NCBI GenBank assembly: GCA_964575755.1 | Contig: CAZNRH010000002.1 | Coordinates: 70,351 to 134,350 of the forward strand | Length of the DNA: 64,000 nt | Source of the DNA: an uncultured Candidatus Saccharibacteria bacterium | GTDB lineage: Bacteria; Patescibacteriota; Minisyncoccia; Phycocordibacterales; JABMNX01 | Reading direction: 5' to 3' | Shown here: piece after piece, positions 1 through 64,000 of the stretch | How the letters are laid out: every line of letters begins with the position of its first letter | Position numbering within the stretch: the first letter of the stretch is position 1 | Notes under the pieces: model-generated | What the model was told of the DNA's origin: nothing | Databases searched by the model: none | What the model saw: only the letters and a program-made list of their open reading frames with translations | Program-made: the position numbers and the translations under genes

Positions 1-127
1 CTCAGCCGAGGTGCATAGAGCTTACACTGAAGCGGGTGCAGACGAGACGCAAATCGCAACTGGATTTATGGAATACGGATCAAAGATATTCCAGGACATT
101 CATATTGCGCTTGCTGAGGAAGATTAA
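1..127 (+). CDS. 3' end of an unidentified protein (partial; gene starts upstream of the window)
   Basis: Open frame ...SAEVHRAYTEAGADETQIATGFMEYGSKIFQDIHIALAEED ending at TAA 125-127. A hairpin plus T-run terminator follows immediately. Confidence 0.35.
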   Translation, partial: SAEVHRAYTEAGADETQIATGFMEYGSKIFQDIHIALAEED

Positions 128-143
128 TTCAAAATATTTTAAG

Positions 144-174
144 CCGTGCGGGTTTTTATCCGCACGGTCTTTTC
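144..174 (+). terminator. rho-independent terminator
   Basis: Stem ccgtgcgg/ccgcacgg followed by tcttttct. Confidence 0.6.
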
Positions 175-468
175 TATTAAAATCCTTTCTTAGTTGCCTT
201 TGGGAAAAAGGGTAACCTGCGAAGTGAATTTGAGATTCAGCTTTTTTATAAAAGTCCTTCGAGTGAACTAGTATATGTATTTATGAATGACGGAATTGCA
301 AACATAAGTCCTATAACAGGAAGTACGACTGCAATAACTGTAACCCAAATAATGACAAGAAAATATTTGCGTATTTTTTCTACTGAAGTAAAAATCTCAT
401 TGAATGTTTCATACTAAAATTATACATCAAAATTAACGGGCTGGCTGTCTGGGACGACGTTAGAACTT

Positions 469-1041
469 TTATTCAAAATGTCTATTCCACGGCAATATAA
501 AATCATCAACAGACTGTAGGCGTTCATCACGAGCATACCTTTGACTTAAGGTGTCTAAAATCTTTTCAAGCACCTTTTCAGAAGAAATTTTATTCATATC
601 TGTAAAAACCTCTACTTCGTCTACTGGTTCGTACCCTTTTGTGTTCTGAATGTGAATTCTATTTCTCTTTTTACGCAACGAATCCATCACATCATAAAAA
701 TTTGTGTTACTTGAATCAAATAAATCGTGCTTCTTTGCTTGCGCAATATAATGTTCAAACTGGTCAAATCTCTTTCCTCGAATAGCTCTGATTATTTCTT
801 GATTAAGATTCAATACACCTTCGTATACATTCGCTTTTATTCTTAATAAAAAATCATGCAGCAGCGCCTCGGAAATACTTACATTTATTAAAATTATAGG
901 TTTTATAAGTAAACATTGATTTTCAGTATTGTTTGCAAGTGCTCTATATTGCTCATAAAGAACTCCTTGCACACGTAGGTTGTAAACTATATTATCTCCA
1001 GTTTTAAATCGACAGATAAAATTTGCAGGTATAGTAAACAT
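469..1041 (-). CDS. hypothetical protein; possible HEPN-like Rx4-6H motif (LRKKRNRIHI) near C-terminus
   Basis: 190-aa ORF, last gene of a three-gene minus-strand operon. No recognisable family beyond the R..H motif. Confidence 0.5.
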   Translation of the reverse strand: MFTIPANFICRFKTGDNIVYNLRVQGVLYEQYRALANNTENQCLLIKPIILINVSISEALLHDFLLRIKANVYEGVLNLNQEIIRAIRGKRFDQFEHYIAQAKKHDLFDSSNTNFYDVMDSLRKKRNRIHIQNTKGYEPVDEVEVFTDMNKISSEKVLEKILDTLSQRYARDERLQSVDDFILPWNRHFE

Positions 1042-1048
1042 AAACTTT

Positions 1049-1906
1049 TTATTTTGTTTGTTCCCCTTCTATCTGAATAGATAAATCATCCATCACGTAG
1101 TGTACAAATTGAGAACCAAGTTCGGTTAAGATATACGGATCAGTACGATCAAAGGCAGATTTACCTTTTCCTTTTGATGTAGATTCTTGTCTTATTACAC
1201 CTCCTGTACTTAAGTCTCTAATTAGTAATCTAAATAAATCAGCTTCTGCAGAACGTTCTTCTGGAATTTCTCCTCTAAGATTTTGCCATATTTCACCTCT
1301 TGTAATCCTTGGGTGATTATATATCTTTGAAATAACTTGAAAATGGAATTCGTGATATTTTTCAATCCAGTCCAGAAAAAATCTAACCCAATCATCTTGA
1401 ACTATACTTATTCCTCCAGCGTTAGTGATCAGCTTCCTTAACATATTTCTTTTTTCAAGCGTCTCTGCTTGATCCCATTTTGAAAAAGTCGCTTTAACTA
1501 ATGCTATATACTCTTCTGATTCGATCCTTTTATTTATTCTATCACCAAACTCTTTAAATCTCCCAAAAATCTGGTTTAAGTCTACTGACAATTGCTTTAA
1601 TTTCTCCTCATGTTCCTTTACCCAGAGATAAATAAATTTATTCATATCTTGCTGGTCATTTTCAGAAGAAAGAGCTGCTGCAGCACTTATTACAGAACCT
1701 ACCCAAGGGAGGCTGCTTAGAGCAGCCATTGAAACTCTGGTGTATTTTAGAGATTCACTACCTAGAAGTCTTTCTAAAATTTCTCTTTCATTTCCAGATA
1801 ATATTTCTATATCTCTTCTTATTACACCCTTAGTTTCACTGACACCTTTTGTGGTACTTTGTGTCTCATCTATCTTTTCTTTACCTTTTTTGCCTTTATC
1901 GTCCAT
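1049..1906 (-). CDS. hypothetical protein
   Basis: 285-aa ORF separated by 8 nt from the downstream gene and 5 nt from the upstream gene in the same operon. No recognisable motifs. Confidence 0.5.
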   Translation of the reverse strand: MDDKGKKGKEKIDETQSTTKGVSETKGVIRRDIEILSGNEREILERLLGSESLKYTRVSMAALSSLPWVGSVISAAAALSSENDQQDMNKFIYLWVKEHEEKLKQLSVDLNQIFGRFKEFGDRINKRIESEEYIALVKATFSKWDQAETLEKRNMLRKLITNAGGISIVQDDWVRFFLDWIEKYHEFHFQVISKIYNHPRITRGEIWQNLRGEIPEERSAEADLFRLLIRDLSTGGVIRQESTSKGKGKSAFDRTDPYILTELGSQFVHYVMDDLSIQIEGEQTK

Positions 1907-1910
1907 TAAT

Positions 1911-2516
1911 TTAAGAATTGAGTTCAGATAAAAGATCTGAATCTTTTTTATGGTTTTCTTTTGACTGCTTAACGAAGCCAGTTATTTTCTGGTTGAGAGT
2001 TTCATTGTAACCATCAACTTGTTGATTAATGTTATCAAGTCGTTGCTGAATCTTCCCTACAATATCGTCTCTTTCTTTTTTTAGTGAATCAGCATCATCT
2101 GAAAAGACAATAATCTCAAATACAATACAATTATCTTCAACCGACACTTCTTCACTCCAAAGCATAAAAGTTGACGGCTTTGATTCAAGTAGTTCTTTGT
2201 CGCCTGAAAATGGAACAGAAAATACCGCGATCTTTTTTTCATATTCCTCACCTCGATCTACACCGAAAGAACTTGGAAAATATTTTGCTGGAATCATTGC
2301 TTTTGTAAGGTCAACTTTTATTTTTGATGGATCCAAGACAACTCTTGCAATTGACTTTTCTTCAACAAGGTTTTGAATGTACTTTTCTTCATCTTTTAAA
2401 TTTACAACAGAAGAATCAGCAAGAACTTCTTCTTCTATTTTTTTTGTTTGTGCTTCAAGGACTGCACCTAAGTCAAACTTTGCAAACAATCTGAAGCCAC
2501 TTCTAGTAAAAAGCAT
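1911..2516 (-). CDS. hypothetical protein
   Basis: 201-aa ORF, first gene of the three-gene operon. No recognisable motifs. Confidence 0.5.
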   Translation of the reverse strand: MLFTRSGFRLFAKFDLGAVLEAQTKKIEEEVLADSSVVNLKDEEKYIQNLVEEKSIARVVLDPSKIKVDLTKAMIPAKYFPSSFGVDRGEEYEKKIAVFSVPFSGDKELLESKPSTFMLWSEEVSVEDNCIVFEIIVFSDDADSLKKERDDIVGKIQQRLDNINQQVDGYNETLNQKITGFVKQSKENHKKDSDLLSELNS

Positions 2517-2742
2517 ATATTTGTGTTTCTAGTAGTCTAGTAATGTTAAATCCAGTATACTCCTAATATTTATATGTCCAACGACTTAATTATTGAGCAA
2601 CAATTTTTATTATCGCTTTTACAATAGAGCCTACTTTTCAGGAATAATCGAAGATGGTAAACGCAACGTTCTAAATCCGTCCAAATCTGAATAATGGTCT
2701 CTTTCAAAATCAGATGTAATTTGTCTTATATTTACAGCCATA

Positions 2743-2773
2743 AATAAACAGCCAGAGTACTCTGGCTGTTTAT
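2743..2773 (-). terminator. hairpin terminator downstream of tRNA-Gln
   Basis: Perfect palindrome aaacagccagagtactctggctgttt flanked by T-rich runs on both strands. Confidence 0.5.
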
Positions 2774-2794
2774 TTTGTGTGTCATTTCGTTCAA

Positions 2795-2865
2795 AGCTGC
2801 CGGACTAGGACTCGAACCTAGATAGCTAGCACCAAAAGCTAGTGTCCTGCCATTAGACGATCCGG
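2795..2865 (-). tRNA. tRNA-Gln (anticodon UUG)
   Basis: Manual cloverleaf: acceptor TGCCGGA/TCCGGCA with U1-A72. Three-bp D-stem GTC/GAC. Anticodon stem CTAGC/GCTAG with loop TTTTGGT. T-arm CTAGG-TTCGAGT-CCTAG. Discriminator G. Confidence 0.8.
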
Positions 2866-3011
2866 CAGCTTTGAAAACAATGTCGTTTTATTATATTAAA
2901 TTTTAAAGTACCAAAAACCTACCCTATCGCCTGTTTCGTTAGACTCAACAACGGCGATTTTCTGTTCCGCAGAAATCGGATGAAATATAAAGCAGTTTAT
3001 ATTTCATTCCC

Positions 3012-3029
3012 ACCACTTAGACGATCCGG
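3012..3029. repeat. 15-17 nt direct copy of the tRNA-Gln 5' end (ttagacgatccggca)
   Basis: Exact 15-nt match to 2851-2865, about 150 bp from the tRNA gene. Confidence 0.6.
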
Positions 3030-3101
3030 CAATTATTCTATTGTCTACTACAATATTAAATTACTACGTAATATTGCCTTAATTAAAGTATGTAATCAAG
3101 T

Positions 3102-4157
3102 CTATTTAAGTAACTTCACAAGAGCGAGCTCTACTGGAAGTTGAGGAATATATGAACGAGATATTGCATCATATGCTCCAAGGAGCTCATATAGTACAAC
3201 TGAATTAATATGAGACTCCTTGCCCTCACTTAATTTTTTAAGAAATTCAAAATCTTCTTTTACAAACTGCTCTTTAAACCCTTTTTCCATTTCTTTTGCA
3301 TATTTAAGGAGCAAGACCACACGTACTTTATGGAGTACTAGCTTCATAAATGTTTTTATATCAAGGTTCTGTGCCACTACGTCCCCTACAACCTCAAGTG
3401 CATTTTCAAGCTTTTTCTCTGCAATAGCTTCGATAAAATTATTAATAAGCTTCCCTTTTGGCGCCCCTGTTACAAGCTCTACTTCTTCTATGCTTACTTT
3501 ATTGTATTTTGAAGATGAAAGTATCTTTTGCAAAACTCCATGTGCATCACGAAACGAACCCTCTGCAAGCATCGCTATTAAATCCGCTGAAGCTGGCTCT
3601 AGTGAGAATTTTTCCTTCTTCGCGATATCCGTTATCATTTTTGCTAAAATTTGTCTGCTTGGTTTTTTAAATGTAAAACTCTGACATCGCGATATTATCG
3701 TCTCTGGTAACTTCCCTTCTTCTGTTGTTGCCAGCATAAACACAACATGCTTTGGTGGCTCTTCAAGTGTCTTTAAGAGTGCATTAAAAGCTTCTTTAGT
3801 TAGCATGTGTACCTCGTCAATAATATAAACTTTGTACGGAGACTCAAATGGAAGTGTGTGTACTGACTCACGAAGTGCTCGTATGTCATCAATACCACGA
3901 TTTGAAGCAGCATCGATTTCATACATATCATTCTGTGATGCTCCTATCGCTCGCGCCAGTATACGCGCAATACTTGTCTTCCCTGTTCCTCGAGAACCAG
4001 AGAAAAGATATGCGTGTGATATATTTCCCTGCTCTATTGCACCCTCAAGCACAGAGACAATATGCTCCTGCCCGAGCACATCTTTAAACTCCTCAGGACG
4101 ATATTTCCTATAGAGCGCTGTTTGTCTATTTTGGCTGGCATTAGAATCTGCTGACAT
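3102..4157 (-). CDS. dnaX: DNA polymerase III subunit gamma/tau (short form)
   Basis: AAA+ Walker A GSRGTGKTS. DEVH box IIDEVHML. Sensor region TIISRCQSFTFKKP. Confidence 0.9.
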   Translation of the reverse strand: MSADSNASQNRQTALYRKYRPEEFKDVLGQEHIVSVLEGAIEQGNISHAYLFSGSRGTGKTSIARILARAIGASQNDMYEIDAASNRGIDDIRALRESVHTLPFESPYKVYIIDEVHMLTKEAFNALLKTLEEPPKHVVFMLATTEEGKLPETIISRCQSFTFKKPSRQILAKMITDIAKKEKFSLEPASADLIAMLAEGSFRDAHGVLQKILSSSKYNKVSIEEVELVTGAPKGKLINNFIEAIAEKKLENALEVVGDVVAQNLDIKTFMKLVLHKVRVVLLLKYAKEMEKGFKEQFVKEDFEFLKKLSEGKESHINSVVLYELLGAYDAISRSYIPQLPVELALVKLLK

Positions 4158-4238
4158 GAAAAGATTATACCACCCTAAACTAATAATTTGTAAACGAAAA
4201 AGCCGCCATACGTAATACGCAGGCGGCTTATGTTGAGG

Positions 4239-4523
4239 TTATGCTGTTACGGCCAAACCTCCTTTAAATTCTGATGAAATGGATAAAGTTTTTTCCATCC
4301 ACTGTTTCCAGTAGCTTGAGATGTCTATAGACTTTATAAACAAAAAAGCATCCAAAAACAACTCAAGTAATTGACCAGATACTGTCCTGATCTTGATTAA
4401 TGGTAGTATTCCCTCCCTTTCTGTAACTTTTACAACTTTAACTGGCATCCCAACATCTTGCTTGTTCGCAAATGTTAGGTCGGCAAAAGAGTTTTTAACC
4501 AGTACTTCACTTCCCTCAGTCAT
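4239..4523 (-). CDS. hypothetical protein
   Basis: 94-aa non-overlapping ORF between dnaX and dus. Confidence 0.35.
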   Translation of the reverse strand: MTEGSEVLVKNSFADLTFANKQDVGMPVKVVKVTEREGILPLIKIRTVSGQLLELFLDAFLFIKSIDISSYWKQWMEKTLSISSEFKGGLAVTA

Positions 4524-4596
4524 TCTTTATTTATTCCTTTAAATCATTTTTTAGTGGACAATTCCATAAATACTTTAACAGGAAGCGCTATATAAG

Positions 4597-5625
4597 TCAA
4601 GTTTTAAGGTATTTTGAGACTACATTTTCAACCTCAGATGCATCTTTAGCTTCCATAAGTTTTATGCGAAGCTCTTTTGCGCCATCCCACCCACTTACAT
4701 ACGCCTTATAGTGTTTCTTCATTACATTAAAACTTTTTACATCTCCAAGAAGCTCTTCGTAAAGTTTGGTGTGCTCAACTAAAACAGTGAGACGCTCTTC
4801 TATTGAAACCTCTCCTTTATCTCGATCAAATAACCATGGGTTACCGAAAACTGCACGCCCAAGCATCACTCCATCACACCCTGTCTCATCTACCTTTCTT
4901 TGGGCATCTTCTAGATCGACGACATCTCCATTACCAATTATAAATGTACCGCTTCCTAACTCGTCTCGTATTTCAACCGCTCTTTTTATCTGACCCCAAT
5001 CAGCGGGGACTTTCGACATCTCTTTACGTGTTCGCCCATGAACCGTAATTACGGCTGGTTTTGCTTTAAGTAGCGCAGGCAGCCACTCCTCTAGAATATT
5101 TGTACTGTAACCAATGCGAGTCTTTACAGAGACTGGAATATATTTACCACCTTCTTTTATAACCTCATCTACTCCGTCTTTCGCAGCTTGTATTAGTTCT
5201 TGAGCTAATTCAGGAGTCTTCATTAAAGAAGCACCTGAACCCTGTTTTTCAATACTTCTATCTGGGCACCCCATATTTATATCAAACCCATCAAATCCAC
5301 ACTCAACAGCATATTTTGCAGCTTTTTTCATGATGTCTGAACTTGAAGTAAAAAATTGTACAACAATCGGACGCTCTCCATCAGAGTAATTCATGTCTCT
5401 TTTTATCTTTTTTTGTCCTTTTTCATCTGCTAAAAATAACCCATCGGCAGAAATAAATTCCGTCCACATAACATCTGGCTTGCCATACTTCGCTATAACA
5501 CGCCTAAAAGCGACATCAGTGACATCTGCCATTGGTGCTAATACAAAAAATGGTTTTTTTAATTCCCCCCAGAACCCTATCTCATTTCCTTGTAACATGT
5601 TGACAAATATACCACACCATGACAT
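4597..5625 (-). CDS. dus: tRNA-dihydrouridine synthase
   Basis: FVLAPMADVTDVAFRR and INMGCPD motifs of the Dus TIM-barrel family. Confidence 0.85.
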   Translation of the reverse strand: MSWCGIFVNMLQGNEIGFWGELKKPFFVLAPMADVTDVAFRRVIAKYGKPDVMWTEFISADGLFLADEKGQKKIKRDMNYSDGERPIVVQFFTSSSDIMKKAAKYAVECGFDGFDINMGCPDRSIEKQGSGASLMKTPELAQELIQAAKDGVDEVIKEGGKYIPVSVKTRIGYSTNILEEWLPALLKAKPAVITVHGRTRKEMSKVPADWGQIKRAVEIRDELGSGTFIIGNGDVVDLEDAQRKVDETGCDGVMLGRAVFGNPWLFDRDKGEVSIEERLTVLVEHTKLYEELLGDVKSFNVMKKHYKAYVSGWDGAKELRIKLMEAKDASEVENVVSKYLKT

Positions 5626-5936
5626 ATATACTACTAGACAGAAAAAACTTGTATGAATTGGAGATCGAGATGACTGTAATAGCAGAAGTAATCAAAGAGG
5701 AGAAGAAATGTGTAGATGAGATCTTGCGATTACTTGGCAGTGTTTTAAAAAATAGTTTAAATACGGAGAGTAGAGAAATTATAAAGCTAGTAATTATGCT
5801 TCTCTGTAAAAAACCAACCAAATACGCCGACCAAATCAAAAAATTAGCAGAGGTACTGGCGCATAGCCTTGCCTCTGGAGACAAAGAATGGATTAAAGAG
5901 TTTGTTCCCGCACATATTTATAAATTGCCAGATTGA
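5619..5936 (+). CDS. hypothetical protein
   Basis: 105-aa ORF divergent from dus, followed by a terminator at 5960-5994. Confidence 0.4.
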   Translation: MTYILLDRKNLYELEIEMTVIAEVIKEEKKCVDEILRLLGSVLKNSLNTESREIIKLVIMLLCKKPTKYADQIKKLAEVLAHSLASGDKEWIKEFVPAHIYKLPD

Positions 5937-5959
5937 CGACCTGTTACATGAAAGATAAT

Positions 5960-5994
5960 AACGACCGCCTTAAAAAAGCGGTCGTTTTTATTTT
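5960..5994 (+). terminator. rho-independent terminator
   Basis: Stem aacgaccgc/gcggtcgtt followed by tttttatttt. Confidence 0.65.
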
Positions 5995-6084
5995 ATATAA
6001 GCTTAATATGCCTTTTGTGTTATATTAATGTAAGTAGCACTTTAAAAGCATCATTTTTTAACTAACACAGGAAAGGCTCAAACT

Positions 6085-6267
6085 ATGACACCAGTGGATA
6101 ATGACAGTAAGATTAAAGTATTTTTACCTGGATTGAATAGTCCGTCACAAATTGCCGGATCGCTGCAAAGAATGGAAGTTGAAGAAAAGAAACATGGTGG
6201 GCGTGTACCAAATGCTCTCTTTCCAAGATTTGTAGCGTCTTTAAAAAGACTCTTACGAAGGAATTGA
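6085..6267 (+). CDS. small hypothetical protein
   Basis: 60-aa ORF with AGGAAAGG Shine-Dalgarno 10 nt upstream. Its own terminator lies at 6321-6352. Confidence 0.35.
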   Translation: MTPVDNDSKIKVFLPGLNSPSQIAGSLQRMEVEEKKHGGRVPNALFPRFVASLKRLLRRN

Positions 6268-6320
6268 TGAAAGTCTACATAAAAGATTTACCGGTCAATC
6301 CACACCACCTCGCAAAACTC

Positions 6321-6352
6321 CCCCGTCACAGTAGCTACGTGACGGGTTTTTT
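6321..6352 (+). terminator. rho-independent terminator
   Basis: Stem cccgtcac/gtgacggg followed by tttttt. Confidence 0.6.
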
Positions 6353-7187
6353 ATTTCAACTTAAAATATACCTTATTACCAAAACGTAGATCTATGTATT
6401 CTATGTCTTCTGTATTCTTTTCTCTAAATGTTTCTGAATCGAGAACGACAGTAAGGTTATCGAGCACCTCAGACGATCCTTGTTTTCTTGTGAAGATAAT
6501 CTTACTCTCACCTTCTAGATAAAGCTCCATATTTGAGACACCTACTGTGTGTAATTCGATAGGTATAACCTCTAACTTTTTAAGTGAATCAATAAGAGTG
6601 TTCATTTTATTAAATTCGTCGTTTATTTTTAAATAATACTTACCTACATAATCTGGACCTATTAAATCTCCATAAAAACGCATGAAGACATTACCCGTAA
6701 AGTTGGGTGCTTTCGAGAATACAAACCCTTCCGTATTAATGAAATAACAATCCTCTGTTAATTCACTACTTTTATCAGTACACCAAAGAGCATACGGCTT
6801 CTGCTCCTCTATTTCCATGGATAAAGTTTGAAGGTCAGTACGCACGATATCAACTGACTCAATTTGCTTAAATGTGGTTAAGATAGAAGACTCTATCTCT
6901 TCTTCTGGAAAAATTAAACTGTTTGTACGCGGAAATAATAAAAAATATTTTCCACCCTCAAGAACCTCTTCTGTAACATCTTTTATTCTTGAGTCTGAAA
7001 TAACACTACTTCCATTTATAACAATATTGTTTATCTGCAAGTATGGACGATACGATACCCACGAACCTAAACCTATTAAAAGTATAATGACGACCACGCT
7101 ACCAACAATTTTCCATAAAAAAGATCTACGCCTACGTTTAGCAAGTCTTTCTGGTCGTGCTACTTTACATCTCCTAAACCACTTCAT
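6351..7187 (-). CDS. ftsQ: cell division protein FtsQ/DivIB-like
   Basis: Basic cytoplasmic N-terminus, one TM helix, POTRA-like region (VDIVRTDLQTLSMEIEEQKPYALW). Confidence 0.7.
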   Translation of the reverse strand: MKWFRRCKVARPERLAKRRRRSFLWKIVGSVVVIILLIGLGSWVSYRPYLQINNIVINGSSVISDSRIKDVTEEVLEGGKYFLLFPRTNSLIFPEEEIESSILTTFKQIESVDIVRTDLQTLSMEIEEQKPYALWCTDKSSELTEDCYFINTEGFVFSKAPNFTGNVFMRFYGDLIGPDYVGKYYLKINDEFNKMNTLIDSLKKLEVIPIELHTVGVSNMELYLEGESKIIFTRKQGSSEVLDNLTVVLDSETFREKNTEDIEYIDLRFGNKVYFKLK

Positions 7188-7299
7188 CCCGTACGAAATA
7201 GGACACGGACTAATGTTGCCATTGTCCTAAAGTTAAATCCTCTGTTAATTATCGACTTATTTTCCATATATTATGTTTGTATCCATGATTTCGTACGGG
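7188..7299 (-). repeat. start-codon-abutting inverted-repeat element (copy a, upstream of ftsQ) with internal 27-aa micro-ORF
   Basis: Arms cccgtacgaaataggacacgga and tccatgatttcgtacggg are complementary. The element ends exactly at the ftsQ ATG. Internal ORF MENKSIINRGFNFRTMATLVRVLFRTG spans 7184-7267 on the minus strand. Its TGA overlaps the ftsQ ATG as ATGA. Confidence 0.75.
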
Positions 7300-7306
7300 A
7301 TTTATA

Positions 7307-8572
7307 TTATTTTGATATTATGTCCTTCCCTAAATATTTTTGCAACACTTCTGGAACTTTAATAGATCCATCTTCCTGTTGGAAATTTTCTACAAGCGAT
7401 ACTAGGATTCTTGGTGTTGGTATCGCGGTGCAGTTAAGAGAGTGGACATATTTAGCTTTTCCATTCTTGTCTCTATATTTAATATTAAACCGTCGTGTTT
7501 GGAAATCATGGAAATACGACGCTGAACTTATCTCGCGATATTTTTCTTCAAGTGGCACCCAAAGCTCAATGTCATACTTCTTAACCTGACCTTGTCCTAA
7601 ATCTCCACCACAATTAAGTACTGTGTGATACGGAATATTAAGTGATTCAATAAACTCTTCTGTATTTCTATTTATCCATTCATGTAGTCGCACAGACTCT
7701 TCATGATTAGCTTCGCATAAAACAACCTGTTCAAGCTTAAAAAACTCATGCACTCTAATGAGTCCTTTTGTATCCTTTCCATGACTTCCTGCTTCCCTCC
7801 TATAACACGGGGAGAACGACAAGAATTTTACTGGAAAAATCTTCTCATCTAGAATCTCATCGGCATAATATCCCATTGTTGATATCTCTGACGTACCAGC
7901 AAGATAATCATCGTCTTGCGTCTTATATATATCATCAACTTCGTTTGGTAAATGTCCTGTGCCGTATAAATTACTCTTACGAACTATCGAGGGAACAATC
8001 ATTGGGGTAAACTCTTTTTTAAGGAAAAAGTCCATTGCGTAATTCCAAATAGCCCATGACAAAAGTGCGCCATCATTTTTAAGAAAGTACCCACGGAACC
8101 CATGCACCTTTGTACCACGCTCAAAATCAACCATGTCCAGCGCTGTCATTATATCTACATGATTTTTTGGCTCAAACGAAAACTGAGTTTTCTCTCCCCA
8201 CACCTTTATTTCTTTATTATCTTCATCATCTTTTCCCTCTGGCACTGACATGTCTGGAACATTTGGAACTTGTAGCATAAGCGTATGCCACTTTTCCATA
8301 ACACCCTTCAACTCTTCTTCTTCTTTTTGTAATACTGCCTTAAGTTCTTTCATTTCAGAAATAGCCTGATAGCGAACATTCTGGTCTTCTGACTTTGCTA
8401 TCTCTTCATTTGCTTTATTTTGTCTTGCGCGTTTTTCTTCCACTGATTTCAATATCTCTCGCCTTTTATCATCAAGAGTAATAAGACTATCAATATCAAA
8501 ATCCATATGCTTTTTTCGAGCACCTTCCTTAACAAGATCTTTGTTTTCTCTAATGAAGTTAATATCTAACAT
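7307..8572 (-). CDS. serS: seryl-tRNA synthetase
   Basis: N-terminal coiled-coil arm and class II core. Typical SerRS sequence and length of 421 aa. Confidence 0.9.
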   Translation of the reverse strand: MLDINFIRENKDLVKEGARKKHMDFDIDSLITLDDKRREILKSVEEKRARQNKANEEIAKSEDQNVRYQAISEMKELKAVLQKEEEELKGVMEKWHTLMLQVPNVPDMSVPEGKDDEDNKEIKVWGEKTQFSFEPKNHVDIMTALDMVDFERGTKVHGFRGYFLKNDGALLSWAIWNYAMDFFLKKEFTPMIVPSIVRKSNLYGTGHLPNEVDDIYKTQDDDYLAGTSEISTMGYYADEILDEKIFPVKFLSFSPCYRREAGSHGKDTKGLIRVHEFFKLEQVVLCEANHEESVRLHEWINRNTEEFIESLNIPYHTVLNCGGDLGQGQVKKYDIELWVPLEEKYREISSASYFHDFQTRRFNIKYRDKNGKAKYVHSLNCTAIPTPRILVSLVENFQQEDGSIKVPEVLQKYLGKDIISK

Positions 8573-8609
8573 AATTACTGTTTATATACGTGATACGATA
8601 CATATTACT

Positions 8610-9476
8610 ATGGAGACACATGTTAAACAACTTAAATCCTCTGAATTTCCACACCTATTAAAAGAAACATCTGACCCACCAAAAGAGCTGTACGTACGTG
8701 GTAAACTCCCACAACAGGACACTAAACTACTATGCGTTGTTGGTTCACGAAGACACTCTCCGTATGGGAAAGATGTGTGCGAGACACTTATTAAAGGGCT
8801 TAAGGGATTTAATATCGCAATCGTATCTGGACTTGCACTGGGCATGGATGCGACTGCACACAAAACTGCCCTTGATGTAGGTCTACCAACTATTGCCGTC
8901 CCTGGTTCTGGTTTAGATGATTCTGTCTTATATCCAAGAACAAATAAACTACTCGCACAAGATATCCTTGACGCTGGAGGAGCGCTTCTTTCAGAATTTA
9001 AACCCATGTTTCGAGCTACACCATATAGCTTTCCACAAAGGAATCGAATAATGGCCGGCATGTCTCACGCAACGCTGATAATAGAGGCTGGGGAAAGATC
9101 AGGGACTCTTATAACAGCAAGACTTGCGATGGAATACAACCGTGACGTACTCACAGTCCCAAGTTCAATATTCTCACGTCTTTCATACGGGCCGCACATG
9201 CTTATTAAAAACGGTGCTACTCCAATCACAGAGAGTGATGATATTCTCGAAGTGTTTGGACTAGAAAGAGAAGAAGCAAACCAGTCTACTGAAAAGAACA
9301 CAGAAGACCTTGGAGATGATGAAAAAAAAGTATTACATCTACTTGCACACCCTATGAAGAGAGATACTTTATTAGACGCACTCGACTTACCTATTAGAGA
9401 TATAAATATACTACTTTCTAGTATGGAATTAAAAGGTTTAATTATCGAAAGACTTGGAGAATTACGACAAACTTAA
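8610..9476 (+). CDS. dprA: DNA processing protein DprA (Smf)
   Basis: Rossmann-like DprA core LCVVGSRRHSPYG...IVSGLALGMDATAHKTAL...IAVPGSGLD. Internal Met at 8610 chosen to avoid overlap with serS. Confidence 0.8.
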   Translation: METHVKQLKSSEFPHLLKETSDPPKELYVRGKLPQQDTKLLCVVGSRRHSPYGKDVCETLIKGLKGFNIAIVSGLALGMDATAHKTALDVGLPTIAVPGSGLDDSVLYPRTNKLLAQDILDAGGALLSEFKPMFRATPYSFPQRNRIMAGMSHATLIIEAGERSGTLITARLAMEYNRDVLTVPSSIFSRLSYGPHMLIKNGATPITESDDILEVFGLEREEANQSTEKNTEDLGDDEKKVLHLLAHPMKRDTLLDALDLPIRDINILLSSMELKGLIIERLGELRQT

Positions 9477-9524
9477 CTGTCTTAACATTTGACAGATGGT
9501 TATACTTACTGTAAATATATATTC

Positions 9525-9662
9525 CTATGAATCCCGTTAGAGATAAGTCCTCCAGAGGAGACTGTCGGACACTGGGACGATATATACAACAATATAAAAT
9601 ATTATTAACACATTTAATTTTAGGACAAAGGTTGTTTACATCGGTGTCCTATCTCTAACAGG
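9525..9662 (+). repeat. start-codon-abutting inverted-repeat element (copy upstream of topA, no micro-ORF)
   Basis: 5' motif ctatgaatcccgttagagataag. 3' arm ggtgtcctatctctaacagg is immediately followed by the topA ATG. Arms pair (cccgttagagata / tatctctaacagg). Confidence 0.7.
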
Positions 9663-11870
9663 ATGAAACTATTAATTGTAGAATCGCCAGCAAAAGCAAA
9701 AACTATTTCAAAATATCTTGATGATAAATACACAGTACGCGCATCTGTGGGGCATGTTCGTGATTTACCAAAAAGTAACAAAAATGCTATCGATATAGAT
9801 GCAGGTTTTGTCCCCAACTATGAAATATCAAAAGGTAAAGAAGACATCATAAATGAACTTAAAAAACTAGCTAAAAAATCTGATGAAGTGCTCCTTGCAA
9901 CTGACCCCGACCGAGAAGGTGAAGCAATCGCATGGCACTTGAAAGAAATACTAAAACTTAAAGACCCTAAACGAGTTGTGTTTAACGAAATTACAAAAGA
10001 AGCTGTGCAAGAAGCTGTTGCACAGCCAAGATTGATAGATGACAATCTGCGTAAAGCTCAAGAAGCTAGACGCATACTAGATAGACTTGTTGGTTATGAC
10101 CTTTCTGGATTGATATGGAAAAAGCTACGCTATGGACTATCTGCAGGACGCGTTCAGTCACCCGCACTTCGAATCATAATGGAGCGTGAGCGTGAGATAC
10201 GTGCGTTTATACCTGAAGATTTTTGGGTACTAACTGCCGACGTAACAACTGCAAAAAAAGTAGCTTTTCAGCTTACGTGTACTAAAGAACCAAAAACAGA
10301 AGAAGAGGCAAAAAGGATCTGTAAAGTTGGAAAGAAGGGGGCTTGGGTGATTAAGGACGTTATAGAAACGAAAGCCAAACGCTCGCCGAAACCACCATTT
10401 ATAACATCAACACTGCAACAAGTTGCGAGCACTCGGCTAGGTTTTGCGCCAAGTCGTACTATGGGTATTGCACAGAAGTTATACGAATCTGGACATATAA
10501 CATATATGCGTACTGATAGTACCAATCTAAGCAATCAAGCACTTACCCATATTGAAGAAGTTGTTAAAGATAAGTATGGAGCTAAGTTCAGTAACAAAAA
10601 TGTATTTAAAGCCAAGAGCAAAGGTGCACAAGAAGCACATGAAGCTATTCGACCTTCAAACTTCCTTAAAGAAAGTGCTGGTAATAACGAAGACCAAAAG
10701 AGTCTCTATACTTTAATTTGGGAAAGGACTGTTGCTTCTCAGATGTCAGATGCAGAAATACTGCGCACTAAAATAACTGCCAATATAATAAATGAAACAG
10801 AAAGTAATGCTATTCCAAATTTTGCTACCAATGGATCACGAGTTATGTTTGAAGGATGGCTCAAGGCAGATCCACGAGCACGCGGTGAAGATGTTGAACT
10901 TCCCAAAGTAATGAAAGATGAACCTATAACGCTTAAAGATATGGGGTCAGAAGGTAAACAAACCCAGCCACCTTTCCGTTATACAGAGGCTGGTCTTATT
11001 AAAAAACTTGAAGAACGTGGCATTGGACGCCCCTCCACATATGCATCTATCATGAGGACACTCCAAGACCGTGAATATGTAATAAAAGAAGGACGAACTC
11101 TCTTCCCCACTGACACTGGAGATGTGGTGAGCTCATTTCTTGAGAAGAATTTTGAAAAATATATCAGTGATTCGTTTACAGCAGAGATGGAAAATGAGCT
11201 TGATGAAATAGCACAAGGAGAACGCAAATATGAAAAAACATTAAAAGATTTCTATACTCCATTTAGTAAAGATGTTAAATCAAAAGAGAGTATGGACAAG
11301 ATAACAAATCTTGGCGACGCCCCAGATGAATTTGACTGTCCTAAGTGTAAAAGCAAAATGATTATCAAGCTTGGACGAGGTGGTAAGTTTATGAGTTGCG
11401 ACAAGTTTCCAGAATGTATAGGCGCTCGGACAATAGAAGGAAAGATTATAGAACCAGACAAACCAATTGGAAAACATTCCGAAACAGGAGAGGATGTATA
11501 TCTGCTCACAGGGCGTTTTGGTCCATATGTTCAAATGGGAGCAAGTCCAGCAAAAGGAGAGAAAAAAAAAGAAAAGCCACGCCGAGCGAGCGTGCCAAAA
11601 GAAAAAGATATCGACGAAGTCACAATGATAGACGCAGAGAAATATTTGAGCCTACCTCGCATACTCGGAAAGCATCCTGAGACAAACGAAGACATCACAG
11701 CAAGCATAGGACGCTTTGGACCATTTATCGTGCATGATGGAGATTTTCGCTCACTGAAAACAGATGATGTGTACGCTATAAAATTAGATCGGGCTCTTGA
11801 AATACTAGCAGAAGAAAAAAAGACTCGAGGTAAGAAAAAGGCGGTAAAAAAGAAGGCGGTAAAAAAGTAG
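9663..11870 (+). CDS. topA: DNA topoisomerase I
   Basis: TOPRIM start MKLLIVESPAKAKTI. C-terminal zinc ribbon CPKCKS...C and a lysine-rich tail. Confidence 0.95.
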   Translation: MKLLIVESPAKAKTISKYLDDKYTVRASVGHVRDLPKSNKNAIDIDAGFVPNYEISKGKEDIINELKKLAKKSDEVLLATDPDREGEAIAWHLKEILKLKDPKRVVFNEITKEAVQEAVAQPRLIDDNLRKAQEARRILDRLVGYDLSGLIWKKLRYGLSAGRVQSPALRIIMEREREIRAFIPEDFWVLTADVTTAKKVAFQLTCTKEPKTEEEAKRICKVGKKGAWVIKDVIETKAKRSPKPPFITSTLQQVASTRLGFAPSRTMGIAQKLYESGHITYMRTDSTNLSNQALTHIEEVVKDKYGAKFSNKNVFKAKSKGAQEAHEAIRPSNFLKESAGNNEDQKSLYTLIWERTVASQMSDAEILRTKITANIINETESNAIPNFATNGSRVMFEGWLKADPRARGEDVELPKVMKDEPITLKDMGSEGKQTQPPFRYTEAGLIKKLEERGIGRPSTYASIMRTLQDREYVIKEGRTLFPTDTGDVVSSFLEKNFEKYISDSFTAEMENELDEIAQGERKYEKTLKDFYTPFSKDVKSKESMDKITNLGDAPDEFDCPKCKSKMIIKLGRGGKFMSCDKFPECIGARTIEGKIIEPDKPIGKHSETGEDVYLLTGRFGPYVQMGASPAKGEKKKEKPRRASVPKEKDIDEVTMIDAEKYLSLPRILGKHPETNEDITASIGRFGPFIVHDGDFRSLKTDDVYAIKLDRALEILAEEKKTRGKKKAVKKKAVKK

Positions 11871-11881
11871 TATCGAAAAAA

Positions 11882-11913
11882 GCCGTCGTGTTTTAGGCGA
11901 CGGCCTTTTGTTT
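11882..11913 (+). terminator. rho-independent terminator of topA
   Basis: Stem gccgtcg/cgacggc followed by ccttttgtttg. Confidence 0.65.
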
Positions 11914-11919
11914 GCTTTG

Positions 11920-12204
11920 TCATATCCCCTTCAGAAATCCTGTTGATTTTGTTCCGAATACATGAGCACCGGAAGAAGGTTCACTGGAATGACGCTTCTG
12001 CTTAGAGCGTTCTTTTTCGAACGCAATCACCTCATCTAATGAAGCACCAGGTGGAAGTTTCTTCTCCTGGTCAGTGTCGGACTTAAGTCGCTCCTGCCCA
12101 TAAGGACAATCATGGGAGTCTTCTTCGGCTCTACAGGGTCTGTCGACAACTTGCGAACAGTAGCGACACCGAGTTTTCTCAGTAGTACGATTCTTATTGC
12201 ACAT
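11920..12204 (-). CDS. hypothetical Cys-rich small protein (possible zinc ribbon)
   Basis: 94-aa ORF with CxxC...C...C spacing. Sits between topA and rel. Confidence 0.3.
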   Translation of the reverse strand: MCNKNRTTEKTRCRYCSQVVDRPCRAEEDSHDCPYGQERLKSDTDQEKKLPPGASLDEVIAFEKERSKQKRHSSEPSSGAHVFGTKSTGFLKGI

Positions 12205-12248
12205 TTTCTGTCCCTCCTAAATTTGCACAATTCTAATAAAGCAGTATA

Positions 12249-13775
12249 ATGACGATTATGATAACTGTCAAGGAAATAATTAGTCAACTTGATTCCCCAA
12301 ATGAAAAGGACATCGCCCTTATAACAAAAGCATATAATCTCTCAGAAGAGGCTCATAAAAATCAGAAACGTAAATCTGGCGAACCTTACATGACTCATGC
12401 GGCAGCAATTGGTCTAAATCTAGCGGAGATGACCATGAGTCCACGCACCATAGCCGCAGGCTTACTTCACGACACAATAGAGGACACGACCGTTACAGCT
12501 GACGACATTAAAAAGCAATTCGGTGAGGAAATTCTTTTCCTTGTTGAAGGAGTTACTAAACTAAGTTCTGTTCGATACCATGGCGCTGATCGACATAATG
12601 AAAGCCTGCGTAAGTTATTCGTTGCCACAAGTCAGGATATAAGGGTATTAATTATTAAACTTGTTGATCGATTGCACAATATGAAGACGCTGCAGTATGT
12701 GTCAAAAGAAAAACAGTTGCGCATCGCTCACGAAACACTCGAAATATATGTACCAATAGCGCACCGTCTTGGAATGGGTAGTATTCGTAAAGATTTAGAG
12801 GACTTGGCTTTTCCATATGTGTATCCAAAAGAAAGCAAACATATTTATAAACTACTTAAAGAAAGAAGTAGTGGCAAAGAAAAGCATTTACAAAAAACTC
12901 TTAAAACCATTAAAAAAGCTCTTGGCAAGGAAGGTTTTACTAATTTTAGAAGTGAGGAACGTATTAAAGGACACTATAGTTTGCATCGGAAACTTGAAAG
13001 AAAAAACTTTGATATATCAAAAATACATGACGTCTCAGCACTCCGTATTATTGTACCTACAGTAAGTGACTGTTACAAAGTCCTTGGGGTAGTTCATGGT
13101 ATATGGAGACCTCTTCCAGGTAAAATTAAAGACTATATTGCATTTCCTAAACCAAACGGATATCAAAGTATTCATACCACTGTATTTACAGGAACAGAAG
13201 GAACTATTGAGATTCAGATTCGTACAGAACAAATGCATCACGAGGCACAATTTGGAATAGCTTCGCACATTTCATATAAAGCGAAAAGTCGCGGTGAAAA
13301 AAACATTGGCATAGATTGGATACGTCAATTTATTCCTAGTATAAACATTAGGACAAAAAAATATGGCGATACTTTAAAGGCTAAACAAAAAGCTAAAGAG
13401 GATATACCAAAATGGATTAAACAGGTTGCTGAAGAAGACATAAGTTCAACAGAATTAGAAAAAGAAGAGTACTTAAAAGAAATCAAAACTGACTTTTTCA
13501 GTCATCGTGTTTTTAGTTTTACGCCAAAAGGAGATGTGATTGATCTGCCCATAGATTCAAGTCCAATTGATTTTGCTTATGCTATACACTCCGATATAGG
13601 TAACCATGTTTCTGGGGCCCTAGTAAACGGTAAAATGGCGTCTCTTGATACTAAACTTCATAATGGCGATATAGTTGAAATACAGACAAAAGAAAAAAGT
13701 AAGCCTACAAGGAAGTGGTTAGACTTTGTGAAGACTACTCTGGCGAAACGCCATATTAGAGCAACTCTCACTTAA
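12249..13775 (+). CDS. rel: bifunctional (p)ppGpp synthetase/hydrolase, RelA/SpoT family
   Basis: HD hydrolase domain. RelA_SpoT synthetase region. C-terminal TGS-like domain (FTPKGDVIDLP...NGDIVEI). Confidence 0.9.
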   Translation: MTIMITVKEIISQLDSPNEKDIALITKAYNLSEEAHKNQKRKSGEPYMTHAAAIGLNLAEMTMSPRTIAAGLLHDTIEDTTVTADDIKKQFGEEILFLVEGVTKLSSVRYHGADRHNESLRKLFVATSQDIRVLIIKLVDRLHNMKTLQYVSKEKQLRIAHETLEIYVPIAHRLGMGSIRKDLEDLAFPYVYPKESKHIYKLLKERSSGKEKHLQKTLKTIKKALGKEGFTNFRSEERIKGHYSLHRKLERKNFDISKIHDVSALRIIVPTVSDCYKVLGVVHGIWRPLPGKIKDYIAFPKPNGYQSIHTTVFTGTEGTIEIQIRTEQMHHEAQFGIASHISYKAKSRGEKNIGIDWIRQFIPSINIRTKKYGDTLKAKQKAKEDIPKWIKQVAEEDISSTELEKEEYLKEIKTDFFSHRVFSFTPKGDVIDLPIDSSPIDFAYAIHSDIGNHVSGALVNGKMASLDTKLHNGDIVEIQTKEKSKPTRKWLDFVKTTLAKRHIRATLT

Positions 13776-13792
13776 AACCATATAGAATAGAT

Positions 13793-14911
13793 CTAAATAG
13801 AAAAATTCTTTACAGAATAAAGGTCTTCGTCATTCCCGTCGTCCTCTTTCTCGTTTTCTGAACGGTCGTCTAATGGCACATCTTCTATGGAATCAGTTTT
13901 TACTGTGTCAGTGGATAATATTTCTTTAGGTGTGTCAGAACTGTCTTGTGTTCCTTGGCCTTCGGGCACGATTCCTTCTCCGGAAGGAATCGTAAATGAA
14001 ACAAGTCTTTCAATAAATTCTTCTTCTTTCTTTTCTTCAGTTTTTTCATCTTCACTAACAGTGCCATCGTGTGTTTTCGTAACTATTTCTCTATTTATTC
14101 TTTCAAGAATGCTGTGAAGATCATCCATAGTAAAGTAGTCAATGTGCACCTTTCCACCATCGTCACGTTGTTCTATCTGAACACGTGTACCAAGAGTATC
14201 TGTTAGTTGCTTTTCGAGCTCTATTACTTCTGGGTCAATTGCATATTTCTTTTTACGGACTCTGTCTTGCGCTATACGTTGTGCAATACTCTCTGCTTCT
14301 CGTACAGTAAGTTTCTTATACAAAATCTCTTTGAAGAGTGTGTGTTGTTCTTCATCTCTTCCTGTAAGCATTAAGATTGGCCTTGCATGACCTTCGGACA
14401 TCTTTCCATCTAAAATAGCCTGCTGTACCTCGTCAGGCATATTAAGTAGTCTTATGGTATTTGAAACATATTCACGACTCTTTCCTACTTTCTTACCAAC
14501 TTCTCCATGCTTTAAGCCAAACTTATCTACAAGCTGTTTAAATGCACGTGCTCTATCAATTGGATTGAGATCCTCTCGTTGAAGATTCTCAATAATTGCT
14601 AGTTCCAGCTTCATTTTGTCAGTCTCATTACTCGTCCTGATTATGACGGGGACTTGAGGAAGTCCTGCGATACAAGAAGCTCGCAAGCGTCGTTCTCCTG
14701 CTATAAGCTCGTACTCAGTAGATAGTCCACCGTCTTCCTTCTGAATCTCGTGGCGAGTAACGACAAGAGGTTGGAGTATTCCATATTGACGAATAGAGTC
14801 AGCAAGTTCTTCTAACTTACCAGCGTTAAACTCTTTACGTGGTTGAAATGGATTTGGTCGAACCTTTCCAACTTCTACCCAAAATATTGAATTGTTATAA
14901 AATTCTTCCAT
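13793..14911 (-). CDS. parB: ParB/Spo0J family partition protein with long acidic C-terminal tail
   Basis: ParB N-terminal box (PNPFQPRKEF...GILQPLVV) and HTH region. No parA adjacent in this window. Confidence 0.8.
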   Translation of the reverse strand: MEEFYNNSIFWVEVGKVRPNPFQPRKEFNAGKLEELADSIRQYGILQPLVVTRHEIQKEDGGLSTEYELIAGERRLRASCIAGLPQVPVIIRTSNETDKMKLELAIIENLQREDLNPIDRARAFKQLVDKFGLKHGEVGKKVGKSREYVSNTIRLLNMPDEVQQAILDGKMSEGHARPILMLTGRDEEQHTLFKEILYKKLTVREAESIAQRIAQDRVRKKKYAIDPEVIELEKQLTDTLGTRVQIEQRDDGGKVHIDYFTMDDLHSILERINREIVTKTHDGTVSEDEKTEEKKEEEFIERLVSFTIPSGEGIVPEGQGTQDSSDTPKEILSTDTVKTDSIEDVPLDDRSENEKEDDGNDEDLYSVKNFSI

Positions 14912-14974
14912 AATTAATTACCATTGTAACATTAAATTGTCTCTGGAATAAAATTACTGTACACTCTATTCATC

Positions 14975-15056
14975 GCTGGAGTGGTGGAATTGGTATACAC
15001 GTACGACTCAAAATCGTATGCCGCAAGGCTTGAGGGTTCAAGTCCCTCCTCCAGCA
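14975..15056 (+). tRNA. tRNA-Leu (anticodon CAA)
   Basis: Acceptor GCTGGAG/CTCCAGC. Anticodon stem TACGA/TCGTA with loop CTCAAAA. Long variable arm. Discriminator A. Confidence 0.8.
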
Positions 15057-15078
15057 CTTTGTATAGAAAACTAAATAT

Positions 15079-15115
15079 GGACTCAAAATCGTGTCTCGCA
15101 AGGGATGAGGGTTCG
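15079..15115 (+). pseudogene. partial degenerate copy of the tRNA-Leu(CAA) anticodon-to-T-arm region
   Basis: gactcaaaatcgt and tgagggttc are identical to the tRNA 22 nt upstream. The rest has diverged. Confidence 0.55.
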
Positions 15116-15299
15116 TCGAAGAAACTGTAAAAGCTGCTTTTTCAGGTTCAGGTTCAATTGCTGTAAATTCATCTTCTGGAGTTACAGAGGCAAGCCAAGA
15201 AGATGATTATGTAGAAGCCTCCGCCCAAGAAGCCAAAAAACTGCGCGACCAAATGCGTGAAGCGGGCGGTAATTGCTAATTATTTTTATGCAACGTCAA

Positions 15300-15335
15300 A
15301 CGGCGACCCTCGCAGGTCGCCGTTTTTTCTTTTTT
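15300..15335 (+). terminator. rho-independent terminator
   Basis: Stem acggcgacc/ggtcgccgt followed by tttttctttttt. Confidence 0.7.
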
Positions 15336-15349
15336 GATTAACTTCCCTC

Positions 15350-15895
15350 TTACTGTTGTTCTTTAAGATAATTAACCATTGTGTTTGCATCACTCACTTC
15401 AAAAGGATCTTCTTCATAATTGTCTGAGAGACCTTCTTCTATAAACATCTTTTTAATGACACTGTCGTCTACGAACATGCTGTATCTCCAAGAACGATCT
15501 CCAAATCCAAGATTGTCTTTCTTTACCATCATCTCCATACCACGAGTGAAATCACCATTGCCATCTGGGATTAATTTTACGTTTTCTACACCTTGAGCTA
15601 TTCCCCACTGAAACATTACAAATGCATCATTTACTGAAAGACAATATACTTCATCCACCCCAAGTTCTTTGAGTTCATCATATAAAGTCTCGTATCCTGG
15701 CAAGTGAGTAGAAGAACACGTAGGAGTAAATGCTCCTGGAAGTGCAAACACTACAATTTTTTTACCTTTAAATAAGTCGTCACTTGAAACATCTTGCCAC
15801 CTGAAAGGATTGCTTCCTTCGACACTCTCATCACGCACACGTGTCTTAAATACTACATCTGGGACCTTGTTCCCCTCCATTTTGCGATTATCCAT
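15350..15895 (-). CDS. peroxiredoxin (Prx5-like, AhpC/TSA family)
   Basis: PGAFTPTCS peroxidatic cysteine motif. Confidence 0.8.
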   Translation of the reverse strand: MDNRKMEGNKVPDVVFKTRVRDESVEGSNPFRWQDVSSDDLFKGKKIVVFALPGAFTPTCSSTHLPGYETLYDELKELGVDEVYCLSVNDAFVMFQWGIAQGVENVKLIPDGNGDFTRGMEMMVKKDNLGFGDRSWRYSMFVDDSVIKKMFIEEGLSDNYEEDPFEVSDANTMVNYLKEQQ

Positions 15896-15960
15896 GATAT
15901 GTTATCTTTGATTATATTAATTATGTGCCATATTATACCATACAGTATTGACCACAAAGA

Positions 15961-16857
15961 ATGACTATCAAAAAACCTAAAATAATAACGGTCGTAGGAC
16001 CAACGTCTTCTGGAAAGAGCGACCTAGCTGTAGAAATAGCTAAAAAATTTAATGGCGAGGTTATTTCTGTTGACTCAAGGCAGGTATACAAAGGACTCAA
16101 TATCGGTACTGGTAAAATCACAAAAACAGAAATGAAAAGAATCCCCCACCATCTACTTGATGTAGCAAATCCAAAAAAAGTATTTACAGCTTCTGATTTC
16201 GTCAAAGTTGGAAATAAGGCAATATTGGATATTTTAAAAAGAGACAAGGTTCCAGTTCTTGCTGGCGGAACAGGGTTTTATTTAAGTGCACTTTTAGGAG
16301 AGATTTCTCTTCCAAATGTACCACCAAATAAAAAACTAAGGACTTCCTTAGAAAAACTTTCAAACAAAGAACTGTTAGCTAAACTTAAAAAACTTGATCC
16401 AGAGCGTGCACAAGTAATAGACCAATACAATATTCCACAAATAATTCGCTCTATCGAAATAGCTAATGCTATAGGAAAAACTCCGAAAAGTACGTCTAAG
16501 TCTCCATATAAAGTCCTTAAAATCAGTATAGATGTAGATAAAATAGTTCTTGAAGAAAGAATTAATAAACGACTTATGTCTCGATTACGAAAAGGAATGT
16601 TAGCTGAAGCTACGCGACTTCATAAAAATGGTCTATCGTGGAAACGAATGGAGTCACTTGGACTTGAATATAGATACATGGCACGTCATCTTAAAGGAGA
16701 AATAACCAAAGATGAAATGATAGAAAGTCTAAAAATAAAAATTCGACAATACGCAAAACGTCAACGAACATGGTTCAAGAGAGGTAAAAAAATTAAATGG
16801 TTTAAACTGACTGAAATTAAGAAAATAGAGAAAGAAGTTTCAAAGTTCTTACATTAA
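15961..16857 (+). CDS. miaA: tRNA dimethylallyltransferase
   Basis: P-loop GPTSSGKS followed by VISVDSRQVYKGLNIGTGK. Confidence 0.9.
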   Translation: MTIKKPKIITVVGPTSSGKSDLAVEIAKKFNGEVISVDSRQVYKGLNIGTGKITKTEMKRIPHHLLDVANPKKVFTASDFVKVGNKAILDILKRDKVPVLAGGTGFYLSALLGEISLPNVPPNKKLRTSLEKLSNKELLAKLKKLDPERAQVIDQYNIPQIIRSIEIANAIGKTPKSTSKSPYKVLKISIDVDKIVLEERINKRLMSRLRKGMLAEATRLHKNGLSWKRMESLGLEYRYMARHLKGEITKDEMIESLKIKIRQYAKRQRTWFKRGKKIKWFKLTEIKKIEKEVSKFLH

Positions 16858-16875
16858 TAATGGCTTAAAAAAGGA

Positions 16876-16901
16876 AGCCCAGTCGCAATGCGACTGGGCT
16901 T
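16876..16901. terminator. bidirectional terminator between convergent miaA and the downstream minus-strand ORF
   Basis: Stem aagcccagtcgc/gcgactgggctt with T-runs on both strands. Confidence 0.65.
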
Positions 16902-16908
16902 AATTTAT

Positions 16909-17787
16909 TTAAAGTACTGTTGCAAAATGGACTTTGACACAATATCTTCCTTTTTTTGAGAAGTCTATTGTAAAACGTTCTTCATCCGTATAATACATAT
17001 TCACGTGTGCGTCTCGTGAAGTACTGAAAACTACATAACCAGGATCAACTAACTGTGTTTGCATTGAGTATTTGTAAAACAAGTACCCAAGTGCATTAGG
17101 AAACTCTTGAATTTCCCAAACTTTCCCAAGCATGAAATCTTTATTTGCATCACCGTTAACAGCATGGAATCTTGTTTTCATGATCACAACACTTCGCACA
17201 TTCTCAGGGTCAGACTTCCTAAGTGAGGATAGCTCATCCCAGATAATTCGTGCCAGCTTACTTGAACAATCATTGAGATCTCGCATCTCTTTGGGTGAAT
17301 AGTCGTCTTCAGTCTTGTCACCCATGAGTTGGTTCAGTAGTTCTTGTTCGAGTACTTTAAAGGAAGGAGGTATGAGCTGAGTAAATTCAGTGAACGGAAA
17401 GACGCTATAGATGTCGAGTCCTCCAGTATAACGGTTACATTGCACAAGAGATTTGCCGTTGCCAAGGTCAGGTCTTGCAACACCAAGATTAAATTCTGCT
17501 TCTGAAATCATGCTTTCACCATGCTTGCGAGCTCTTACGTAAACGTCTTTAATTTTTTTGTTCAACTTAATTGCAAGTGCAAAAACATCTGGGTCAAAAT
17601 GATATAAACTGTCGTCGCTTGAACGATGGTCGTACAAAAAGAAGCGGCTTTCTTTCATAAGATCAAGAACTACTTGTAAAGCGTGCTCAGCTTGTGCTTC
17701 AGTAAATTCAAAATTGGTCATTGTGGTGTTCCTTTCATGGAGTACCAGTTTTTCAAAGATCAAAGGTGTCGCATTATGCGGTACCAA
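16909..17787 (-). CDS. hypothetical protein (true start may be the internal Met at about 17721)
   Basis: 292-aa ORF with no recognisable motifs. Confidence 0.45.
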   Translation of the reverse strand: MVPHNATPLIFEKLVLHERNTTMTNFEFTEAQAEHALQVVLDLMKESRFFLYDHRSSDDSLYHFDPDVFALAIKLNKKIKDVYVRARKHGESMISEAEFNLGVARPDLGNGKSLVQCNRYTGGLDIYSVFPFTEFTQLIPPSFKVLEQELLNQLMGDKTEDDYSPKEMRDLNDCSSKLARIIWDELSSLRKSDPENVRSVVIMKTRFHAVNGDANKDFMLGKVWEIQEFPNALGYLFYKYSMQTQLVDPGYVVFSTSRDAHVNMYYTDEERFTIDFSKKGRYCVKVHFATVL

Positions 17788-17853
17788 GTCTACCTTAACA
17801 AAAAATATTGAAAAGCACCATTTTAATGAAATAATGTTGGGAATCTGTTATTG

Positions 17854-17924
17854 CGGGCCCACGAGGGCTCGAACCTCGGTCGACGGTTTTGGAAACCGTT
17901 ATTCTACCACTGAACTATAGGCCC
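17854..17924 (-). tRNA. tRNA-Trp (anticodon CCA)
   Basis: Acceptor GGGCCTA/TGGGCCC. Anticodon stem ACGGT/ACCGT with loop TTCCAAA. Discriminator G. Confidence 0.8.
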
Positions 17925-17965
17925 AATATTTTACTAATAAACTACAAGTCACATTACTATAACGC

Positions 17966-17996
17966 AAAAACCACTTGTGAGCCAAGTGGTTTTTTA
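17966..17996 (-). terminator. terminator downstream of rpmG
   Basis: Stem aaaaaccacttg/caagtggttttt. Confidence 0.6.
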
Positions 17997-18016
17997 TAGT
18001 AAAAATATGAAGTTTT

Positions 18017-18175
18017 TTACTTCTTGGCTTCTTTGTGAACCACCTGCTTTCTACACCACTTACAAAACTTCTTGAGCTCAATCTTTCGCTCAACTAGTTT
18101 CTTGTTTTTACTTGTCCAGTAATTAACTCTTTTGCAGTCCTGGCAATTCAGTTTTAATAGTCTATCTTGTGACAT
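18017..18175 (-). CDS. rpmG: 50S ribosomal protein L33
   Basis: 52-aa ORF below the ORF-track cutoff. MSQDRLLKLNCQDCKRVNYWTSKNKK...LKKFCKWCRKQVVHKEAKK carries the L33 CxxC...CxxC zinc ribbon. rpmG-tRNA-Trp synteny. Confidence 0.75.
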   Translation of the reverse strand: MSQDRLLKLNCQDCKRVNYWTSKNKKLVERKIELKKFCKWCRKQVVHKEAKK

Positions 18176-18263
18176 ATGTTTTACTTATATATTCAATTTA
18201 ACTCACACACTATATGCGATAATCTATACTAAGTCAATGAATTAAGGCTGTTTATATAAGATA

Positions 18264-18773
18264 TTAAAAGGATGGCCCATATTCTTGTACACTACTATTT
18301 ACTTTCACTGGTGATGTGTCCTTTATTAGAGTATTGGACTGTGTTGATGTTTGGGATGATGAAGTATTACAGTTAACGCCCTTGAGTACATCAGTAATCT
18401 TACCTACACCGTCTCCAGTTAAGGTTGTAAGTAGAACGTTTACCACTAACCATCCCGTAAGAATAATTATAATTCCTATAAATGCATTAGTGAATATACT
18501 CTTAGCGTTAGATATTCTCCCCGGATCACTCCCTCCAGTGAAATAAAGAAATCCTGCATATGCAAACAAAAGTGCAACAACCGCAAAGGATACTTTTATT
18601 ATAAAATTGATAACGTTTTCAGCTAGTAATGCTAAGTGACACATATTACACTCTGGTCCATCGCACGGAACAAGTCCCCCTTGGGCATAGGAAATCTCTG
18701 GAGAGATAAAAAACACACCAAGCCCAGTAACCAATATAAAGGCGATAACGAGTATTATGGTTATGTTTTTCAT
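18264..18773 (-). CDS. secreted/membrane pilin-like protein (TrbC/VirB2-like fold)
   Basis: Signal peptide, then two TM helices (FAVVALLFAYAGFLYF and FIGIIIILTGWLVVNVLL) and a Ser/Thr-rich tail. Confidence 0.5.
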   Translation of the reverse strand: MKNITIILVIAFILVTGLGVFFISPEISYAQGGLVPCDGPECNMCHLALLAENVINFIIKVSFAVVALLFAYAGFLYFTGGSDPGRISNAKSIFTNAFIGIIIILTGWLVVNVLLTTLTGDGVGKITDVLKGVNCNTSSSQTSTQSNTLIKDTSPVKVNSSVQEYGPSF

Positions 18774-19017
18774 AATGCATTTAATGATATATGTAAAATG
18801 TGGTGGTTACAAGGTGGATGAAGTGGTTAATATTTTCAAATCCTGCCTGGCGTGACAAACAAAATCACCCCATGCTTTCACATTGGGTGATTTTGTATTA
18901 TTTATTTGGCGCAGGTTTCTAAGCTCACTGCGTTCACTAAGAACCTCCTGCCCTAGCTCGCGGTAACAATTTTTAAGGAAAAAGAAAAATCGTTACATCG
19001 CTCCGCTTCACAGAAAC

Positions 19018-19048
19018 GTAAAAAACGAGGAACCAACCTCGTTTTTTT
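19018..19048 (-). terminator. terminator downstream of tRNA-Tyr
   Basis: Stem aaaaaacgagg/cctcgtttttt. Confidence 0.6.
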
Positions 19049-19057
19049 ACATTTCTG

Positions 19058-19141
19058 TGCGCCGGGCAGGATTTGAACCTGCGTAGGGCTATGCCCGTCA
19101 GATTTACAGTCTGATGCGATTGACCACTCCGCCACCGACGC
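19058..19141 (-). tRNA. tRNA-Tyr (anticodon GUA)
   Basis: Acceptor GCGTCGG/CCGGCGC. Anticodon stem TCAGA/TCTGA with loop CTGTAAA. Long variable arm. Discriminator A. Confidence 0.8.
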
Positions 19142-19170
19142 ATTTGCACTCACTAGTCATTGAGTAGCAA

Positions 19171-21909
19171 TTATACTACTACTTTTTGCTTCTTCGCGCG
19201 AGTACGCACAGGCGTACGTCGTGCTTTTGTTTGTTTTTTCTTTATATTAAATACAAATTCTCTTTCTGAAGGAAGGATTTCTTTAGTTTCATTTGTCTCT
19301 GTGTCCTTAAGATTTACTGAAATAGTTCCACCACCCATAACACCTCTAGAAACCATCATCCCCGCAATAGGAGTTAATATCTTTGATTGTATAAGTCGCT
19401 TAAGTGGTCGCGCACCGTACTGTGGGTTATATCCCTCTTTTGCTAGATATGAGAGTACCTCAGAGGATACATTTAGTTTGATTTCTTTATTAAGTAATCG
19501 CTCTTTTACAATATCTACTTGAATTTTTACGATGTCTTCTATTGCTTCTGGAGACAAAATATCGAATACTAAAATCTCATCGAGTCGGTTTAAGAACTCT
19601 GGCCTGAAATGATCTTTTAATTCTCGCAATACCTTTCCTTTGGTATCATCGTATTCTGTCTCATCTGTATCTCCGCTATTACTAAAACCAAACTTAGTCA
19701 TATTATCAATATGTCGCGCGCCTATGTTTGATGTAAGTACAATAACTGTGTTTTTAAAGTTTACTTTGCGTCCCTTTGCGTCAGTTAAATGACCACTATC
19801 AAGAACTTGAAGTAAAATGTTAAACACTTCAGGATGTGCTTTCTCAATCTCATCGAAAAGTAATACGGAATATGGTCGATGTCGAACAAGCTCAGTTAGA
19901 CTTCCCCCCTCTTCATGTCCAACATATCCTGGAGGAGCACCAATCATCTTTGATACCGAATGATTCTCCATATATTCAGACATATCAACTCGTATAAGAG
20001 CACTGTCGTCGTCAAAAAGGAATTGTGTTAAAGCTTTTGTTAATTCTGTCTTTCCTACCCCTGTTGGTCCAAGAAAAAGAAAAGAGCCAATAGGTCGATT
20101 AGGGTCTGAAATGCCAGCACGTGAGCGTTTTACTGCATCAGAAATAAGCTTAACGGCATTGTCTTGCCCAACTATGCGCTTTTTAAGCTCTTCTTCCATT
20201 CTACTCAATTTTTCTGCTTCTTCTTCTAACATCCTCTTCACTGGTATATGTGTCCACCTTGCTACCACGTCCGCAATATCTTCTTCTGAGACTTCTTCTT
20301 TTATTATTCTTCGTGAGCTTTGAAGCTTCTTGAGTCTCTTTGCTTTGGTAGCTAAGTCTTTTTTATGTCGTGGAATCTTCACATAACGAATCTCAGCAGC
20401 ATGAGAAAGGTCAGCAACAGCTTCCGCGCTGTCTGCCTCTACTTTTAACTCATCGAGTTCTGTCTTTAGTATTTTTATATCATTTAAAACCTCTTTCTCA
20501 TTTGTCCATTTTAGCTCTAACTCAGAAGTCTTTTCTTTTAAATTAGAAATTTCTTTTTCTATTTTCTTTGTTCGTTCCTTTGCTTTTTTATTTCCTGAGG
20601 CAGTTTCTTTCTTTAATGCTTCCTTCTCTATCTCAAGTCGTAATATTCTACGGTGAGCTTCCTCAAGCACTGGTGGTTTATTCTCAAGAGAAATACGAAG
20701 AGCAGAAGCAGCTTCGTCTATAAGGTCAACAGCTTTGTCCGGCAAAAACCTGTCAGAGATATATCTTGAACTTAAAGAAACTGCGGCGATAAGTGCATCG
20801 TCAGTAATACTAACTCCGTGGAATAGCTCATATCTTTCTTTTAATCCACGCAGTATCGCGATAGCATCTTCTTCCGAAGGCTCATTAACGTGCACAGGCT
20901 GAAAACGTCGAGTCAGCGCAGGGTCTCGCTCGATATGTTTTTGATATTCTTTAAGGGTCGTAGCACCGATAACACGTAAATCTCCACGTGCTAGGGCTGG
21001 TTTTAACATATTTGAGGCATCCATAGATCCTTCTGCTGCACCTGCTCCAACAAGGGTATGTATTTCATCTATAAAAAGAATTATGTCACCTTGGGCACGC
21101 TCTACTTCTTTCATAATATTTTTAAGGCGCTCTTCAAACTCTCCGCGATATTTTGTTCCAGCAATAAGCATGCCTAGATCAAGAGTGACTAACTCTTTTC
21201 CCTTTAGAGATTCTGGTACGTCCCCGCATGCCATTCGTTGTGCCAACCCTTCTGCAATAGCTGTCTTACCTACACCAGCTTCACCAATTAAGATAGGATT
21301 GTTTTTAGTTCTTCGTGAGAGAATCTGAATAACACGTGTGATTTCATTATCTCTCCCAATAACAGGGTCTAGTTTATTTTCTGACGCAAGCTTTGTGAGA
21401 CTTCTTGTGTAGCGAGCAATAGCTCTATTTTGTTTTGGCGCCGTGGCATCGGTGTCGTCACTCTCTCGTAATTCATTAAAAATATTAAGTACTGAGTTTC
21501 TGTTGATTTGGAATTGTCCAAGTATGTTTTTTGTCTGTCCTGGATTGTCTATTATAGCTATTAATAGATGCTCAGTTGAAACAAACGAATCATTAAAACT
21601 CTCTGCGACTTTGTTTGCATCTTCAAGTACAGTGGCGAGCTCTGGCGTTAAATACAATTGATATGATGGGGACGAAAGTACTCCTCCTCCTTCACTGCCC
21701 TCAATAGCCTCTAAGAGTGCGTCTGTAAGTAAAATAGTATCTACCTCCATTCTCTCAAGAATAGAAAGGACCATGCTCTCTTCTTGAAACACGAGAGCAG
21801 TAAGAAGATGTAGTGGATTGATATGGTTTTGCCCACGCTCAATAGCCAGCTCATGAGCCTTTTTTATTGCATCTTTTGCTTTAGCTGTAAAATTATTAAA
21901 TGGGGTCAT
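19171..21909 (-). CDS. clpB: ATP-dependent chaperone ClpB
   Basis: Clp N-domain. Two AAA+ modules (GEAGVGKT and GPTGVGKT). Long middle coiled-coil. Confidence 0.95.
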
Positions 21910-21962
21910 AAAATTATTTATTAGAAAATATAGACGTAGTAGATTATACAGTAATTACTACC

Positions 21963-22841
21963 CTATTCTACCCCAACTACATTTGCTGCAAGCTCTATGA
22001 TTTGAGACCGCACTGTTTGGATTGGAGTAAAGTCACCGACTCCATGTATGCGACTTTCTCTTGTACTTATACCAACAACTTCTCCAAATATATTAAGTAT
22101 TACTCCCCCTTTTTCTATCTTACTACTACTTATATTTGTTTCTATTGCTGTAAGGACTGATATTGTTTTAGGCTCTTCTGTCGAACCTTCTGCTACCTCT
22201 AGAACCTCCTCCTTCTCATCAAGACCAGAGATTATTCCTAGTGCGATACTTGTCCTTTTAACACCACTAAGAGTAAGTGCTGTCTGTCCAAGTTTAAGAT
22301 TATTTATGTTTCCGTATTTTATACTCCCAGGTACAACACCGTATTCTTTGGTAAAGGTGAGTTGTAGTAGTGCAGTTGATTTACTTAACGTACCCGCAAC
22401 AACATCTCCAGATATTTCTTTACCGCTTGATAGCGTTACAGAATATAACCTATCTTGATTTAAGATTGAACTGTCTGTTGCCACTGCAACCACTCCATCT
22501 TTTGAAACAATCACTCCTACTCCAACATACACAGGGTCGTTTGCAGTTTTTTGGTAAATCTTTACAATCTTGTCTTTATTTTTCTCAATAGCTTGGATAA
22601 CAAGGTCTTCCTCATTTACCACGATAGTTTTCTCAGTCTCTATTACTGTTGCTGTCTGAGTCTCGCCTGGAACAACCCTCTCGATAGTTCTTTCAACTAC
22701 TCGATTTATTGTTTGAGTAACAACAGGTGAAGCTTCTTCAAGGAGAGTTACTGTCACTATACCAGTTGCGATTGACGTAACAAAACTCACAAGCAAAACA
22801 AGTAGTACAGTCTGTGATTTTGTAAGTCTTTCAATATCCAT
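21963..22841 (-). CDS. membrane-anchored trypsin/HtrA-like domain protein, apparently catalytically inactive
   Basis: HtrA-like beta-barrel pattern (GVGVIVSKDGVVAVATDS...ALLQL...GGVILNIFGEVVGI). The His, Asp and Ser triad positions are all substituted. Confidence 0.5.
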   Translation of the reverse strand: MDIERLTKSQTVLLVLLVSFVTSIATGIVTVTLLEEASPVVTQTINRVVERTIERVVPGETQTATVIETEKTIVVNEEDLVIQAIEKNKDKIVKIYQKTANDPVYVGVGVIVSKDGVVAVATDSSILNQDRLYSVTLSSGKEISGDVVAGTLSKSTALLQLTFTKEYGVVPGSIKYGNINNLKLGQTALTLSGVKRTSIALGIISGLDEKEEVLEVAEGSTEEPKTISVLTAIETNISSSKIEKGGVILNIFGEVVGISTRESRIHGVGDFTPIQTVRSQIIELAANVVGVE

Positions 22842-22931
22842 ATGAGACTATGATACATAACCTTTTAGAACATGTCTATGTAAGTTTTTTACACAATATA
22901 AATAATCTATTACTCTAATTAAAGATTACCA

Positions 22932-24182
22932 CTATAATCCAGCTTTGTCAAACTTATTCACTTCATCCACGAGTACCGAGATAACGTAATCAATATCTTT
23001 CTTTTTAACTCCCCTTCCAAAAGAAAACCTTATGGAACTTTTTGCCATTTTTATACCAAAACCTTCGTCTTTATAAAGGGAAGCTACTACGTATGAGTAT
23101 TTTCCATTTCCATGTCCTAGACATGCGCTTTTAGTTGCCACAGCAATACCGTGCTCGTCCAGTGCAATCATTAAGTACTCATTATCAATTCCCGGAATTG
23201 ATATATTTACATTATTTGGTGAGCGGAGTTTTGAGTCACCATTAAGTACAGCTTTTGGAATATGTTGTTTTAACTTCTCTAAAAAATATTTTTGTAATTC
23301 TGATATTTCTCTTACTTCCTTTTCTATATGTAGCACAGCTTCAACAAATGACTCTTTCATGCCAACAATAAGTGGTATATTCTCTGTACCAGGACGTAGT
23401 CCATGTTCCTGGTTTCCTCCTTTCATTATCGATTCAAGGTTTACACCTTTTCGTCTATATAAAAAACCGACACCCTTCGGTCCATAAACTTTCTGTCCAT
23501 CTATTGTCATCAAATCAACATCTATATTCTTTGGTATACAGTCAAAATAAAGTGGGGCTTGACTAGCATCAGTGTGGAAAATTATCTTAGTGCCCATTTC
23601 TTTTTCGTGTGCTCGTATTTCTTTAGCTATTTCTTTAATTGGCTGAACTGTGCCTATTTCATTATTCACATACGATATAGAAACAAACAGCGTCTTTTTT
23701 CTCAAAATTGCTCGCACTGCTTTAGGGTCAATAACTCCATTCTCCTCAAAATCAACCATGTCCACCGACACGCCCTTGTCTCTAAAAAAAGTGAAGCAGT
23801 CAAGTACTGACGGATGCTCCGCTGAGCTTGTAACGATATGAATATCTTTTAACTCTCCACCTTCTTCAATCAATGCACTTATATGCCCTATAATAGCTAA
23901 ATTATTTCCCTCTGTTCCACTTGATGTAAAAATTATTTCTTCTGGTGTGGTCTGGATTGAATCTGCAATACCTTTCCTACATTCATTTAGTACCCGCTTA
24001 GATATTTCCCCTTCTTTATGTAGCGCCCCTGCATTTCCAAAATGTATACTAAAGTACGGTTCCATTTTTTTAAGAAAACGTGGCTCAAGAGGTGTTGAAG
24101 CTGAATAATCTAAATATATTCTTCTCTCTTTAGAAGATGTCCAAGAAAAATAGTGTCGTAATTTGCTTATTAGGTTTTTCAT
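22932..24182 (-). CDS. cysteine desulfurase (aminotransferase class V, NifS/IscS family)
   Basis: YLDYSASTP N-terminal motif and PLP-enzyme architecture. Confidence 0.85.
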   Translation of the reverse strand: MKNLISKLRHYFSWTSSKERRIYLDYSASTPLEPRFLKKMEPYFSIHFGNAGALHKEGEISKRVLNECRKGIADSIQTTPEEIIFTSSGTEGNNLAIIGHISALIEEGGELKDIHIVTSSAEHPSVLDCFTFFRDKGVSVDMVDFEENGVIDPKAVRAILRKKTLFVSISYVNNEIGTVQPIKEIAKEIRAHEKEMGTKIIFHTDASQAPLYFDCIPKNIDVDLMTIDGQKVYGPKGVGFLYRRKGVNLESIMKGGNQEHGLRPGTENIPLIVGMKESFVEAVLHIEKEVREISELQKYFLEKLKQHIPKAVLNGDSKLRSPNNVNISIPGIDNEYLMIALDEHGIAVATKSACLGHGNGKYSYVVASLYKDEGFGIKMAKSSIRFSFGRGVKKKDIDYVISVLVDEVNKFDKAGL

Positions 24183-24347
24183 TCACACTATTGTATACCC
24201 ACACACTAGTATTGTCATGGTTCTAATGTGTGAGTACCTTTTGCAAAACAGTATGTAGAGTGTATAATGCCTATTTATAAAGCCTTTTGTGGCTTTGGGT
24301 CTTTAGTACATTAAAAGCGCCCCCACGTATAACCTCGATAATTTCAC

Positions 24348-24848
24348 ATGACAGCATTACTCTCAAATAATACTGAAATAGTAATATATGCGCTTATTGC
24401 AATTGCGCTTATATCTATCATATGGAATATTCGTATCGAGATTAAATTACGTCGACTTCTATCTGGTAGAGATGCTCGTAGCCTAGAAGACACCATAGTA
24501 CATATAAAAGAAGGTCATGATGAGCTACACCAATTTAGAAAGGAGATAGGTCAATACCTTGAGCTTGTTGAGAAACGACTAACGCGAAGCGTTCAGGGTA
24601 TAGAGACTATCCGATTTAATCCTTTTAAAGGTATGGGCTCTGGAGGCAACCAAAGCTTTTCTACAGTATTTTTAGATGAGTCAGGTAATGGTGTTGTGCT
24701 GTCAACATTACACGCGAGAGACAGAATGAGCTTCTTCTCAAAACCAATCGTTAATTTTACTTCTACACACGAGTTGACTGATGAAGAAAAAGAATCAATA
24801 GAAAAGGTGCGCTCTTCTATGAAAATTACGAACGTAAAGAAAAAATAG
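24348..24848 (+). CDS. membrane protein, DUF4446-like
   Basis: N-terminal TM helix, then ...RFNPFKGMGSGGNQSFSTVFLDESGNGVV.... Confidence 0.4.
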   Translation: MTALLSNNTEIVIYALIAIALISIIWNIRIEIKLRRLLSGRDARSLEDTIVHIKEGHDELHQFRKEIGQYLELVEKRLTRSVQGIETIRFNPFKGMGSGGNQSFSTVFLDESGNGVVLSTLHARDRMSFFSKPIVNFTSTHELTDEEKESIEKVRSSMKITNVKKK

Positions 24849-24883
24849 TGAGTGATAAAAAGTAAGAATGTATACAGACTTAT

Positions 24884-24978
24884 GCGATTCCTCGCAAGGA
24901 ATCGTGTCCGGAGACCGATCATCCTCGCAAGGAATCGTGTCTGATATCTCTCAAGATATCATGTCCGGAGATCGGAGA
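24884..24978 (+). promoter_or_regulatory. structured leader upstream of infB with tandem hairpins and a direct repeat
   Basis: Hairpin cgattcctcgcaaggaatcg. Direct repeat tcctcgcaaggaatcgtgtc occurs twice. Hairpin tgatatctctcaagatatca. The gtgtc.tatctctcaaga segment resembles the 3' arm of the element family at topA and ftsQ. Confidence 0.35.
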
Positions 24979-24995
24979 CTAAAAAATATAATAAT

Positions 24996-26507
24996 ATGGA
25001 TAAAGAAAACAAAACTAAGAGGGCTCCAGTTATTGTGGTTATGGGACATGTTGATCATGGGAAATCAGCGCTTCTTGACTATATCCGAAAGACCAATGTA
25101 GTAGAGGGTGAAGCTGGAGGTATAACGCAACACATTTCAGCATACGAAGTTGAACATAAAGACAAAGAAGGCACAGTGCAGAAAATTACTTTCCTTGATA
25201 CCCCTGGACACGAATCATTCTCAAAGATGCGAGCACGTGGTAGCAAGGTTGCTGATATAGCAGTGTTAGTAGTTTCAGCAGAAGATGGAGTGAAGACTCA
25301 AACACTAGAAGCGTATAAAACTATTAAAGATAATGGTATTCCATTTATAATTGCTATCAATAAAATCGACAAACCAGAAGCAAATATTGAACGTACAAAG
25401 ACGAGCTTACTTGGACATGAGATTTATCTTGAGGGGGCTGGTGGCGATATACCATGGGTAGCTATATCAGCAAAAGTAGGCACGGGTGTGGATGACCTCC
25501 TCGATATGATGCTCCTTGTGTCAGACATGGCAGAGCTTACTGGGGACATAAATAAAAAAGCAGAAGGTGTTGTACTAGAGTCTCACCGTGACAACAAAAA
25601 AGGAATATCTGCCACGCTACTTATTAAAGATGGATACATAAAGAAAGGAGATTTCATTCAATCAGGAGAAAGTGTGTCACCTGTTCGAATAATGGAAGAC
25701 TTTACAGGTAAAAGCATTGCAGAGGCGCAGTTCTCTACCCCAATTAATATAATAGGGTTCAATGTCACACCAAAAGTTGGGGAATTATTTAATACTTATA
25801 ATTCTAAAAAGGAAGCTGAGAAAGTAGCTCTGGCGTATAAAGAAGAAAACAAAAAGACTGAGAAGCAATCTGCACCAGTAACAATAGCTCGCGACAGCGA
25901 AATAAAATTAATACCAATAGCGCTCCGCGCAGATGTGCTTGGGTCAATTGAAGCAATAGAACATGAAATTAATAAAATATCACACGAGCGCGTAGAGATA
26001 AAGATAATACAAAGAAACGTTGGTACAGTAACAGAAGGAGATATAAAACTAGCTCTTGGTAGCCCCGACTTATTGATAATCGCTTTTAATGTAGGTACAG
26101 ATAAAGCTGCTCTAGATCTCGCCACAAGAAACGGTATCAAAATACATTCGTTTGATATTATCTATAAGCTGGCTAAGTGGCTTGAAGAAGAAATAAAACA
26201 ACAAGCCCCTAAAATAAACACTGAGGAGACAACTGGAAGTGCTACTCTTCTAAAAATATTTAGCAAAAACAAAGATAAGCAAGTAGTAGGCGGTAAGGTA
26301 AATACAGGATCCATTAAAGTTGGTAGTGTTGTTAATATAACCAGACGCGACAACCGCATAGGCACTGGAACTGTTATTGGACTACAACAACAAAAAGCCG
26401 CAACTAAGGAAGTTGAAGAAGGAAGCGAGTTTGGAGCACAAATAGATTCACGTATTGAATTAGCTCCAAACGACACCATTGAAAGCTTTATTATCGTTAA
26501 AAAGTAA
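24996..26507 (+). CDS. infB: translation initiation factor IF-2 (short form)
   Basis: G-domain [10 protein letters not shown]...DTPGHE...NKID followed by the IF-2 C-terminal domains. Confidence 0.9.
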
Positions 26508-26643
26508 GTTACTATTATGACTTACTACACTCGGATGCAGTTTGAGACACAAGTGAAAAATGGAAAAAGGCATATTATACATATGGCGTCTGACATTTTT
26601 CATGAAGTGACGAAGAAATGCGCCGAGTGCATAAGTCATAATT

Positions 26644-26973
26644 ATGTCCGATAGAACTTTAAAGGTATCATTACTTGTTAAAGAAGCTGCTGCCGATTTT
26701 CTTAACAGGGAATCTAATCACACGTCACTTATTACCGTGACTAACGCAACAATTTCAAAAGACTTCAGTAATGCTACTGTATTTTTTACAGTTTTTCCTG
26801 ATGATCAACAAGAACAAGTTCTTCATTTCACACGCAGGAAAAGAGCTGACTTTAAATCATATTTAAAGTCTCGCCTTCATTTAAGGAGAATACCCTTCGT
26901 TGATTTCAAAATAGACGAAGGAGAAAAACATCGCCAAAGAATCGATGAGATTTCACAGGAAGTAGAAGAATAA
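26644..26973 (+). CDS. rbfA: ribosome-binding factor A
   Basis: KH-like RbfA fold pattern and conserved position directly after infB. Confidence 0.7.
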   Translation: MSDRTLKVSLLVKEAAADFLNRESNHTSLITVTNATISKDFSNATVFFTVFPDDQQEQVLHFTRRKRADFKSYLKSRLHLRRIPFVDFKIDEGEKHRQRIDEISQEVEE

Positions 26974-27001
26974 TGTAGAAAGTTTAGTATAATAGAATAC
27001 T

Positions 27002-27074
27002 GACCACGTGGCGAAGTAGTTAACGCAGCGGTTTGCAAAACCGCCATACGCGGGTGCAGATCCCGCCGTGGTCT
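27002..27074 (+). tRNA. tRNA-Cys (anticodon GCA)
   Basis: Acceptor GACCACG/CGTGGTC. Anticodon stem GCGGT/ACCGC with loop TTGCAAA. Discriminator U. The T-loop TGCAGAT is atypical. Confidence 0.7.
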
Positions 27075-27125
27075 CAAGTTAAAATATCTTGTCTTCAAAC
27101 GACAAAAATATTTTTACGTAAATAT

Positions 27126-27209
27126 GCCGGGATGGTGGAATTGGTATACACGCAACACTTAAAATGTTGTGGGCGTAAGCCCATGCGGGTTCAACTCCCG
27201 CTCCCGGCA
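27126..27209 (+). tRNA. tRNA-Leu (anticodon UAA)
   Basis: Acceptor GCCGGGA/TCCCGGC. Anticodon stem CAACA/TGTTG with loop CTTAAAA. Long variable arm. Discriminator A. Confidence 0.8.
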
Positions 27210-27222
27210 CAAAGAGAAATGA

Positions 27223-27256
27223 ACCTCGTCTGAGAAGACGAGGTGATTTTCTTTTG
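27223..27256 (+). terminator. terminator after tRNA-Leu(UAA)
   Basis: Stem acctcgtct/agacgaggt followed by gattttctttt. Confidence 0.6.
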
Positions 27257-27258
27257 TA

Positions 27259-27388
27259 GCCGGGAGCGGGAGTTGAAAGACGGAAGCGGTATACAAGATG
27301 CGTAGTGAAACGGAGCAGGCTTGTCGCTGAGTCGGGGTCGAGAGTACTTAGTGCATAGCACTTAGTAACTCGTGACCAACTCCCGCTT
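27259..27388 (+). repeat. tRNA-linked AGACGGAAGC element (unit A)
   Basis: Starts with the reverse complement of the tRNA-Leu(UAA) 3' end (gccgggagcgggagttgaa). Then aagacggaagc. Core gctgagtcggggtcgaga. Ends ttagtaactcgtgacc plus a copy of the tRNA T-arm 3' strand (caactcccgct). Confidence 0.6.
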
Positions 27389-27457
27389 CTAATAGAAAAA
27401 CAAATTTGTTTTGTAACCTTTTTCTGTTACTATAACTCTTGTTATATTACACAACAT

Positions 27458-27530
27458 CCGCCTATAGCTCAGTTGGTAGAGCAACCGCCTCTTAAGCGGT
27501 GGGTCGCAGGTTCGAGTCCTGCTGGGCGGA
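27458..27530 (+). tRNA. tRNA-Lys (anticodon CUU)
   Basis: Acceptor CCGCCTA/TGGGCGG. D-arm GCTC-AGTTGGTA-GAGC. Anticodon loop CTCTTAA. T-arm GCAGG-TTCGAGT-CCTGC. Discriminator A. Confidence 0.85.
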
Positions 27531-27534
27531 CAAT

Positions 27535-27580
27535 GAAATAAAATACTCCCATTTTTGTGGGAGTATTTTATTTCATTTCT
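27535..27580 (+). terminator. long hairpin terminator after tRNA-Lys
   Basis: 17-bp stem gaaataaaatactccca/tgggagtattttatttc followed by atttcttc. Confidence 0.55.
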
Positions 27581-27588
27581 TCTACACT

Positions 27589-27720
27589 GGACTCGAAAGA
27601 CGGAAGCCCGCGTGCCAAAGCACGAGAGAGGGCTGAGTCGGGGTCGAGAACACTTAATATTTCAGGAATACCTGGACTAAAATATTTAGTGATTCGTGAC
27701 CGAGTCCTGCTGGGCGGACA
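27589..27720 (+). repeat. tRNA-linked AGACGGAAGC element (unit B)
   Basis: Starts ggactcgaa, the reverse complement of the tRNA-Lys T-loop/stem. Then agacggaagc. Core gctgagtcggggtcgaga. Ends tttagtgattcgtgacc plus an exact 20-nt copy of the tRNA-Lys 3' end (cgagtcctgctgggcggaca). Confidence 0.65.
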
Positions 27721-27796
27721 CGCGCAAAACAAAATACGCTATACCTATGGCGTATTTTGCTTTAACAAGCAAACTGCTTTGCTTGTGGAGCTTGTC

Positions 27797-27973
27797 CGAG
27801 ACGGAGCAATGTTTTGTTGCCTGTTTTTCCTAAGACAACAAAACCGCGAGCCCAGACCAAAAGCACTTAGTAGATTTCAAGCGAAGCGAAAAAATCTATT
27901 TAGTGACTTGTGGTGACTAAGTGATAAAATAAGGTTTGCGAATTTAGAAACCTGCGCCGAGTCCTTTAAATTA
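27797..27973 (+). repeat. GAGACGGAGC-motif element X1
   Basis: gagacggagcaatgttttgttgcc...aacaaaaccgcgag hairpin, then ...tttagtgacttgtggtgac...gcgaatttagaaacctg. Ends gcgccgagtcct, resembling the tRNA-Lys T-arm. Homologous to 46433-46532. Confidence 0.55.
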
Positions 27974-28021
27974 ACAACTTGTGATGACGAGGTACACTGC
28001 TTTTTGTATGTACTCGTGTCT

Positions 28022-28060
28022 GAGACGGAGTGATATTTTGGTACGATGCATCGCTCGGAA
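28022..28060 (+). repeat. GAGACGGAG-motif element X2 (short or partial)
   Basis: gagacggagtgatattttggtacgatgcatcgctc. Confidence 0.4.
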
Positions 28061-28125
28061 TAAATCAAACAAACACCACTTGAAACAAAATCAATACTAA
28101 ACTATACTAGTGGACACATATTAAT

Positions 28126-28189
28126 GTGCGAGTGGTGAAATTGGTAGGACAAACAGTGTTTAAACACTGTTTGTCCCCGTCGAGTGAGG
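28126..28189 (+). pseudogene. tRNA-like pseudogene (tRNA-Leu-derived 5' half, no T-arm or acceptor 3' strand)
   Basis: GTGCGAGTGGTGAAATTGGTAGGAC closely matches the 5' half of the adjacent tRNA-Leu (GCGCGAGTGGCGAAATTGGTAGAC). Followed by an aberrant anticodon hairpin with a 6-nt loop and no T-arm. Confidence 0.5.
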
Positions 28190-28218
28190 AAATGTTCGTT
28201 ATAAAAAATTGATAGTGT

Positions 28219-28300
28219 GCGCGAGTGGCGAAATTGGTAGACGCGCTAGTCTTAGGAACTAGTGGGGCAACCCATGGAGGTTCAAGTCCTCTCTCGCGCA
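28219..28300 (+). tRNA. tRNA-Leu (anticodon UAG)
   Basis: Acceptor GCGCGAG/CTCGCGC. Anticodon stem CTAGT/ACTAG with loop CTTAGGA. Long variable arm. Discriminator A. Confidence 0.85.
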
Positions 28301-28345
28301 CAGTGTCTATTTTTTATAGAACATAGTAAAAGGTATCGCAAGATG

Positions 28346-28373
28346 TGGAGGTTCAAGTCCTCTCTCGCGCACA
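28346..28373 (+). repeat. exact 28-nt direct copy of the tRNA-Leu(UAG) 3' end
   Basis: tggaggttcaagtcctctctcgcgcaca is identical to 28275-28302, with a 43-nt spacer. Confidence 0.8.
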
Positions 28374-28379
28374 TAAAAC

Positions 28380-28412
28380 AAAAAACACCTAGCTTACACT
28401 AGGTGTTTTTTG
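28380..28412 (+). terminator. rho-independent terminator
   Basis: Stem cacctag/ctaggtg followed by ttttttg. Confidence 0.6.
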
Positions 28413-28422
28413 TTTCACGAAC

Positions 28423-28812
28423 TTAAAAAGAAACATTATCATTATAATGAGAATAAAAGTTACCACCTCCACTTCCTCTCCTCTCTATCACACCTGGTAT
28501 AATCACATTTTGATCCTGTACACTAAAAGTAGATTGGAGCATTCTAATCAATCCCCAAATTGAAACCATTACAAAAAGAGCAATAATTCCATATATCATA
28601 ATGTCTCGCCCTTCGGATTTTTTATCCTCACTTCCTTGATTAAATATGAACTGAGCCAACCCCCAGAAGAAATAAAGCACTGCAAGAGCTAGTACCAACG
28701 GAATTGCCGTATTTATTAAGCTAGAAAAAGTACCCATCACAGCTTCCAAACTTTGAGCACTAGCCACTAGTGGCATAATAAGCAATCCTAACGCCACAAA
28801 AAATGTTTTCAT
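28423..28812 (-). CDS. TrbC/VirB2-like pilin-type small membrane protein
   Basis: Signal peptide MKTFFVALGLLIMPLVASA followed by two TM helices (AIPLVLALAVLYFFWGLAQ and IMIYGIIALFVMVSIWGLIRML). Confidence 0.6.
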   Translation of the reverse strand: MKTFFVALGLLIMPLVASAQSLEAVMGTFSSLINTAIPLVLALAVLYFFWGLAQFIFNQGSEDKKSEGRDIMIYGIIALFVMVSIWGLIRMLQSTFSVQDQNVIIPGVIERRGSGGGNFYSHYNDNVSF

Positions 28813-28837
28813 ATAATTTAATACTACAACACTATTA

Positions 28838-29086
28838 CTATATTGGCAAGTCGAACATATTTTCCATAAGTCTGACGATACCGAGTGCAGCGATCATAAC
28901 AAACATACCAATCACACCCCACAACATATGTACCTTTCCCTCTTTTCTGTCGTCTTCACTATCTGCCTTCCAGATAAAGACCGTCATACCCCACAGGAAA
29001 TACAAGAAAGCAGTTGCAAATAAAAGCAGTATAAGCGGGTTTATAATAACCGTATTTATGTTATCGATAAGCCTGTCTGTCGTCAT
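28838..29086 (-). CDS. TrbC/VirB2-like small membrane protein (no signal peptide)
   Basis: Two TM helices with the same ...FLWG...MLWGVIGMFVMIAALGIVRLM pattern as its neighbours. Confidence 0.45.
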   Translation of the reverse strand: MTTDRLIDNINTVIINPLILLLFATAFLYFLWGMTVFIWKADSEDDRKEGKVHMLWGVIGMFVMIAALGIVRLMENMFDLPI

Positions 29087-29095
29087 ACCTTACTA

Positions 29096-29431
29096 TTACC
29101 TCTTTACTTCCTTAGGAATAATAACAGTCTGATCTGTTACACTAAAAGTAGATTGGAGCATTCTAATCAATCCCCAAATTGAAACCATTACAAAAAGAGC
29201 AATAATTCCATATATCATAATGTCTCGCCCTTCGGATTTTTTATCCTCACTTCCTTGATTAAATATGAACTGAGCCAACCCCCAGAAGAAATAAAGCACT
29301 GCAAGAGCTAGTACCAACGGAATTGCCGTATTTATTAAGCTAGAAAAAGTACCCATCACAGCTTCCAAACTTTGAGCACTAGCCACTAGTGGCATAATAA
29401 GCAATCCTAACGCTACAAAAAATGTTTTCAT
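29096..29431 (-). CDS. TrbC/VirB2-like pilin, near-identical paralog of 28423-28812
   Basis: Start set at MKTFFVALG. The first ~100 codons are ~99 percent identical at DNA level to the paralog. The C-terminus differs. Confidence 0.6.
   Translation of the reverse strand: MKTFFVALGLLIMPLVASAQSLEAVMGTFSSLINTAIPLVLALAVLYFFWGLAQFIFNQGSEDKKSEGRDIMIYGIIALFVMVSIWGLIRMLQSTFSVTDQTVIIPKEVKR
29131..29431. repeat. ~300-bp segmental duplication (partner 28510-28812)
   Basis: Near-identical DNA over about 300 bp. Only isolated single-base differences were seen. It covers the 5' parts of two pilin genes. Confidence 0.8.
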
Positions 29432-29567
29432 ATAAAATTTATTTAATATTTCTTTTAATAGAAACCTTCTACTAATAATCAATTATAATTATAGAGTAAT
29501 AATAGCCGATAATTGCACTAAAGAGCAATCCAGCAGTGTGGATATAGTAAACCACACTAAAATTCAG

Positions 29568-29930
29568 CTAAATTCTTATAGTCTCACCTGGAGTATACTG
29601 CTGTTGCGTGGAACCACCAGAACCTAAAAAAGTATTACTTAAAAGACGTAAAATACCCCAAATAGATACCATAACAAAAAGTGCAATAATACCGTAAATC
29701 ATAAGCTTTCTGCCATCTTCTATCTTAGAAGTATCTCCAGCTGAAAATATATATTGAGAAACTCCCCAAAAGAACCCAAGAACTGCTAACGCAATTATTA
29801 TAGGAACCGCTAAATTAATAAAACCTACCAACAACCCAACAAGCTCAGGAAAAGTCTGCGGAGCAGCGAAAGTAACCATTGGAATAAATAGAAGTGCTGA
29901 TAATGTTAATATTGTAAGTCTTTTTAACAT
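29568..29930 (-). CDS. TrbC/VirB2-like pilin-type small membrane protein
   Basis: Signal peptide MLKRLTILTLSALLFIPMVTFA. TM helices AVPIIIALAVLGFFWG and LMIYGIIALFVMVSIWGILRLL. Confidence 0.6.
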   Translation of the reverse strand: MLKRLTILTLSALLFIPMVTFAAPQTFPELVGLLVGFINLAVPIIIALAVLGFFWGVSQYIFSAGDTSKIEDGRKLMIYGIIALFVMVSIWGILRLLSNTFLGSGGSTQQQYTPGETIRI

Positions 29931-29933
29931 AAT

Positions 29934-30350
29934 TTATCCAGTTAAAAGTCCGATAGTGTTTCTTACAATAATTGCCAATGTCCAAGAACCAAGGAATAAG
30001 GCTACCCCAATAATTGTATAGTAAAAAGTCTTCTTAGCTTCTTCAATCTTTGTTACATTACCCTGTGCTGTAACAAAAAGGAATCCAGAATACACAATAG
30101 ACAACACCGCTATTGGAAGTCCTATATTAATAACTGCCTTTAGAAGCAACTCAACAAATTTTTCAAAGCTATAGATACCGCTATTTTCTAATGGGTTTTC
30201 TAAACCAGCTGCAAGTGCATATGGTACTGTAACCATAAAAAAGAAAATAAATGTTGTTAATGTTTTTTGAATCCCATACGAAATAGGACACGGACTTATA
30301 GTATTTTTATCCACAAGTATAGATTTTATATTAATTGTCAACTTTTTCAT
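29934..30350 (-). CDS. TrbC/VirB2-like small membrane protein (start uncertain; N-terminus reads through a repeat element)
   Basis: Two TM helices (INIGLPIAVLSIVYSGFLF and IIGVALFLGSWTLAIIV). The ATG at 30350 lies in the loop of element copy b. An alternative ATG lies at 30236. Confidence 0.5.
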   Translation of the reverse strand: MKKLTINIKSILVDKNTISPCPISYGIQKTLTTFIFFFMVTVPYALAAGLENPLENSGIYSFEKFVELLLKAVINIGLPIAVLSIVYSGFLFVTAQGNVTKIEEAKKTFYYTIIGVALFLGSWTLAIIVRNTIGLLTG

Positions 30351-30393
30351 TTTTATTATAATTTTAATGTCCGTGATTTCGTACGGGACTAAT
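30272..30393 (-). repeat. inverted-repeat element (copy b) between the SBP-like gene and the pilin gene
   Basis: Arms atcccatacgaaataggacacggac and gtccgtgatttcgtacggga. An in-frame ATG in the internal loop (MKKLTINIKS...) is homologous to the micro-ORF of copies a and c. Confidence 0.7.
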
Positions 30394-30395
30394 AC

Positions 30396-31703
30396 TTATC
30401 TTAGCAAATTTTGTAACTCTTTATGGGCAGTACTTACTGACTCACTCGTCCTCAGTCTACCAGAAACAACTGACTCTATCATTAGTTTAAATATTTCATC
30501 TGTCTTGCTTACACTGGGGTCGAGCCAAGCACGAGACTGAAGCGCTGCGTCGGCAAAAATAACTTTAAATGGATCCGATGGCCTGTTGGCTAACAATGAC
30601 CTTGATACTGGAGATAGGCCTGTCTTTTCTGACATATCCTGCAAGACCGAGTCAGACGTAAGTGCAAAAGCTATCTGCATTGCTCCTGCAATATTCTTTG
30701 ATGTTCTTGGAATCGCTAAGCCTGTAATATTTCCAAAGGTAATATTATTGTTACTACTTCGAACCTGCGGAACAAGAGCGACATCGAAATTTAAGTTGGC
30801 GTTTTTTTCTCTTATAGATGAAAGCTCGCTCGCAAAACCTACGTAGTTAGAAAGTATTCCGGATACAAAGGCTTGTTTTGATTCTGGTAATGCACGGTTC
30901 CATGTATAAATGGTCTTTGTGGGGTTTGCAAAATCTGTATAAAAACGGAGAGCATTCTCAGCAGGCACCTGTCCATCACTTAATTGACGAACTAGCCCCG
31001 AAGACAAAGAACCGTTACTTCCAACTAATACTAAATCACCCCCTGCCTGCAGTATCAACATCGAGAGTAACTCTTTTGCATGTGCAATGTTTTGATACTC
31101 TCCAATTGACAAAGCGCTTTTAAATATTTCCCCACTGTCACCACGTGTTGTTAATGAACCATTAAGAGCAAACGACACTATCTCATCCCAAAACCGTGGC
31201 GGTCGAGATATTCCAGCTTGAGAATAATGATCCCTGTTCCAATAAAGAACCAACGGGTCAACAGTGAAAGGAAGGGCGGTAATACCATTCCCACTTAAAA
31301 ACAATTCTGCTTCTTGAATAAAAGCATCTTTAAACTCACGCTGTGACATAACGTCATATGAAATTGGATAAATCTTATCCCCGTGCCTTAAAATAGTGTC
31401 TTGGCTTAAGAAAAACAAATCAGGACCTCTCTGAGACGCAAGGGCTTCTACTAATTCCTCATCAAAAAAACGTACATCTTTTTCAATATATGTAACTTGG
31501 TCAAAACGGTCATCGTTAAATGAAGCCTCTCTTATGAGTGCCTCCATAACCTTGTCGTCATACGTACCCCAAATCACTACCTCGCCTACATTAGCGCCGC
31601 CACCTCCAAACCCGCCAACACCAGCAAAGAGCATCACTCCAACCACTGTAAAAAATATAAAGGCTCCAGTAACAACTATTTTAAATACGCTTAATTTATT
31701 CAT
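30396..31703 (-). CDS. membrane-anchored extracellular solute-binding-protein-like protein
   Basis: N-terminal TM/signal anchor, Gly-rich linker, then a periplasmic-binding-protein-like pattern (VVIWGTYDDKVMEALI...). Weak assignment. Confidence 0.4.
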   Translation of the reverse strand: MNKLSVFKIVVTGAFIFFTVVGVMLFAGVGGFGGGGANVGEVVIWGTYDDKVMEALIREASFNDDRFDQVTYIEKDVRFFDEELVEALASQRGPDLFFLSQDTILRHGDKIYPISYDVMSQREFKDAFIQEAELFLSGNGITALPFTVDPLVLYWNRDHYSQAGISRPPRFWDEIVSFALNGSLTTRGDSGEIFKSALSIGEYQNIAHAKELLSMLILQAGGDLVLVGSNGSLSSGLVRQLSDGQVPAENALRFYTDFANPTKTIYTWNRALPESKQAFVSGILSNYVGFASELSSIREKNANLNFDVALVPQVRSSNNNITFGNITGLAIPRTSKNIAGAMQIAFALTSDSVLQDMSEKTGLSPVSRSLLANRPSDPFKVIFADAALQSRAWLDPSVSKTDEIFKLMIESVVSGRLRTSESVSTAHKELQNLLR

Positions 31704-31823
31704 CCCGTACGAAATAGGACACGGACTTAAACAGCCCTTGTCTCTATGTTTAATATTCTATTAATTATCGACTTATTTATCATATATTGTTTCTGTGTCC
31801 GTGATTTCGTACGGGATTCATAG
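31704..31823 (-). repeat. start-codon-abutting inverted-repeat element (copy c) with an 18-aa micro-ORF
   Basis: Arms cccgtacgaaataggacacggac and gtccgtgatttcgtacggg with an outer attcatag motif. Micro-ORF MINKSIINRILNIETRAV spans 31727-31783 on the minus strand. The element ends exactly at the ATG of the 30396-31703 gene. Confidence 0.75.
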
Positions 31824-31843
31824 TATTTTATATAGCATTTGTT

Positions 31844-32392
31844 CTATCTTTTAAACACTGCTCCATAATGATGTGCACCAGCCTGTATCTTAAATAGTAG
31901 ACTAAAACCTTCTTCTTTAAATAAATCTTTTACAAAACTTAGTGGCACTATATTTTCGCTTTTAGGGCCTAGCCCGCCGAAGGAATCTTTCCAGTCAACT
32001 ACTAATACTTTACCATTTTGTTTGAGTACTCGGGATACTTCTTTTGTAAAACTTTTTTTATCTTCTACTGAAAAAAATATATTGGAAGCGATTACTGCAT
32101 CAATAGTACCTTCTAACAAACCACTCCCACCCTCTTTCTCAATATCTCCCCATACAACTTCGACGTTCTCTAACCCTTCTTTGTTTGCTGTGTTTTTAAT
32201 ACGGCTTAATAAATCTTGTTGTATATCAATAGCGTACACAACTCCTCGTCTACCAACAGCTCGAGCAGAAGCAATGGTGTAACCTCCCATACCAGCACCA
32301 AAGTCAGCGACCAGAGAACCAGTTTCTAGCTTAAATTGCTTAATATTCGACTCAGGATCAGAAAACTTCATTAACCTATTATACCCGCACAC
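31844..32392 (-). CDS. class I SAM-dependent methyltransferase
   Basis: Motif I VADFGAGMGGYT and motif II-like VVYAIDI. Confidence 0.75.
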   Translation of the reverse strand: MCGYNRLMKFSDPESNIKQFKLETGSLVADFGAGMGGYTIASARAVGRRGVVYAIDIQQDLLSRIKNTANKEGLENVEVVWGDIEKEGGSGLLEGTIDAVIASNIFFSVEDKKSFTKEVSRVLKQNGKVLVVDWKDSFGGLGPKSENIVPLSFVKDLFKEEGFSLLFKIQAGAHHYGAVFKR

Positions 32393-32553
32393 TATATAAA
32401 ACAGCTAACTGTGTTATACACGCATGTATAACAAACTTGGCGGTCGAACCGCCAAGTGCGGCTGGAATTGTGTAAAAAGAAAAACCACCCCTCGTCGAAA
32501 CGAAGTTTGGTTCTCTTTCGTTTCACCCGAAGTGGCGGTTATTGTTGGATATG

Positions 32554-32940
32554 TCATCCCATTAATTCATTTCGTTCGTATCCTAACTGTAGAAGGGCTT
32601 CAAAAAGAGGAATCATTTCTATGTGAGCTTCTTCTCTTAGAATATTTGCTTCTTTTTCAAGTTTGTCAGCTTCAGGAAGTTCTTCAGGGTAGTCAGCTTC
32701 TTTATAAAGAGTGATTACTTCCATTACCAAACGGTGACCACGCATCATTTTATCGTAAATCTCACCTGTGTTAATCCCTAATTTAGCTGCTATAATATCT
32801 ATATCATCAGATAATTTTTGCTTTTTTCCTAACTTGGGATTACGATACAAACCTCCAGGTAAATAACAATAAAAGTTATTGAAATGAACAAGCGGCTTTT
32901 TTGTGTCTTCTTTGGTACAACTAGTCATACAGTCCTCCAT
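32554..32940 (-). CDS. hypothetical protein
   Basis: 128-aa ORF with no recognisable motifs. Confidence 0.4.
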   Translation of the reverse strand: MEDCMTSCTKEDTKKPLVHFNNFYCYLPGGLYRNPKLGKKQKLSDDIDIIAAKLGINTGEIYDKMMRGHRLVMEVITLYKEADYPEELPEADKLEKEANILREEAHIEMIPLFEALLQLGYERNELMG

Positions 32941-33436
32941 ATTGATTAGTGTTTTAACTTTAAAACTACGCGTAAAGTTAAGATCTGGTGCGAGAACTTA
33001 CTCTGACAAGAAATTAACATTATAAGATTAACATGTCAAGTGTACCGTAATATATCATGACATTTGCATCACTATATAATTCAATGCCGTGGCGCGGCTA
33101 TAAGTGGTTTACCACAAGGGCACTTCTTGTTTTCTAGCTCGTAAACTCACAAGAAAACAAAGTCGAAAGCCCTCGATTGCTTCGCAACCTGGGGCTTTAT
33201 TTTAGGTATTTTGATAGTTTTTGGAGACCTGGTCTCCAAAAATGCATTTTAAAATATTGAAAACCCAATAGAATTCCTAGGCTTGGATAAAGTTCGAGGA
33301 AGTCGTAAATTTAGAAATTCTGGACTTCCAAAAGGATTTCAAAATTTCTAGGAAAATTACATTAAAAATTACGAAGCATATCGGGCATATGCTGAATAAT
33401 CTTTAATGCGATTTTACCGAAATTTGGGAATTCTCT

Positions 33437-35935
33437 CTATAGGCAGACCATCGATGCGACTTTATCGCCCGCTCGCAATTTCATAACCCTAACCCCCTGC
33501 GTCTGTCTTGAAAGTGACGGTATCTCTTCAATACCAGTTCTTATAACCTGCCCTTTTTGTGACACAGCAACTATCTCCCCTTCTGAATCTTTAACACTAT
33601 CTACAACAGCCATTGCTATTACATTGCCCGTCTTTGCGGTCACTTTTGCGGTCTTGATACCAGACCCTCCTCTGTTTTGTATTTTATATTCTTTAAGTGA
33701 TGTCTTTTTACCATACCCAAAAGCAGTCAAAACTAACAATTCTGGATTCTCATATTCGGAGTGTACAACCTCTGCACCTATGACCACATCGTCTTTGCCA
33801 AGTTTTATTGCTCTTACTCCCGCGGCACCACGCCCCATCTCACGGATATCTGACTCGTTGAACCGAATCGACTGACCTCCACGTGTTGCCACAGACGCAT
33901 TCTCACCTTTCTTTACAAATGAAGCAGTGATGAGTGTGTCGTCTCCCTTTAGTGTAATAGCTATCAAACCACTCCTTCGTACATCATGGAAATTATCTGC
34001 AGAAACTTTCTTCGCGATACCGTTTTTGGTCACCATCATAAGAGATAGTTCATCTTTCTTTATTTCCTTTGGCATAGCGAGGATAGATGTCACCTGTTCG
34101 TCTTGTGAAATAGATAAGAAGTTCATAATTGATTTACCACGTGTTGCTCGCTTACCCTCTGGGATATCAAACATTCGTATCTGGTACACCTTTCCCTTGT
34201 CAGTGAAAAAGAGTAAGTCGCTATGCGTGCTTGTGGTAAGGAATTTTGTCACAACATCTTCTTCTTTTGTATTTAAATCTACAACACCAACCCCTCCACG
34301 CTTTTGCCGTTTGTACTCGCTTGGATTTGTTCTCTTTATATACCCACCTTTTGTAAAGACAAGTATGCTCTCTTCGTCTGCTATCAAATCCTCAGGCGCA
34401 AGTGTCTTCGCACCATGCTTTACTATTTTTGTCCTTCTCTCATCACCGTATACTTTAATAAGCTCAGTTAACTCGTCTTTAATAATTCCAAATATCTTTT
34501 TATCGCTTGCTAGAATCACGCCGAGTGACTTTATCAAAGCTTGTATATCTTTTAGTTCGTCTTCTATCTTTTTACGCTCTAGCCCAGCAAGTTTTTGCAG
34601 TCTCATCTCAAGAATCGCGGTCGCCTGAAGGTCAGAGAACTTAAATTCTTTTCTAATAGCTACGTGTGCAGCTGGAGCGTCTTTTGATTTCTTAATAGTC
34701 TTGATAATCGCATCGATATGATCAAGCGCTTTCTTAAGTCCAAGTAATATATGCTCGCGTGCTTTTGCTTTCCTTAATTCAAACTCTGTCCTGCGAGTAA
34801 CTATTTCTTTTCTGTGTGCAATAAATGAAACAAGGATAGATTTTAGAGAAAGTGTTTGTGGAATACCATCAACAATAGCCACCATGTTGTAGTGGAAGGT
34901 GTCTTCTATCTGTGTGTGCTTGTAAAGGTAGTTAAGTACTGTCTGTGGGTTAGCGGTGCTTTTTAGGTCAATAACCACACGAGTTTCTTTTGTTGACTCG
35001 TCTCGCACATCTTTAATACCCTCAAGCCTTTTGTCTCGCACAAGGTCAGCAATTTTGATAAGTAAATCAGATTTGTTAACACGATACGGAACAGAAGAAA
35101 TTATAATCTGGAAATTCCCTTTAGAGTCTTCTACTACTTCTGTAGTACTCCGCACCACAACACCACCCTTGCCGTGAACATATGCGTTATGTATATCCTT
35201 TTCATTATATGCAATACACCCACTTGGGAAATCAGGCCCTTTAACAAACTTCATCAAGTCTTCTGTGGTTGCTTTAGGGTTATCAATAAGGTGGATAGTT
35301 GCTTCCGATACCTCAGTAAGGTTGTGTGGCGGTATATTTGTCGCCATACCAACAGCAATACCAAGTGGTCCAGTAAGAAGTAGGTTAGGTGCAGCAGACG
35401 GAAGAACTTCTGGTTCTTTTCTTGTACTGTCGTAGTTGGCACGCCACTTAACTGTGTCTTTTTCTAAGTCCTTTAAGAGCTCTCCAGAGAGTTTTGACAT
35501 TTTTGCTTCGGTATAACGCATCGCAGCTGGAGCATCTCCGTCAACAGAACCGAAGTTACCTTGTCCAATAACTAGTGGGTACCTGTAGGTAAAGTCTTGC
35601 GCCATTTTTGCCATAGCGTCATAGATAGCAGAGTCACCGTGTGGATGGTATTTACCCATGACGTCTCCAACTACAGCAGCAGACTTACGGAATCGCCCCG
35701 AAGCAGAAAGACCCATTTGGTGCATGGTAAAGAGGATCCTCCTGTGAACAGGTTTGAGTCCGTCACGCACGTCAGGAAGTGCACGCGATGTAATTACTGT
35801 CATAGCATAATCAAGATATGCCTGTTGCATTTCAGCGCTTATACCCTGTTTGATAATTCTACCAACTGCTTTATTTGAATTTTCTCCACCATCTGATGAA
35901 TTATTTTTTGATTTTTTTTCAGAGTCTTTTGCCAT
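33437..35935 (-). CDS. gyrA: DNA gyrase subunit A
   Basis: Active-site region [23 protein letters not shown] and C-terminal beta-pinwheel repeats. Confidence 0.95.
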
Positions 35936-36034
35936 AAATAAATTTTAATTGTCATCCATTATACCATATTCACGCCTTAACTTAAAGGCATATAAGCCTT
36001 CTACACTAACTAAGGTCCAGCCTTAGATAGTTAA

Positions 36035-36460
36035 TTATTCAACTAAAATAATCTCAACTCCTGATGGAGTAATTTCATTTTCTTGCTTCTTTTCCTTTAT
36101 TATTACTTGCGTAGAGGCTTGTTTTTCTTCTGGAGTAGTAGATATTTTATCTTCTATGATAGTGCTTCCAGTAAACTCAGTGTCATCTAACTGCACCGCA
36201 GTATTTTCTATTTGTTCCTTAATAATACCAACACCCTCTTTAAACGTATCACTGGCTTCATTAAACGAGGTAGTAAATGCATCAAAACTAAAAGTACTAT
36301 TAGATTTTACAGATACATCTTGACCTTTTTGTAATGAAGCGAAAAACGATACTACCCAAAGTAAAAATATTAGCCCTGTTATAACACCAGCGACACTAAA
36401 AGCTATCGCTTGTCGCTGTCTACGTGGCTTTTCTCGAATTCGTTCCAATGTATCAAACAT
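36035..36460 (-). CDS. hypothetical membrane-anchored protein
   Basis: N-terminal TM helix followed by a Ser/Thr-rich extracellular region. Confidence 0.4.
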   Translation of the reverse strand: MFDTLERIREKPRRQRQAIAFSVAGVITGLIFLLWVVSFFASLQKGQDVSVKSNSTFSFDAFTTSFNEASDTFKEGVGIIKEQIENTAVQLDDTEFTGSTIIEDKISTTPEEKQASTQVIIKEKKQENEITPSGVEIILVE

Positions 36461-36634
36461 GTTTTATAACTCGCGCACTTGGCGCACTTCTTCGTTACTT
36501 CGTTAAAAATATCAGTCGTCATATGTTCATATGACTTCTTTTATTTTTAACTTGCGCCTCGAACCGCATCAAAGTGCGCAAGTTCTAATATCAGAATCAA
36601 TTATTATTTCTCATAAACTCAACTAAAAATTGCT

Positions 36635-37267
36635 TTAAGAAGAAATCACAACAATATCCCCTATCTTGCCCTCGACATCTTTCTTCTTTATTGTGAGTTT
36701 CTCAACAGGATTCGCTTTATCTGCACCACCCTCCTTCAAAAATGCTTTCAGTGAATCCTTCTTACCAATACCATCGTAATGTATAGGGATTATTATATTC
36801 GCCTCAAGCTTAACACCAACTCCATGAGCTTCCGAAGGATTAAGAACTCCCTCACCACCAATTGGTACGAAAAGTATATCTATACCATCTACATCTTCAA
36901 AAATCTTTGGGTCAATCTTGCTTTCAGATAAAGCTCCAAGGAAGCAAAGGTTCATTCCCTCAAGTGTGACTATGTAAATAGTATTGGGGCGCTCTGACCC
37001 TCCGTACCCCGAAACTGACGGGAATCCTTTTATAAAAATTCTTTCAACCTCATATTCTCCAGGACCTTGAATAACAAACGGCTCATTGTCTCCACGTGTC
37101 ACACTCTTAACTCCATTGAAATCTTTGTCTGCTGTTGTTATGAGAACAATATCCGCACCAAACTTAGGCCTAGCAAGTTTAGACTCTTTAGAAATAGGGT
37201 TAAACACGATAGTTGTGTCACCTCTTGTAACTTTTATACATTCTCCTCCATGGTGTGTGATTATCAT
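36635..37267 (-). CDS. MBL-fold metallo-hydrolase
   Basis: Start set at MIITHHGGECIKV (beta-lactamase-fold HxHxDH-like region). The ORF-track version extends 30 codons upstream into a hairpin. Confidence 0.65.
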   Translation of the reverse strand: MIITHHGGECIKVTRGDTTIVFNPISKESKLARPKFGADIVLITTADKDFNGVKSVTRGDNEPFVIQGPGEYEVERIFIKGFPSVSGYGGSERPNTIYIVTLEGMNLCFLGALSESKIDPKIFEDVDGIDILFVPIGGEGVLNPSEAHGVGVKLEANIIIPIHYDGIGKKDSLKAFLKEGGADKANPVEKLTIKKKDVEGKIGDIVVISS

Positions 37268-37317
37268 GAGAATAGTATACAACCTGTTTGTCCAAGAGTG
37301 AAGCGATTGGCTACAAA

Positions 37318-37360
37318 CAGCAGTGCCCCAAACAATGTGCGAAGCTAAGCTTCGCACATT
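37318..37360. other. perfect 17-bp inverted repeat with 3-nt loop
   Basis: aaacaatgtgcgaagc-taa-gcttcgcacattgttt, with no adjacent T-run. Confidence 0.5.
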
Positions 37361-37492
37361 GTTTACGTGAACGTGACTCCTAAAAACTACAAGCTAACAC
37401 CTACAAGCTGTGATATTAAGTCATAGAAATAGTAACTTGACAAGTATTTTAAGTGTGCTAGTATATCTACATCCTGTTGTCATATTCGAAGC

Positions 37493-37960
37493 AGGATTAT
37501 ATTGTCCTTTGAAAGGGAGCACCAAAAAATGAATCGGCTTAATAGCTCGCAGAGCAGTTTGTATAAAAGTGAAAACATCACCGGCCTGATCGACGATCGC
37601 AACGGCGCCAGTCCCGGCAAATCCGCCGACCATTCAGCCATTACCGGTAAAGCTTTTTTGAACATGTCTCCCCAGGCCGCCGGCGCCGTCACGACCTGAC
37701 CGGCCGGTTACGTCAGTAGCAGTAAGATTACCGCCTAAGGATTGTCCTTTGTGCGTACAACAATCTTCTGTTGCGAAACTGAGCGTCACATGACGCTCCA
37801 CCCCCTACCGGTCACACGACCGGTGCAAGGAGCCCCCTCGGCGCTACCACGCCAACACGGCCCCAAGCCGGTCCTACGATCGGCACATGACTTAGGTCCA
37901 CCCATAAACCTGAGCCAGCCCCCCTTAGCTTCACAGCTTCGGGGGGTTTTTCTTTTTCCT
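37493..37960 (+). other. GC-rich compositional island; its left-boundary 14-nt repeat attgtcctttg recurs inside the island
   Basis: Strongly GC-rich against an AT-rich genome. The repeat aggatt(at)attgtcctttg is at 37491-37505 and 37735-37749. Small GC hairpins (ccggtcacacgaccgg, gagcgtcacatgacgctc). Ends with a cccccc...gggggg hairpin plus T-run near 37920-37955. Confidence 0.5.
37529..37699 (+). CDS. possible small ORF with host-like AT-rich 5' part and GC3-biased 3' part
   Basis: AGGGAG Shine-Dalgarno 9 nt upstream of the ATG. Third codon positions in the C-terminal half are nearly all G or C. 56 aa. Confidence 0.25.
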   Translation: MNRLNSSQSSLYKSENITGLIDDRNGASPGKSADHSAITGKAFLNMSPQAAGAVTT

Positions 37961-38293
37961 ACCTTCTCTCGAAACTACACCTACTTAACCCTTGTTAAAC
38001 TCCTAATTTTCCGATATAGTACTACAACTCATTTAGAGTATTATCAATTAACCATATGCGCGTTGCTAACCCTACTTATAGAGAACGGAGTAGGTTCAAA
38101 GATTTGCTTTTGGGTATATATTATTTGATTTTGAGCGAGACGAAGTAAAAAAGTTTGAAGCATATCAACAGATACGCTGAGAAATTTTTAACGAGTTCGT
38201 AGCCAAAATATAAGGATATAGAACCAGAATGAAATTTTTGAACATGCTTTCACTGAGTAAACAGCTAGTAGTACAACGCACATCACATACACA

Positions 38294-39496
38294 ATGTTAG
38301 GATTTGGAAAAAAGACTGACCATGAGGGGTCAGAATCAAAAAAAGATATTGAAGAAATTAAAACTGTTGTAGAAACGACACCAACTGAAGTAAAAGAAGT
38401 TAAAAAAATAAAGTCACCACTAGACACAAAGTCTAAGATGGATGACTTTTTAGAAGCGTCTGAGAACCCACCACAAATAGGTGACCTTATAGAAGGACCA
38501 GTACTTGCTATCGAACGCTCACATATCTATATCGACCTGCCTCCGTTTGGAACAGGTATTATTTATGGTCGTGAGTTTATGAACGCACGAGATATCTTAC
38601 GTAAAGTAAATGTTGGAGACAGTATCGCGGCAAAGGTTGTTGATACAGAGGGCATGGACGGATACATCGAGCTTTCACTTAAAGAAGCTAGGCAGGCACT
38701 TATCTGGGCAGAAGCGGAAGACGCAATAGCAAACAAAACAATACTAGAGCTTCCAATTAAAGACGCAAACAAAGGAGGTCTTATTATCGAATGGCAAGGA
38801 ATTCAAGGGTTCTTACCAGCTTCACAACTTAAGACTGAAAACTACCCCCGCGTTGAAGATGGAGACAAAGACCGTATCTTAGAAGAATTACGTAAACTAG
38901 TCGGAACAAAACTCGCAGTTACAGTAATCACCGCTGATCCAAAAGAAAACAAGATGATCTTCTCAGAGAAGAGCTCTAGCGAAATAGACAAGAAGGCTCT
39001 TACTGAAGAGTATAAGATTGGTGACGAGATTGAAGGAGTAATAACTGGCGCAGTCGAGTTTGGCGTATTCGTAAAACTTCGAGAAGGTCTTGAAGGGTTA
39101 GTACATATATCTGAAATAGACTGGGCACTTGTTGAAGATCCACGAACTATCTTTGAAATCGGAGAAAAGATGAAGGTGAAAGTAATAGACATAAACGAAG
39201 GTAAGATTTCACTATCCATCAAAGCGCTTAAAGATAATCCGTGGAAAGAAGCTGCTAAGAAATACAAGAAAGGAGATAGGGTTAACGGAGTCATCATCAA
39301 ATACAACAAGCACGGCGCTCTTGCCTCAATCGAGGAAGGTGTCGCAGGTCTTGTTCATATCTCTGAGTTTGAAACAGAAGAAAGCCTACACACAACTCTT
39401 GAACTAGGTAAAACATACGAGTTTACTATTACCCTCTTTGAGTCAGAGGAACAACGTATGACTCTTTCATTTAAGGATGAAAAGAAAGAAGAGTAA
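38294..39496 (+). CDS. rpsA: 30S ribosomal protein S1 (four S1 domains)
   Basis: Repeated S1 OB-fold motifs (GDLIEGPV..., GEIEGVITGAVEFGVFVKL, GDRVNGVIIKY...). Confidence 0.85.
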   Translation: MLGFGKKTDHEGSESKKDIEEIKTVVETTPTEVKEVKKIKSPLDTKSKMDDFLEASENPPQIGDLIEGPVLAIERSHIYIDLPPFGTGIIYGREFMNARDILRKVNVGDSIAAKVVDTEGMDGYIELSLKEARQALIWAEAEDAIANKTILELPIKDANKGGLIIEWQGIQGFLPASQLKTENYPRVEDGDKDRILEELRKLVGTKLAVTVITADPKENKMIFSEKSSSEIDKKALTEEYKIGDEIEGVITGAVEFGVFVKLREGLEGLVHISEIDWALVEDPRTIFEIGEKMKVKVIDINEGKISLSIKALKDNPWKEAAKKYKKGDRVNGVIIKYNKHGALASIEEGVAGLVHISEFETEESLHTTLELGKTYEFTITLFESEEQRMTLSFKDEKKEE

Positions 39497-39617
39497 TAAC
39501 CTATAAAATATTAAGCGTCCCAACTAGTGAAAAGTAAAACTTGTGGTTAAAGATGAGAATAGAGTAAATTAGACAAATGTTATTGCGGTTTTATCTTATC
39601 TCGGTTATATTTGATGT

Positions 39618-39959
39618 ATGAATACACCTAAAAAAGGTAAGTATAGATGGTTAATTTTTAAAGACGGCAAAGATTGGCTTGGCGTGGTTTTGGAATTTAA
39701 CATCGTTATCTCTGGTTCGGATCCACAGGTTGTTGAAGTTGAACTGCAAGAAGCTGCGGTCGGGCACATTGAATCCGCTAAAAAATTAAAGGGTTTTAGA
39801 TCTACTCAAGTAAATAATATCCTTAACCAAGTCTCTGAAGATGAGTTCGAAGGACTTTGGTCTCACACAATGACCCAAAAATCCAGCGAAAATATTCTGT
39901 CTCCATTCTCTAGAAAAGATGTCTACAAAGCTGGTGTAGCAGACCTTAGCTTTGCTTAG
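39618..39959 (+). CDS. hicB: HicB-like antitoxin (UPF0150 / RNase H-like fold)
   Basis: YRWLIFKDGKDWLGVVLEFNIVISGSDPQVVEVELQEAAVGHIE matches the HicB N-domain pattern. Sits 3 nt upstream of hicA. Confidence 0.5.
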   Translation: MNTPKKGKYRWLIFKDGKDWLGVVLEFNIVISGSDPQVVEVELQEAAVGHIESAKKLKGFRSTQVNNILNQVSEDEFEGLWSHTMTQKSSENILSPFSRKDVYKAGVADLSFA

Positions 39960-39962
39960 TCT

Positions 39963-40196
39963 ATGTCTCGTAATAAATCTAATTGGACATTTAGAGAAGT
40001 ACGAAAATTTTTAACTAAACACGGATTCATACTTCACCATGTTCGAGGAAGCCACCATTTCTTTAGAGGATCCCAATCAGGCGAAATTCGTATGGTTCAT
40101 TGTCAATTTCACGGAAAAGATTCTATCCATCCTAAAACATTAAATTCTGTTATTAAACAATCCGGAATTTCAGAAGAAGAGTGGTTAAATAGATAA
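39963..40196 (+). CDS. hicA: HicA-family mRNA interferase toxin
   Basis: LTKHGFILHHVRGSHHFF...IKQSGI shows the YcfA/HicA dsRBD-like signature. Confidence 0.65.
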   Translation: MSRNKSNWTFREVRKFLTKHGFILHHVRGSHHFFRGSQSGEIRMVHCQFHGKDSIHPKTLNSVIKQSGISEEEWLNR

Positions 40197-40250
40197 ATCT
40201 TTATCATTACCGTCGAAATTAAAAACAACGCTCAAAACTGAGTGTTGTTT

Positions 40251-40853
40251 TTAATTGTGAGTATTCATGGCGGACACCCTCCCCTCTTCTATAATTGTTT
40301 CTAGTATTTTATTAATAGTATGGGCAATCTTAGGAATAGTTTCCATTTCTTTCTTTCTATAATCCCCTAGTAAGAAATCGAGGACTTTCTTCTCACCCTT
40401 AGGCTTTCGTAATTTACCGCTTGGAGTTGTTGGCGCGACTCCAACCCGTATCCGTATAAAATCTTTTGTTTTTATTGCGCGGATGACTGACTCCAATCCA
40501 TTATGTCCTCCACTCCCTCTACTAAATGCAATCTTTGTACTACCAAACGGCAAATCAATATCGTCGTAAATCACAACAAGTTTCTCTGCCTTTTTTTTAC
40601 TAGTTACTAAAGCTTTAAGAGTAACGCCTGATTTATTCATAAACAGCTCTGGAAGTACAAGAGTCACTGAGTGCTTACCTATTTTACCTTTTGATACTAA
40701 GTATGATTTTTTCTTTGTATCTTTTGAATTTACTTCCCAATCTGAAAAACCATTTTTTTTAGCAAACTTCTCAACCAAAATACGTCCAGTATTGTGTCGA
40801 GACATTTCATATTCTTCTCCAGGATTTCCTAGACCTACAATTATGTATGACAT
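40251..40853 (-). CDS. pth: peptidyl-tRNA hydrolase
   Basis: IVGLGNPGEEY...HNTG N-terminal signature. Confidence 0.9.
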   Translation of the reverse strand: MSYIIVGLGNPGEEYEMSRHNTGRILVEKFAKKNGFSDWEVNSKDTKKKSYLVSKGKIGKHSVTLVLPELFMNKSGVTLKALVTSKKKAEKLVVIYDDIDLPFGSTKIAFSRGSGGHNGLESVIRAIKTKDFIRIRVGVAPTTPSGKLRKPKGEKKVLDFLLGDYRKKEMETIPKIAHTINKILETIIEEGRVSAMNTHN

Positions 40854-41040
40854 TACTCAGAATAATATCACGAAGTGCGAGATTTTATACCAAACCTTAA
40901 CAACACGAAATCAATTATTGTGTCAAACGATTCTTTGTAATACAATAGCTTCATCATGTTCATTAATATTGTGTTTAAAAAATATTTGTACGAGCCTAGC
41001 TTATTGTTATCAGATAACTACCTAGTACTTTAAAAACACA

Positions 41041-41736
41041 ATGATTGAACCCAACAAAAACAACCCAAATGCAGAAGATAATCTAGCAATATCAAGTGCT
41101 CGTTCTAATAACACTGAGAAAGACGCTGTAATTGTTGAGTCTCATTCAAAAGAAAAAAGCTCCCCCACACCACCAGGCATGCATGGTGATCAGCAAGAAA
41201 AGAGTGAGAACTTTGGTCTTGAAATACTTAAGATAGTTGTCCTAGCGATTATTATAGTTACTCCTGTGCGCTTATTTATAGCCCAGCCATTTATTGTTGA
41301 GGGAGCATCAATGGATTACACATTTGCGAGTGGTGAGTATCTTATTGTAGACCAGTTAAGTTATCGGTTTACTGAACCTGAACGTAATGATGTTATTGTA
41401 TTTCGCTTTCCACTAGAACCTTCTAAGTTTTTCATTAAAAGAATTATTGGATTACCGAATGATAAAATAGTTATGCAGGGAAACACAACGACGATTATCA
41501 ATGAAGAAAATCCAGAAGGCTTTATCATAGACGAAAGCTATCTGTCTCCCGAAAATGTCGAACACAGCCCTTTCACTATCACACTCGAAGATGATGAATA
41601 TTTCGTATTGGGTGACAACAGGAGGAAAAGCTACGACTCTAGAGCATGGGGTACACTCGATAGAGACAGTATCACTGGGCGAGTGTTTATCAGACTATTC
41701 CCTATTACCAAGCTAAACCTATTCCCAGGTAAATAA
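41041..41736 (+). CDS. lepB: signal peptidase I
   Basis: Box B GASMDYTF. Box D RIIGLPNDKI. Box E YFVLGDNRRKSYDSRAWG. Confidence 0.85.
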   Translation: MIEPNKNNPNAEDNLAISSARSNNTEKDAVIVESHSKEKSSPTPPGMHGDQQEKSENFGLEILKIVVLAIIIVTPVRLFIAQPFIVEGASMDYTFASGEYLIVDQLSYRFTEPERNDVIVFRFPLEPSKFFIKRIIGLPNDKIVMQGNTTTIINEENPEGFIIDESYLSPENVEHSPFTITLEDDEYFVLGDNRRKSYDSRAWGTLDRDSITGRVFIRLFPITKLNLFPGK

Positions 41737-41740
41737 AAAT

Positions 41741-42910
41741 ATGATACCAACTGCACAAACATCACATAAAACTACTGACAAGGCTATTAAAAATGCTACG
41801 GGTATAGCTGAGTACTATGGCTTCTTACCAACAGACCTGATCATGCCAGAGTATAACACCAAGAAGCGTTCTAAACTACCTCAACATACAAGCTATTCAA
41901 ATACTTTTGATAACGATTTAGCTTCTATCATACGTTCACATATTGAACACGGCCATACTAAACTTACGCAACCAACTCTTTTACATAACATCAACACTAA
42001 TCCTAAAGACTCAAATAAGGTTAATTTTGAGCTTCACATACTTGGCACATCGAGCAGTATCGCAGAAGCTACACTTATAAAGACAGCTCTTTCAATACTA
42101 GAGGACCTTGGTATATCTAATCACCGTGTATATATAAACAGTATCGGCGACAGAGATTCGACCACACGATTTACAAAAGAGCTTACTGACTACCTACGTA
42201 AAAACATGGGTGAAATGCCGTCTAGCTCGCGACAGGCAATGAAAAAAGATACCTTTACTGCATATGGCCAACTTCTTAAGAAAGGGCATGAACTATGCTC
42301 TAGCGCACCAAGTACTGTTGAGTTTCTTACCGAGGCAAGTCGGGCACATCTACAAGAAGTACTCGAATATCTAGAGATAACTGAAGTTGATTATGAACTT
42401 GACCCATCTATTATTGGACACTGTGACTGTTATTCAAAAACTATGTTCGAGATACGTGGAGTGCCAGACAACGAAGAAGACGAATTTATAGTATTTGCTC
42501 GTGGAGGCAGATATGACGAACTGTCTAAAAAAGCTTTCCGTAGGAGTGTCCCAGCCACAAGTATCGTATTTGAATATGAGAAAAAGGGACGTGTGTTGAA
42601 AACACCTAAAGCACCTAAAAATAAAAAACCAAAGTTTTACTTCATCCAGTTAGGCTCAGAAGCACAAATAAGAAGCTTCGCAGTTGTTGAAATGCTCCGT
42701 AAAACGAAGATGCCAATATATCAATCTCTGGGCAGAGACCAGTTGTCATCACAGCTTGAACTCGCTGGTGAGCTTGCGATACCCTACTGCATCATTATGG
42801 GACACAAAGAAGCTCTCGAAGGTACTGTTATTGTGCGTAATATAGATACAAGAGCACAAAATATAATCCCCTTGGAAGAACTCCCTAAATACCTTAAAAC
42901 AATCAAGTAA
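41741..42910 (+). CDS. histidyl-tRNA synthetase-like class II aaRS paralog (divergent catalytic motifs)
   Basis: GGRYD motif-3 signature and a C-terminal anticodon-binding-like domain. The N-terminal motifs are degenerate. Confidence 0.5.
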   Translation: MIPTAQTSHKTTDKAIKNATGIAEYYGFLPTDLIMPEYNTKKRSKLPQHTSYSNTFDNDLASIIRSHIEHGHTKLTQPTLLHNINTNPKDSNKVNFELHILGTSSSIAEATLIKTALSILEDLGISNHRVYINSIGDRDSTTRFTKELTDYLRKNMGEMPSSSRQAMKKDTFTAYGQLLKKGHELCSSAPSTVEFLTEASRAHLQEVLEYLEITEVDYELDPSIIGHCDCYSKTMFEIRGVPDNEEDEFIVFARGGRYDELSKKAFRRSVPATSIVFEYEKKGRVLKTPKAPKNKKPKFYFIQLGSEAQIRSFAVVEMLRKTKMPIYQSLGRDQLSSQLELAGELAIPYCIIMGHKEALEGTVIVRNIDTRAQNIIPLEELPKYLKTIK

Positions 42911-42965
42911 TTAACGCTTTTACTGGCTTGATAACTTTTAACTCACATGTTACAGTACTCTGACA

Positions 42966-43214
42966 ATGATTAATGTAGAAGTAACAAAAAACAATAACGA
43001 AAACACCACAAGCCTCATCCGTCGCTTCACTAAGCGAGTGCAAGGTTCTGGTGTCTTACCAAAGGTTCGTAAAATACGCTATGCTCAGAGGAAACCTTCT
43101 GATTTTAAAAAGAAAGAAGGAACACTACGAAAGATCGAACGTAAGGCAAAATTTGAAGAACTATACAAACAAGGAAAGGTAGAACTACGAAGAGGTCGTG
43201 GACGAAAGCGCTAA
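42966..43214 (+). CDS. rpsU: 30S ribosomal protein S21
   Basis: Basic S21 pattern ...RYAQRKPSDFKKKEGTLRKIERKAK... Confidence 0.8.
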   Translation: MINVEVTKNNNENTTSLIRRFTKRVQGSGVLPKVRKIRYAQRKPSDFKKKEGTLRKIERKAKFEELYKQGKVELRRGRGRKR

Positions 43215-43223
43215 ACCATACCA

Positions 43224-43610
43224 ATGAAAAATTCTAATTTTTCAATAACTAAGACAGTTAAAGGCAAGCTTCCAAGCTTGCCTTTTGCTGATATGAAAGA
43301 CTCTGTTTTAGGGAAAGACTATGAGTTAAGCCTTGTATTTATTGGTGACAAACGCTCTCAAACACTAAACAAAAAATACCGAAACAAAGACTACGTGCCA
43401 GATATTCTTTCATTTCCCTATGATAAAAAAGAAGGAGAAATTTTCATAAACCCAAACAAAGCGCGAAAGCGCGCTAAAGATTTCGACATGACTGAGAAAA
43501 GATTTATAGGATATTTGTTTATCCACGGATTGCTTCATTTGAAAGGACTCCGTCATGGTAGTACAATGGATAAAACGGAGCTTGCGTATTTACAACGTTT
43601 TCACACTTAA
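43224..43610 (+). CDS. ybeY: rRNA maturation endoribonuclease YbeY
   Basis: HGLLHLKGLRHG matches the HxxxHxxxxxH zinc motif. Follows rpsU. Confidence 0.65.
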   Translation: MKNSNFSITKTVKGKLPSLPFADMKDSVLGKDYELSLVFIGDKRSQTLNKKYRNKDYVPDILSFPYDKKEGEIFINPNKARKRAKDFDMTEKRFIGYLFIHGLLHLKGLRHGSTMDKTELAYLQRFHT

Positions 43611-43710
43611 CGTTTTAATTAACATTTGTTAATTATATCCTTCACTGGCTTGCTCTACTTTTCAAGAAATAGAGCCTTTTTTATTATAGAGACGAGAAAT
43701 CAATATATTT

Positions 43711-44877
43711 ATGTCACGAAACATCATCACAGGTATAGACATCGGAACCTATCAGGTGAAGATTATCATTGCTGAATACAGTAAGGATAATCAGCTACCT
43801 CGTATTATAGGCACTGGATTTGCTGAATCAAAAGGCCTTCGACATGGATATATAATCAATTCTAACGATATTGTGAAAAGTATTCACAGTGCAGTAGAGC
43901 AAGCAGAGAAGAAAGCACGAGTACACATAAAGCACGCTTATCTTTCAATAGGAGGTATCGGACTTGAAGAAATTAAATCAAAAGGAGAGATAGTCATAAC
44001 GCGAGCAGACGGTGAGATTACAGACCTTGATATAAAGAAGGCGTTGGAAGTGAGTGAAGACAAAATCTCTCCCAAAATAGCTAATAGGAAAATAATCCAT
44101 GCTATACCGGTGAAGTTTAAAATAGACGGAGAGACAGTACTCGGGCGCCCTGTTGGCATGAATGGTTCACAGCTAGAAGTAGAGACCCTCTTCATAACTT
44201 GCCTTGAGCAACACCTTAATGATCTTATACAGGCAGTTGAAGACGCTGGTGTTGAAGTAGACGACGTAATGGCTTCCCCTATCGCGGCAAGCCTTGTCAC
44301 TTTGACAAAAACACAAAAGATAGCAGGTTGTGTCTTAGCAAACATTGGTTCTGAGACAGTCTCTATTGTGGTGTTTGAAGATAACATCCCTATCTCACTT
44401 AAAGTATTTCCTATCGGCTCAACAGACATAACGAACGATATCGCACTCGGACTTAAGGTATCTCTTGAGGAAGCAGAACAAATAAAAAAAGGTGCCATAA
44501 CAGGAGCCGACTATCCTAAAAAGAAACTTGATGAAATAATTGTTGCACGACTTTCTGATATCTTTGAACTTATCGAAAACCATCTCAAGAAAATTGGTAA
44601 AAACGGACTGCTTCCAGCTGGCATAATAATGACAGGTGGCGGTTCGGGTATTACAACCATAGAAGACTTAGCGCGCGCAGCATTAAAACTCCCATCCAAG
44701 CTAGCGGACCCACACTTTGGAGAGAACGCAAAAATAAAAGACGCCTCTTGGGCAGTGTCATATGGGCTTTGTATTTGGGGACTAACAGCTGATAAAAGCG
44801 ACGGCCCTATTGGAATAGATCTCGCCCGAAAGACTGGTAACAACCTCCTTTACTGGGTTAAGCAATTTCTACCTTAA
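43711..44877 (+). CDS. ftsA: cell division protein FtsA
   Basis: Actin-like ATPase start ITGIDIGTYQVKIII and the conserved ftsA-ftsZ order. Confidence 0.85.
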   Translation: MSRNIITGIDIGTYQVKIIIAEYSKDNQLPRIIGTGFAESKGLRHGYIINSNDIVKSIHSAVEQAEKKARVHIKHAYLSIGGIGLEEIKSKGEIVITRADGEITDLDIKKALEVSEDKISPKIANRKIIHAIPVKFKIDGETVLGRPVGMNGSQLEVETLFITCLEQHLNDLIQAVEDAGVEVDDVMASPIAASLVTLTKTQKIAGCVLANIGSETVSIVVFEDNIPISLKVFPIGSTDITNDIALGLKVSLEEAEQIKKGAITGADYPKKKLDEIIVARLSDIFELIENHLKKIGKNGLLPAGIIMTGGGSGITTIEDLARAALKLPSKLADPHFGENAKIKDASWAVSYGLCIWGLTADKSDGPIGIDLARKTGNNLLYWVKQFLP

Positions 44878-45027
44878 AGCGTAAGCAAGATGTGTATTTT
44901 ACATACTCTTCATTTAAGCCCGTAACAAAGCCGTCAATACCAGAACAAAACAAAAAAATGTCAACGGGTTCACTTTTTTCTTTTGTCTGTGTATGATTGT
45001 GCTACTTTATATACTTAAGGAGAATAT

Positions 45028-45148
45028 GAATCCCGTTAGAGACCGCGGTCGCGAAACAGGAAAAAATAGTTATGAGTAATAGTCGAATTTATATTTATAA
45101 AACATTAACAACACAGGCAGCGAAAACCGCGACCTGTCTCTAAACGGG
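45028..45148 (+). repeat. start-codon-abutting inverted-repeat element (copy upstream of ftsZ) with a 23-aa micro-ORF
   Basis: 5' motif atatgaatcccgttagagaccgcggtcgcg. 3' arm cgcgacctgtctctaaacggg is immediately followed by the ftsZ ATG. Micro-[26 protein letters not shown] spans 45072-45143. Its TAA stop ends 5 nt before the ftsZ ATG. Confidence 0.7.
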
Positions 45149-46342
45149 ATGAAAAAAATACAACCAGACGTTGAAGCATTTGCACGAATACGAGTAGTTG
45201 GAGTAGGAGGTTCAGGAAACAACGCTGTTAATCACATGATTAACACGAAAGTAACCGGTGTCGATTTTGTATCAATAAACACTGACGCACAAGCACTACA
45301 TGGCTCAACCGCAAAGAAGAAGATTCACATCGGTAAAAATCTTACACGAGGTCTTGGAACAGGCATGAACCCAGAAATGGGAAAGCAGGCAGCAGAAGAA
45401 ACGAAAGAAGAAATCCAAGAAGCTGTTAAAGGTTCTGACATGGTTTTCGTAACCTATGGAGCTGGTGGAGGAACTGGTACAGGAGCAGCTCCTGTGGTAG
45501 CTAAGATAGCGCGAGATTCAGGAGCACTGACCGTAGCTGTTGTTACTAAGCCTTTTTCTTTTGAAGGACAACAGAGAATGCGCTTAGCAGAACTTGGACT
45601 TGAAGAAATCAAAAAAGAAGTAGATGCGCTTATAGTTATCCCTAACGACCGACTACTTGCTGTTGTACAGCGTGAGACCTCTGTCAAAAATGCATTTGCA
45701 ATGTGTGACGACATACTAAAGCAAGCTGTTGAAGGTATTTCAGACCTTATTACCATGCCAGGAATAATTAATGTCGACTTCGCAGACGTTCGCGCTGTTA
45801 TGGACAATGCTGGTTCGGCTCTTATGGGTATCGGAACAGCTACAGGTGAGAAACGAACTGAAGATGCTGCTAAAGCAGCTATCAGCTCACCTCTTCTTGA
45901 AGTTTCAATAGCAGGAGCTAAAGGAGTATTGTTCTCAGTTGCAGGTGGTGATGACCTCTCAATGCTTGAAATTCAAGACGCAGCTAAGGTAATTACAGAA
46001 TCAATTGATCCAAACGCAAAGGTTATCTTTGGAACAGTACAAGATGACAAACTTAAGAAGAATGAAGTAAAGGTGACCGTTATCGCAACAGGATTCCCTG
46101 AAAATTCAATGCCGTCAGGAAAAAGCTCTTCCCTATTCCAGCTTCCAAAGAAGGATGCAGAAAAAACAGAAGAAAAAAAAGAAAGTAAAATTTATAATTC
46201 AGTAGCAAAGTTAACAAACGACCCTAAAAAAACAGACAAGAAAGATGATGCAAAGAAAGACGGAGATGTAAAAAAAGATGATACAGATGATGACGACTGG
46301 GGCGCAGTTCCAGCATTTTTGCGACGGTCGAAGTTAAAGTAA
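45149..46342 (+). CDS. ftsZ: cell division GTPase FtsZ
   Basis: [10 protein letters not shown] tubulin signature. Acidic linker. C-terminal AVPAFLRR peptide. Confidence 0.95.
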
Positions 46343-46390
46343 ACTTCGATTCGCAAAAATGCGAACTGCGCCCCAGTGGGGCACAAAAAT

Positions 46391-46428
46391 GTAAAAAAAT
46401 GAAGCCAATGCTTCATTTTTTTACATTT
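46391..46428 (+). terminator. rho-independent terminator of ftsZ
   Basis: Stem gtaaaaaaatgaagc/cttcatttttttac followed by atttttg. Confidence 0.65.
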
Positions 46429-46432
46429 TTGT

Positions 46433-46532
46433 GAGACGGAGCGATGTTTTGTTTTCCATTTTTACTAGAAAACAAAACCGCGAGTCCGGAGAGGAAGTTC
46501 TTAACAAGCGTAGCGAGTTTAGAAACTTGACC
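46433..46532 (+). repeat. GAGACGGAGC-motif element X3 (homolog of X1), bracketed by two terminators
   Basis: gagacggagcgatgttttgttttcc...aaaacaaaaccgcgagtcc...caagcgtagcgagtttagaaacttgacc shares blocks with 27797-27973. Confidence 0.55.
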
Positions 46533-46560
46533 TCAGTTCCAGCTTTCCTACATTGTAAGC

Positions 46561-46592
46561 AAAAAACACCTCACTTTGTGAGGTGTTTTTGT
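46561..46592 (+). terminator. rho-independent terminator
   Basis: Stem aaaaaacacctca/tgaggtgttttt. Confidence 0.6.
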
Positions 46593-46650
46593 GTTATTAT
46601 ATATTTTACTTACATTCGTAATTCATTATTCTTAATTCATAATTCTTAAC

Positions 46651-47694
46651 ATGTACGATTTAGCAATTATTGGAGGAGGACCAGGAGGAACAGCAGCAGG
46701 AGTATACGCTTCTCGTAAACACCTTAAAACAGTATTTATAACCAAAGAATGGGGTGGACAAAGTGTCGTATCAACTGATATACAAAACTGGATAGGTACC
46801 ACTTCTATCTCAGGAACAGACCTCGCAAAGAACCTCCAAACTCACCTAGAAACATACGCGAACGAAATAGTAGACATAGTTTCAAACACGTGTGTGACGT
46901 CCGTAGAGAAAATCGACGGAGGTTACAAAGTATCTCTCGATAATAACGAATCACACGAAGCAAAGACACTCCTCGTAACAGCAGGGGCCCATAGACGCAA
47001 GCTAAAAGTGCTAGGAGCAAAAGAGTTTGACCAAAAAGGTCTCACTTATTGTGCGTCTTGCGATGGCCCCCTGTTTTCTGGACAAGATGTGGTAGTTATA
47101 GGAGGAGGGAACGCAGGCTTTGAGACTGCAGCACAGCTTCTCGCTTATGCTAAGAGTGTCACCTTACTCAACAGAAGTGATGCCTTTAAAGCAGACCCAG
47201 TGACAGTAAAGAAAGTGCTCGCTAATGAAAAAATGACCGCTCTCTTAAACGCTGACATTTCAGAAGTAGTCGGTGACAAGTTCGTAACAGCAGTTAAATA
47301 TAAAGACACGAAGACAAGTGAAGAAAAAGAGTTATTAGTCACAGGAGTATTTGTAGAGATAGGGCTAGTACCAAACACCGATTTCCTTGGAGGCCTCGTA
47401 GAGCTCGACAATATCAAACGCATTAAGGTAGACCCAAAGACACAAAAAACCATCCTTACAAACCAAACACTAAAAATGACGTCAGGTGCAAGGCATGGAG
47501 AAAGCGAGGGCGGAGACGAAGCTGGTGCTTCGGCGACTGAGGAGCAGAGGCTCCATAACGAAGCAGATGATGTTATTTCTGGTATTTGGGCTGCTGGAGA
47601 TTGTGCAGATGGTTTATACCAGCAAAACAATATCGCCGTCGGCGACTCTATTAAGGCTTTAGAAGACATCTACAACCACCTTCATACTAAGTAA
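46651..47694 (+). CDS. trxB: thioredoxin-disulfide reductase (with a ~30-aa GC-rich internal insertion)
   Basis: FAD motif IIGGGPGGTAAG. Redox-active CASCDG. NAD(P) motif VVIGGGNAGFETA. Confidence 0.85.
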   Translation: MYDLAIIGGGPGGTAAGVYASRKHLKTVFITKEWGGQSVVSTDIQNWIGTTSISGTDLAKNLQTHLETYANEIVDIVSNTCVTSVEKIDGGYKVSLDNNESHEAKTLLVTAGAHRRKLKVLGAKEFDQKGLTYCASCDGPLFSGQDVVVIGGGNAGFETAAQLLAYAKSVTLLNRSDAFKADPVTVKKVLANEKMTALLNADISEVVGDKFVTAVKYKDTKTSEEKELLVTGVFVEIGLVPNTDFLGGLVELDNIKRIKVDPKTQKTILTNQTLKMTSGARHGESEGGDEAGASATEEQRLHNEADDVISGIWAAGDCADGLYQQNNIAVGDSIKALEDIYNHLHTK

Positions 47695-47707
47695 GTTTAA
47701 AATACCA

Positions 47708-47742
47708 AAAAGCCCACAATTCTTGTAGAATTGTGGGCTTTT
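47708..47742. terminator. bidirectional terminator between trxB and the MFS gene
   Basis: Stem aaaagcccacaattc/aattgtgggctttt. Confidence 0.65.
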
Positions 47743-47750
47743 ACAGCTTA

Positions 47751-48932
47751 TTACTTTATCGCCTCTTGCTTATTCACAAGAGTTACCAGAAGTGAAGAAA
47801 CTGCTGCGAGTACAAAAGCAATTTTAAGACTAAAGAAAAGTACCATAACAGATATAAGTGCAAGCATGAGCACGTACCCTATCATTACAGATATCTCTTT
47901 CAAGACAGTAAATTCGTCTACGTAATGCCCATTATCTGCTGCTACGTCATATGTAGTAGCATCAACTGATAAACGATTCACAGCTCGTCCCATCTTATGA
48001 TATGTATCAAACAAGAACACCTGAAAACTCGACTCTATAAATAATTTAATAATCCACCCTGTCGTATTTAATATAGAGCCAATAGTAACCACTCGTTTTT
48101 TATTCCAACGGTCTAGTAAATCTCCTATAAAGAAACGTACAACAACAATCAAAAATATTGTGATTGACGACACAACACCTACAGCTAAGAATTTTCCCTT
48201 TAAAAGAAGGAAAATAAATATTGGCCAAATAATTACAGTCACACCAGACTGAGCACCATCAGCGGTATACCCTATTAGAAGCGAACGGTTTTCTTTACTA
48301 AAGAGCCTCCTAAATGTCTCGAAATATCCAAAAGAGAACTTTTCATATTGTTCACGAAGGAAGAATAGTGGAATAACCGCAAAGAGAAGAATGCCAAGAG
48401 ATATAATGAAAAGATTATTAAATCCATAAGTAGCAATAATAAATCCACCAAACAGTGGCACCATTATCCCAATAGTCTGAAAGACAGCAAGAAGTATCGA
48501 CATCTGGCGACCACGTGTTTTCTTGTCAGTAAACTTAGCGAAATCAACATGGTACGGTACCCAATAAAGAGCTTTAAATAACGCTATACTAAAAATAAAC
48601 CCAGTGAGTGCATATAAAGGATTACGGTCCCAAAGAAGCATAGAGAGAACTTCACCGAAAAGAAACGGCATTGCAAACATCATCATCCTCTTCATACCAA
48701 GTACAGATATAAGACGAGCACTTAATGGAGTGAGTATTATAGTAAGTGCAAATATCGCAATAAATATTATAACCACCTTTGATACAGACTGGTTAAACTT
48801 ACCAAAAAGAAAGATAATCTCAAAAAGTCCAATGATTCCAATTCCAAGAAGAATGAGAATCCTGTTTAGATATAGCGCAAGAATATTAAAAGAGAAGTGC
48901 ACTCCTTGATAATCTTTAAGACCGAGTTTCAT
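47751..48932 (-). CDS. MFS transporter
   Basis: About 12 predicted TM helices and an MFS-like GxxxDRxxRR-type loop (LLDRWNKKRVV). Confidence 0.75.
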   Translation of the reverse strand: MKLGLKDYQGVHFSFNILALYLNRILILLGIGIIGLFEIIFLFGKFNQSVSKVVIIFIAIFALTIILTPLSARLISVLGMKRMMMFAMPFLFGEVLSMLLWDRNPLYALTGFIFSIALFKALYWVPYHVDFAKFTDKKTRGRQMSILLAVFQTIGIMVPLFGGFIIATYGFNNLFIISLGILLFAVIPLFFLREQYEKFSFGYFETFRRLFSKENRSLLIGYTADGAQSGVTVIIWPIFIFLLLKGKFLAVGVVSSITIFLIVVVRFFIGDLLDRWNKKRVVTIGSILNTTGWIIKLFIESSFQVFLFDTYHKMGRAVNRLSVDATTYDVAADNGHYVDEFTVLKEISVMIGYVLMLALISVMVLFFSLKIAFVLAAVSSLLVTLVNKQEAIK

Positions 48933-48982
48933 ACTTAATACAAAATTTATGTTTTTATAAGAATAACACAGTCTAATCTGCG

Positions 48983-49429
48983 CTATTCATCAAATCCATA
49001 TCCCCACCCCCACGGTACAAGTGGATTAGGAAAACCAAAAGCTCTAACACCAATATACATAATATCTCCCATAAGTGGCACCCGTTCATTCACCCGCTCA
49101 CGGAGTTCATCATCGGCTTGTTTCCTTTCTTCAAGACTCCCACCTCTCCAGTATTTAATATCGTGCTCAATACATATGTCCGTAAAGTCTTTATTAAAAA
49201 AACCATTGATCCACAAACTACATCCATCTGTATGAAATTCTTCTGTAGGCACCGCTTCGGTTTTACTATTAGCTATTTCTACAAGTTCATCAACATCCTC
49301 TGGTTCAAATTGCTGGTCAAAATAAACAAAAGATACCAAGATCAGTATCAGACCTGCCCATATAATTATTTTACTTTTTATAATCTTTTTCCACGACTGT
49401 GGTCGGGATTTCGATTGTGATCTCAACAT
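48983..49429 (-). CDS. membrane-anchored protein with prokaryotic phospholipase A2-like motif (GCS...CxEHDxxY)
   Basis: N-terminal TM helix. FHTDGCSLWINGFFNKDFTDICIEHDIKYW resembles the PLA2 catalytic His/Asp pair framed by cysteines. Confidence 0.4.
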   Translation of the reverse strand: MLRSQSKSRPQSWKKIIKSKIIIWAGLILILVSFVYFDQQFEPEDVDELVEIANSKTEAVPTEEFHTDGCSLWINGFFNKDFTDICIEHDIKYWRGGSLEERKQADDELRERVNERVPLMGDIMYIGVRAFGFPNPLVPWGWGYGFDE

Positions 49430-49552
49430 ATTTTTATATTTTCTTGTATTTTACTCTTTCTGGGGGTATACTTACTTTATCTAGTGGTTTATTCATGAAA
49501 CTGTTAGGGTTCTACATCTTAGGGTCGCCTTCTTCACGGAGGGCGATTTTGT

Positions 49553-50149
49553 TTATGTATCAGACTTCCTGTCACTATTTTCTTCTCTATGTTTAAGCTC
49601 ACGACCCCATATATCCGCATTTACTTTTAAAACATCCGTGTATCCATCGGCGCCAGTCCGTAATTCTTGTGAAATATTATTTCTTGAAGAATATATAAAT
49701 ACCTTTTTCCCAGCATTTCTTATGTATCTAATGAGACCAAGAAAATCTGAATCACCAGTAAAAAATATCGCTATATCATAATTATTTTTGTTATGTATAG
49801 CGTCAATAGTTATCTCAACGTCCATATCACCTTTTTCTTGTATTACACCACCCTCTTCTGTTGAAATGTTTATCCTTTTTAATTGTTTTTTGCGTACATT
49901 AAAATTAAGACCTTTTTTAAGATATGTATAAAATTTATGCTTACCATCTAAACTATAATCTCTGGTTCCTTTTGCTGGGTATGCTGTATAATAGAAAACT
50001 TCCAAATGTTTTGTCTTATGTTCATCTCTTAAATAACTCTTTAACTTCTCATAATCAAAAGTCATACCTTTAGCTTTTTGGGCTTGCCATATATTAGAAG
50101 CATCTATAAAAACATACGCAGTATTCGTTTGTTTATCTTTTCTAAACAT
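49553..50149 (-). CDS. NYN/LabA-like (PIN-like) domain protein
   Basis: AYVFIDASN...GDMDVEITIDAI...IAIFFTGDSDFLGLIRYIRNAGKKV. Confidence 0.7.
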   Translation of the reverse strand: MFRKDKQTNTAYVFIDASNIWQAQKAKGMTFDYEKLKSYLRDEHKTKHLEVFYYTAYPAKGTRDYSLDGKHKFYTYLKKGLNFNVRKKQLKRINISTEEGGVIQEKGDMDVEITIDAIHNKNNYDIAIFFTGDSDFLGLIRYIRNAGKKVFIYSSRNNISQELRTGADGYTDVLKVNADIWGRELKHREENSDRKSDT

Positions 50150-50159
50150 AACTTAGATG

Positions 50160-50414
50160 TTATTTTACATGAACGTATATAACATTCCACCAATGCTTAC
50201 CCTTCTTAAAACCAATCCATGCCCCAGCCATCATCAAAACTACCGCACCAGTGTTGTGAATCATTTCCCAAGTTTCCCATGACAGCCCCATACCCCATCG
50301 TTCAAAATCAGACACCAGTAAAGCTATTATAGGGATCTCCAACACAGCATGTAAAAGAAAGCTGACCAAGACTCCAAGGAGTGTAAACAATAGTATGTAA
50401 ATAGGTTTCTTCAT
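50160..50414 (-). CDS. small membrane protein
   Basis: 84-aa ORF with two hydrophobic helices. Confidence 0.4.
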   Translation of the reverse strand: MKKPIYILLFTLLGVLVSFLLHAVLEIPIIALLVSDFERWGMGLSWETWEMIHNTGAVVLMMAGAWIGFKKGKHWWNVIYVHVK

Positions 50415-50418
50415 ATTT

Positions 50419-51027
50419 TTATCTCACAATTTTTATACTATCATCAGTTACTACAAGCGCCTCACTATCGGTCAATGGTAAAATTTCGCAGTCAGCTTTG
50501 TCGCTCCATTCCTTAACCATCTCCTCTTCTTCTTTACAGTAATGTGGTGATATTGCTACTTTTACCAAGTTAAGTCCAGTTGTGTCTTGTAAATTTATAT
50601 CATTTTCATCTGGAGTAGCAGTTAGTCCTATGTCTGGTCCTAAAATCATACTTCCGGCACTCGCTCCTACATAAACTACTCCTTTGTTTATTAATTTTAT
50701 TAAAATCTCATCGAATCCTGATTCTCGGACTTTGTGTAATAAATAAAAAGTATTCCCTCCACAAACATAAACCACATCAATATCTTTCAGTTCCTCGTCT
50801 GTAAGTTTTCTGTCTAAATCAAAACTAATTATATTTTTATCTAGTATTCCTACAGAAATTAATTCTTCTCTAGACTTACCAGTATAAAACAATTGTTCCT
50901 CGTCTATGGCGGCGGTTGGAATAAATAGCACTTTGATTTCTGAAGCTGGTTTATCAACCAATTCCAAAAAAATTTCACCAATTTTTGGATTCTCAAACCC
51001 CCCCGAAGTTAAAAGTATTTTCTTCAT
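50419..51027 (-). CDS. peptidase E-like (S51 family, class I glutamine amidotransferase-like fold)
   Basis: ILLTSGGF...VYVCGGNTFYLL...VYVGASAGS nucleophile region. Confidence 0.7.
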   Translation of the reverse strand: MKKILLTSGGFENPKIGEIFLELVDKPASEIKVLFIPTAAIDEEQLFYTGKSREELISVGILDKNIISFDLDRKLTDEELKDIDVVYVCGGNTFYLLHKVRESGFDEILIKLINKGVVYVGASAGSMILGPDIGLTATPDENDINLQDTTGLNLVKVAISPHYCKEEEEMVKEWSDKADCEILPLTDSEALVVTDDSIKIVR

Positions 51028-51031
51028 ATCT

Positions 51032-51814
51032 TTATTTTAACATTACAGATACAAGCCAATCTCTAATATATCTCTTACATGCTTCCTGCTCCTTTACCTC
51101 ATAATAAGAATGGGGAGCACCTTTAATAATTTTAATTTCTTTATTTTCCTCTGGTAGTGCATTATAGAGAACTTCTGTTTGTTCAAAACAAGAGGTGTCC
51201 TCACTTCCTATAATAAGAAGGACTGGCATGGTAACTTTGGTGATATTTGGAAATAGATCATGCTGGAGTCTTTCTTCAAACTGAAACCAGTAATTCCTTT
51301 TTATATTACCGTCTTTTCCAATTTTTTCTATAACACCTTTTTCTTTCAGTTCTTTAAATTTTTCAGGATGATATCTTTTTTGAGCTTCAAAAGACATTTT
51401 TCCAGATGCTACAGGAGCAACGGGGACGACATAACTCACTTCTTCTGGGTGTTCTTCCGCATACCTTATTGCAGAATATCCACCTTTTGAATGACCTGTT
51501 AGAGCGAGTGGTCCAACAAACCAGTCTTGTTTTTGAGCCCATTTTGTTACATCTTCAAAATCTTCCCAGTGTAATCCCAATGTAGATTTTTCATAGTCCC
51601 CATCACTTTCACCAAATGAGTTTGTGGTATCAAAATTGAATGTTTGAAATCCTGATTCTAGAAAGGCACCTTTCATTGCTTGTACAGTAGGTTTATTTCT
51701 ATTTCCACCCCAGCCATGCTGAACAATACAGGTACCTTTTATTTCTCCTTTAGGTATTTCTAGAACCCCTACTATTTTTTGACCTTTTCTGTTTTTTAGT
51801 TCTATTTTCTCCAT
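51032..51814 (-). CDS. alpha/beta hydrolase
   Basis: Nucleophile elbow LTGHSKGG. C-terminal GAPHSYY is consistent with the catalytic His. Confidence 0.75.
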   Translation of the reverse strand: MEKIELKNRKGQKIVGVLEIPKGEIKGTCIVQHGWGGNRNKPTVQAMKGAFLESGFQTFNFDTTNSFGESDGDYEKSTLGLHWEDFEDVTKWAQKQDWFVGPLALTGHSKGGYSAIRYAEEHPEEVSYVVPVAPVASGKMSFEAQKRYHPEKFKELKEKGVIEKIGKDGNIKRNYWFQFEERLQHDLFPNITKVTMPVLLIIGSEDTSCFEQTEVLYNALPEENKEIKIIKGAPHSYYEVKEQEACKRYIRDWLVSVMLK

Positions 51815-51833
51815 GTTTTTATCTTATCACAAT

Positions 51834-53318
51834 CTAAAGTTCTTTTAATTTCTTGTAGATTTCTACCATAGCAAGAGTATCTAGCTCACAATACTTTAAC
51901 AGGTTTTCTCGTGTCTTTTCAATATCTCCTTGTTGCATGTCCCTTTTTATCATCTTCTCCCACTCACTGAGTGCCATTGTACCATCTTGAATATCCAAAC
52001 TCTTATATGAAAGCTCTGGCAGAAGTACTGGTAGAACTTTTTTAATAGAAGCACTTCCCTTAAACTCTGGGTCCAAGTAATCTTTCTTAAATACCTTCAT
52101 CAAGTCAAACACCCTGCTATTTATATCCTCCAAAAAGCTCCTGTCTTCAGGATGAAGCTCCATAAGCTCCATATTTCTAGCCTTCTCAAAGCTCTCATAC
52201 CACACCACAACACTGCCCACGGGGCCTATATGAGCCTTGAGAGTGTCTACTAAGCTTTTTGTAGCGCCTGCGAGTTTATCAGCTAAATACTCAAAATGCT
52301 CAAGTTTACCATCTTCACTTAGTTTATGTATAGAGACCTGAAATACAAGCTGTTGATTCGTCTTGTATCGATCAAGTAGAGGTATCGGTGAGCCGTACGT
52401 CTCATAATCTAAGAAATATATAGGGAATACTAATTCAGACAGTGTCTTTTCAATAGCCTCCTTATTAATTCGAGGTCTTCCAGAAACCTGCAAGCTTACT
52501 TTGTCATTTTGAATATCAGTTAAGTCAAAACCCTCTGGAATATCTTTAATATTCACAATTCCATCTGCTAAAAGTAATCGGAGTTTATTACCCGCTACAA
52601 TATGGTGCACCGAGTATTCAGGTACTTGAGGGTTAAATTTAAAGAAAGAGTCGCATCTCTGGCCATGTGTTTTGTAGAGGCACTCACATCCCTCAAGCAA
52701 TATGTCGTCTTTGTCTAAAGTTTCGAGAGCGACTTTGATTTCATCTCGCACCACATCCTTTTGTTCTGTTACTGTATCTGTTATATTTTCAATTACAAAA
52801 AGCTGTTTAATGTCCACCTCCCCACTCCTCCTATATTTCTTATTAATATATACGATGTAGCTGTCGCCGACTTCGACTCCAGCATCCTCCACCACAATAG
52901 TCTGAAAGACGACGTCTTTAATATGATTGTGTTTTAAATCTGTTTTTATTTCAGAGCTCGCTTTGATCTCGTACAAGTCCCACTTGGAAGTTTCCTTATT
53001 AAAATTAAGCATATCAACTTTAGCGAAAAGCCCCTGCTTTGTTTCAAATGTAGCTTGAAAAATTGGCTTCTTATCATTTTCTTTGTCCTTAAGAAGCTCT
53101 TTTGTCTTCGACAAAAGAGCTTCCTTGTCTCCAGACACGAAAACACCATCAGGAAAAAGCTTCTGCACATACGACTCAACCTCGTATCCATCTTTTATAA
53201 GTTTCTTAAGGAAAAGAGAAAACTCCCCCGCCACATACTCCTCCGGACGTTTCTTCTTCAACCACAAGCTCTTCCCACACAACAACCACTCCTTAAATTC
53301 TGTCTTAGTCAGTTTCAT
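51834..53318 (-). CDS. DUF2779-like nuclease: N-terminal Cas4/RecB-type PD-(D/E)xK domain with Cys cluster plus C-terminal DEDD-like 3'-5' exonuclease domain
   Basis: DLYEIKAS...CECLYKTHGQRCDSFF (nuclease with Fe-S-like cysteines). YFLDYETYGSPIP (Exo I-like) and YCELD (Exo III-like). Confidence 0.6.
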   Translation of the reverse strand: MKLTKTEFKEWLLCGKSLWLKKKRPEEYVAGEFSLFLKKLIKDGYEVESYVQKLFPDGVFVSGDKEALLSKTKELLKDKENDKKPIFQATFETKQGLFAKVDMLNFNKETSKWDLYEIKASSEIKTDLKHNHIKDVVFQTIVVEDAGVEVGDSYIVYINKKYRRSGEVDIKQLFVIENITDTVTEQKDVVRDEIKVALETLDKDDILLEGCECLYKTHGQRCDSFFKFNPQVPEYSVHHIVAGNKLRLLLADGIVNIKDIPEGFDLTDIQNDKVSLQVSGRPRINKEAIEKTLSELVFPIYFLDYETYGSPIPLLDRYKTNQQLVFQVSIHKLSEDGKLEHFEYLADKLAGATKSLVDTLKAHIGPVGSVVVWYESFEKARNMELMELHPEDRSFLEDINSRVFDLMKVFKKDYLDPEFKGSASIKKVLPVLLPELSYKSLDIQDGTMALSEWEKMIKRDMQQGDIEKTRENLLKYCELDTLAMVEIYKKLKEL

Positions 53319-53364
53319 TTTGTTAGTTTACCACACAGCCTAAAAACCGCTCTCCCAAGCCCAA

Positions 53365-53396
53365 CCCGCCTCGCAAGCGAGAGCGTTGCAGGCAGG
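53365..53396. repeat. left copy of a perfect 32-bp direct repeat bracketing the R-M cassette
   Basis: cccgcctcgcaagcgagagcgttgcaggcagg is identical to 57768-57799. Confidence 0.85.
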
Positions 53397-53675
53397 CAAA
53401 TTAAATGCCCCAACCCATGTGGGGCATTTAATTCTTATCTTTCCCCCGTTTCTCTTCCCTCTGTCTTGAAACTAAGTCTTCTACACTCTTACGACTCGTA
53501 AAATACGCCCCAAGCGCAGCACCCACAACAGCAACAATAATTAAAATAAGGATATTCATGGTTTTATTTTAGCATGACACCACAAAAACCTCCCCCGCAA
53601 TAGAAGGTGTTGTGGACAGGCAAAATAAACAGCCAGAGTACTCATGCTATTTAATTTTTATATTCTGGCAAAAAA

Positions 53676-54359
53676 TTATTTTTCTATATCTGATATGATC
53701 TGCCTTCTAAAAGCAGTCAGTCTTTTACCTCCCATTTTTTCATATACACTTAGTTCCACATGATGTTTTTTACACAAAAAACAAAGACTATTTTTCTTTG
53801 AATGTAGATGTATGTACTGTAATAATATTTTATATACGTCGTATTTCTCTGTACCAGAAATGTATCCGTGGTCACATGCTATCTTCAAATTATCCGGTCT
53901 ACTTTTTTGAAGGTGTACTGTATCTAAATCATTCCTATTGCACTCTGGGAACTGACAAGTTGTCACAATCTTCTTTAATGGACTAAAAAAACTTTGAGTT
54001 ATATTGCGGACTTCACCTGACAACATAGTAAGCACCTTTAAATCTGAGTTTGTAACAATATAAATGTCTCTATATTTCTCAAAAAACTTTGGCTTAGTAG
54101 ACTTAAAAATAATATCAACTTTTTTTCTATCTTGAGCGACCATAATACCTTTAATAATCGCCAAGCTCTCTTGTTTACGAAAACAAAATAGCTTATTTTT
54201 GTCTTTATCTTGAATATTATATTTTTTAAGTATTTTCCACGACTTGAATCCTTTACTATTTACTGAATCATGTCCAAGCATATTATCAAGCTGCCTAGTT
54301 GACAGGCCTGATTTCAAGAAATGTAGCAAAACATCTTTATCTTTAGTATTAAATTTCAT
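53676..54359 (-). CDS. HNH-type endonuclease-like protein
   Basis: CQFPEC...LDTVHLQKSRPDNLKIACDHGY...CFLCKKHH has an HNH-like H/N/H arrangement with flanking Cys pairs. Start set at the internal Met (MKFNTKD). Confidence 0.5.
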   Translation of the reverse strand: MKFNTKDKDVLLHFLKSGLSTRQLDNMLGHDSVNSKGFKSWKILKKYNIQDKDKNKLFCFRKQESLAIIKGIMVAQDRKKVDIIFKSTKPKFFEKYRDIYIVTNSDLKVLTMLSGEVRNITQSFFSPLKKIVTTCQFPECNRNDLDTVHLQKSRPDNLKIACDHGYISGTEKYDVYKILLQYIHLHSKKNSLCFLCKKHHVELSVYEKMGGKRLTAFRRQIISDIEK

Positions 54360-54581
54360 AGTATTAATATACTCGTTTACCAAGTAAAACAAAACCAACT
54401 AGTGATACATAGGTTGCCATTACCTCACTTGTCAAGTTTTATAACAAGCCAACAGAGTAATAAGTACGAGTTGTAGAAGAAAAAAGCGTGTTTAATACAA
54501 AAAAACGAGCAATTACCGTGTTATCATTTATGGTATATCAAAAAGAGAAAATTGATATAATCAATTATATAAAATAACTTT

Positions 54582-56435
54582 ATGCAAAAAGATTTAGAGA
54601 AAACTTTAAATAATTATAGTCCTTTTATTATTGAAACAGCTCTTGTTCAATTATTTATTGACTCTAATAATTTAACTGTAAAAAAAAATGAACTTATTAG
54701 ATCTCTACTAGAAAATAAAAGTGAAGAAATTCTGAAAGCTAAGGAGTTTCTAATAAACAAGATAGAAACAAAAAATATAATCGACTTTGTAAATATATTT
54801 GAATTACTAATTCCTTTAGATGATAAAAAAAATAACGGAGCCTTCTTTACTCCGTCAAATATTACTGATTTTATAGTTTCTGAAACAATAGACTCAAGAT
54901 CTCAGAGAATTCTAGACCCTAGTTGCGGGTGTGGCGCTTTCCTTATCTCTGCCACAGACTTTATTGCAAAAAAATATAATAAGAGTGTCACGAAAACAAT
55001 TGAAGAAAATATATTTGGAGTGGACATAGCAAAATACAGCATAAAAAGAGCTAAAATTCTTCTTTCGCTTCTCGCTCTTAAAAATAATGAGGATAAAAAA
55101 GAAATAAAATTCAATCTTAAAACAAAAGACAGTTTGACGACTGACTGGAAAAAATTATTTCCAGAAATAAAAAATGGGTTCGACGTGGTTATAGGTAATC
55201 CTCCTTATGTTAAATTCCAAGACCTTAACGAAGACCTAAGGAAAAGTCTGTCTAAAAATTGGCAAACCCTAAATACTGGAAATTATAATCTTTATTTTGC
55301 CTTCTTTGAGTTAGGAATTAGTGTTATGAAAAATACTGGAGTACTTGGTTATATTACACCTAACAACTATTTTACTTCCTTAGCGGGAATTCATCTCAGA
55401 GAATTCCTAGAATCTAATAGGTTAATAGAAAAAATTATTGATTTCAACCACTTTAAAGTTTTTGATGCTCAAACATATACAAGTATAAGTTTTTTAAGTA
55501 AAGGTAATAACGTATCTTTCGATTATGAAAAAATCGATGACTGTGCGAAATTAAATTCATTAAAAAAATTACAATACTCGAAAATAAATTTTAGTGATTT
55601 AAATAATAAAAAATGGCGACTTCTACGTCATGGTGATCAAGAGAATATAAAAAAAATTGAAAATATAGGTAGAAAACTAGGAGATATAGTAAAAATTAGA
55701 GTTGGAGTAGCTACATGCAAAGATTCTGTGTACTTTGTGGACGGTTCAACTTTTGATGGAAAATATTTACATAAATCATACAACGGGAAGGATTATTTTA
55801 TTGAAAAAGACATTACTCAATCAATAGCAAAAATTTCTGACTTTAAAGCACAAGATGACCTAGGCGAAAACAATCGAAGAATAATTTTCCCTTATAGAAA
55901 AAAAAATAGAAACGTAGAAATCATTGAGGAAGATAAGTTAAAAAAAAAATACCCTTATTGTTATAAGTATCTTATGGCTGCTAAGTCAGAACTGGCATCA
56001 AGAGACAAGGGAGCTGTTAATTATCCAGAATGGTACGCCTACGCAAGAACCCAAGGACTTAATTTTTTAGGGAAAAAGCTACTTACTCCAACATTCAGCT
56101 CTAAGCCAAGGTTTCTGCTTGAAAAGAATGAAAATACACTATTCTGTAACGGATATGCTATTTACTTAGACAATAGACCGTCTTTATTTTACAAAACTGA
56201 ACAAAAATTAAATCTGTCCATTCTTAGCAAAATACTCAATTCGTCTATAATGGAATACTACATTAAACAAACTAGCGTATCTATTGATGGTGGGTACCCA
56301 TGCTATCAAAAGAATTTTATTGAACTGTTAGGAATTCCGGACTTCACCTCAAACGAACTAGGTTACTTAAACAGGGAAAAAGATGGAAAATTAATTAATG
56401 ATTTTTTAACAGGTAAATACGGTGTGCAAATCTAG
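54582..56435 (+). CDS. N6-adenine DNA methyltransferase, Eco57I-like (gamma-class) with C-terminal target-recognition region
   Basis: Motif I ILDPSCGCGAFL. Motif IV VIGNPPYV. Preceded by FFTPSNITDFIV. Confidence 0.85.
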   Translation: MQKDLEKTLNNYSPFIIETALVQLFIDSNNLTVKKNELIRSLLENKSEEILKAKEFLINKIETKNIIDFVNIFELLIPLDDKKNNGAFFTPSNITDFIVSETIDSRSQRILDPSCGCGAFLISATDFIAKKYNKSVTKTIEENIFGVDIAKYSIKRAKILLSLLALKNNEDKKEIKFNLKTKDSLTTDWKKLFPEIKNGFDVVIGNPPYVKFQDLNEDLRKSLSKNWQTLNTGNYNLYFAFFELGISVMKNTGVLGYITPNNYFTSLAGIHLREFLESNRLIEKIIDFNHFKVFDAQTYTSISFLSKGNNVSFDYEKIDDCAKLNSLKKLQYSKINFSDLNNKKWRLLRHGDQENIKKIENIGRKLGDIVKIRVGVATCKDSVYFVDGSTFDGKYLHKSYNGKDYFIEKDITQSIAKISDFKAQDDLGENNRRIIFPYRKKNRNVEIIEEDKLKKKYPYCYKYLMAAKSELASRDKGAVNYPEWYAYARTQGLNFLGKKLLTPTFSSKPRFLLEKNENTLFCNGYAIYLDNRPSLFYKTEQKLNLSILSKILNSSIMEYYIKQTSVSIDGGYPCYQKNFIELLGIPDFTSNELGYLNREKDGKLINDFLTGKYGVQI

Positions 56436-57235
56436 AAAATATCTTTACTCCCGAATCTTTTAGTATAAATATCTAACATATCTTTTGTAAATCCACTTAT
56501 TGTAAGATTTTTCAAGTTGACTTTTGTGTTTTTAGAAACCAACCCATCCATCTTCAACTCTTTAATTGAAGAATAAAGTTTAGGGCTTTTTTTTCTGAAA
56601 TCAACAATTAAAAGACAGACTCTTTCATATTTATACTCGTTTCCTTTTATAGAATGTCTGTTATTAATGGCTTGAAACATTCGTATGTATTCTTCTATAT
56701 TTGAAACTGACTTGAATTCTACTTTATTTTGCAACATTGCTTTATCATCATATTCGTGAGTAGGTATTAAGTATACTTCTCCCATACACTGTTTAGGATG
56801 ATTTAAATGTAAGTTTAAAGCTTCTGCAAACGTTCTCTCATATAAAGTGTCAATGTTTTTCTTTAAGCTACTTAATTGACTACGTACATTAACGCTAATA
56901 ATCCTTTTTATTCTAGGATCATCAGTATTAGTTATAGGTATCAACTCAATATTAGGAATAATGACGATGTCTTGGTTTTTTGACTTTAAAAACCCTTTGA
57001 TTTTAATCTCAGGACTAGATTCTCCAACTGGTGGAAAAATCTTTTGTGATTGAACTTTATTTTCTACAAAATCTCTTTTTATAAAATCATGAATAATATT
57101 TATTATTTTTTGGGAACGAATTAAAGCTTCTTTGGCTTTATGTCCATTTTCATATGTATTACCATTAAACTTCGAAGTGGTAATTGCTTCGTCATAATCT
57201 TTCTTTATTTTTTTGAGAACCTGTTGTATTGTCAT
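56432..57235 (-). CDS. candidate restriction endonuclease partner (unclassified)
   Basis: 267-aa ORF convergent with and overlapping the methyltransferase stop. Possible PD-D/ExK-like D...E(V)K segments. No firm family assignment. Confidence 0.35.
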   Translation of the reverse strand: MTIQQVLKKIKKDYDEAITTSKFNGNTYENGHKAKEALIRSQKIINIIHDFIKRDFVENKVQSQKIFPPVGESSPEIKIKGFLKSKNQDIVIIPNIELIPITNTDDPRIKRIISVNVRSQLSSLKKNIDTLYERTFAEALNLHLNHPKQCMGEVYLIPTHEYDDKAMLQNKVEFKSVSNIEEYIRMFQAINNRHSIKGNEYKYERVCLLIVDFRKKSPKLYSSIKELKMDGLVSKNTKVNLKNLTISGFTKDMLDIYTKRFGSKDIF

Positions 57236-57346
57236 AATTATCTTAAAACTACGTTAAAAGGTATACTCCCACAAAATATAGCTAAAATCAATGAAAAAAC
57301 AAATCTCCCCGAGGTTAAACCTCGGGGAGTATACAAGTATTCTTGA

Positions 57347-57685
57347 CTAAGATCTGGGAGTATTATTTTTTAAATAACCGTCCATAATTCTAGTTAACCG
57401 AAGTGCTTTGCGACGCAATCTTTTTGTTTTTATACGTGAGAGAGCATCTAAAAACTCTATAAGAGAACTATCTATTTTTTTGACGGCAATTTCTAAAGAT
57501 TCATTTACGCTTATGAAATCTGTTACTTCATTTAGAAGAATCTTCCTTCTAGCTATTATTTCATTCACCACCAACTTCGAACAGTTAATAGGGGTTGACG
57601 TGGAGATGAGACCACGAGTTGATCCTCTACTAAAGTTCACCTTAAGAACACTGCTACTTGTTCTCATGACAGGTTTCCTTTCCAT
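57347..57685 (-). CDS. hypothetical protein
   Basis: 112-aa ORF inside the DR-bracketed cassette. Confidence 0.35.
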   Translation of the reverse strand: MERKPVMRTSSSVLKVNFSRGSTRGLISTSTPINCSKLVVNEIIARRKILLNEVTDFISVNESLEIAVKKIDSSLIEFLDALSRIKTKRLRRKALRLTRIMDGYLKNNTPRS

Positions 57686-57767
57686 TACTGTTTATTATTC
57701 CAGTCTCTCTAATCTAAAAGTACCACGTTTAATCATTTAATCAATGAAATTAAATAGTAGTACCCCG

Positions 57768-57799
57768 CCCGCCTCGCAAGCGAGAGCGTTGCAGGCAGG
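57768..57799. repeat. right copy of the 32-bp direct repeat bracketing the R-M cassette
   Basis: Identical to 53365-53396. Confidence 0.85.
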
Positions 57800-58372
57800 T
57801 CTGGTTGTTTAATTTTTGTGTAATTTGAGTAGTTTTAAGCGTTTTTGTATCAACTGAATGTCGTCGGACGACCCTCAGCACAAACCTTGATATTTCTATC
57901 TGTAATATAAACCTATTACGCCAAACAAAGGAGCTAACTCACTCAATCTTTGATCTAAATACCCATCTAGAGACGAATTGCATGATAACCTCCCTTTATA
58001 TCACCACGTGACAACACTATCTGCCAAAGACTGAATAATCGATACTACATCAATATTTATTTTTGCAAGAGAAAGCCAGTCTTTTTGAATCTGTTCATGG
58101 GTTGTGCCAGTCAACTCTTCGAGTTCGGAGAACAATGAGTCTAAAGAAATCTTTCCAACATCAGCTGGTTGTAGGTACTCATCTTTCAGTCTGTATGCTT
58201 TTTCTTTCGGAAAAAACCTTTAAAACTAAATTGGTACAACTTCAGAACAAATAACACCGAAGAAGTCGAAGGCAATATTTTTTTATTAATGCTCATATGT
58301 TTAATTTTAACGCAACCAACACAAGTGTGATACTCGCTTGTCAACAAGCTACCTCGTGCTAGCTCTAAGTTG

Positions 58373-58459
58373 CGGAGATGAGAGGATTCGAACCCCTGAT
58401 ACGGTTTCCCGTATGCCACTTTTCGAAAGCGGTGCCTTCAACCACTCAGCCACATCTCC
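58373..58459 (-). tRNA. tRNA-Ser (anticodon CGA)
   Basis: Acceptor GGAGATG/CATCTCC. D-arm GCTG-AGTGGTTGAA. Anticodon loop TTCGAAA. Long variable arm. Discriminator G. Confidence 0.8.
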
Positions 58460-58558
58460 CATTACACCTATATGGTTAACAGCGTAGCATTTTTGCACAA
58501 ATACTAAAAGTATTGTATTATTCTCAAACGACTCATATATGTGAGTCGTTTAAAATAT

Positions 58559-58633
58559 GGCCCTATCGTCTAACGGTTAGGACATCAGGTTTTCAATCTG
58601 GTAATCAGAGTTCGATTCTCTGTAGGGTCACCA
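58559..58633 (+). tRNA. tRNA-Glu (anticodon UUC), CCA encoded
   Basis: Acceptor GGCCCTA/TAGGGTC. TC-GTCT...GGAC D-arm as in E. coli tRNA-Glu. Anticodon loop TTTTCAA. T-arm CAGAG-TTCGATT-CTCTG. Confidence 0.7.
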
Positions 58634-58776
58634 ATTTTTAAACTATATATACCAACGTATTTTTAATGTACCTAAAGGGACGTTGGAACCTTATATTTCT
58701 AATAAAATAGAAAAGATAAACTGAAATTTGAACTAAAGAGAACCAACATTGAAGTGCAACACTTCGCATATTTTGA

Positions 58777-59109
58777 TTAAAAACTTCTAATGGTGTTTTC
58801 CAACCCAAACGCTTCCTTGGGCGTGTATTCTACCATAGCTAATTCTTCCTCTGACACTTTGGTGAAGTCCGTACCTTTTGGATGGTAATCTCTCAGTAAT
58901 CCATTGGTATTTTCATCACTACCTCTCTCACTAGAGCAGTAGGGATGACAGAAGTATGTATTTGTATTGAGTTGAGTCTCAATATCGCGCCATCCTGCAT
59001 TTTCACTACCGTTATCAAACGTAATAGTATGTGTAGGGAGTGATTGTAGACGTTTCACAATAGCTTCTGTAGTCGCGGTACTCCCTTGTTCGTAAAGTTT
59101 AGTAATGGT
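58777..59109 (-). pseudogene. IS30-family transposase remnant (C-terminal ~110 aa only)
   Basis: ITFDNGSENAGW...YFCHPYCSSERGSDENTNGLLRDYHPKGTDF matches the IS30 DDE C-terminal block. No N-terminal HTH or DD region. The ORF-track version is fused to unrelated opposite-strand sequence. Confidence 0.6.
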
Positions 59110-59329
59110 AGAGCTTGGTAACGAAAATAGAACTCTTGTATACGAAGTAACAGTAGGAACACAAGAAGTCAAAGTAGATGCAGGCAATGGGTCTGTGCTA
59201 CACATTGGTAACGATGACAATGAAAAAGAATCCGCAGAGTCAGAAGAATCTGAATCTGAAAAAGGTGGAGACTTTGACAAAAATGGCATCGATCACCAGT
59301 TTGAAGGAGAGGAAGAGCATACTGATTAA
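59105..59329 (+). pseudogene. PepSY-like domain fragment with acidic tail (truncated gene remnant)
   Basis: LVYEVTVGTQEVKVDAGNGSVL resembles a PepSY repeat. No upstream coding continuation; it abuts the IS30 remnant. Confidence 0.35.
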
Positions 59330-59376
59330 ACCACATCTTCTTTTCTGCTCAAAAACCTCTTTATAGAAAGGGGTCT

Positions 59377-61500
59377 TTGATTTATAATAGATACATTATG
59401 GATTATTTTATATATTTACTATCAACACTTAAAGACTTTCCTGTACTTAGTTATTCAATAGTGGCAGTATTGGCATTTGCAGAGTCACTCGCTTTTGTGG
59501 GATTACTCGTTCCTGGGAGTATAGCTGTTGTTATTGGTGGGTTCTTGGCTGCACAGGGAATTATACATGTTGGATATCTTTTTGTAATAGTTGCAATTGC
59601 TGCTTTTTTTGGAGATAGCGTTAGTTATTATCTCGGCAGTAAAGGATACATTACTTTTCGTAAAGAAAATAAGATATTCAAGCCTGTTTTCTTAGAAAAA
59701 GGAGAAGTATATTTTAAAAAGCATGGAGGTAAAAGTGTTTTCTTCGGGCGTTTTATCGGTTGGATACGTCCCATTATTCCTTTTATTGCTGGGGTATTTA
59801 AGTTAGACAAAAAGATTTTTATAGTTTGGAATATATTAAGTGGAGTCTTGTGGGCAACTGCACATATCGCACTCGGCTATTTCTTCGGACAAGCATGGAA
59901 TGTTATCGTTCTATGGTCAACACGAGCAAGCATATTTATAGTTACTTTTTTGGGTATTATTTTTATTTTCTACATACTAAAATGGTTACTCATCAAAACA
60001 GGTAACCAACTTTTTTCTTTCCTACATTCAATATCACAGTCAATAAAAGTGGCAATAGCAAACAATGCAGATGTTAAAGAGTTCACAGTAAAGCACTCTG
60101 TATTTCTTAAATTTATAAAAGCACGTCTTAATAAAAAGAAGTTCTGGGGCTTGCCAACAACACTGCTTATTTTGAGTTTTGTATACACGCTTTCTCTTTT
60201 AGGAGGTACTGTTGAGGATGTCATCACTTCGGATATTATTGTTTCAGTAGATACGCGTGTAATGAATCTACTTGCATTGTTTAGGAATGCCGACCTCACA
60301 CAATTTTTCTTATGGATAACACTTCTTGGTAAATGGCAGATTGTACTTGGTTTTGTTGTGGCAGTGATAGGTATTTTATGGATGTGGCGCAAAAGATTAT
60401 ATATTCTTCCATTATTACTCACTATCGCAGGTGCTGAAATTTTTACTGCGATAAGTAAAATTATTTTCCACCGCCCACGACCAGAGTTGGCGATTTACGC
60501 GGAGCATTCTTTCTCCTTCCCAAGTGGACATGCCACAATTGCAGTTGTTTTTTATGGTTTTCTTACATACATACTCATCCGTCATTTTTCAAAATGGAAA
60601 ACAAAGGTAAATCTTTTTTTTGCAGGATTCGTAATAATTTTACTTATTGGATTTAGCCGTTTGTATCTTGGAGTTCATTATGTAAGTGATGTTTGGGGTG
60701 GGTACCTTGTAGGAGCAACTTGGCTAATTATTGGTGTAAGTATTTCGGAGTGGATTCATTCGTGGAAGAAAGACAAAATCAAACCAATCTCACAAACAAA
60801 AATTAAAATCGTATCTATTATTTTCATTTTATTATCACTCGGTTCGTATGTTTTGTTTGCCATTCAATATAATCCACAATTAAAACAACAAGTGACTAGA
60901 GAGGAGTTGTTTGTACAAAATCCAATTGATATTTTTATCGATGAGCAAATGAAATATACAGAAACATTGCTAGGAAAAAAACAAGAACCTCTTAGTTTTA
61001 TTATTCTTGCCAATAATGATAGCGAATTTATCAAAATTCTTGAGAACTCAGGCTGGCAGATGGCAGAAGATGTAAATATACGTTCATTTGCAAAAATCAC
61101 GGAAGCTGTGATTTTGAAAAGAGAGTATCTAAATGCTCCAATGACACCATCATTTTGGAATAAGCAGACACATGATTTTGGCTTTGAAAAACCAACAAAT
61201 ACAAACAACGTAAGGCAACGACATCATGCACGATTTTGGAAAACAAATTACAAAACTCTAAATGGAAAAAGAATGTATGTTGGTACTGCAAGTTTAGATA
61301 GTGGTATAAAATGGGGAGTGACACATAAAATAGACCCTAGTATAGATACAGAACGGGAGTTTTTGTTTGTGGATATTCAAAACACTGGAATATTACAATC
61401 ATCCCAAAAAGAACAATTTGTAAGACCCTCTATCGGTGAGAATTTCTCTGGAGATCAATTCTTTACAGATGGCAAAATATACATTTTATTTTTTAAGTAA
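59377..61500 (+). CDS. bifunctional DedA-family / PAP2 phosphatase membrane protein with C-terminal LssY-like domain
   Basis: DedA region (LVPGS...GYFFG). PAP2 motifs KIIFHRPRP, PSGH, SRLYLGVHYVSD. Soluble C-terminal domain. Confidence 0.75.
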   Translation: MIYNRYIMDYFIYLLSTLKDFPVLSYSIVAVLAFAESLAFVGLLVPGSIAVVIGGFLAAQGIIHVGYLFVIVAIAAFFGDSVSYYLGSKGYITFRKENKIFKPVFLEKGEVYFKKHGGKSVFFGRFIGWIRPIIPFIAGVFKLDKKIFIVWNILSGVLWATAHIALGYFFGQAWNVIVLWSTRASIFIVTFLGIIFIFYILKWLLIKTGNQLFSFLHSISQSIKVAIANNADVKEFTVKHSVFLKFIKARLNKKKFWGLPTTLLILSFVYTLSLLGGTVEDVITSDIIVSVDTRVMNLLALFRNADLTQFFLWITLLGKWQIVLGFVVAVIGILWMWRKRLYILPLLLTIAGAEIFTAISKIIFHRPRPELAIYAEHSFSFPSGHATIAVVFYGFLTYILIRHFSKWKTKVNLFFAGFVIILLIGFSRLYLGVHYVSDVWGGYLVGATWLIIGVSISEWIHSWKKDKIKPISQTKIKIVSIIFILLSLGSYVLFAIQYNPQLKQQVTREELFVQNPIDIFIDEQMKYTETLLGKKQEPLSFIILANNDSEFIKILENSGWQMAEDVNIRSFAKITEAVILKREYLNAPMTPSFWNKQTHDFGFEKPTNTNNVRQRHHARFWKTNYKTLNGKRMYVGTASLDSGIKWGVTHKIDPSIDTEREFLFVDIQNTGILQSSQKEQFVRPSIGENFSGDQFFTDGKIYILFFK

Positions 61501-61669
61501 AATGTACTAGTAAAAAGGGAGCCTCGCTTGCGCGCGCATTGGGTGGGTGGGGCAAGCACAATATGATTTGCTTGTGCGTTTAGCACAATCCTTATACGAT
61601 AGCAGACTACCTACAGGACAGGCGGGGCGAGAAGTGATAAAACTATCATGATAGAGTATAGTTACTCCT

Positions 61670-62827
61670 ATGAAAATTTTAAGTATTGAGACGAGTTGTG
61701 ACGAAACGGCTATTTGTATAGTTGAAGCTCACGGTGAACTTGAAAATATTTCTTTCAAGGTTCTTGCTGATTCCCTACTATCTCAAGCGCTACTTCATAG
61801 AGAATATGGTGGAGTATTTCCAACTCTTGCAAAGCGTGAACATGCTCGAAATCTTTCACCACTCCTCCAGAAGACTTTAGATAAAGCGGGTATGTTTGAA
61901 AAAATTAACTCACCCTTAACACGAGATCAAATCAGTGAACTAAAAGAGCTTCTCATGCGAGAGCCTGAATTATTTGTGTTACTCATTGCATTTTTAGGTA
62001 ATACTAAGAAGCCAGACTTAGACGCAATCGTTGTGACGGTAGGTCCAGGCCTTGAGCCTACGCTATGGGTTGGGATTAACTTCGCAAAAGCGCTTACGCT
62101 GGCGTGGGACATACCACTTGTACCAGTAAACCACATGGAGGGTCATGTACTTTCTTCTCTTATTAAGAACGATGCAATTACTTCTATTGGGTTCCCTGCT
62201 CTCGCTCTACTCATCTCTGGTGGACACACTCAGCTTGTGGTTATGAGGGACTGGTCACGCTATGAAATTATCGGTAACACAAGAGATGATGCTGTTGGCG
62301 AAGCGTTTGATAAGGTTGCTCGCATGCTTGGTCTCGAATACCCTGGTGGTCCAGAAATCTCAAAGCTTGCGCAATCTGCACGAGAAGAGAATCTTGAAAA
62401 ACCGTATTCCCTACCACGACCTATGATAGACACAGACAACTTCGACTTCTCTTTCTCTGGACTCAAGACAGCTGTAATGTATCTTATTCGCGACAAGGGG
62501 TCTTTAAGCGAAATTGATAAAAAACAAATTGCGCGTGAGTTTGAAGATTCTGTGTCTGAAGTACTTCTTGAAAAAACAAAACGTGCAATAGCAAAGTATG
62601 ATATTAAAACATTTATACTTGGCGGCGGAGTATCTGCTAATAAGCACATACGCTACACACTTGAGACACATCTACCTCAAGATGTTGAGAAGTTTACCCC
62701 ACCACTTGAGCTTACAGGAGACAACGCGGTTATGATTGCTGCTAGTGGTTACTTAACTATCGCATCAGGAAAAGAGATTCCGAAACTAGACGACATCAGT
62801 GCAAACGGTAATTTGGCTTTGCGATAA
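61670..62827 (+). CDS. tsaD: tRNA N6-adenosine threonylcarbamoyltransferase TsaD (with ~45-aa insertion)
   Basis: MKILSIETSCDETA start. HMEGH metal site. GGGVSAN C-terminal motif. Confidence 0.85.
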   Translation: MKILSIETSCDETAICIVEAHGELENISFKVLADSLLSQALLHREYGGVFPTLAKREHARNLSPLLQKTLDKAGMFEKINSPLTRDQISELKELLMREPELFVLLIAFLGNTKKPDLDAIVVTVGPGLEPTLWVGINFAKALTLAWDIPLVPVNHMEGHVLSSLIKNDAITSIGFPALALLISGGHTQLVVMRDWSRYEIIGNTRDDAVGEAFDKVARMLGLEYPGGPEISKLAQSAREENLEKPYSLPRPMIDTDNFDFSFSGLKTAVMYLIRDKGSLSEIDKKQIAREFEDSVSEVLLEKTKRAIAKYDIKTFILGGGVSANKHIRYTLETHLPQDVEKFTPPLELTGDNAVMIAASGYLTIASGKEIPKLDDISANGNLALR

Positions 62828-62850
62828 ATAACAAATTAATTATGAAAAGA

Positions 62851-62882
62851 AAAAAGCCACCGGGAGTATTTGTGGCTTTTGT
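62851..62882 (+). terminator. rho-independent terminator of tsaD
   Basis: Stem aaaaagccac/gtggctttt followed by gtac. Confidence 0.6.
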
Positions 62883-63459
62883 ACAAGGAGTATTATCTTT
62901 GTTTTTATATCCTCCACAACCCGGTGACAACCTATATCAGCGTCCATCTTAATGGTTTACTTAATTAAGATAAGTGGTAAGTCGGTTACACTACAACCAC
63001 TGATGCATTAATATTACTATCTTAAATAATGCACGTCAATAAAACTGAAACGATCCAATTTTGCAAGCAAAATTGGATCGTGTTCCGTATTGTCACGGAT
63101 GTGCATCGCGCGGATGTCTAGCGAGAACATCTCCAGAAACCAACATGTGGTTTACCTCATCCGGCACACAACAGCACAAGCAGTCAGGATCTATTTTTGG
63201 CCCTTTCAGCACCTTACCATTCAAAACCCTGTTGATTGGAATATAGTAGTGTGACCTGCTGTTACAAACAAGAACACTATGCTCAAACTCGGACAAAACA
63301 GTGCATTGAACGTTATCAGTCATAACATTATCCTCCAGTTAAAATCTACCATCTTTATAACGTATTCTTCAACCTGCGTCAAACGTGTACAGGCATACTT
63401 GTTAATACCATTGATATAACATGGTATTTTGCTATTATCTCCATATAAAGAATAAAGCC

Positions 63460-64000
63460 ATGGATGAAATATTTCTAAAACCATATGATTCAAAGTCTCA
63501 CGAAGATAATATATACAAGCGCTGGGAAGACAGTGGTTTCTTTAACCCTGATAACTTACCTGAAATATCTTCTGGAGAGCGTAAAGAACCATACTCTATA
63601 GTACTCCCTCCTCCAAATGTAACTGGAACGCTTCATATGGGGCACGCCGCAATGCTTGCAATTCAAGACATACTTATACGTTTTAATCGAATGTCTGGGA
63701 AAAAAACCCTCTGGGTTCCTGGTACTGACCACGCAGCTATTGCAACGCAATCTAAGGTAGAAAAAGAAATATATAAAAAAGAAAAAAAGACCCGACATGA
63801 CCTCGGCCGAGACGAATTTTTGAAACGTGTTGAAGAATTTGCACAAGAGAGTCACAACACTATCGTAACCCAAATAAAGAAAATGGGGTCTTCTGTCGAT
63901 TGGAGTCGTGAGGCATTTACGCTTGATGAAGCTCGAACAAAAGCCGTAAATACTGCCTTCAAAAATATGCATGAAGCTGGACTTATCTATCGTGGTGCAC
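63460..64000 (+). CDS. valS: valyl-tRNA synthetase (5' partial, runs off window end)
   Basis: PPPNVTGTLHMGHA HIGH-region and a ValRS-like N-terminus. Absent from the ORF track because no stop codon falls in the window. Confidence 0.85.
   Translation, partial: MDEIFLKPYDSKSHEDNIYKRWEDSGFFNPDNLPEISSGERKEPYSIVLPPPNVTGTLHMGHAAMLAIQDILIRFNRMSGKKTLWVPGTDHAAIATQSKVEKEIYKKEKKTRHDLGRDEFLKRVEEFAQESHNTIVTQIKKMGSSVDWSREAFTLDEARTKAVNTAFKNMHEAGLIYRGA

Follow-up and report, generated by a model that had tools for sequence, protein, structure and literature searches.

A chromosomal array of VirB2-like pilin classes behind a binding-protein-like gene in a Patescibacterium, with a probable gene-conversion tract between two class-3 copies

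Five small genes lie side by side at 28423-30350, all on the minus strand, in the 64-kb window (the whole stretch of DNA that was analysed), and a sixth of the same kind (18264-18773, minus strand, 169 aa) stands apart between tRNA-Trp and tRNA-Tyr. The first-pass annotation had read these genes as TrbC/VirB2-like pilins, had seen a recent duplication in one near-identical pair among them, and had proposed antigenic or surface variation. What kind of array is this, and what does the near-identical pair mean? To our knowledge, a pilus has been demonstrated for no Patescibacterial VirB2-like protein. Homologues and loci found in this study were named Paceibacterota, Kaiserbacteria or Patescibacteria, and the host is therefore regarded as Patescibacterial. 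A homologue of family-1 solute-binding proteins (SBPs), 435 aa long (30396-31703), heads the locus and is followed by a class-1 pilin (29934-30350, 138 aa), a class-2 pilin (29568-29930, 120 aa), class-3 copy B (29096-29431, 111 aa), a leaderless class-4 pilin (28838-29086, 82 aa), and class-3 copy A (28423-28812, 129 aa), all on the minus strand. After copy A, a perfect 17-bp inverted repeat with T-runs (28376-28415, minus strand) forms a probable terminator of the array.

Membership in the T4SS_pilin family PF18895 was defined as a whole-protein score at or above the Pfam gathering score of 26.6 bits. All six genes exceeded this value, with scores of 30.9-35.0 bits (class-1, 31.9; class-2, 32.0; copy B, 34.4; class-4, 35.0; copy A, 33.9; sixth gene, 30.9), and an HMM built from the family recovered these six ORFs and no others in the whole window, including, at E=3e-25, the solitary gene at 18264-18773 that had been listed as a further pilin-type gene. 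The solitary gene carries Cys-rich and Ser/Thr-rich extensions. By the same rule applied to TrbC/VirB2 (PF04956, 27.9 bits), the class-1 gene, at 26.0 bits (E=1.1e-5), fell 1.9 bits short of formal membership; the sixth gene scored 14.1 bits, and the other window pilins gave no match. Nine of the ten class-1 orthologues matched PF04956 at E<=1e-3 (best E, 1.5e-7), and all ten matched PF18895. These profile matches support a TrbC/VirB2 relationship of the class-1 pilin, without formal PF04956 membership of the window genes, and bear out the pilin identity first assigned to the set. All five cluster pilins also aligned to the full NCBIfam profile of the Mbov_0395 pilin-like conjugal transfer protein (NF045849), all below its cutoff of 40 bits; the class-4 gene scored best (30.7 bits, E=1.8e-7), and the others reached 15-17 bits. 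The class-2 pilin had 59 homologues, nearly all in PF18895, and some homologues are named "pilin" by NCBI. The class-1 pilin resembles TrbC/VirB2 more than the other pilins here do, and an invariant NPL motif follows its signal peptide. When family profiles were run against PDB sequences, no solved VirB2 or TraA pilin was matched significantly (pKM101 TraM, at E=0.16, came nearest among conjugative pilins), and a tblastn search of plasmids with the class-1 pilin returned a single non-significant match, to an Mbov_0395 pilin-like gene (E=0.2).

Hydropathy analysis indicated a signal-like segment followed by two hydrophobic helices in the products of 28423-28812, 29096-29431, 29568-29930, 29934-30350 and 18264-18773, with a K/R/E/D-rich loop between the helices. 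Signal peptides had initially been assigned to all five cluster genes, and this held for four of them; the gene at 28838-29086 encodes two helices alone, with stop codons directly upstream of its ATG. AF2 models placed helices at residues 2-20, 27-62 and 67-103 of the class-2 pilin (mean pLDDT 79) and at residues 3-39 and 44-78 of the class-4 pilin (pLDDT 80). Hydropathy and AF2 together gave the pilin topology of a signal peptide, two TM helices and a short cytoplasmic loop, except for the signal peptide of the 82-aa protein. From family membership and topology, each pilin is predicted to sit in the membrane as a helical hairpin, with its short positively charged loop in the cytoplasm and both termini outside; four of the cluster proteins would use a Sec signal peptide, and one is leaderless.

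An SBP gene followed by four or five pilins in the same class order was found in L005, L006, L007, L008, L009, L010, L011 and L012. The core block in Paceibacteria relatives (gyrA, methyltransferase, SBP, four position-conserved pilin classes, and tRNAs) recurred at SBP identities as low as 36-48%, and SBP identity in relatives with the module ranged from 82% down to 36%. Orthologous pilins were 53-79% identical in the three closest relatives (L009, L005 and L006) and ~38-53% identical in more distant loci, and orthologues were more similar than paralogues, which shared 27-53%. In L009, L005 and L006, respectively, class-2 orthologues showed 70, 60 and 53% identity; copy B, which occupies the orthologous position, matched the third pilin at 71, 65 and 67%, and the same third pilins were the best matches of copy A (74, 66 and 66%). 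Every relative had a leaderless orthologue of 80-87 aa as its last array gene. L009, the closest relative, lacked copy A, and tRNA-Leu directly followed its leaderless pilin; copy A is a lineage-specific extra. Judged from these comparisons, the four pilin classes predate the species splits, and the array as a whole does not consist of variable cassettes. Because the classes are conserved by position and orthologues are closer than paralogues, distinct roles are favoured over the antigenic or surface variation proposed at first.

The two class-3 copies share a tract of 298 nt (28519-28816 on the copy A side and 29138-29435 on the copy B side, both on the minus strand) in which 297 of 298 positions are identical (99.7%), in line with the ~99% over ~300 bp initially noted. 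The tract begins 4 nt before the ATG, where the upstream similarity of the copies stops, and reaches ORF nt 294; its single mismatch is a synonymous GTG/GTA difference at ORF nt 18. At ORF nt 294/295 identity drops abruptly, to 59.5% (17 differences) in the 42 nt beyond. A repeat this long and this identical cannot have arisen by chance. The paralogues are 95% identical; their first 98 residues are the same, and their C-terminal tails differ (14 vs 32 residues), copy B ending in VTDQTVIIPKEVKR and copy A in the longer VQDQNVIIPGVIERRGSGGGNFYSHYNDNVSF, which keeps a class-3 motif (VQDQNVIIPG vs VQDQRVIIPG in a relative). Since the identity breaks off sharply and the class-3 motif is retained in the copy A tail, gene conversion of older paralogues is favoured, and the alignment points to two such paralogues that acquired a recent conversion tract over their first 98 codons. 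Whether the gene duplicated before or after this lineage parted from its closest relative is judged from only 42 nt of tail.

In Bartonella and Anaplasma, antigenic or surface variation has been suggested as the function of arrays of VirB2 paralogues. On a similar reading, which extends that of the first-pass annotation, the class-3 pair would be a very recent tandem duplication followed by fast diversifying selection on the C-terminus, serving antigenic or surface (host-range) variation. It draws on the identity of the copies over 98 residues with differences in the predicted extracellular tail alone, on the duplication of different classes in different lineages, and on the suggestion of the authors of a Patescibacteria survey that pilin arrays may help adaptation to different hosts (PMC12102498). 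However, one substitution in 298 nt beside 17 in 42 nt would need a rate contrast that is implausible for point mutation, and the boundaries of a tract are a simpler account of similarity that also stops 4 nt short of the ATG. Silent cassettes lacking a promoter or a start were not seen either: every gene has a start of its own, four have signal peptides, there is a single tract, and each of the four classes has a one-to-one counterpart in other genomes, unlike the cassettes of variation systems of the pilE/pilS type. The locus resembles Neisseria pilE/pilS and the Bartonella/Anaplasma paralogues in having a mosaic tract between paralogous pilin genes and variation in the surface-exposed part, but here both partners are complete, expressible genes, and the tract homogenises the conserved core and imports no variable sequence. 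Recent duplication with diversifying selection thus appears unlikely. Under gene conversion between older paralogues, the difference is confined to the predicted extracellular tails, and the class-3 pair would therefore either double the amount of a single mature core or present that core with two different tails.

The gene at the head of the array had been described as membrane-anchored and binding-protein-like, and it proved to be so: its product matched PF13416 (E=6.2e-12, 46.3 bits) and PF01547 (E=1.6e-9, 38.6 bits), both above the gathering score, and carries an N-terminal hydrophobic anchor (residues 3-34) followed by a Gly-rich linker. Matches to MalE and sugar SBPs in PDB and NCBIfam were weak. 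More than 745 homologues, named Paceibacterota/Kaiserbacteria, were found. In relatives the gene invariably comes immediately before the first pilin gene, 1-3 nt away or overlapping in L010-L012. ABC permease or ATPase genes were absent beside the SBP gene in the window and in relatives, its neighbours being the methyltransferase and the pilins. In line with the initial statement on VirB4, VirB6 and ATPase genes, a Pfam scan of 40 window ORFs detected no VirB4, VirB6, VirD4 or T4SS ATPase, and the only ATPase near the pilin cluster is ClpB; T4SS assembly genes (VirB3, VirB4, VirB6) were likewise missing from these ORFs and from the loci examined in eight relatives (12-17 kb).

We consider it probable that the locus is a chromosomal, operon-like module of an SBP gene and four pilin classes, whose products insert as hairpins and are used by a T4SS, and in which class 3 underwent gene conversion. 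A Patescibacterium (class Paceibacteria/Parcubacteria) would then carry a core module consisting of an SBP-like protein and four anciently diverged VirB2-like classes, and in addition a second class-3 gene specific to this lineage. As published work on Patescibacteria suggests, a T4SS encoded elsewhere in the genome would build a pilus-like or conduit structure from these pilins, and that structure may support an epibiotic lifestyle.

The small proteins might instead be two-helix membrane proteins that are not pilus subunits and that form, with the SBP-like protein, a T4SS-independent complex. With few transporters of its own, the organism could use such a complex to take up or sense compounds from its host. 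The invariable adjacency of the SBP gene, the missing ABC partners and a window devoid of T4SS genes fit such a complex, as does the failure of fold searches to distinguish the pilin hairpin from any other hairpin; virB4 in Paceibacteria is typically near dnaA/dnaN, i.e., elsewhere (PMC12102498). However, the surroundings of gyrA, methyltransferase, tRNAs, rbfA and infB are equally conserved and tightly packed, and the adjacency is weak functional evidence because the whole neighbourhood is conserved to the same degree. Moreover, the profile matches are specific to the pilin families PF18895, PF04956 and NF045849, and the homologous Southlakia array lies inside a T4SS cluster and is essential. 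We regard a complex of this kind as quite improbable. A doubtful extension of the T4SS pilin module is that the SBP-like gene and the four pilin classes form a self-contained unit, conserved in Paceibacteria and located apart from the T4SS genes, in which the SBP works at or with a VirB2-type filament or channel, capturing host-derived molecules, while class-3 conversion keeps the core and the tails vary. If so, conversion would retain one assembly-competent core on which alternative external tails are displayed, and the locus would offer a first handle on the role of the essential Patescibacterial pilins.

The gene arrangement is already described for Patescibacteria (PMC12102498, PMC10633639). 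A survey counted 441 VirB2 arrays of 2-11 genes each in 383 Patescibacteria assemblies, with pilins often away from virB4 (PMC12102498, Quinonero-Coronel et al., Microb Genom 2025), and defined an array as at least two PF18895/PF04956 genes in tandem or one non-pilin gene apart in a Patescibacteria genome; the five adjacent genes form an array in this sense. In Southlakia epibionticum, the pilin array lies inside the T4SS cluster and is essential (PMC10633639, Wang et al., Cell 2023; essentiality also PMC12857230), and epibiotic growth has been found to require Patescibacterial VirB2-like pilins in the only species examined for this. Like the published arrays, the present one is chromosomal and consists of small PF18895/PF04956-matching genes in tandem (five, vs the reported 2-11), most of them strongly diverged, with no relaxase or conjugative context. 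Unlike them, it lies outside any T4SS cluster, with none within 64 kb, has at its head a conserved SBP-like gene that PMC12102498 and PMC10633639 do not mention, and contains one pair with 95% identity, compared with a reported within-array maximum of 54% (PMC12102498). Published arrays are most abundant in Microgenomatia and Saccharimonadia (PMC12102498), whereas the present array is a locus conserved in Paceibacteria. With TrbC/VirB2 conjugative pilins of Gram-negative T4SSs the proteins share a signal peptide, two hydrophobic helices and a short charged loop, and the class-1 orthologues share PF04956 matches; they differ in that classes 2-4 have no such match, the host is monoderm, and virB3/virB4 are not adjacent. 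With the Mbov_0395 family of Mycoplasma ICEs they share the small, ~80-aa two-helix protein of monoderm MPF-FATA-type systems, but all scores stay below cutoff and the window context is not an ICE. The locus is thus notable only for the identity of its class-3 paralogues and its conserved SBP partner. It leaves the current picture unchanged but adds three points: the Paceibacteria array has a constant make-up of four classes and is no random assortment of variants; an orphan membrane-anchored binding protein always precedes it; and gene conversion can even out pilin copies whose exposed tails nevertheless remain distinct. Candidates for experimental work are the binding protein, the motifs particular to each class, and the tails.

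The duplication is real and not an assembly artefact. Contigs L001 and L002, from other assemblies, run from the unique upstream side through the P4 spacer into the head of copy B; L003, also from another assembly, runs out via the B tail and across the 82-aa gene into the head of copy A, with the copy-specific base; and the window itself shows the A tail followed by the terminator, so that four distinct junctions were seen. Logan unitig L002 stops exactly 30 nt past the single copy-specific base, an end point that supports a real duplication because it is expected in a k=31 graph holding both copies. The source contig, of 178,523 bp, has two members in a 90% cluster, which covers copies A and B. 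That the pair stems from a repeat that was collapsed or wrongly joined in assembly, or from the tandem fusion of two strain haplotypes, is scarcely credible: short-read metagenome contigs of other assemblies do break inside the repeat and an exact look-up found neither the 129-aa nor the 111-aa product, but such breaks are the outcome of a true repeat, each copy has unique flanks, the A tail is unique sequence that no assembler can invent, and a strain variant of B would share B's neighbours, which copy A does not.

Just downstream of copy A, 28-50 nt of the tRNA-Leu 3' end are repeated. For this reason an integrative-element origin of copy A was considered; against this stand a distance of ~22 nt to the intact tRNA and the absence of an integrase. 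A PHROGs search gave 0 matches, and nothing points to a phage origin.

More unusual than the pilin array is a structured element of ~116 nt placed exactly on start codons. Three copies are present (30272-30388, 31703-31816 and 7187-7300), the first two, both on the minus strand, being those initially noted in the cluster. Rfam at gathering thresholds matched tRNAs only, so the element is not a described RNA family, and a literature search found no start-codon-associated MITEs in CPR bacteria. The copy at 31703-31816, whose 3' end abuts the SBP ATG, folds as RNA at -42.3 kcal/mol (z = -7.6) and is absent at the orthologous site in L004. The copy at 30272-30388, between the SBP stop codon and the class-1 pilin, supplies the present start codon of that pilin; the ATG within the element gives a 26-aa N-terminal extension that appears as an insertion in the alignment and is absent from all orthologues. 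L009 has the empty site, with 5 nt alone between the SBP stop codon and the pilin ATG.

The minus strand between positions 28423 and 31703 of the window carries six tightly packed genes. The most upstream one (30396–31703) encodes a 435-aa protein that matches PF13416 and PF01547, the family-1 solute-binding domains of Pfam, and that has a hydrophobic anchor at the N-terminus followed by a glycine-rich linker (SBP-like protein below). Five minus-strand pilin genes follow: class 1 (138 aa, 29934–30350), class 2 (120 aa, 29568–29930), class 3 copy B (111 aa, 29096–29431), the leaderless class 4 (82 aa, 28838–29086), and class 3 copy A (129 aa, 28423–28812), after which lies a perfect 17-bp hairpin with T-runs (28376–28415). 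With spacers within the cluster of 3, 136, 9, and 25 nt, the genes are probably co-transcribed.

The first-pass annotation had considered the five small genes, and a sixth at 18264–18773, to be of pilin type. All six products scored 30.9–35.0 bits against PF18895 (T4SS_pilin), exceeding the Pfam gathering score of 26.6 bits, and a profile built from the family matched just these six ORFs across the whole window. The class-1 pilin also matched PF04956 (TrbC/VirB2) slightly below threshold (E = 1.1e-5), while nine of ten class-1 orthologues matched this family, at a best E of 1.5e-7. All five cluster pilins aligned, sub-threshold in every case, with NF045849, the “Mbov_0395 pilin-like conjugal transfer protein” of a monoderm ICE family; the best match was that of the leaderless 82-aa protein (E = 1.8e-7). 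At the family level, these matches support the identification as pilins. In all but one of the six, hydropathy analysis revealed a signal-like segment at the N-terminus and two long helices of hydrophobic character; the loop between the helices is short and contains many K, R, E, and D residues. In the 82-aa pilin the first helix lies right at the start and stop codons are located immediately 5′ of the ATG, and the protein is therefore leaderless. Thus, the signal-peptide-plus-two-helix shape ascribed to all five cluster proteins holds for four of them but not for the 82-aa one.

A Pfam scan of forty other ORFs of the window matched housekeeping and other ordinary chromosomal genes, including ClpB, IF-2, GyrA, TopA, RelA/SpoT, ParB, MiaA, FtsA, FtsZ, SerRS, and DnaX; nine of the forty had no match. 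VirB4, VirB6, VirD4, and other T4SS components were absent from the matches among these forty ORFs, in agreement with the earlier remark that the surroundings lack VirB4, VirB6, and ATPase genes.

Proteins homologous to the pilins or to the SBP-like protein carry the names Paceibacterota, Kaiserbacteria, or Patescibacteria, and the same gene block recurs in eight relatives. The genes of the block are, in this order, peptidyl-tRNA hydrolase, S1, an MBL-fold protein, GyrA, a methyltransferase, the SBP-like protein, four to five pilins, tRNAs, RbfA, and IF-2. The SBP-like proteins of the relatives' loci are identical to that of the window at 82% (L004/L009), 64–66% (L005, L006), 43–48% (L010–L012), or 36–37% (L007, L008) of positions. 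The pilins fall into four classes of fixed order: class 1, with a TrbC match and, behind the signal peptide, an invariant NPL motif; class 2, second in order; class 3, with an IIP-type tail; and class 4, leaderless and of ~80 aa. Pilin orthologues in the three closest relatives are 53–79% identical to those of the window, compared to 27–53% between window paralogues, the exception being copies A and B (95%). Orthologues are closer than paralogues, so the four classes are older than the species splits, and their roles are probably distinct. Alignments of loci L005–L012 place the class-1 N-P-L just past the predicted signal cleavage site and reveal G-F-L-F..A-Q-G at the end of helix 1 of the same class, as well as ..(I/V)(I/V)-P.. 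in the C-terminal tail of class 3; such class-specific motifs are possible processing or interaction sites.

The pilins would be inserted in the membrane with their termini outside, and a T4SS encoded at a distance would assemble them into a pilus or conduit with tails that, by analogy with conjugative pili, may be exposed outside. The main alternative, though less probable, is that the hairpin proteins act together with the SBP-like protein, independently of a T4SS; its only basis is the adjacency of the SBP and pilin genes in a compact region that is generally syntenic.

The ~300-bp near-identical duplication noticed in the first pass is borne out by tracts 28519–28816 and 29138–29435, which are identical at 297 of 298 nt. 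Identity spans from 4 nt 5′ of the ATG through ORF nucleotide 294, and the sole mismatch is a synonymous GTG/GTA at nt 18. Beyond the tract, 17 of 42 nt differ (59.5% identity). Both proteins have residues 1–98 in common, while the C-terminal end is VTDQTVIIPKEVKR in copy B and VQDQNVIIPGVIERRGSGGGNFYSHYNDNVSF in copy A. The diverged tail of copy A keeps the motif found in the tails of class-3 orthologues (VQDQRVIIPGEIR in the closest relative; many homologues have similar ..(I/V)(I/V)P.. tails). It follows that copy A was already a full class-3 gene when the two heads were made identical. The abrupt step from 99.7% to ~60% identity is a recombination-tract signature. The best reading of these sequences is that an older class-3 duplicate was recently homogenised by gene conversion; this replaces the original proposal of recent duplication and diversification, since both the abrupt step and the motif kept in the A tail argue against a new duplication whose tails diverged afterwards. 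The homogenised pair would either raise the dosage of a single core or supply two variants of the tail. In the closest relative (L009), classes 1–4 are followed directly by tRNA-Leu, so that copy A is either a lineage-specific extra class-3 gene or was lost in L009. The fifth pilin of other Paceibacteria lineages, an extra copy of class 1 in L010 and L011 and of the leaderless class in L007 and L008, is strongly diverged, unlike the A/B pair; arrays evidently grow through occasional duplication of differing members.

That the duplication is an assembly artefact is contradicted by contigs of other assemblies, which independently cover its junctions. L001 (GCA_006243245.1) and L002 (Logan, SRR6439370) both lead from unique sequence upstream into the head of copy B. 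L003 (GCA_006243105.1; found in two samples) links the tail of copy B, via the 82-aa gene, to the head of copy A and has the A-specific base. The tail of copy A is unique sequence, as is its terminator. L002 ends exactly 30 nt past the single copy-specific base, where, judging by the coordinates, a k=31 graph that includes the two copies would be expected to branch.

Pilin arrays are already known in Patescibacteria, and the window array therefore belongs to a known kind. A survey with PF18895 and PF04956 found VirB2-like pilins in 1,948 Patescibacteria assemblies, near virB4 in just 1,135 of them, and 441 arrays of 2–11 pilin genes with a mean identity within arrays of 25% (maximum 54%); its authors suggested that pilin variation may aid host adaptation, and the virB4 of Paceibacteria was usually near dnaA/dnaN (PMC12102498). 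In Southlakia epibionticum, a pilin array inside a T4SS cluster is essential to epibiotic growth, and a pilus has been suggested, though not demonstrated (PMC10633639; PMC12857230). Three features of the window array are absent from these papers: the conserved SBP-like partner (no such term occurs in PMC12102498), the fixed four-class order, and the 95%-identical gene-conversion pair.

The two start-codon-abutting repeats reported within the cluster were recovered at 30272–30388 and 31703–31816; a third window copy is at 7187–7300, and all three are on the minus strand. The element is structured, ~114–125 nt long, and has near-invariant inverted-repeat ends (CCCGTACGAAAT-CACGGAC ... GTCCGTG-TCCT-ATTTCGTACGGG) and a variable interior; its RNA fold has −42 kcal/mol (z = −7.6), and it contains a 19-bp stem. 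It had no Rfam match, and we found no paper describing such an element. Ten further metagenome loci (L013–L022) carry it on contigs with a GC of 0.38–0.51. The 3′ end is ...CGTACGGGAT; of 14 copies in total, 13 have a G directly after ...GGGAT. This completes an ATG at which an unrelated gene truly starts (ribosomal proteins L3, L36, and S18, FtsA, a PilB-type ATPase, an amidase, a GH1 enzyme, a TrmB regulator, or the SBP-like protein), and the orientation of the element to the gene is the same in every case. On the 5′ side of the element, the opening bases of that gene (ATGAA or ATGGA) are present a second time, which resembles a target-site duplication that takes in the start codon. The closest relative lacks both cluster copies at the orthologous positions, and they are therefore insertions. 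Under a crude gene model, start codons make up only 36% of the window's non-disruptive ATGRA sites, so that 13 of 13 at start codons is unexpected (P ~2e-6). At the class-1 pilin (29934–30350) the flanking ATG is lost. The gene lacks the start used by its orthologues (MRFIQK... in L009), and the ORF begins at an ATG within element 30272–30388; the predicted new start adds 26 residues, from the element interior and 3′ arm, before the signal peptide.

The PilB-type type II/IV secretion ATPase (PF00437, MshEN) is encoded at 3574–5394 of L017 (VAPL011095695.1), directly behind a copy of the same subtype of element; ATPases of this kind serve type IV pili and not a T4SS. This 23.6-kb contig is of similar GC (0.376), stems from the same metagenome as L003, and may represent the same or a sister genome.

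The tRNA block at 27002–28373 (Cys, Leu-taa, Lys, Leu-tag) is inflated, at ~1.3 kb vs. 0.55–1.6 kb in relatives. The 3′ 28–50 nt of tRNA-Leu(tag) are repeated at 28324–28373, the 3′ 20 nt of tRNA-Lys at 27701–27720, and a fragment at 28125–28147 resembles the 5′ end of tRNA-Leu; these partial copies, beside the insertion point of copy A, may be scars of integration/excision or slippage. A low-GC island (GC 0.285 in 54001–56000) contains a 617-aa Eco57I/N6_Mtase-type restriction-modification methylase fusion on the plus strand (54582–56435); the flanking ORFs (53676–54398 and 56432–57235) have no match in Pfam, and the fusion is probably a defence gene gained by horizontal transfer.

Follow-up and report, generated by a model that had tools for sequence, protein, structure and literature searches.

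In this study, we asked what kind of sequence occupies positions 31703..31816 (minus strand) of the window, by which we mean the whole 64-kb stretch of DNA that was analysed. It is an inverted repeat of 114 nt (TCCCGTACGAAAT...ATTTCGTACGGGA) with a predicted folding energy of -38.5 kcal/mol (z -6.3), and it abuts a gene so closely that its last base, 31703, is also the A of the ATG of a solute-binding-protein gene (30396-31703, assigned by Pfam). An earlier note on this DNA had placed it in a family of repeats set against start codons, and had left open whether these are leader-peptide attenuators or mobile elements of MITE or Correia type. Our findings support a model where the window repeats are mobile: the five copies are non-autonomous, MITE-like members of a family widespread in Patescibacteria (CPR). 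The explanation that we favour as a whole, and judge likely, is that they derive from an element encoding a GIY-YIG nuclease and lie at A|TGNN of start codons, with mobilisation by the nuclease and translational re-initiation as its inferred parts.

Five copies in the window

The five copies, 114-132 nt in length, are homologous inverted repeats, as the earlier note had claimed: a profile built from them recovers those five alone (nhmmer E 8e-22 to 9e-35), with nothing else significant, and a degenerate pattern matches exactly the same five, none being expected from shuffled sequence. In gene sense they share the layout T-CCCGT...stem...loop...CCT-R-T-Y-TC...ACGGG-A, and their predicted folding energies range from -30 to -39 kcal/mol (z -3.7 to -6.9) in a window of 37.5% G+C. 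Judged by the relatives of its FtsZ and TopA, the window belongs to a CPR genome of Kaiserbacteria/Paceibacterota type. All five lie in one orientation relative to the downstream gene, and their arms, complementary within a copy and different between copies, show compensating changes; both points had been made before and both hold. The genes 3' of the copies are an unassigned 278-aa ORF, topA, a T4SS-type pilin gene, the solute-binding-protein gene and ftsZ; Pfam lends no support to the name ftsQ once given to the first of these (6351-7187). A supposed degenerate sixth copy before infB (24849-24995; infB starts at 24996) has no terminal repeat and no similarity in either of two HMM searches, and we do not count it.

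In the copy at 31703..31816 (copy D) the left flank, 31817..31821 on the minus strand, holds an upstream start codon (ATG#1, 31821-31819) and a TGAA (31820-31817) that recurs on the right at 31702-31699, within the start of the gene proper (ATG#2). Copy A (7187..7300, minus strand, 114 nt) precedes the 278-aa ORF; its left target, 7301-7304, has decayed to TAAA, so that ATG#1 now reads ATA, and its short ORF starts at an internal ATG and ends in a TGA that overlaps ATG#2 (ATGA), a stop/start overlap that had been reported correctly. Copy B (9532..9663, plus strand, 132 nt) precedes topA (9663-11870), with ATG#1 at 9527-9529, TGAA at 9528-9531 and 9664-9667, and an ATG#1 frame of 43 open codons up to the TAA of the right arm. 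Copy E (45031..45149, plus strand, 119 nt) precedes ftsZ (45149-46342), with ATG#1 at 45026-45028 after an AAGGAG, TGAA at 45027-45030 and 45150-45153, and two overlapping short ORFs that relay up to a TAA 7 nt ahead of ATG#2; an ftsZ segment identical to that of the window is present in a 2-kb metagenome contig. The corresponding relay of copy D ends with a short ORF that stops 27 nt short of ATG#2. Copy C (30272..30388, minus strand, 117 nt) fills the spacer that separates the first T4SS-pilin gene from the solute-binding-protein gene, without ATG#1 or visible duplication (TTAG / TTCA) and with ATT at its junction; the previous statement that the 3' arm ends in ...ACGGG or ...ACAGG directly before an ATG therefore stands for the other four copies and fails here. 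The reading frame open from its loop into the pilin gene is real, since the internal ATG at 30350 is in frame, through the right arm, with the ORF 29934-30350.

The micro-ORF peptide that had been described as conserved is not: reading frames and sequences vary from copy to copy. One subgroup of copies does have a stretch in common (..NRIGFG..ASASYF). Rfam returned tRNAs alone at gathering thresholds over the whole window, and searches of two copies in E-value mode gave only chance-level matches, even at E = 10.

Insertion inside start codons

That the repeats are mobile is established by comparison with relatives. The close relative GCA_964625905.1 (L260) has the same gene order, with FtsZ 91% and TopA 93% identical (the latter measured across the queried N-terminal 346 aa). 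Its topA site is empty and carries a single ATGAA, ..TAAATATATAATCTT ATGAA ACTATTAAT.. (..TCTT|ATGAA|ACTATTAAT..), where the window reads ..TAAATATATATTCCT ATGAA, the element, then TGAA ACTATTAAT... The site of the 278-aa ORF is likewise empty in the relative, ..AATAATAT|ATGAG.. with a single ATGAG, and filled in the window, ..AATAATAT AAA, the element, then TGAAG... In the ftsA-ftsZ spacer the element is missing from three relatives, in which the last ~25 nt of the leader differ as well. No element copy occurs in 61 kb of the relatives' DNA, against five in the 64-kb window. From the filled and empty sites it follows that the outer motif 'tatgaat', which had been taken as part of the element and which is degenerate in two window copies (ATAAA, TTAG), combines the start codon of the host with the left TGAA of a 4-bp target duplication, and that the downstream ATG is not wholly the host's, its A being the last base of the element.

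The family itself is equally well established. A scan of one genome per species, with a pattern free of flank and arm-complementarity requirements, found at least 120 further genome loci in many Patescibacteria (CPR) lineages, the matches listed including Wolfe-, Kaiser-, Nomura-, Yanofsky-, Taylor-, Lipton-, Campbell-, Harrison-, Zambryski- and Jorgensenbacteria, Kazan and others. Two matches are due to chance: one in a locus labelled 'Bacteroidales' (L057), and the single short-pattern match on viral contigs (L259), which lies inside a 2231-aa ORF. The common 13-bp terminal repeat, TCCCGTTAGAGAY...RTCTCTAACGGGA, is perfect in 103 of 129 copies, and compensating variants occur otherwise. Among the matches listed, the last base is A in 126 of 130 copies, an ATG spans the junction in 114 of 130, an ORF of at least 60 codons follows in 105 of 130, and the four flanking bases are the same left and right in 89 of 130, which gives a target duplication TGNN (again among the matches listed, TGAA 64, TGGA 23, TGAG 10, TGCA 8). 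The element splits a start codon after its A, at a target A|TGNN that is mostly A|TGAA, with TGNN duplicated and the host ATG regenerated by the element's own last A. Where the left side is GTG or TTG, the right side is nonetheless ATG. The only conserved bases around the insertion sites are A-TG-A-A; no extended target motif and no Shine-Dalgarno sequence was found there, SD-like motifs occurring at 13 of 113 insertion sites and before 3 of 58 window genes. Tandem arrays also occur, their elements having one TGAA in common.

Occupancy of start codons and orientation are strongly biased. Among the matches listed, and counting both ends, 112 of 129 copies (87%) abut a start codon, against ~0.32 of non-coding ATGAA sites by a crude estimate of the expectation (p = 4e-38), and the orientation relative to the abutted gene is 105:8 (93%, p = 1e-22). 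The reversed copies could be either reverse insertions or inversions between the arms. Both targeting of start codons and survival of copies there only are compatible with these data. A preference for essential genes, by contrast with what the earlier note had suggested, is not seen: the 98 downstream proteins span 131 Pfam families, each represented three times at most. Terminal inverted repeats, a duplication of fixed length, presence/absence polymorphism and unrelated loci are what is found in a MITE, and the mobile-element reading of the earlier note is borne out by the matched duplications, the clean empty sites, the tandem insertions and the diversity of downstream genes. The same note had expected of a plain MITE that a wider scan would show random orientation and copies inside genes; mobility is confirmed, but the 105:8 orientation and the 87% at start codons depart from that picture. 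The absence of copies from the interior of genes led us to discard splicing or excision at the RNA level.

The nuclease-encoding long form and its stem

Two loci (L084 and L045) contain elements of ~280 bp with the same ends as the short copies, and a metagenome scan for this long form found at least 120 loci; viral contigs contained no long elements. The sole ORF of the 280-bp element matches Pfam GIY-YIG (E = 1e-16, residues 1-68 of 86). The nuclease is a single domain of 86-95 aa with more than 3000 homologue clusters (90% identity), nearly all of 86 or 95 aa and from CPR wherever labelled. The 13-bp ends lie inside this ORF: TCCCGTTAGAGAY encodes ..PVRD and RTCTCTAACGGGA encodes ..LSLTG, the 95-aa proteins beginning MNPVRD, that is, with the host ATG, two duplicated bases and the left arm, and all proteins ending in the ..LSLTG of the right arm. 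In this layout the nuclease is readable from the host's original ATG, and its stop is the duplicated TGA that overlaps the rebuilt ATG (ATGA). Among the matches listed, 83 intact long copies could be compared: the host ATG#1 is in frame with the nuclease in 57, TGA follows the element directly and so supplies the ORF stop in 73 flanked copies (TGAA in 67), ATG#2 is rebuilt in 76 and a gene lies downstream in 69. In two sampled contexts the nuclease gene overlaps both neighbours by 4 nt.

Differences between nucleases amount to 0.26, 0.20 and 0.50 per site at codon positions 1, 2 and 3, a pattern of purifying selection, and residues of the GIY-YIG active-site type (Y, Y, R, H, E, N) are invariant, so the nuclease looks functional. 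The predicted structure (pLDDT 87) consists of one domain whose best matches are UPF0213 BH0048 and the nuclease domain of Slx1; BH0048 (E = 1.4e-8) and SLX1 are also the nearest solved sequences. I-TevI and UvrC are far weaker fold matches (I-TevI E = 0.8). Slx1 is an enzyme that cuts branched DNA.

The relation of the short to the long form is one of ends. Searches with nhmmer find homology over the last 23-48 nt (31 copies) and ~17 nt on the left, and none in the interior; intermediates of 192, 244 and 266 bp exist and are rare. The probable status of the short copies as deletion derivatives rests on the shared ends, the architecture, the target and these rare intermediates. The window copies retain both ends, the base of the inner stem (P2, below) and the internal ATG, and lack the nuclease. 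No GIY-YIG nuclease gene was found by tblastn in the 64-kb window, so that the five copies have no partner there, and the long elements retrieved include none with the TACGAAAT arm variant of the window.

Stem covariation is established for both parts of the fold, and the covariation seen earlier in the window copies is therefore genuine, without requiring a function in RNA. In the consensus fold of the long form, P1 (the 13-bp ends) is stacked on P2, a stem of ~12 bp in which the codons of ..LRKRL.. pair with those of ..RLRRF... Compensatory pairs in P2 include AU 47 / GC 35, CG 53 / UA 23 and UA 52 / CG 17; in P1, position 11 is GC 75 / AT 50 and position 13 TA 77 / CG 41, and positions 7-8 change jointly in the TACGAAAT variant of the window. 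In about half of the short copies P2 persists as a local hairpin that ends in CC beside the right arm, and the 65 copies with this 3' hairpin carry 36 distinct stem sequences, against ~4 such hairpins in shuffles. In the remaining short copies, including those of the window, the segment adjacent to the left arm pairs with the segment adjacent to the right arm. Since the stem is kept both inside a coding gene and in non-coding derivatives, these patterns point to recognition of a folded nucleic acid.

Proposed mobilisation, related systems and rival readings

We suggest that the nuclease recognises the folded P1+P2 hairpin and mobilises both long and short forms, probably meeting the hairpin as single-stranded DNA if the analogy with the Ssn nucleases discussed below holds. 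For expression of the host gene, ribosomes would initiate at ATG#1 or at an internal ATG and translate through the hairpin, melting it; they would then stop at the right-arm TAA (-7; cTCTAAcggg) or at the TGA (+1; gggATGA), or continue in frame, and those that stop may re-initiate at ATG#2. Reading frames in the short copies lend this support. Of 81 copies, 27 have an ATG#1 frame without a stop before the right end, where shuffles give 9.0 +/- 2.5, and 62 have at least one ORF that begins with ATG and extends to that end (43.5 +/- 4.5 in shuffles); an internal ATG lies in the 5' third of 96 out of 129 copies (60 +/- 6). These shuffle controls also destroy inherited coding sequence. Of 130 short copies, 69 have a length divisible by 3, which puts ATG#1 in the frame of the TAA. 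Support for re-initiation is, however, not uniform across copies, because an early stop interrupts the ATG#1 frame in 54 of the 81 copies that have a start-type codon there, and because the last ORF of copy D ends short of ATG#2. The translational coupling that had been hinted at gains from the finding that the frame ending in ATGA is the nuclease frame of the full-length element, while re-initiation itself stays an inferred step.

Known GIY-YIG enzymes make 2-nt cuts, and single-strand transposition of the IS200/IS605 type is not known to duplicate its target; a 4-bp duplication fits neither, and the mobilising enzyme could be another one. We tentatively propose, as a possibility short of an even chance, that this GIY-YIG nuclease serves as the transposase in an unrecognised class of prokaryotic DNA transposon which finds start codons mechanistically and mobilises the short copies in trans. 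Such an element would borrow the host start codon for its nuclease and take its stop from the duplicated target, the ATGA overlap returning translation to the host gene.

Several known systems resemble the family in part. Correia elements of Neisseria (CREE) have 26-bp ends of unrelated sequence, a TA duplication and no known start-codon rule. Like them, the CPR elements are ~100-150 bp long with terminal inverted repeats, a duplication and many intergenic copies that are co-transcribed and can form a stem in RNA. They are nonetheless not Correia elements: the CPR ends are 13 bp (TCCCGTTAGAGAY), the duplication is the 4-bp TGNN, the hosts are CPR, insertion is at A|TGNN within a start codon and restores the ATG, the orientation is 93% fixed and the longer partner carries a gene for a GIY-YIG nuclease in place of one for a DDE transposase. 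Systems of the IS200/IS605 and REP/RAYT kinds employ HUH/Y1 transposases and subterminal hairpins, without known target duplication; very small size, hairpins recognised as single-stranded DNA (probably so in CPR), oriented insertion by a short target and abundant nuclease-less derivatives are in common, but a sole ORF of GIY-YIG type and the 4-bp duplication exclude that identity. GIY-YIG homing endonucleases have a DNA-binding domain and no known terminal inverted repeats or duplication, and rely on double-strand-break repair to reach cognate alleles. Those of the T4 seg and I-TevI families are also selfish GIY-YIG genes between host genes, sometimes translationally coupled; the CPR protein differs in being the catalytic domain alone (86 aa), in an element found at hundreds of unrelated genes, and we rejected this identity as well. 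Rickettsia palindromic elements (RPE) interrupt ORFs in frame and so lengthen the protein by a peptide segment; they too are small palindromic mobile elements of reduced genomes, tolerated in translated sequence, whereas the CPR element sits at the start codon, is probably followed by a restart and has a nuclease-encoding parent.

The closest published system is Ssn/NTS (Chenal et al., Nat Commun 2025, PMC11893778). Ssn nucleases bind a hairpin in single-stranded DNA and cut upstream of it, strand-specifically, and their repeats occur in hundreds around genes; the authors themselves point out the IS-like 'repeat-gene-repeat' layout (PMC11893778). Both systems have a single-domain GIY-YIG protein of ~90-95 aa without a DNA-binding domain, a gene bounded by inverted-repeat or hairpin sequence, oriented repeats and many nuclease-less copies beside genes. 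In the CPR element, however, the arms form one 13-bp terminal repeat inside the ORF, where Ssn has a separate 20-50-nt hairpin on each side, and the 4-bp duplication, start-codon insertion, rebuilt ATG and stop/start overlap have no counterpart found in that text, in whose main part 'start codon', 'Patescibacteria' and 'candidate phyla' do not occur. One could still suppose that the short copies are recognition sites which the host retains for an Ssn-type single-strand nuclease that modulates transformation or recombination, their mobility being historical: genes would be marked as places for cutting single-stranded DNA, whether incoming or replicating, as with the NTS/dRS3 repeats of Neisseria. 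The single-domain Ssn nucleases of ~94 aa flanked by hairpin repeats (PMC11893778), an equally single-domain CPR nuclease and the conserved, oriented hairpin of the elements speak for it, as does the transformation protein DprA, which the window encodes. We consider it unlikely all the same, as the SRM consensus HGTCWYN(0-2)YYVSBRHN(0-5)WNVSBRGN(0-2)RNCYNB matches none of 243 CPR elements (0/130 short, 0/113 long) and does match an NTS positive control, no nuclease gene is seen within the window, and the choice of start codons is left unexplained; sites empty in a close relative, before unrelated genes, fit recent insertion better than conserved marking.

The other two readings are more doubtful. 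That the repeats are ordinary MITEs of a classical DDE-type IS encoded elsewhere, with the GIY-YIG gene a passenger between the same ends, would suit terminal inverted repeats joined to a short fixed-length duplication, the hallmark of DDE transposition, as well as a 4-bp duplication that is hard to get from known GIY-YIG chemistry and the fact that only the ends are common to short and long forms. It is made quite improbable by ~1.8 Mb of fetched CPR DNA without any element longer than ~285 bp bearing these ends, hence without a kilobase-size partner in the fetched loci, by ends that lie inside a nuclease ORF which, among the matches listed, runs on to the duplicated TGA in 73 copies out of 83, and by purifying selection on a nuclease whose thousands of variants always come with these ends. 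A selected cis-regulatory RNA controlling the translation of a regulon, be it a leader peptide, an attenuator, an RNA thermometer or a stem bound by RNase III or another protein, could account for an element in the transcript immediately ahead of the start codon in one orientation, for a stable covarying stem and for the enrichment of short ORFs extending as far as the right end. Insertion is demonstrated, though, by the target duplications and empty sites, the downstream genes fall into 131 Pfam families, Rfam is silent and the same stem inside the protein-coding gene of the long form argues for a function in DNA or mobility. The attenuator in particular, one of the proposals of the earlier note, is rejected since the element is missing at the same genes in relatives, no peptide is conserved across copies and no gene class is favoured; as the origin of the element, regulatory RNA is largely refuted and a highly improbable answer.

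Searches of the open-access literature by arm sequence and keyword found no description of this element, nor of start-codon insertion by such an element, and there is a substantial chance that the GIY-YIG element, from which we take the short copies to derive, represents a new class of nuclease-driven transposon. If the favoured reading holds, it would be nearly invisible to its host, splitting a start codon and repairing it with its own last base, while host initiation signals drive the nuclease and the ribosome is then handed back to the host gene; this would explain five copies per 64 kb in a highly reduced genome, even before ftsZ and topA. Were the nuclease the transposase, an element of ~280 bp would rank with the smallest mobile elements that are autonomous. 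The element would also offer a natural system for re-initiation in bacteria without Shine-Dalgarno motifs, and would connect the Ssn nucleases, which are specific for single strands, with mobility that can be demonstrated; thousands of nuclease/hairpin pairs would become a source of possible tools. For annotation, gene callers output the 95-aa 'MNPVRD...' proteins, and starts beside elements may be mis-set. Finally, GIY-YIG genes within non-intron insertions of CPR ribosomal RNA genes have been noted without explanation (PMC11270868), and the present family may bear on them.

Orientation, arrays and coding content of the element copies

Among the loci fetched from other genomes and metagenomes, copies of the start-codon-inserting element in reverse orientation are few (L012, L024, L040, L045, L092, L096 and L121); these likewise adjoin start codons, namely those of genes departing from the opposite end, and the interiors of several of them resemble one another. 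Such copies could have arisen by arm-to-arm inversion or could constitute a subfamily that behaves differently. Elements also occur in tandem arrays (L006, L035, L049, L199 and L217), in which neighbours have one TGAA in common, with three elements in the array of L006. At L118:2526-2553, a 29-nt hairpin composed of the two terminal arms and nothing else is a REP-like minimal derivative of the family. A subgroup of the short, nuclease-less copies (L014, L038, L055, L075, L098, L106, L118 and others) encodes alike peptides of 37-40 amino acids, in the frame of ATG#1, the host start codon left of the element, with the pattern MNPVRNRG...NRIGFG...ASASYF. Some of the changes among these peptides fall at the third codon position and some are conservative; either a real small protein or common nucleotide ancestry could account for their similarity.

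Surroundings of the ftsZ and pilin copies

When the 45000-45030 region is compared with L002, L003 and L005, the promoter-like stretch 5' of ftsZ is identical in the window and its closest relative, and the final ~25 nt ahead of ATG#1 diverge between the window and its relatives. In the window this divergent segment contains AAGGAG, a comparable motif being present in only three of 58 window genes, and could reflect leader replacement or compensation following insertion of the element. Four tandem T4SS-type pilin genes (PF18895) occupy 29096-30350; if its translation begins at the element's internal ATG (30350), the first pilin would carry a 27-residue N-terminal extension (MKKLTINIK...) derived from copy C, the element preceding it (30272-30388, minus strand).

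Other repeats

The infB leader (24880-24990), which the earlier note took for a degenerate relative of the family, has no kinship to it. It contains CCTCGCAAGGAATCGTGTC twice, as direct copies, as well as several small hairpins; possible readings are a structured leader and a repeat of another kind. The dprA-topA spacer of the close relative GCA_964625905.1 includes a 54-nt palindrome (ATCTCCATTTGGAGACCGGGTCTCCAAATGGAGAT; L260:9897-9950) that the window lacks. Two inverted repeats involve tRNA gene ends: one with 42-nt arms (27190-27277), adjoining the tRNA at 27126-27209, and another (18835-19077) with an inverted tRNA-end copy 207 nt from the tRNA at 19058-19141. Both may be integration scars.

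Follow-up and report, generated by a model that had tools for sequence, protein, structure and literature searches.

Between the gene of an MBL-fold hydrolase and rpsA, the 64,000-nt stretch of DNA analysed here (the window) carries a short island whose base composition is opposite to that of its genome. The question that this locus raises is whether the island is a foreign gene fragment, a structured RNA, a gene of its own, or a mixture of these. A preliminary description, made from the letters alone, had offered three candidates, namely a piece of coding DNA from a high-GC donor joined to a host start, a structured non-coding RNA, and a RiPP-like precursor. As judged from the sequence comparisons reported here, the island is neither a recent high-GC import nor a member of a catalogued RNA or protein family. 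The reading that we favour, with a probability of roughly 0.55, is that of a strongly expressed, fast-evolving small-peptide gene in an autonomous unit of ~490 nt, the structured tail of which may be regulatory.

Composition and surroundings of the island

The island (37,470-37,957) is the GC-richest stretch of the 64-kb window, with a peak of ~0.60 against a window mean of 0.375. All 17 of the top-GC 200-nt windows lie inside 37501-37821 (maximum 0.605), and a check of the anomaly at the 100-nt scale returned 37531-37980 (450 nt, GC 0.56) as the sole segment longer than 230 nt that exceeds 0.52 GC. The earlier observation of a GC-rich island between the MBL gene and rpsA, the highest in the window, was thus borne out. 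The neighbouring genes are those of the MBL-fold hydrolase (PF13483) and of a 141-aa protein without annotation, gyrA, rpsA, a HicA toxin gene preceded by an unannotated 113-aa ORF, and pth.

The left junction with host DNA was confirmed by one independent assembly (L004, to 37763) and the right junction by two others (L001 and L002, from 37832), with 100% identity in the overlaps. For the 68 nt in between (37764-37831) the window contig is the sole support, and a search for another assembly bridging them, by way of a minus-strand 55-aa ORF, found no such record. We also noticed that three independent contigs end in or at the edge of the island, at 37763, 37832 and 37974.

A promoter and a terminator bracket the island exactly. 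The features that we recognised are given below with their positions in the window.

37437-37464, + strand: promoter with an extended -10 element, TTGACA, a 16-nt spacer and TAGTAT with TG one base upstream (10 of 12 consensus positions plus the TG)
37471-37497, + strand: putative 5ʹ-terminal stem-loop, AUCCUG/CAGGAU, at the predicted transcript start (RNAfold)
37493-37511, + strand: 5ʹ-UTR motif, copy 1, AGGATT-atatt-GTCCTTTG (sequence AGGATTATATTGTCCTTTG)
37513-37519, + strand: Shine-Dalgarno sequence AAGGGAG, its end 9 nt upstream of the ATG, as read from the sequence
37529-37699, + strand: small ORF of 56 codons plus TGA (ATG at 37529, stop codon at 37697-37699), MNRLNSSQSSLYKSENITGLIDDRNGASPGKSADHSAITGKAFLNMSPQAAGAVTT
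37575-37714, + strand: GC-rich long-range helices around the second half of the ORF and the stop codon (inverted repeats I5-I7, paired in the minimum-energy structure)
37738-37751, + strand: 5ʹ-UTR motif, copy 2, AGGATTGTCCTTTG, with no promoter, good Shine-Dalgarno sequence or in-frame start downstream
37781-37884, + strand: array of short GC hairpins (37781-98, 37807-24, 37840-53 and 37867-84) with C/A-rich linkers between them
37794-37895, + strand: startless frame of 33 codons plus TAG, RSTPYRSHDRCKEPPRRYHANTAPSRSYDRHMT, with GC1/2/3 of 0.58/0.64/0.85 and coding-like periodicity
37919-37957, + strand: intrinsic terminator with a C6...G6 clamp (37919-37946) and an inner AGCU/AGCU stem, followed by UUUUUCUUUUU

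Related units in the same slot

In nine relatives, the MBL proteins of which are 77-86% identical, the same MBL-rpsA slot holds one or two units with the same shell and with nearly unalignable payloads. Apart from that of the window, ORF-carrying units were found in L086, L165 (two), L166, L167, L168 (two, which share a 3ʹ block), L169 and L172, and L006 has two units with the promoter and terminator shell but no ORF. Further same-shell units lie upstream of rpsA in L089 (rpsA identity 73%), L140, L072, L110 and L042. The slot does not always hold a small ORF: in L172 the same 5ʹ UTR is followed by a 172-aa ORF with a signal peptide and a GC3 of 0.91, and in L042 a protein with a signal peptide occupies the same place.

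The homology of the units was detected through synteny and the shell only; blastn and nhmmer searches with the island against 160 rpsA loci gave matches only in contigs of the same population. Between units, significant similarity was seen in the 5ʹ UTRs of L165a and L169 (E = 5e-10), in the shells of L166 and L168b (E = 1e-7), and in the terminator of the window unit, which is 86% identical over 43 nt to that of the L167 unit (E = 9e-8). A unit is absent at the syntenic site only in L005, the closest rpsA relative (80%), indicating that the unit is dispensable; the MBL hydrolase is retained in relatives lacking it. Among the 21 independent GC-rich segments with GC3 periodicity seen in 75 AT-rich Paceibacteria loci, about 10 were located 300-1200 nt upstream of rpsA. 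The GC3 of the units ranges from 0.58 to 0.98 in genomes with a GC content of 0.37-0.56.

Promoter, 5ʹ UTR and ribosome-binding site

The pattern TTGACA..TGnTAnnnT has just three matches in the 64 kb, the island promoter among them. TTGACAA together with TGnTA is kept in the other ORF-carrying units and in L006b, while L006a has TTGACA-17-TATAGT with the TG missing. RNAfold placed a hairpin in the first few nucleotides of the 5ʹ UTR in 9 of the 10 ORF-carrying units, against ~6 expected from shuffled sequences, which makes the shuffles a weak control. Its arms vary among the units (the first pair is A-U, G-C or G-U), and in L166 the AUCC/GGAU arms are present, yet the minimum-energy fold pairs them differently.

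The AGGATT..GTCCTTTG repeat has two matches in the window, compared with 0.00 expected from 100 shuffles. The direct repeat noticed earlier therefore exists, although the coordinates first assigned to it (37491-37505 and 37735-37749) were 2-3 nt off and its first copy is longer than had been described. Its proposed role as an edge mark of an inserted island did not hold, as it is a conserved 5ʹ-UTR motif of the cassette family: AGGAT(T)..GTTCTTT is found between the 5ʹ hairpin and the Shine-Dalgarno sequence also in L086, L165a, L165b and L167, and variants of it are found in L169, L172 and L042. The good Shine-Dalgarno sequence that had been noted before the small ORF is present (AAGGGAG, 9 nt before the ATG), and a similar element (GGAGG, GGGAG, GAGG or GGGGA) precedes the start in all 10 ORF-carrying units.

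The small ORF and its peptide

The GC content at the three codon positions of the window ORF is 0.46, 0.52 and 0.66, the last value being 8 SD above that of the 41 long ORFs of the window (mean 0.287, SD 0.045, maximum 0.40). Of the first 15 codons 7 end in G or C, and of the last 41 codons 30 do, so that the switch in codon style reported earlier is real, while its description as 'almost uniformly' G or C was overstated. The ATG lies 92 nt past the -35 element. A Shine-Dalgarno-like element followed by ATG or GTG at 82-98 nt after the -35 element was present in 10 of 10 ORF-carrying units, which are related and do not represent independent trials.

In all 10 of these units the frame of the start codon is the one with the highest third-position GC (0.58-0.91), an outcome with a chance of ~(1/3)^10 if the units were independent, which, being related, they are not. 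Since long open frames favour C at the third position, part of this result hinges on the periodicity being genuine. Sliding-window periodicity agreed with the ORF frame in the window unit, L086, L165a, L168a, L169 and L172, and was weaker in the window ORF, where it is modest; chance alone not infrequently gives open frames of 56 codons in GC-rich DNA. Taking these signals together, the 5ʹ half of the island probably holds a coding ORF.

The peptide is hydrophilic, and its AlphaFold2 model (pLDDT 57.6) contained no secondary structure, suggesting that the 56 residues are probably disordered. Pairwise phmmer comparisons among the small ORFs and the six-frame translations of all loci gave no cross-match at E ≤ 0.05; for this reason we do not claim a statistically supported peptide family. 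In a MAFFT alignment the peptides were 13-25% identical and had no consistent leader, ATGAATCGG (MNR) being common to the window and L169 peptides only. By eye, GLIDD/DRGSG, F-L-N and a C-terminal AAG..T seemed to recur, which is suggestive at most.

The second half of the ORF is at the same time involved in predicted long-range pairing, with inverted repeats at 37575-86/37702-13 and 37597-609/37682-94 and a palindrome at 37693-37714. A hairpin spanning the stop codon could be seen by eye in L086, L169 and L168a, too.

The structured 3ʹ region and the possibility of a non-coding RNA

The fold energy of the whole unit is well below that of shuffled sequences (z = -5.65), and that of the ~250 nt following the ORF (37700-37955) even more so (z = -6.36); the 3ʹ regions of 12 units gave z values from -1.4 to -8.5, a structured tail being present in nearly all of them. 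In the window unit the hairpins at 37781-37798, 37807-37824 and 37867-37884 have stems of 7 bp and that at 37840-37853 a stem of 4 bp. The short GC hairpins and the final G/C-clamp hairpin with a T-run, both mentioned in the preliminary description, are thus present, the latter as the C6/G6 clamp with UUUUUCUUUUU behind it. In most units the 3ʹ region has more C than G and contains runs of five to seven C outside the stems. Pairing of a CCUAC motif of the tail with the conserved rpsA leader was considered and rejected, the motif not being common to other units.

The tail also contains the second copy of the 5ʹ-UTR motif and the startless frame, which is directly preceded by an in-frame TGA and has an ATG (37790) one base out of frame. 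A 1-nt assembly error at this offset is conceivable, in a segment (37764-37831) carried by the window contig alone. Because L165 and L168 have two full tandem units, and those of L168 share their 3ʹ block, we read copy 2 as a relic of a second unit; together with the startless frame it is likely to be a decayed second tandem unit.

The excess of structure raises the possibility that the whole island encodes a purely non-coding small RNA of ~490 nt, in which the Shine-Dalgarno sequence, the ATG and the ORF would be incidental or would serve ribosome loading only. The hairpin array with its C/A-rich linkers could then be the working part, pairing with G-rich ribosome-binding sites or titrating an RNA-binding protein. 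The prevalence of C and the C5-7 runs outside the stems would suit such a function, as would peptides that lack significant conservation and are predicted to be unstructured, and the L006 units, with the same promoter and terminator and no ORF, indicate that an RNA-only version can exist. However, a Shine-Dalgarno sequence and a start codon at a fixed distance in 10 of 10 units, a third-position GC periodicity that tracks the ATG frame exactly and rises to 0.85-0.98, and the signal-peptide ORF of 172 aa behind the same 5ʹ UTR in L172 speak against it. Moreover, neither a conserved sequence nor a covarying helix could be defined in the tails across the units, and no Rfam family was matched. We therefore regard an RNA without a coding role as possible but unlikely. 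Of the earlier suggestion of a structured non-coding RNA, the part that stands is a strongly structured 3ʹ half outside Rfam, and it does not extend to the 5ʹ half with its probable coding ORF.

Searches for known families and the possibility of a peptide precursor

Rfam 15, the families of which include RNase P, tmRNA, SRP RNA, 6S RNA, riboswitches and the OLE, GOLLD, ROOL, HEARO and raiA RNAs, gave no match at the gathering threshold for 37250-38300; with E up to 10 only terminator-like matches appeared, with 15-19 bits against thresholds of 39-144. The 16 related loci had no Rfam match either, and ARAGORN found no tRNA or tmRNA gene in 36500-39000. The failure to recognise RNase P, tmRNA, SRP RNA or a TPP riboswitch by motif was in this way upheld. 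No Pfam-A or NCBIfam family was assigned to the window ORF, the other small ORFs submitted or the minus-strand ORFs. The ORF product had no match among 1.84 billion protein representatives, a profile built from seven of the small ORFs re-found one of its own members only, and the 172-aa protein of L172 matched only itself in 5.8e9 clusters, making it an orphan. With blastn the island DNA had no match in plasmid or phage collections, exact-pattern scans of viral contigs (with a hairpin segment and with the 5ʹ UTR of L165/L169) were negative, and nothing relevant was found in the literature on GC-rich small RNAs or small proteins in Patescibacteria. The minus-strand ORFs called by gene finders in L004 (70 aa and 42+ aa) were discarded as candidate genes: they belong to no family, have no conserved start and run antisense to the promoter-terminator pair.

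A secreted or modified peptide precursor, RiPP-like or bacteriocin-like and hypervariable under diversifying selection against hosts or competitors, would agree with the short hydrophilic peptides rich in G, A, S, T, N and D, with their extreme turnover inside a conserved shell, and with the signal-peptide proteins encoded in the slot of L172 and L042. The tendency of assemblies to break within the island would fit population heterogeneity; where independent assemblies overlap, however, they are 100% identical. The small ORFs themselves lack a signal peptide and a Cys-rich or otherwise recognisable core, no double-glycine or other conserved leader could be made out in them, they match no NCBIfam or Pfam precursor family, and next to them lie only the MBL hydrolase gene and rpsA, with no gene for a modifying enzyme, a transporter or immunity. 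The RiPP-like precursor proposed at first thus found no support, there being neither a dedicated modifying enzyme next door nor a demonstrable conserved leader, and we consider this explanation improbable.

Foreign origin, rpsA leader and assembly artefact

The codons of the island (GGC, GCC, ACC, CGC and GAC) are typical of high-GC genomes, and its GC3 of 0.66, or 0.85 in the startless frame, stands against 0.29 in the host. These values, and the lack of the unit in L005, the closest rpsA relative, would agree with the lead idea of the preliminary description, in which coding DNA had recently come in from a high-GC organism and been joined to a host start. Anomalous composition and codon usage alone, however, do not establish transfer. 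Nine relatives with MBL identities of only 77-86% have units with this native promoter, 5ʹ UTR and terminator in the corresponding slot, as does L089, with an rpsA identity of 73%. High GC3 persists in all of these, whereas a foreign fragment should drift towards the composition of the host. No homologue was found in the protein sets of 1.84e9 and 5.8e9 or in the phage, plasmid and viral collections, and the island has no mobility gene, inverted terminal repeat or target-site duplication. The anomaly in codon style seen at the outset is thus real, and its attribution to a recent acquisition very improbable.

A small ORF and a terminator directly upstream of rpsA on the same strand might also be taken for a leader peptide and attenuator controlling read-through into rpsA. 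We find this hard to believe: rpsA has a promoter-like site of its own (37992-38020) and, downstream of it, a conserved element of its own, GTTGCTAACCCTAC..AGAGAAC at 38062-38086, which L005, lacking the unit, has kept; the C6/G6 clamp makes the terminator a strong one, and no anti-terminator can be seen; and in the relatives every one of the one or two complete units comes with a promoter and a terminator to itself.

Least credible is an assembly artefact, that is, a chimeric join or a collapsed metagenome sequence, for despite the three independent contigs ending in or at the edge of the island and the 68 nt found on the window contig alone, independent assemblies that are 100% identical to the window attach each half to its proper host flank, and the MBL-unit-rpsA order recurs in nine other genomes. 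An error, if there is one, would be confined to the 68-nt bridge with its 1-nt frame offset at 37793.

A model of the locus

In the reading that we prefer, the small-peptide gene with a structured tail, a near-consensus promoter of the sigma-70 type with its extended -10 element would start transcription at ~37470. The 5ʹ end of the transcript would form a stem-loop of the end-protecting kind, and the conserved U/C-rich motif and the strong Shine-Dalgarno sequence behind it would lead to translation of the hydrophilic 56-residue peptide. After ~250 nt of stable hairpins the transcript would stop at the intrinsic terminator. Here transcription and translation are inferred from their signals.

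The cassette family appears to be restricted to Kaiserbacteria-like Paceibacteria and fixed in the MBL-rpsA slot. Promoter, 5ʹ UTR, Shine-Dalgarno sequence and terminator, which make up the expression shell, are conserved, while the payload (peptide and tail) changes very fast, and units are duplicated in tandem, decay or are lost. Such a decayed second copy is most likely what the second half of the window unit represents. The high GC would be a maintained property of the payload, made up of NNC/NNG codons and GC hairpins, and not a foreign residue. It could be kept by selection favouring an RNA of great stability and high expression, or through a local GC bias of repair or recombination.

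A more far-reaching proposal, which we put forward as a speculation with little weight behind it, is that the MBL-rpsA spacer of Paceibacteria is a dedicated expression slot, the conserved promoter, 5ʹ UTR and terminator of which are continuously supplied with new GC3-rich peptide genes and structured RNAs through duplication, decay and local GC-biased change. In these ultra-small episymbiotic bacteria the slot might then be a nursery of orphan genes or a locus of hypervariable effectors, and the ~490-nt transcript might be a dual-function regulator resembling RNAIII.

To our knowledge, the bacteria of the Candidate Phyla Radiation (CPR) have tiny genomes in which few regulators are known, and hardly any small RNA or small protein has been described in them. 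Here a strongly signalled locus is fixed in position, and its expression signals are conserved clade-wide while its product has changed almost beyond recognition. If expressed, it would offer a concrete, testable CPR case of a dual-function RNA or small-peptide regulator, or else of a place where genes arise and vanish quickly. Annotation should take note of it, too: spurious minus-strand ORFs were put on the island by gene callers, assemblers tend to break there, and compositional methods would call it horizontally transferred, which the comparative evidence contradicts.

Comparison with known systems

Precursors of RiPPs and bacteriocins resemble the island in having a hypervariable small ORF in an independent, strongly signalled unit, but the island differs from them in lacking adjacent genes for maturation, export or immunity, a recognisable leader or core, and a family match. 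With type I toxin-antitoxin systems it shares a small ORF, a structured 5ʹ UTR and a U/C-rich element able to pair with the Shine-Dalgarno sequence, all standing alone in an intergenic region. The peptide, however, is hydrophilic and has no membrane helix, and no minus-strand promoter-like site was found inside 37470-37957.

The leaders of the long-lived E. coli ompA and B. subtilis aprE mRNAs carry 5ʹ-terminal stem-loops that act as stabilisers. In nearly every unit a comparable stem-loop is predicted for the first few nucleotides of the transcript, upstream of a strong Shine-Dalgarno sequence, a likeness that depends on a predicted start and on a weak shuffle control.

The island further resembles lineage-restricted, possibly de novo, orphan genes, as its peptide is short, predicted to be disordered and without a homologue outside a narrow clade, and its units are rapidly gained, duplicated, decayed and lost. 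Orphan genes usually match the composition of their genome. The units depart from this rule, with GC3 of 0.58-0.98 in genomes of 0.37-0.56 GC, and in them it is the shell and the slot that are conserved and not the product.

A parallel in layout may also be drawn with dual-function (coding) small RNAs, such as S. aureus RNAIII/hld, SgrS/SgrT and Bacillus SR1/SR1P. RNAIII is ~514 nt long, and its C-rich elements pair with Shine-Dalgarno regions. The island has no sequence or Rfam relation to these RNAs and no quorum-sensing or other regulatory context; its C-rich runs are found for the most part in linkers, not in hairpin loops, and the sequence of its tail is not conserved among relatives. By analogy, however, the predicted transcript of the island would share with dual-function small RNAs a length of a few hundred nucleotides, a promoter and terminator of its own, a small ORF at the 5ʹ end, and stable hairpins with C-rich single strands at the 3ʹ end.

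Composition and anatomy of the island

The GC-rich island that the preliminary description placed between the MBL-fold hydrolase gene and rpsA was real and exceptional in the window. Its GC content over 200 nt peaked at 0.605, against a window mean of 0.375, and the 17 highest-GC 200-nt windows all lay inside 37501-37821; at 100-nt resolution, 37531-37980 (450 nt, GC 0.56) was the sole long segment of the whole window above 0.52. The island forms a plus-strand unit, with the MBL-fold hydrolase gene (PF13483) divergent on the side away from rpsA, and has the following parts, read along the plus strand:

37437-37464: near-consensus promoter (TTGACA, 16 nt, TGcTAGTAT), predicting a start near 37470
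37471-37497: 5'-terminal stem-loop AUCCUG/CAGGAU, first element of the predicted transcript
next after the stem-loop, upstream of the SD: 5'-UTR motif AGGAUU..GUCCUUUG
9-nt spacer before ATG 37529: SD AAGGGAG
37529-37699: sORF of 56 aa, ATG 37529 to TGA 37697-37699
around the second half of the sORF and its stop codon: GC helices
37738-37751: second motif copy, between the GC helices and the hairpin array
downstream of that copy: array of four short GC hairpins with C/A-rich linkers
37919-37957: terminator with C6/G6 clamp and U-run
37992-38020: rpsA promoter-like site, downstream of the island and separate from its promoter

The extended promoter pattern had just 3 matches in 64 kb, the island promoter among them. 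Hairpins and terminator were as first described, and the RNA folded far better than shuffled sequences (z = -5.65 for the whole unit and -6.36 for its 3' half). The direct repeat was also confirmed (2 matches to its pattern in the window, 0 in dinucleotide shuffles), with the copies, initially located 2-3 nt off, at 37493-37511 (AGGATTATATTGTCCTTTG) and 37738-37751 (AGGATTGTCCTTTG).

The unit is in no catalogued RNA or protein family. Rfam, proposed at the outset as a check for a known ncRNA, gave no family match at gathering or permissive thresholds, the weak matches being terminator look-alikes, and no tRNA or tmRNA was found at the island. ORFs of either strand matched no Pfam or NCBIfam family, the island DNA matched nothing in phage, plasmid and viral collections, and the sORF product had no relative among 1.84 billion cluster representatives. 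Two minus-strand gene calls over the island (L004 2-130 and 131-343, window minus strand 37421-37801) are probably spurious and probably stem from the GC-rich composition; they run antisense to the promoter-terminator pair, and no family supports them.

Assembly support and flanking elements

Both junctions of the island with host DNA were reproduced at 100% identity in independent assemblies of the same population. VAPM010777544.1 (L004) runs through the MBL gene and into the island as far as 37763, and VAPM010634848.1 (L001) and a Logan contig (L002) span 37832 onward into rpsA. Contigs end inside the island or at its edge (37763 in L004, 37832 in L001 and L002, 37974 in L003), and the 68-nt bridge 37764-37831 is carried by the window contig alone. 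The large-scale MBL-island-rpsA join is certainly correct, because identical gene order recurs in relatives. Independent short-read assemblies broke repeatedly in or at the edges of this spacer, also in L167, L170, L171 and L085; strain heterogeneity and a coverage drop from GC or hairpins are candidate causes.

Several further elements were noticed nearby. A perfect 17-bp inverted repeat at 37330-37364 (AAACAATGTGCGAAGCT A AGCTTCGCACATTGTTT) stands between the start of the MBL gene and the promoter of the island, and could serve as an operator or as an insulating, bidirectional terminator; other palindromes occupy the corresponding position in L165, L166, L168 and L172. About 30 nt upstream of the island -35 element, the tandem 14-nt direct repeat at 37380-37407 (CTAAAAACTACAAG / CTAACACCTACAAG) may bind a regulator or act as an UP-like element. 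The window holds 4 copies of the palindrome AGCCAGAGTACTC(TGGCT), where 0.03 were expected, with listed sites at 2750-2767, 41810-41822 and 53631-53643; L165 has one at 2544-2556. The motif could be an operator or be tied to restriction-modification, and L086, L165 and L166 have related forms of it upstream of their MBL gene.

The rpsA leader carries an element kept in relatives, GTTGCTAACCCTAC(N4-5)AGAGAAC followed by ..GGTAG(N)ACAAC directly before the start codon (window 38062-38086 and 38262-38285; L005, L086, L165, L166, L168, L169 and L172). Its ends are able to pair (GUUG..CAAC, CCUAC..GUAGG), and it may be an S1 autoregulatory structure; in the window, about 150 nt (about 38095-38255) are inserted between the halves, an insertion that the relatives do not have. 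Between rpsA and pth, 39618-40196 holds a HicA toxin gene (77 aa, PF07927) and, before it, a 113-aa ORF, which has no Pfam match on record and could be the HicB-type antitoxin; the pair is also present in L001-L003.

Related units upstream of rpsA

By its rpsA gene the organism belongs to the Kaiserbacteria-like Paceibacteria (Patescibacteria); the best match from a genome is 80% identical. Searching 160 rpsA loci directly with the island sequence returned same-population contigs only, and the family of units was recognised via synteny. One or two GC-rich units of like build occupy the MBL-rpsA spacer in L086 (rpsA 82% identical) and in L165, L166, L167, L168, L169-171 and L172, contigs reached via MBL homologues (77-86% identical). 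Each opens with a promoter (TTGACAA..TGnTAnnnT) and a 5'-terminal hairpin whose end is mostly AGGAU. In most units a (U)GUUCUU(U/C) motif can be recognised next. An SD-like element comes before the start codon, an ATG or GTG that lies 82-98 nt downstream of the -35 element. The GC-rich ORF has 17-56 codons, or 172 in L172; it is followed by a structured tail 93-432 nt long and a strong terminator. Significant similarity was detected between the terminators of the window and L167 (E = 9e-8), the 5' UTRs of L165a and L169 (suffixes a and b mark the two units of a locus; E = 5e-10) and the shells, i.e. promoter, 5' UTR, SD and terminator, of L166 and L168b (E = 1e-7); the payloads, ORF and tail, were almost unalignable.

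L165 and L168 each contain two complete tandem units, those of L168 with a common 3' block. The closest rpsA relative, L005, has a 275-nt spacer and no unit, and the Kaiserbacteria genome L006 has two shell-bearing units without an ORF. The latter, of about 340-370 nt (2974-3313 and 3410-3781), lie in the MBL-rpsA slot between promoter and terminator, have no Rfam match and are candidate novel ncRNAs. Same-shell units also stand upstream of rpsA in the more distant loci L089, L140, L072, L110 and L042. Of the 21 independent GC-rich, 3-periodic segments in 75 AT-rich Paceibacteria loci, about 10 lay 300-1200 nt upstream of rpsA, a band making up roughly 1/7 of the sequence scanned. A second, unrelated pair of small ORFs upstream of rpsA (L140 2511-2651, L072 3543-3626) has a common N-terminal A(R/T)AGPAR(D/H), similar promoters and G(T)TTCTTT-type leaders.

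In the second half of the window unit, the second motif copy is followed by neither a promoter nor a good SD. This half holds a 33-codon frame plus TAG (37794-37895) whose periodicity is strong and coding-like (GC1/2/3 0.58/0.64/0.85); a TGA closes the frame upstream, and ATG 37790 is off its register by one base. Since relatives have two tandem units, the simplest reading is that this half descends from a second unit that has decayed and now forms the 3' tail of the first. Such decay would account for the direct repeat, whose second copy would then belong to that unit. Alternatively, an assembly error may mask an intact second ORF: the bases deciding its frame sit in the 68-nt bridge, although the missing SD counts against it.

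Coding potential

The sORF is likely to encode a translated small peptide. The shift in codon usage noted initially was real, with GC3 of 0.66, 8 SD above 41 long window ORFs (0.287 ± 0.045, maximum 0.40); however, "almost uniformly" G or C was too strong, since the first 15 codons have 7 third positions with G/C and the last 41 have 30. In 10 of 10 ORF-carrying units the SD-ATG frame had the highest third-position GC, for which the chance is about (1/3)^10 with periodicity taken as given and with trials not fully independent, as the units are related. GC3 of the unit ORFs was 0.58-0.91 (0.98 in L089), GC1 and GC2 mostly 0.45-0.55, and in sliding windows the periodicity was limited to the ORFs in L165a, L168a, L169 and L172. 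In L172 the cassette 5' UTR precedes a 172-aa ORF that encodes a signal peptide (1720-2238, on the minus strand of that locus) and has GC3 of 0.91 in a locus of 0.45 GC; its product was an orphan in a set of 5.8 billion protein clusters. The frame-specific periodicity and this ORF argue for translation. Counted against it, AlphaFold2 gave no fold for the sORF product (pLDDT 57.6), and the periodicity of the window's own sORF is modest. The peptides showed no significant pairwise similarity; motifs spotted by eye recur (GLIDD/DRGSG, F-L-N and a C-terminal AAG..T beside the hairpin-embedded stop).

Origin of the high GC content

The high GC content of the units must be actively maintained. Almost every tail was far more stable than shuffles (z -1.4 to -8.5) without conserved sequence, which fits selection for a stable, compact RNA. 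Alternatively, GC could be kept high by recombination with a local GC bias, at a hot spot of variation. The codon style does resemble that of high-GC genomes, as the preliminary description stated, but three findings speak against a leftover of transfer from a high-GC donor: GC-richness is common to diverged units in genomes of 0.37-0.56 GC that keep their slot and their native expression signals; the tails have just as high a GC content; and no donor homologue was found in the searches made.

Proposed mechanism and comparison with known systems

We propose that the transcript is a constitutive, strongly expressed, long-lived mRNA, with a 5' hairpin that would protect it from 5'-end-dependent decay. 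Weak pairing is possible between the U/C-rich motif and the SD (UCCUUU/AAAGGG in the window, UUCUU with GGAGG-type SDs in relatives), and may tune initiation by masking the SD. The peptide would be a short disordered product with rapid turnover, and the tail, with its unpaired C-rich runs, could also act in trans like the RNAIII 3' domain. What the data establish is the architecture, how it is conserved and the coding periodicity; stabilisation, SD masking, trans-regulation and a function of the peptide are inferred.

The unit did not pass the tests for a RiPP cluster or a type I toxin, nor those for an rpsA attenuator, rpsA having its own promoter-like site and a leader conserved in relatives; of the tests for a horizontally acquired island, it passed that of anomalous composition and none of the others. 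What is new is a lineage-wide, position-fixed CPR cassette with a conserved shell and a compositionally aberrant, hypervariable payload. The locus is unusual and testable. The known systems that the unit would resemble most in its action are dual-function small RNAs and orphan small-protein genes that have a stabilising 5' hairpin.
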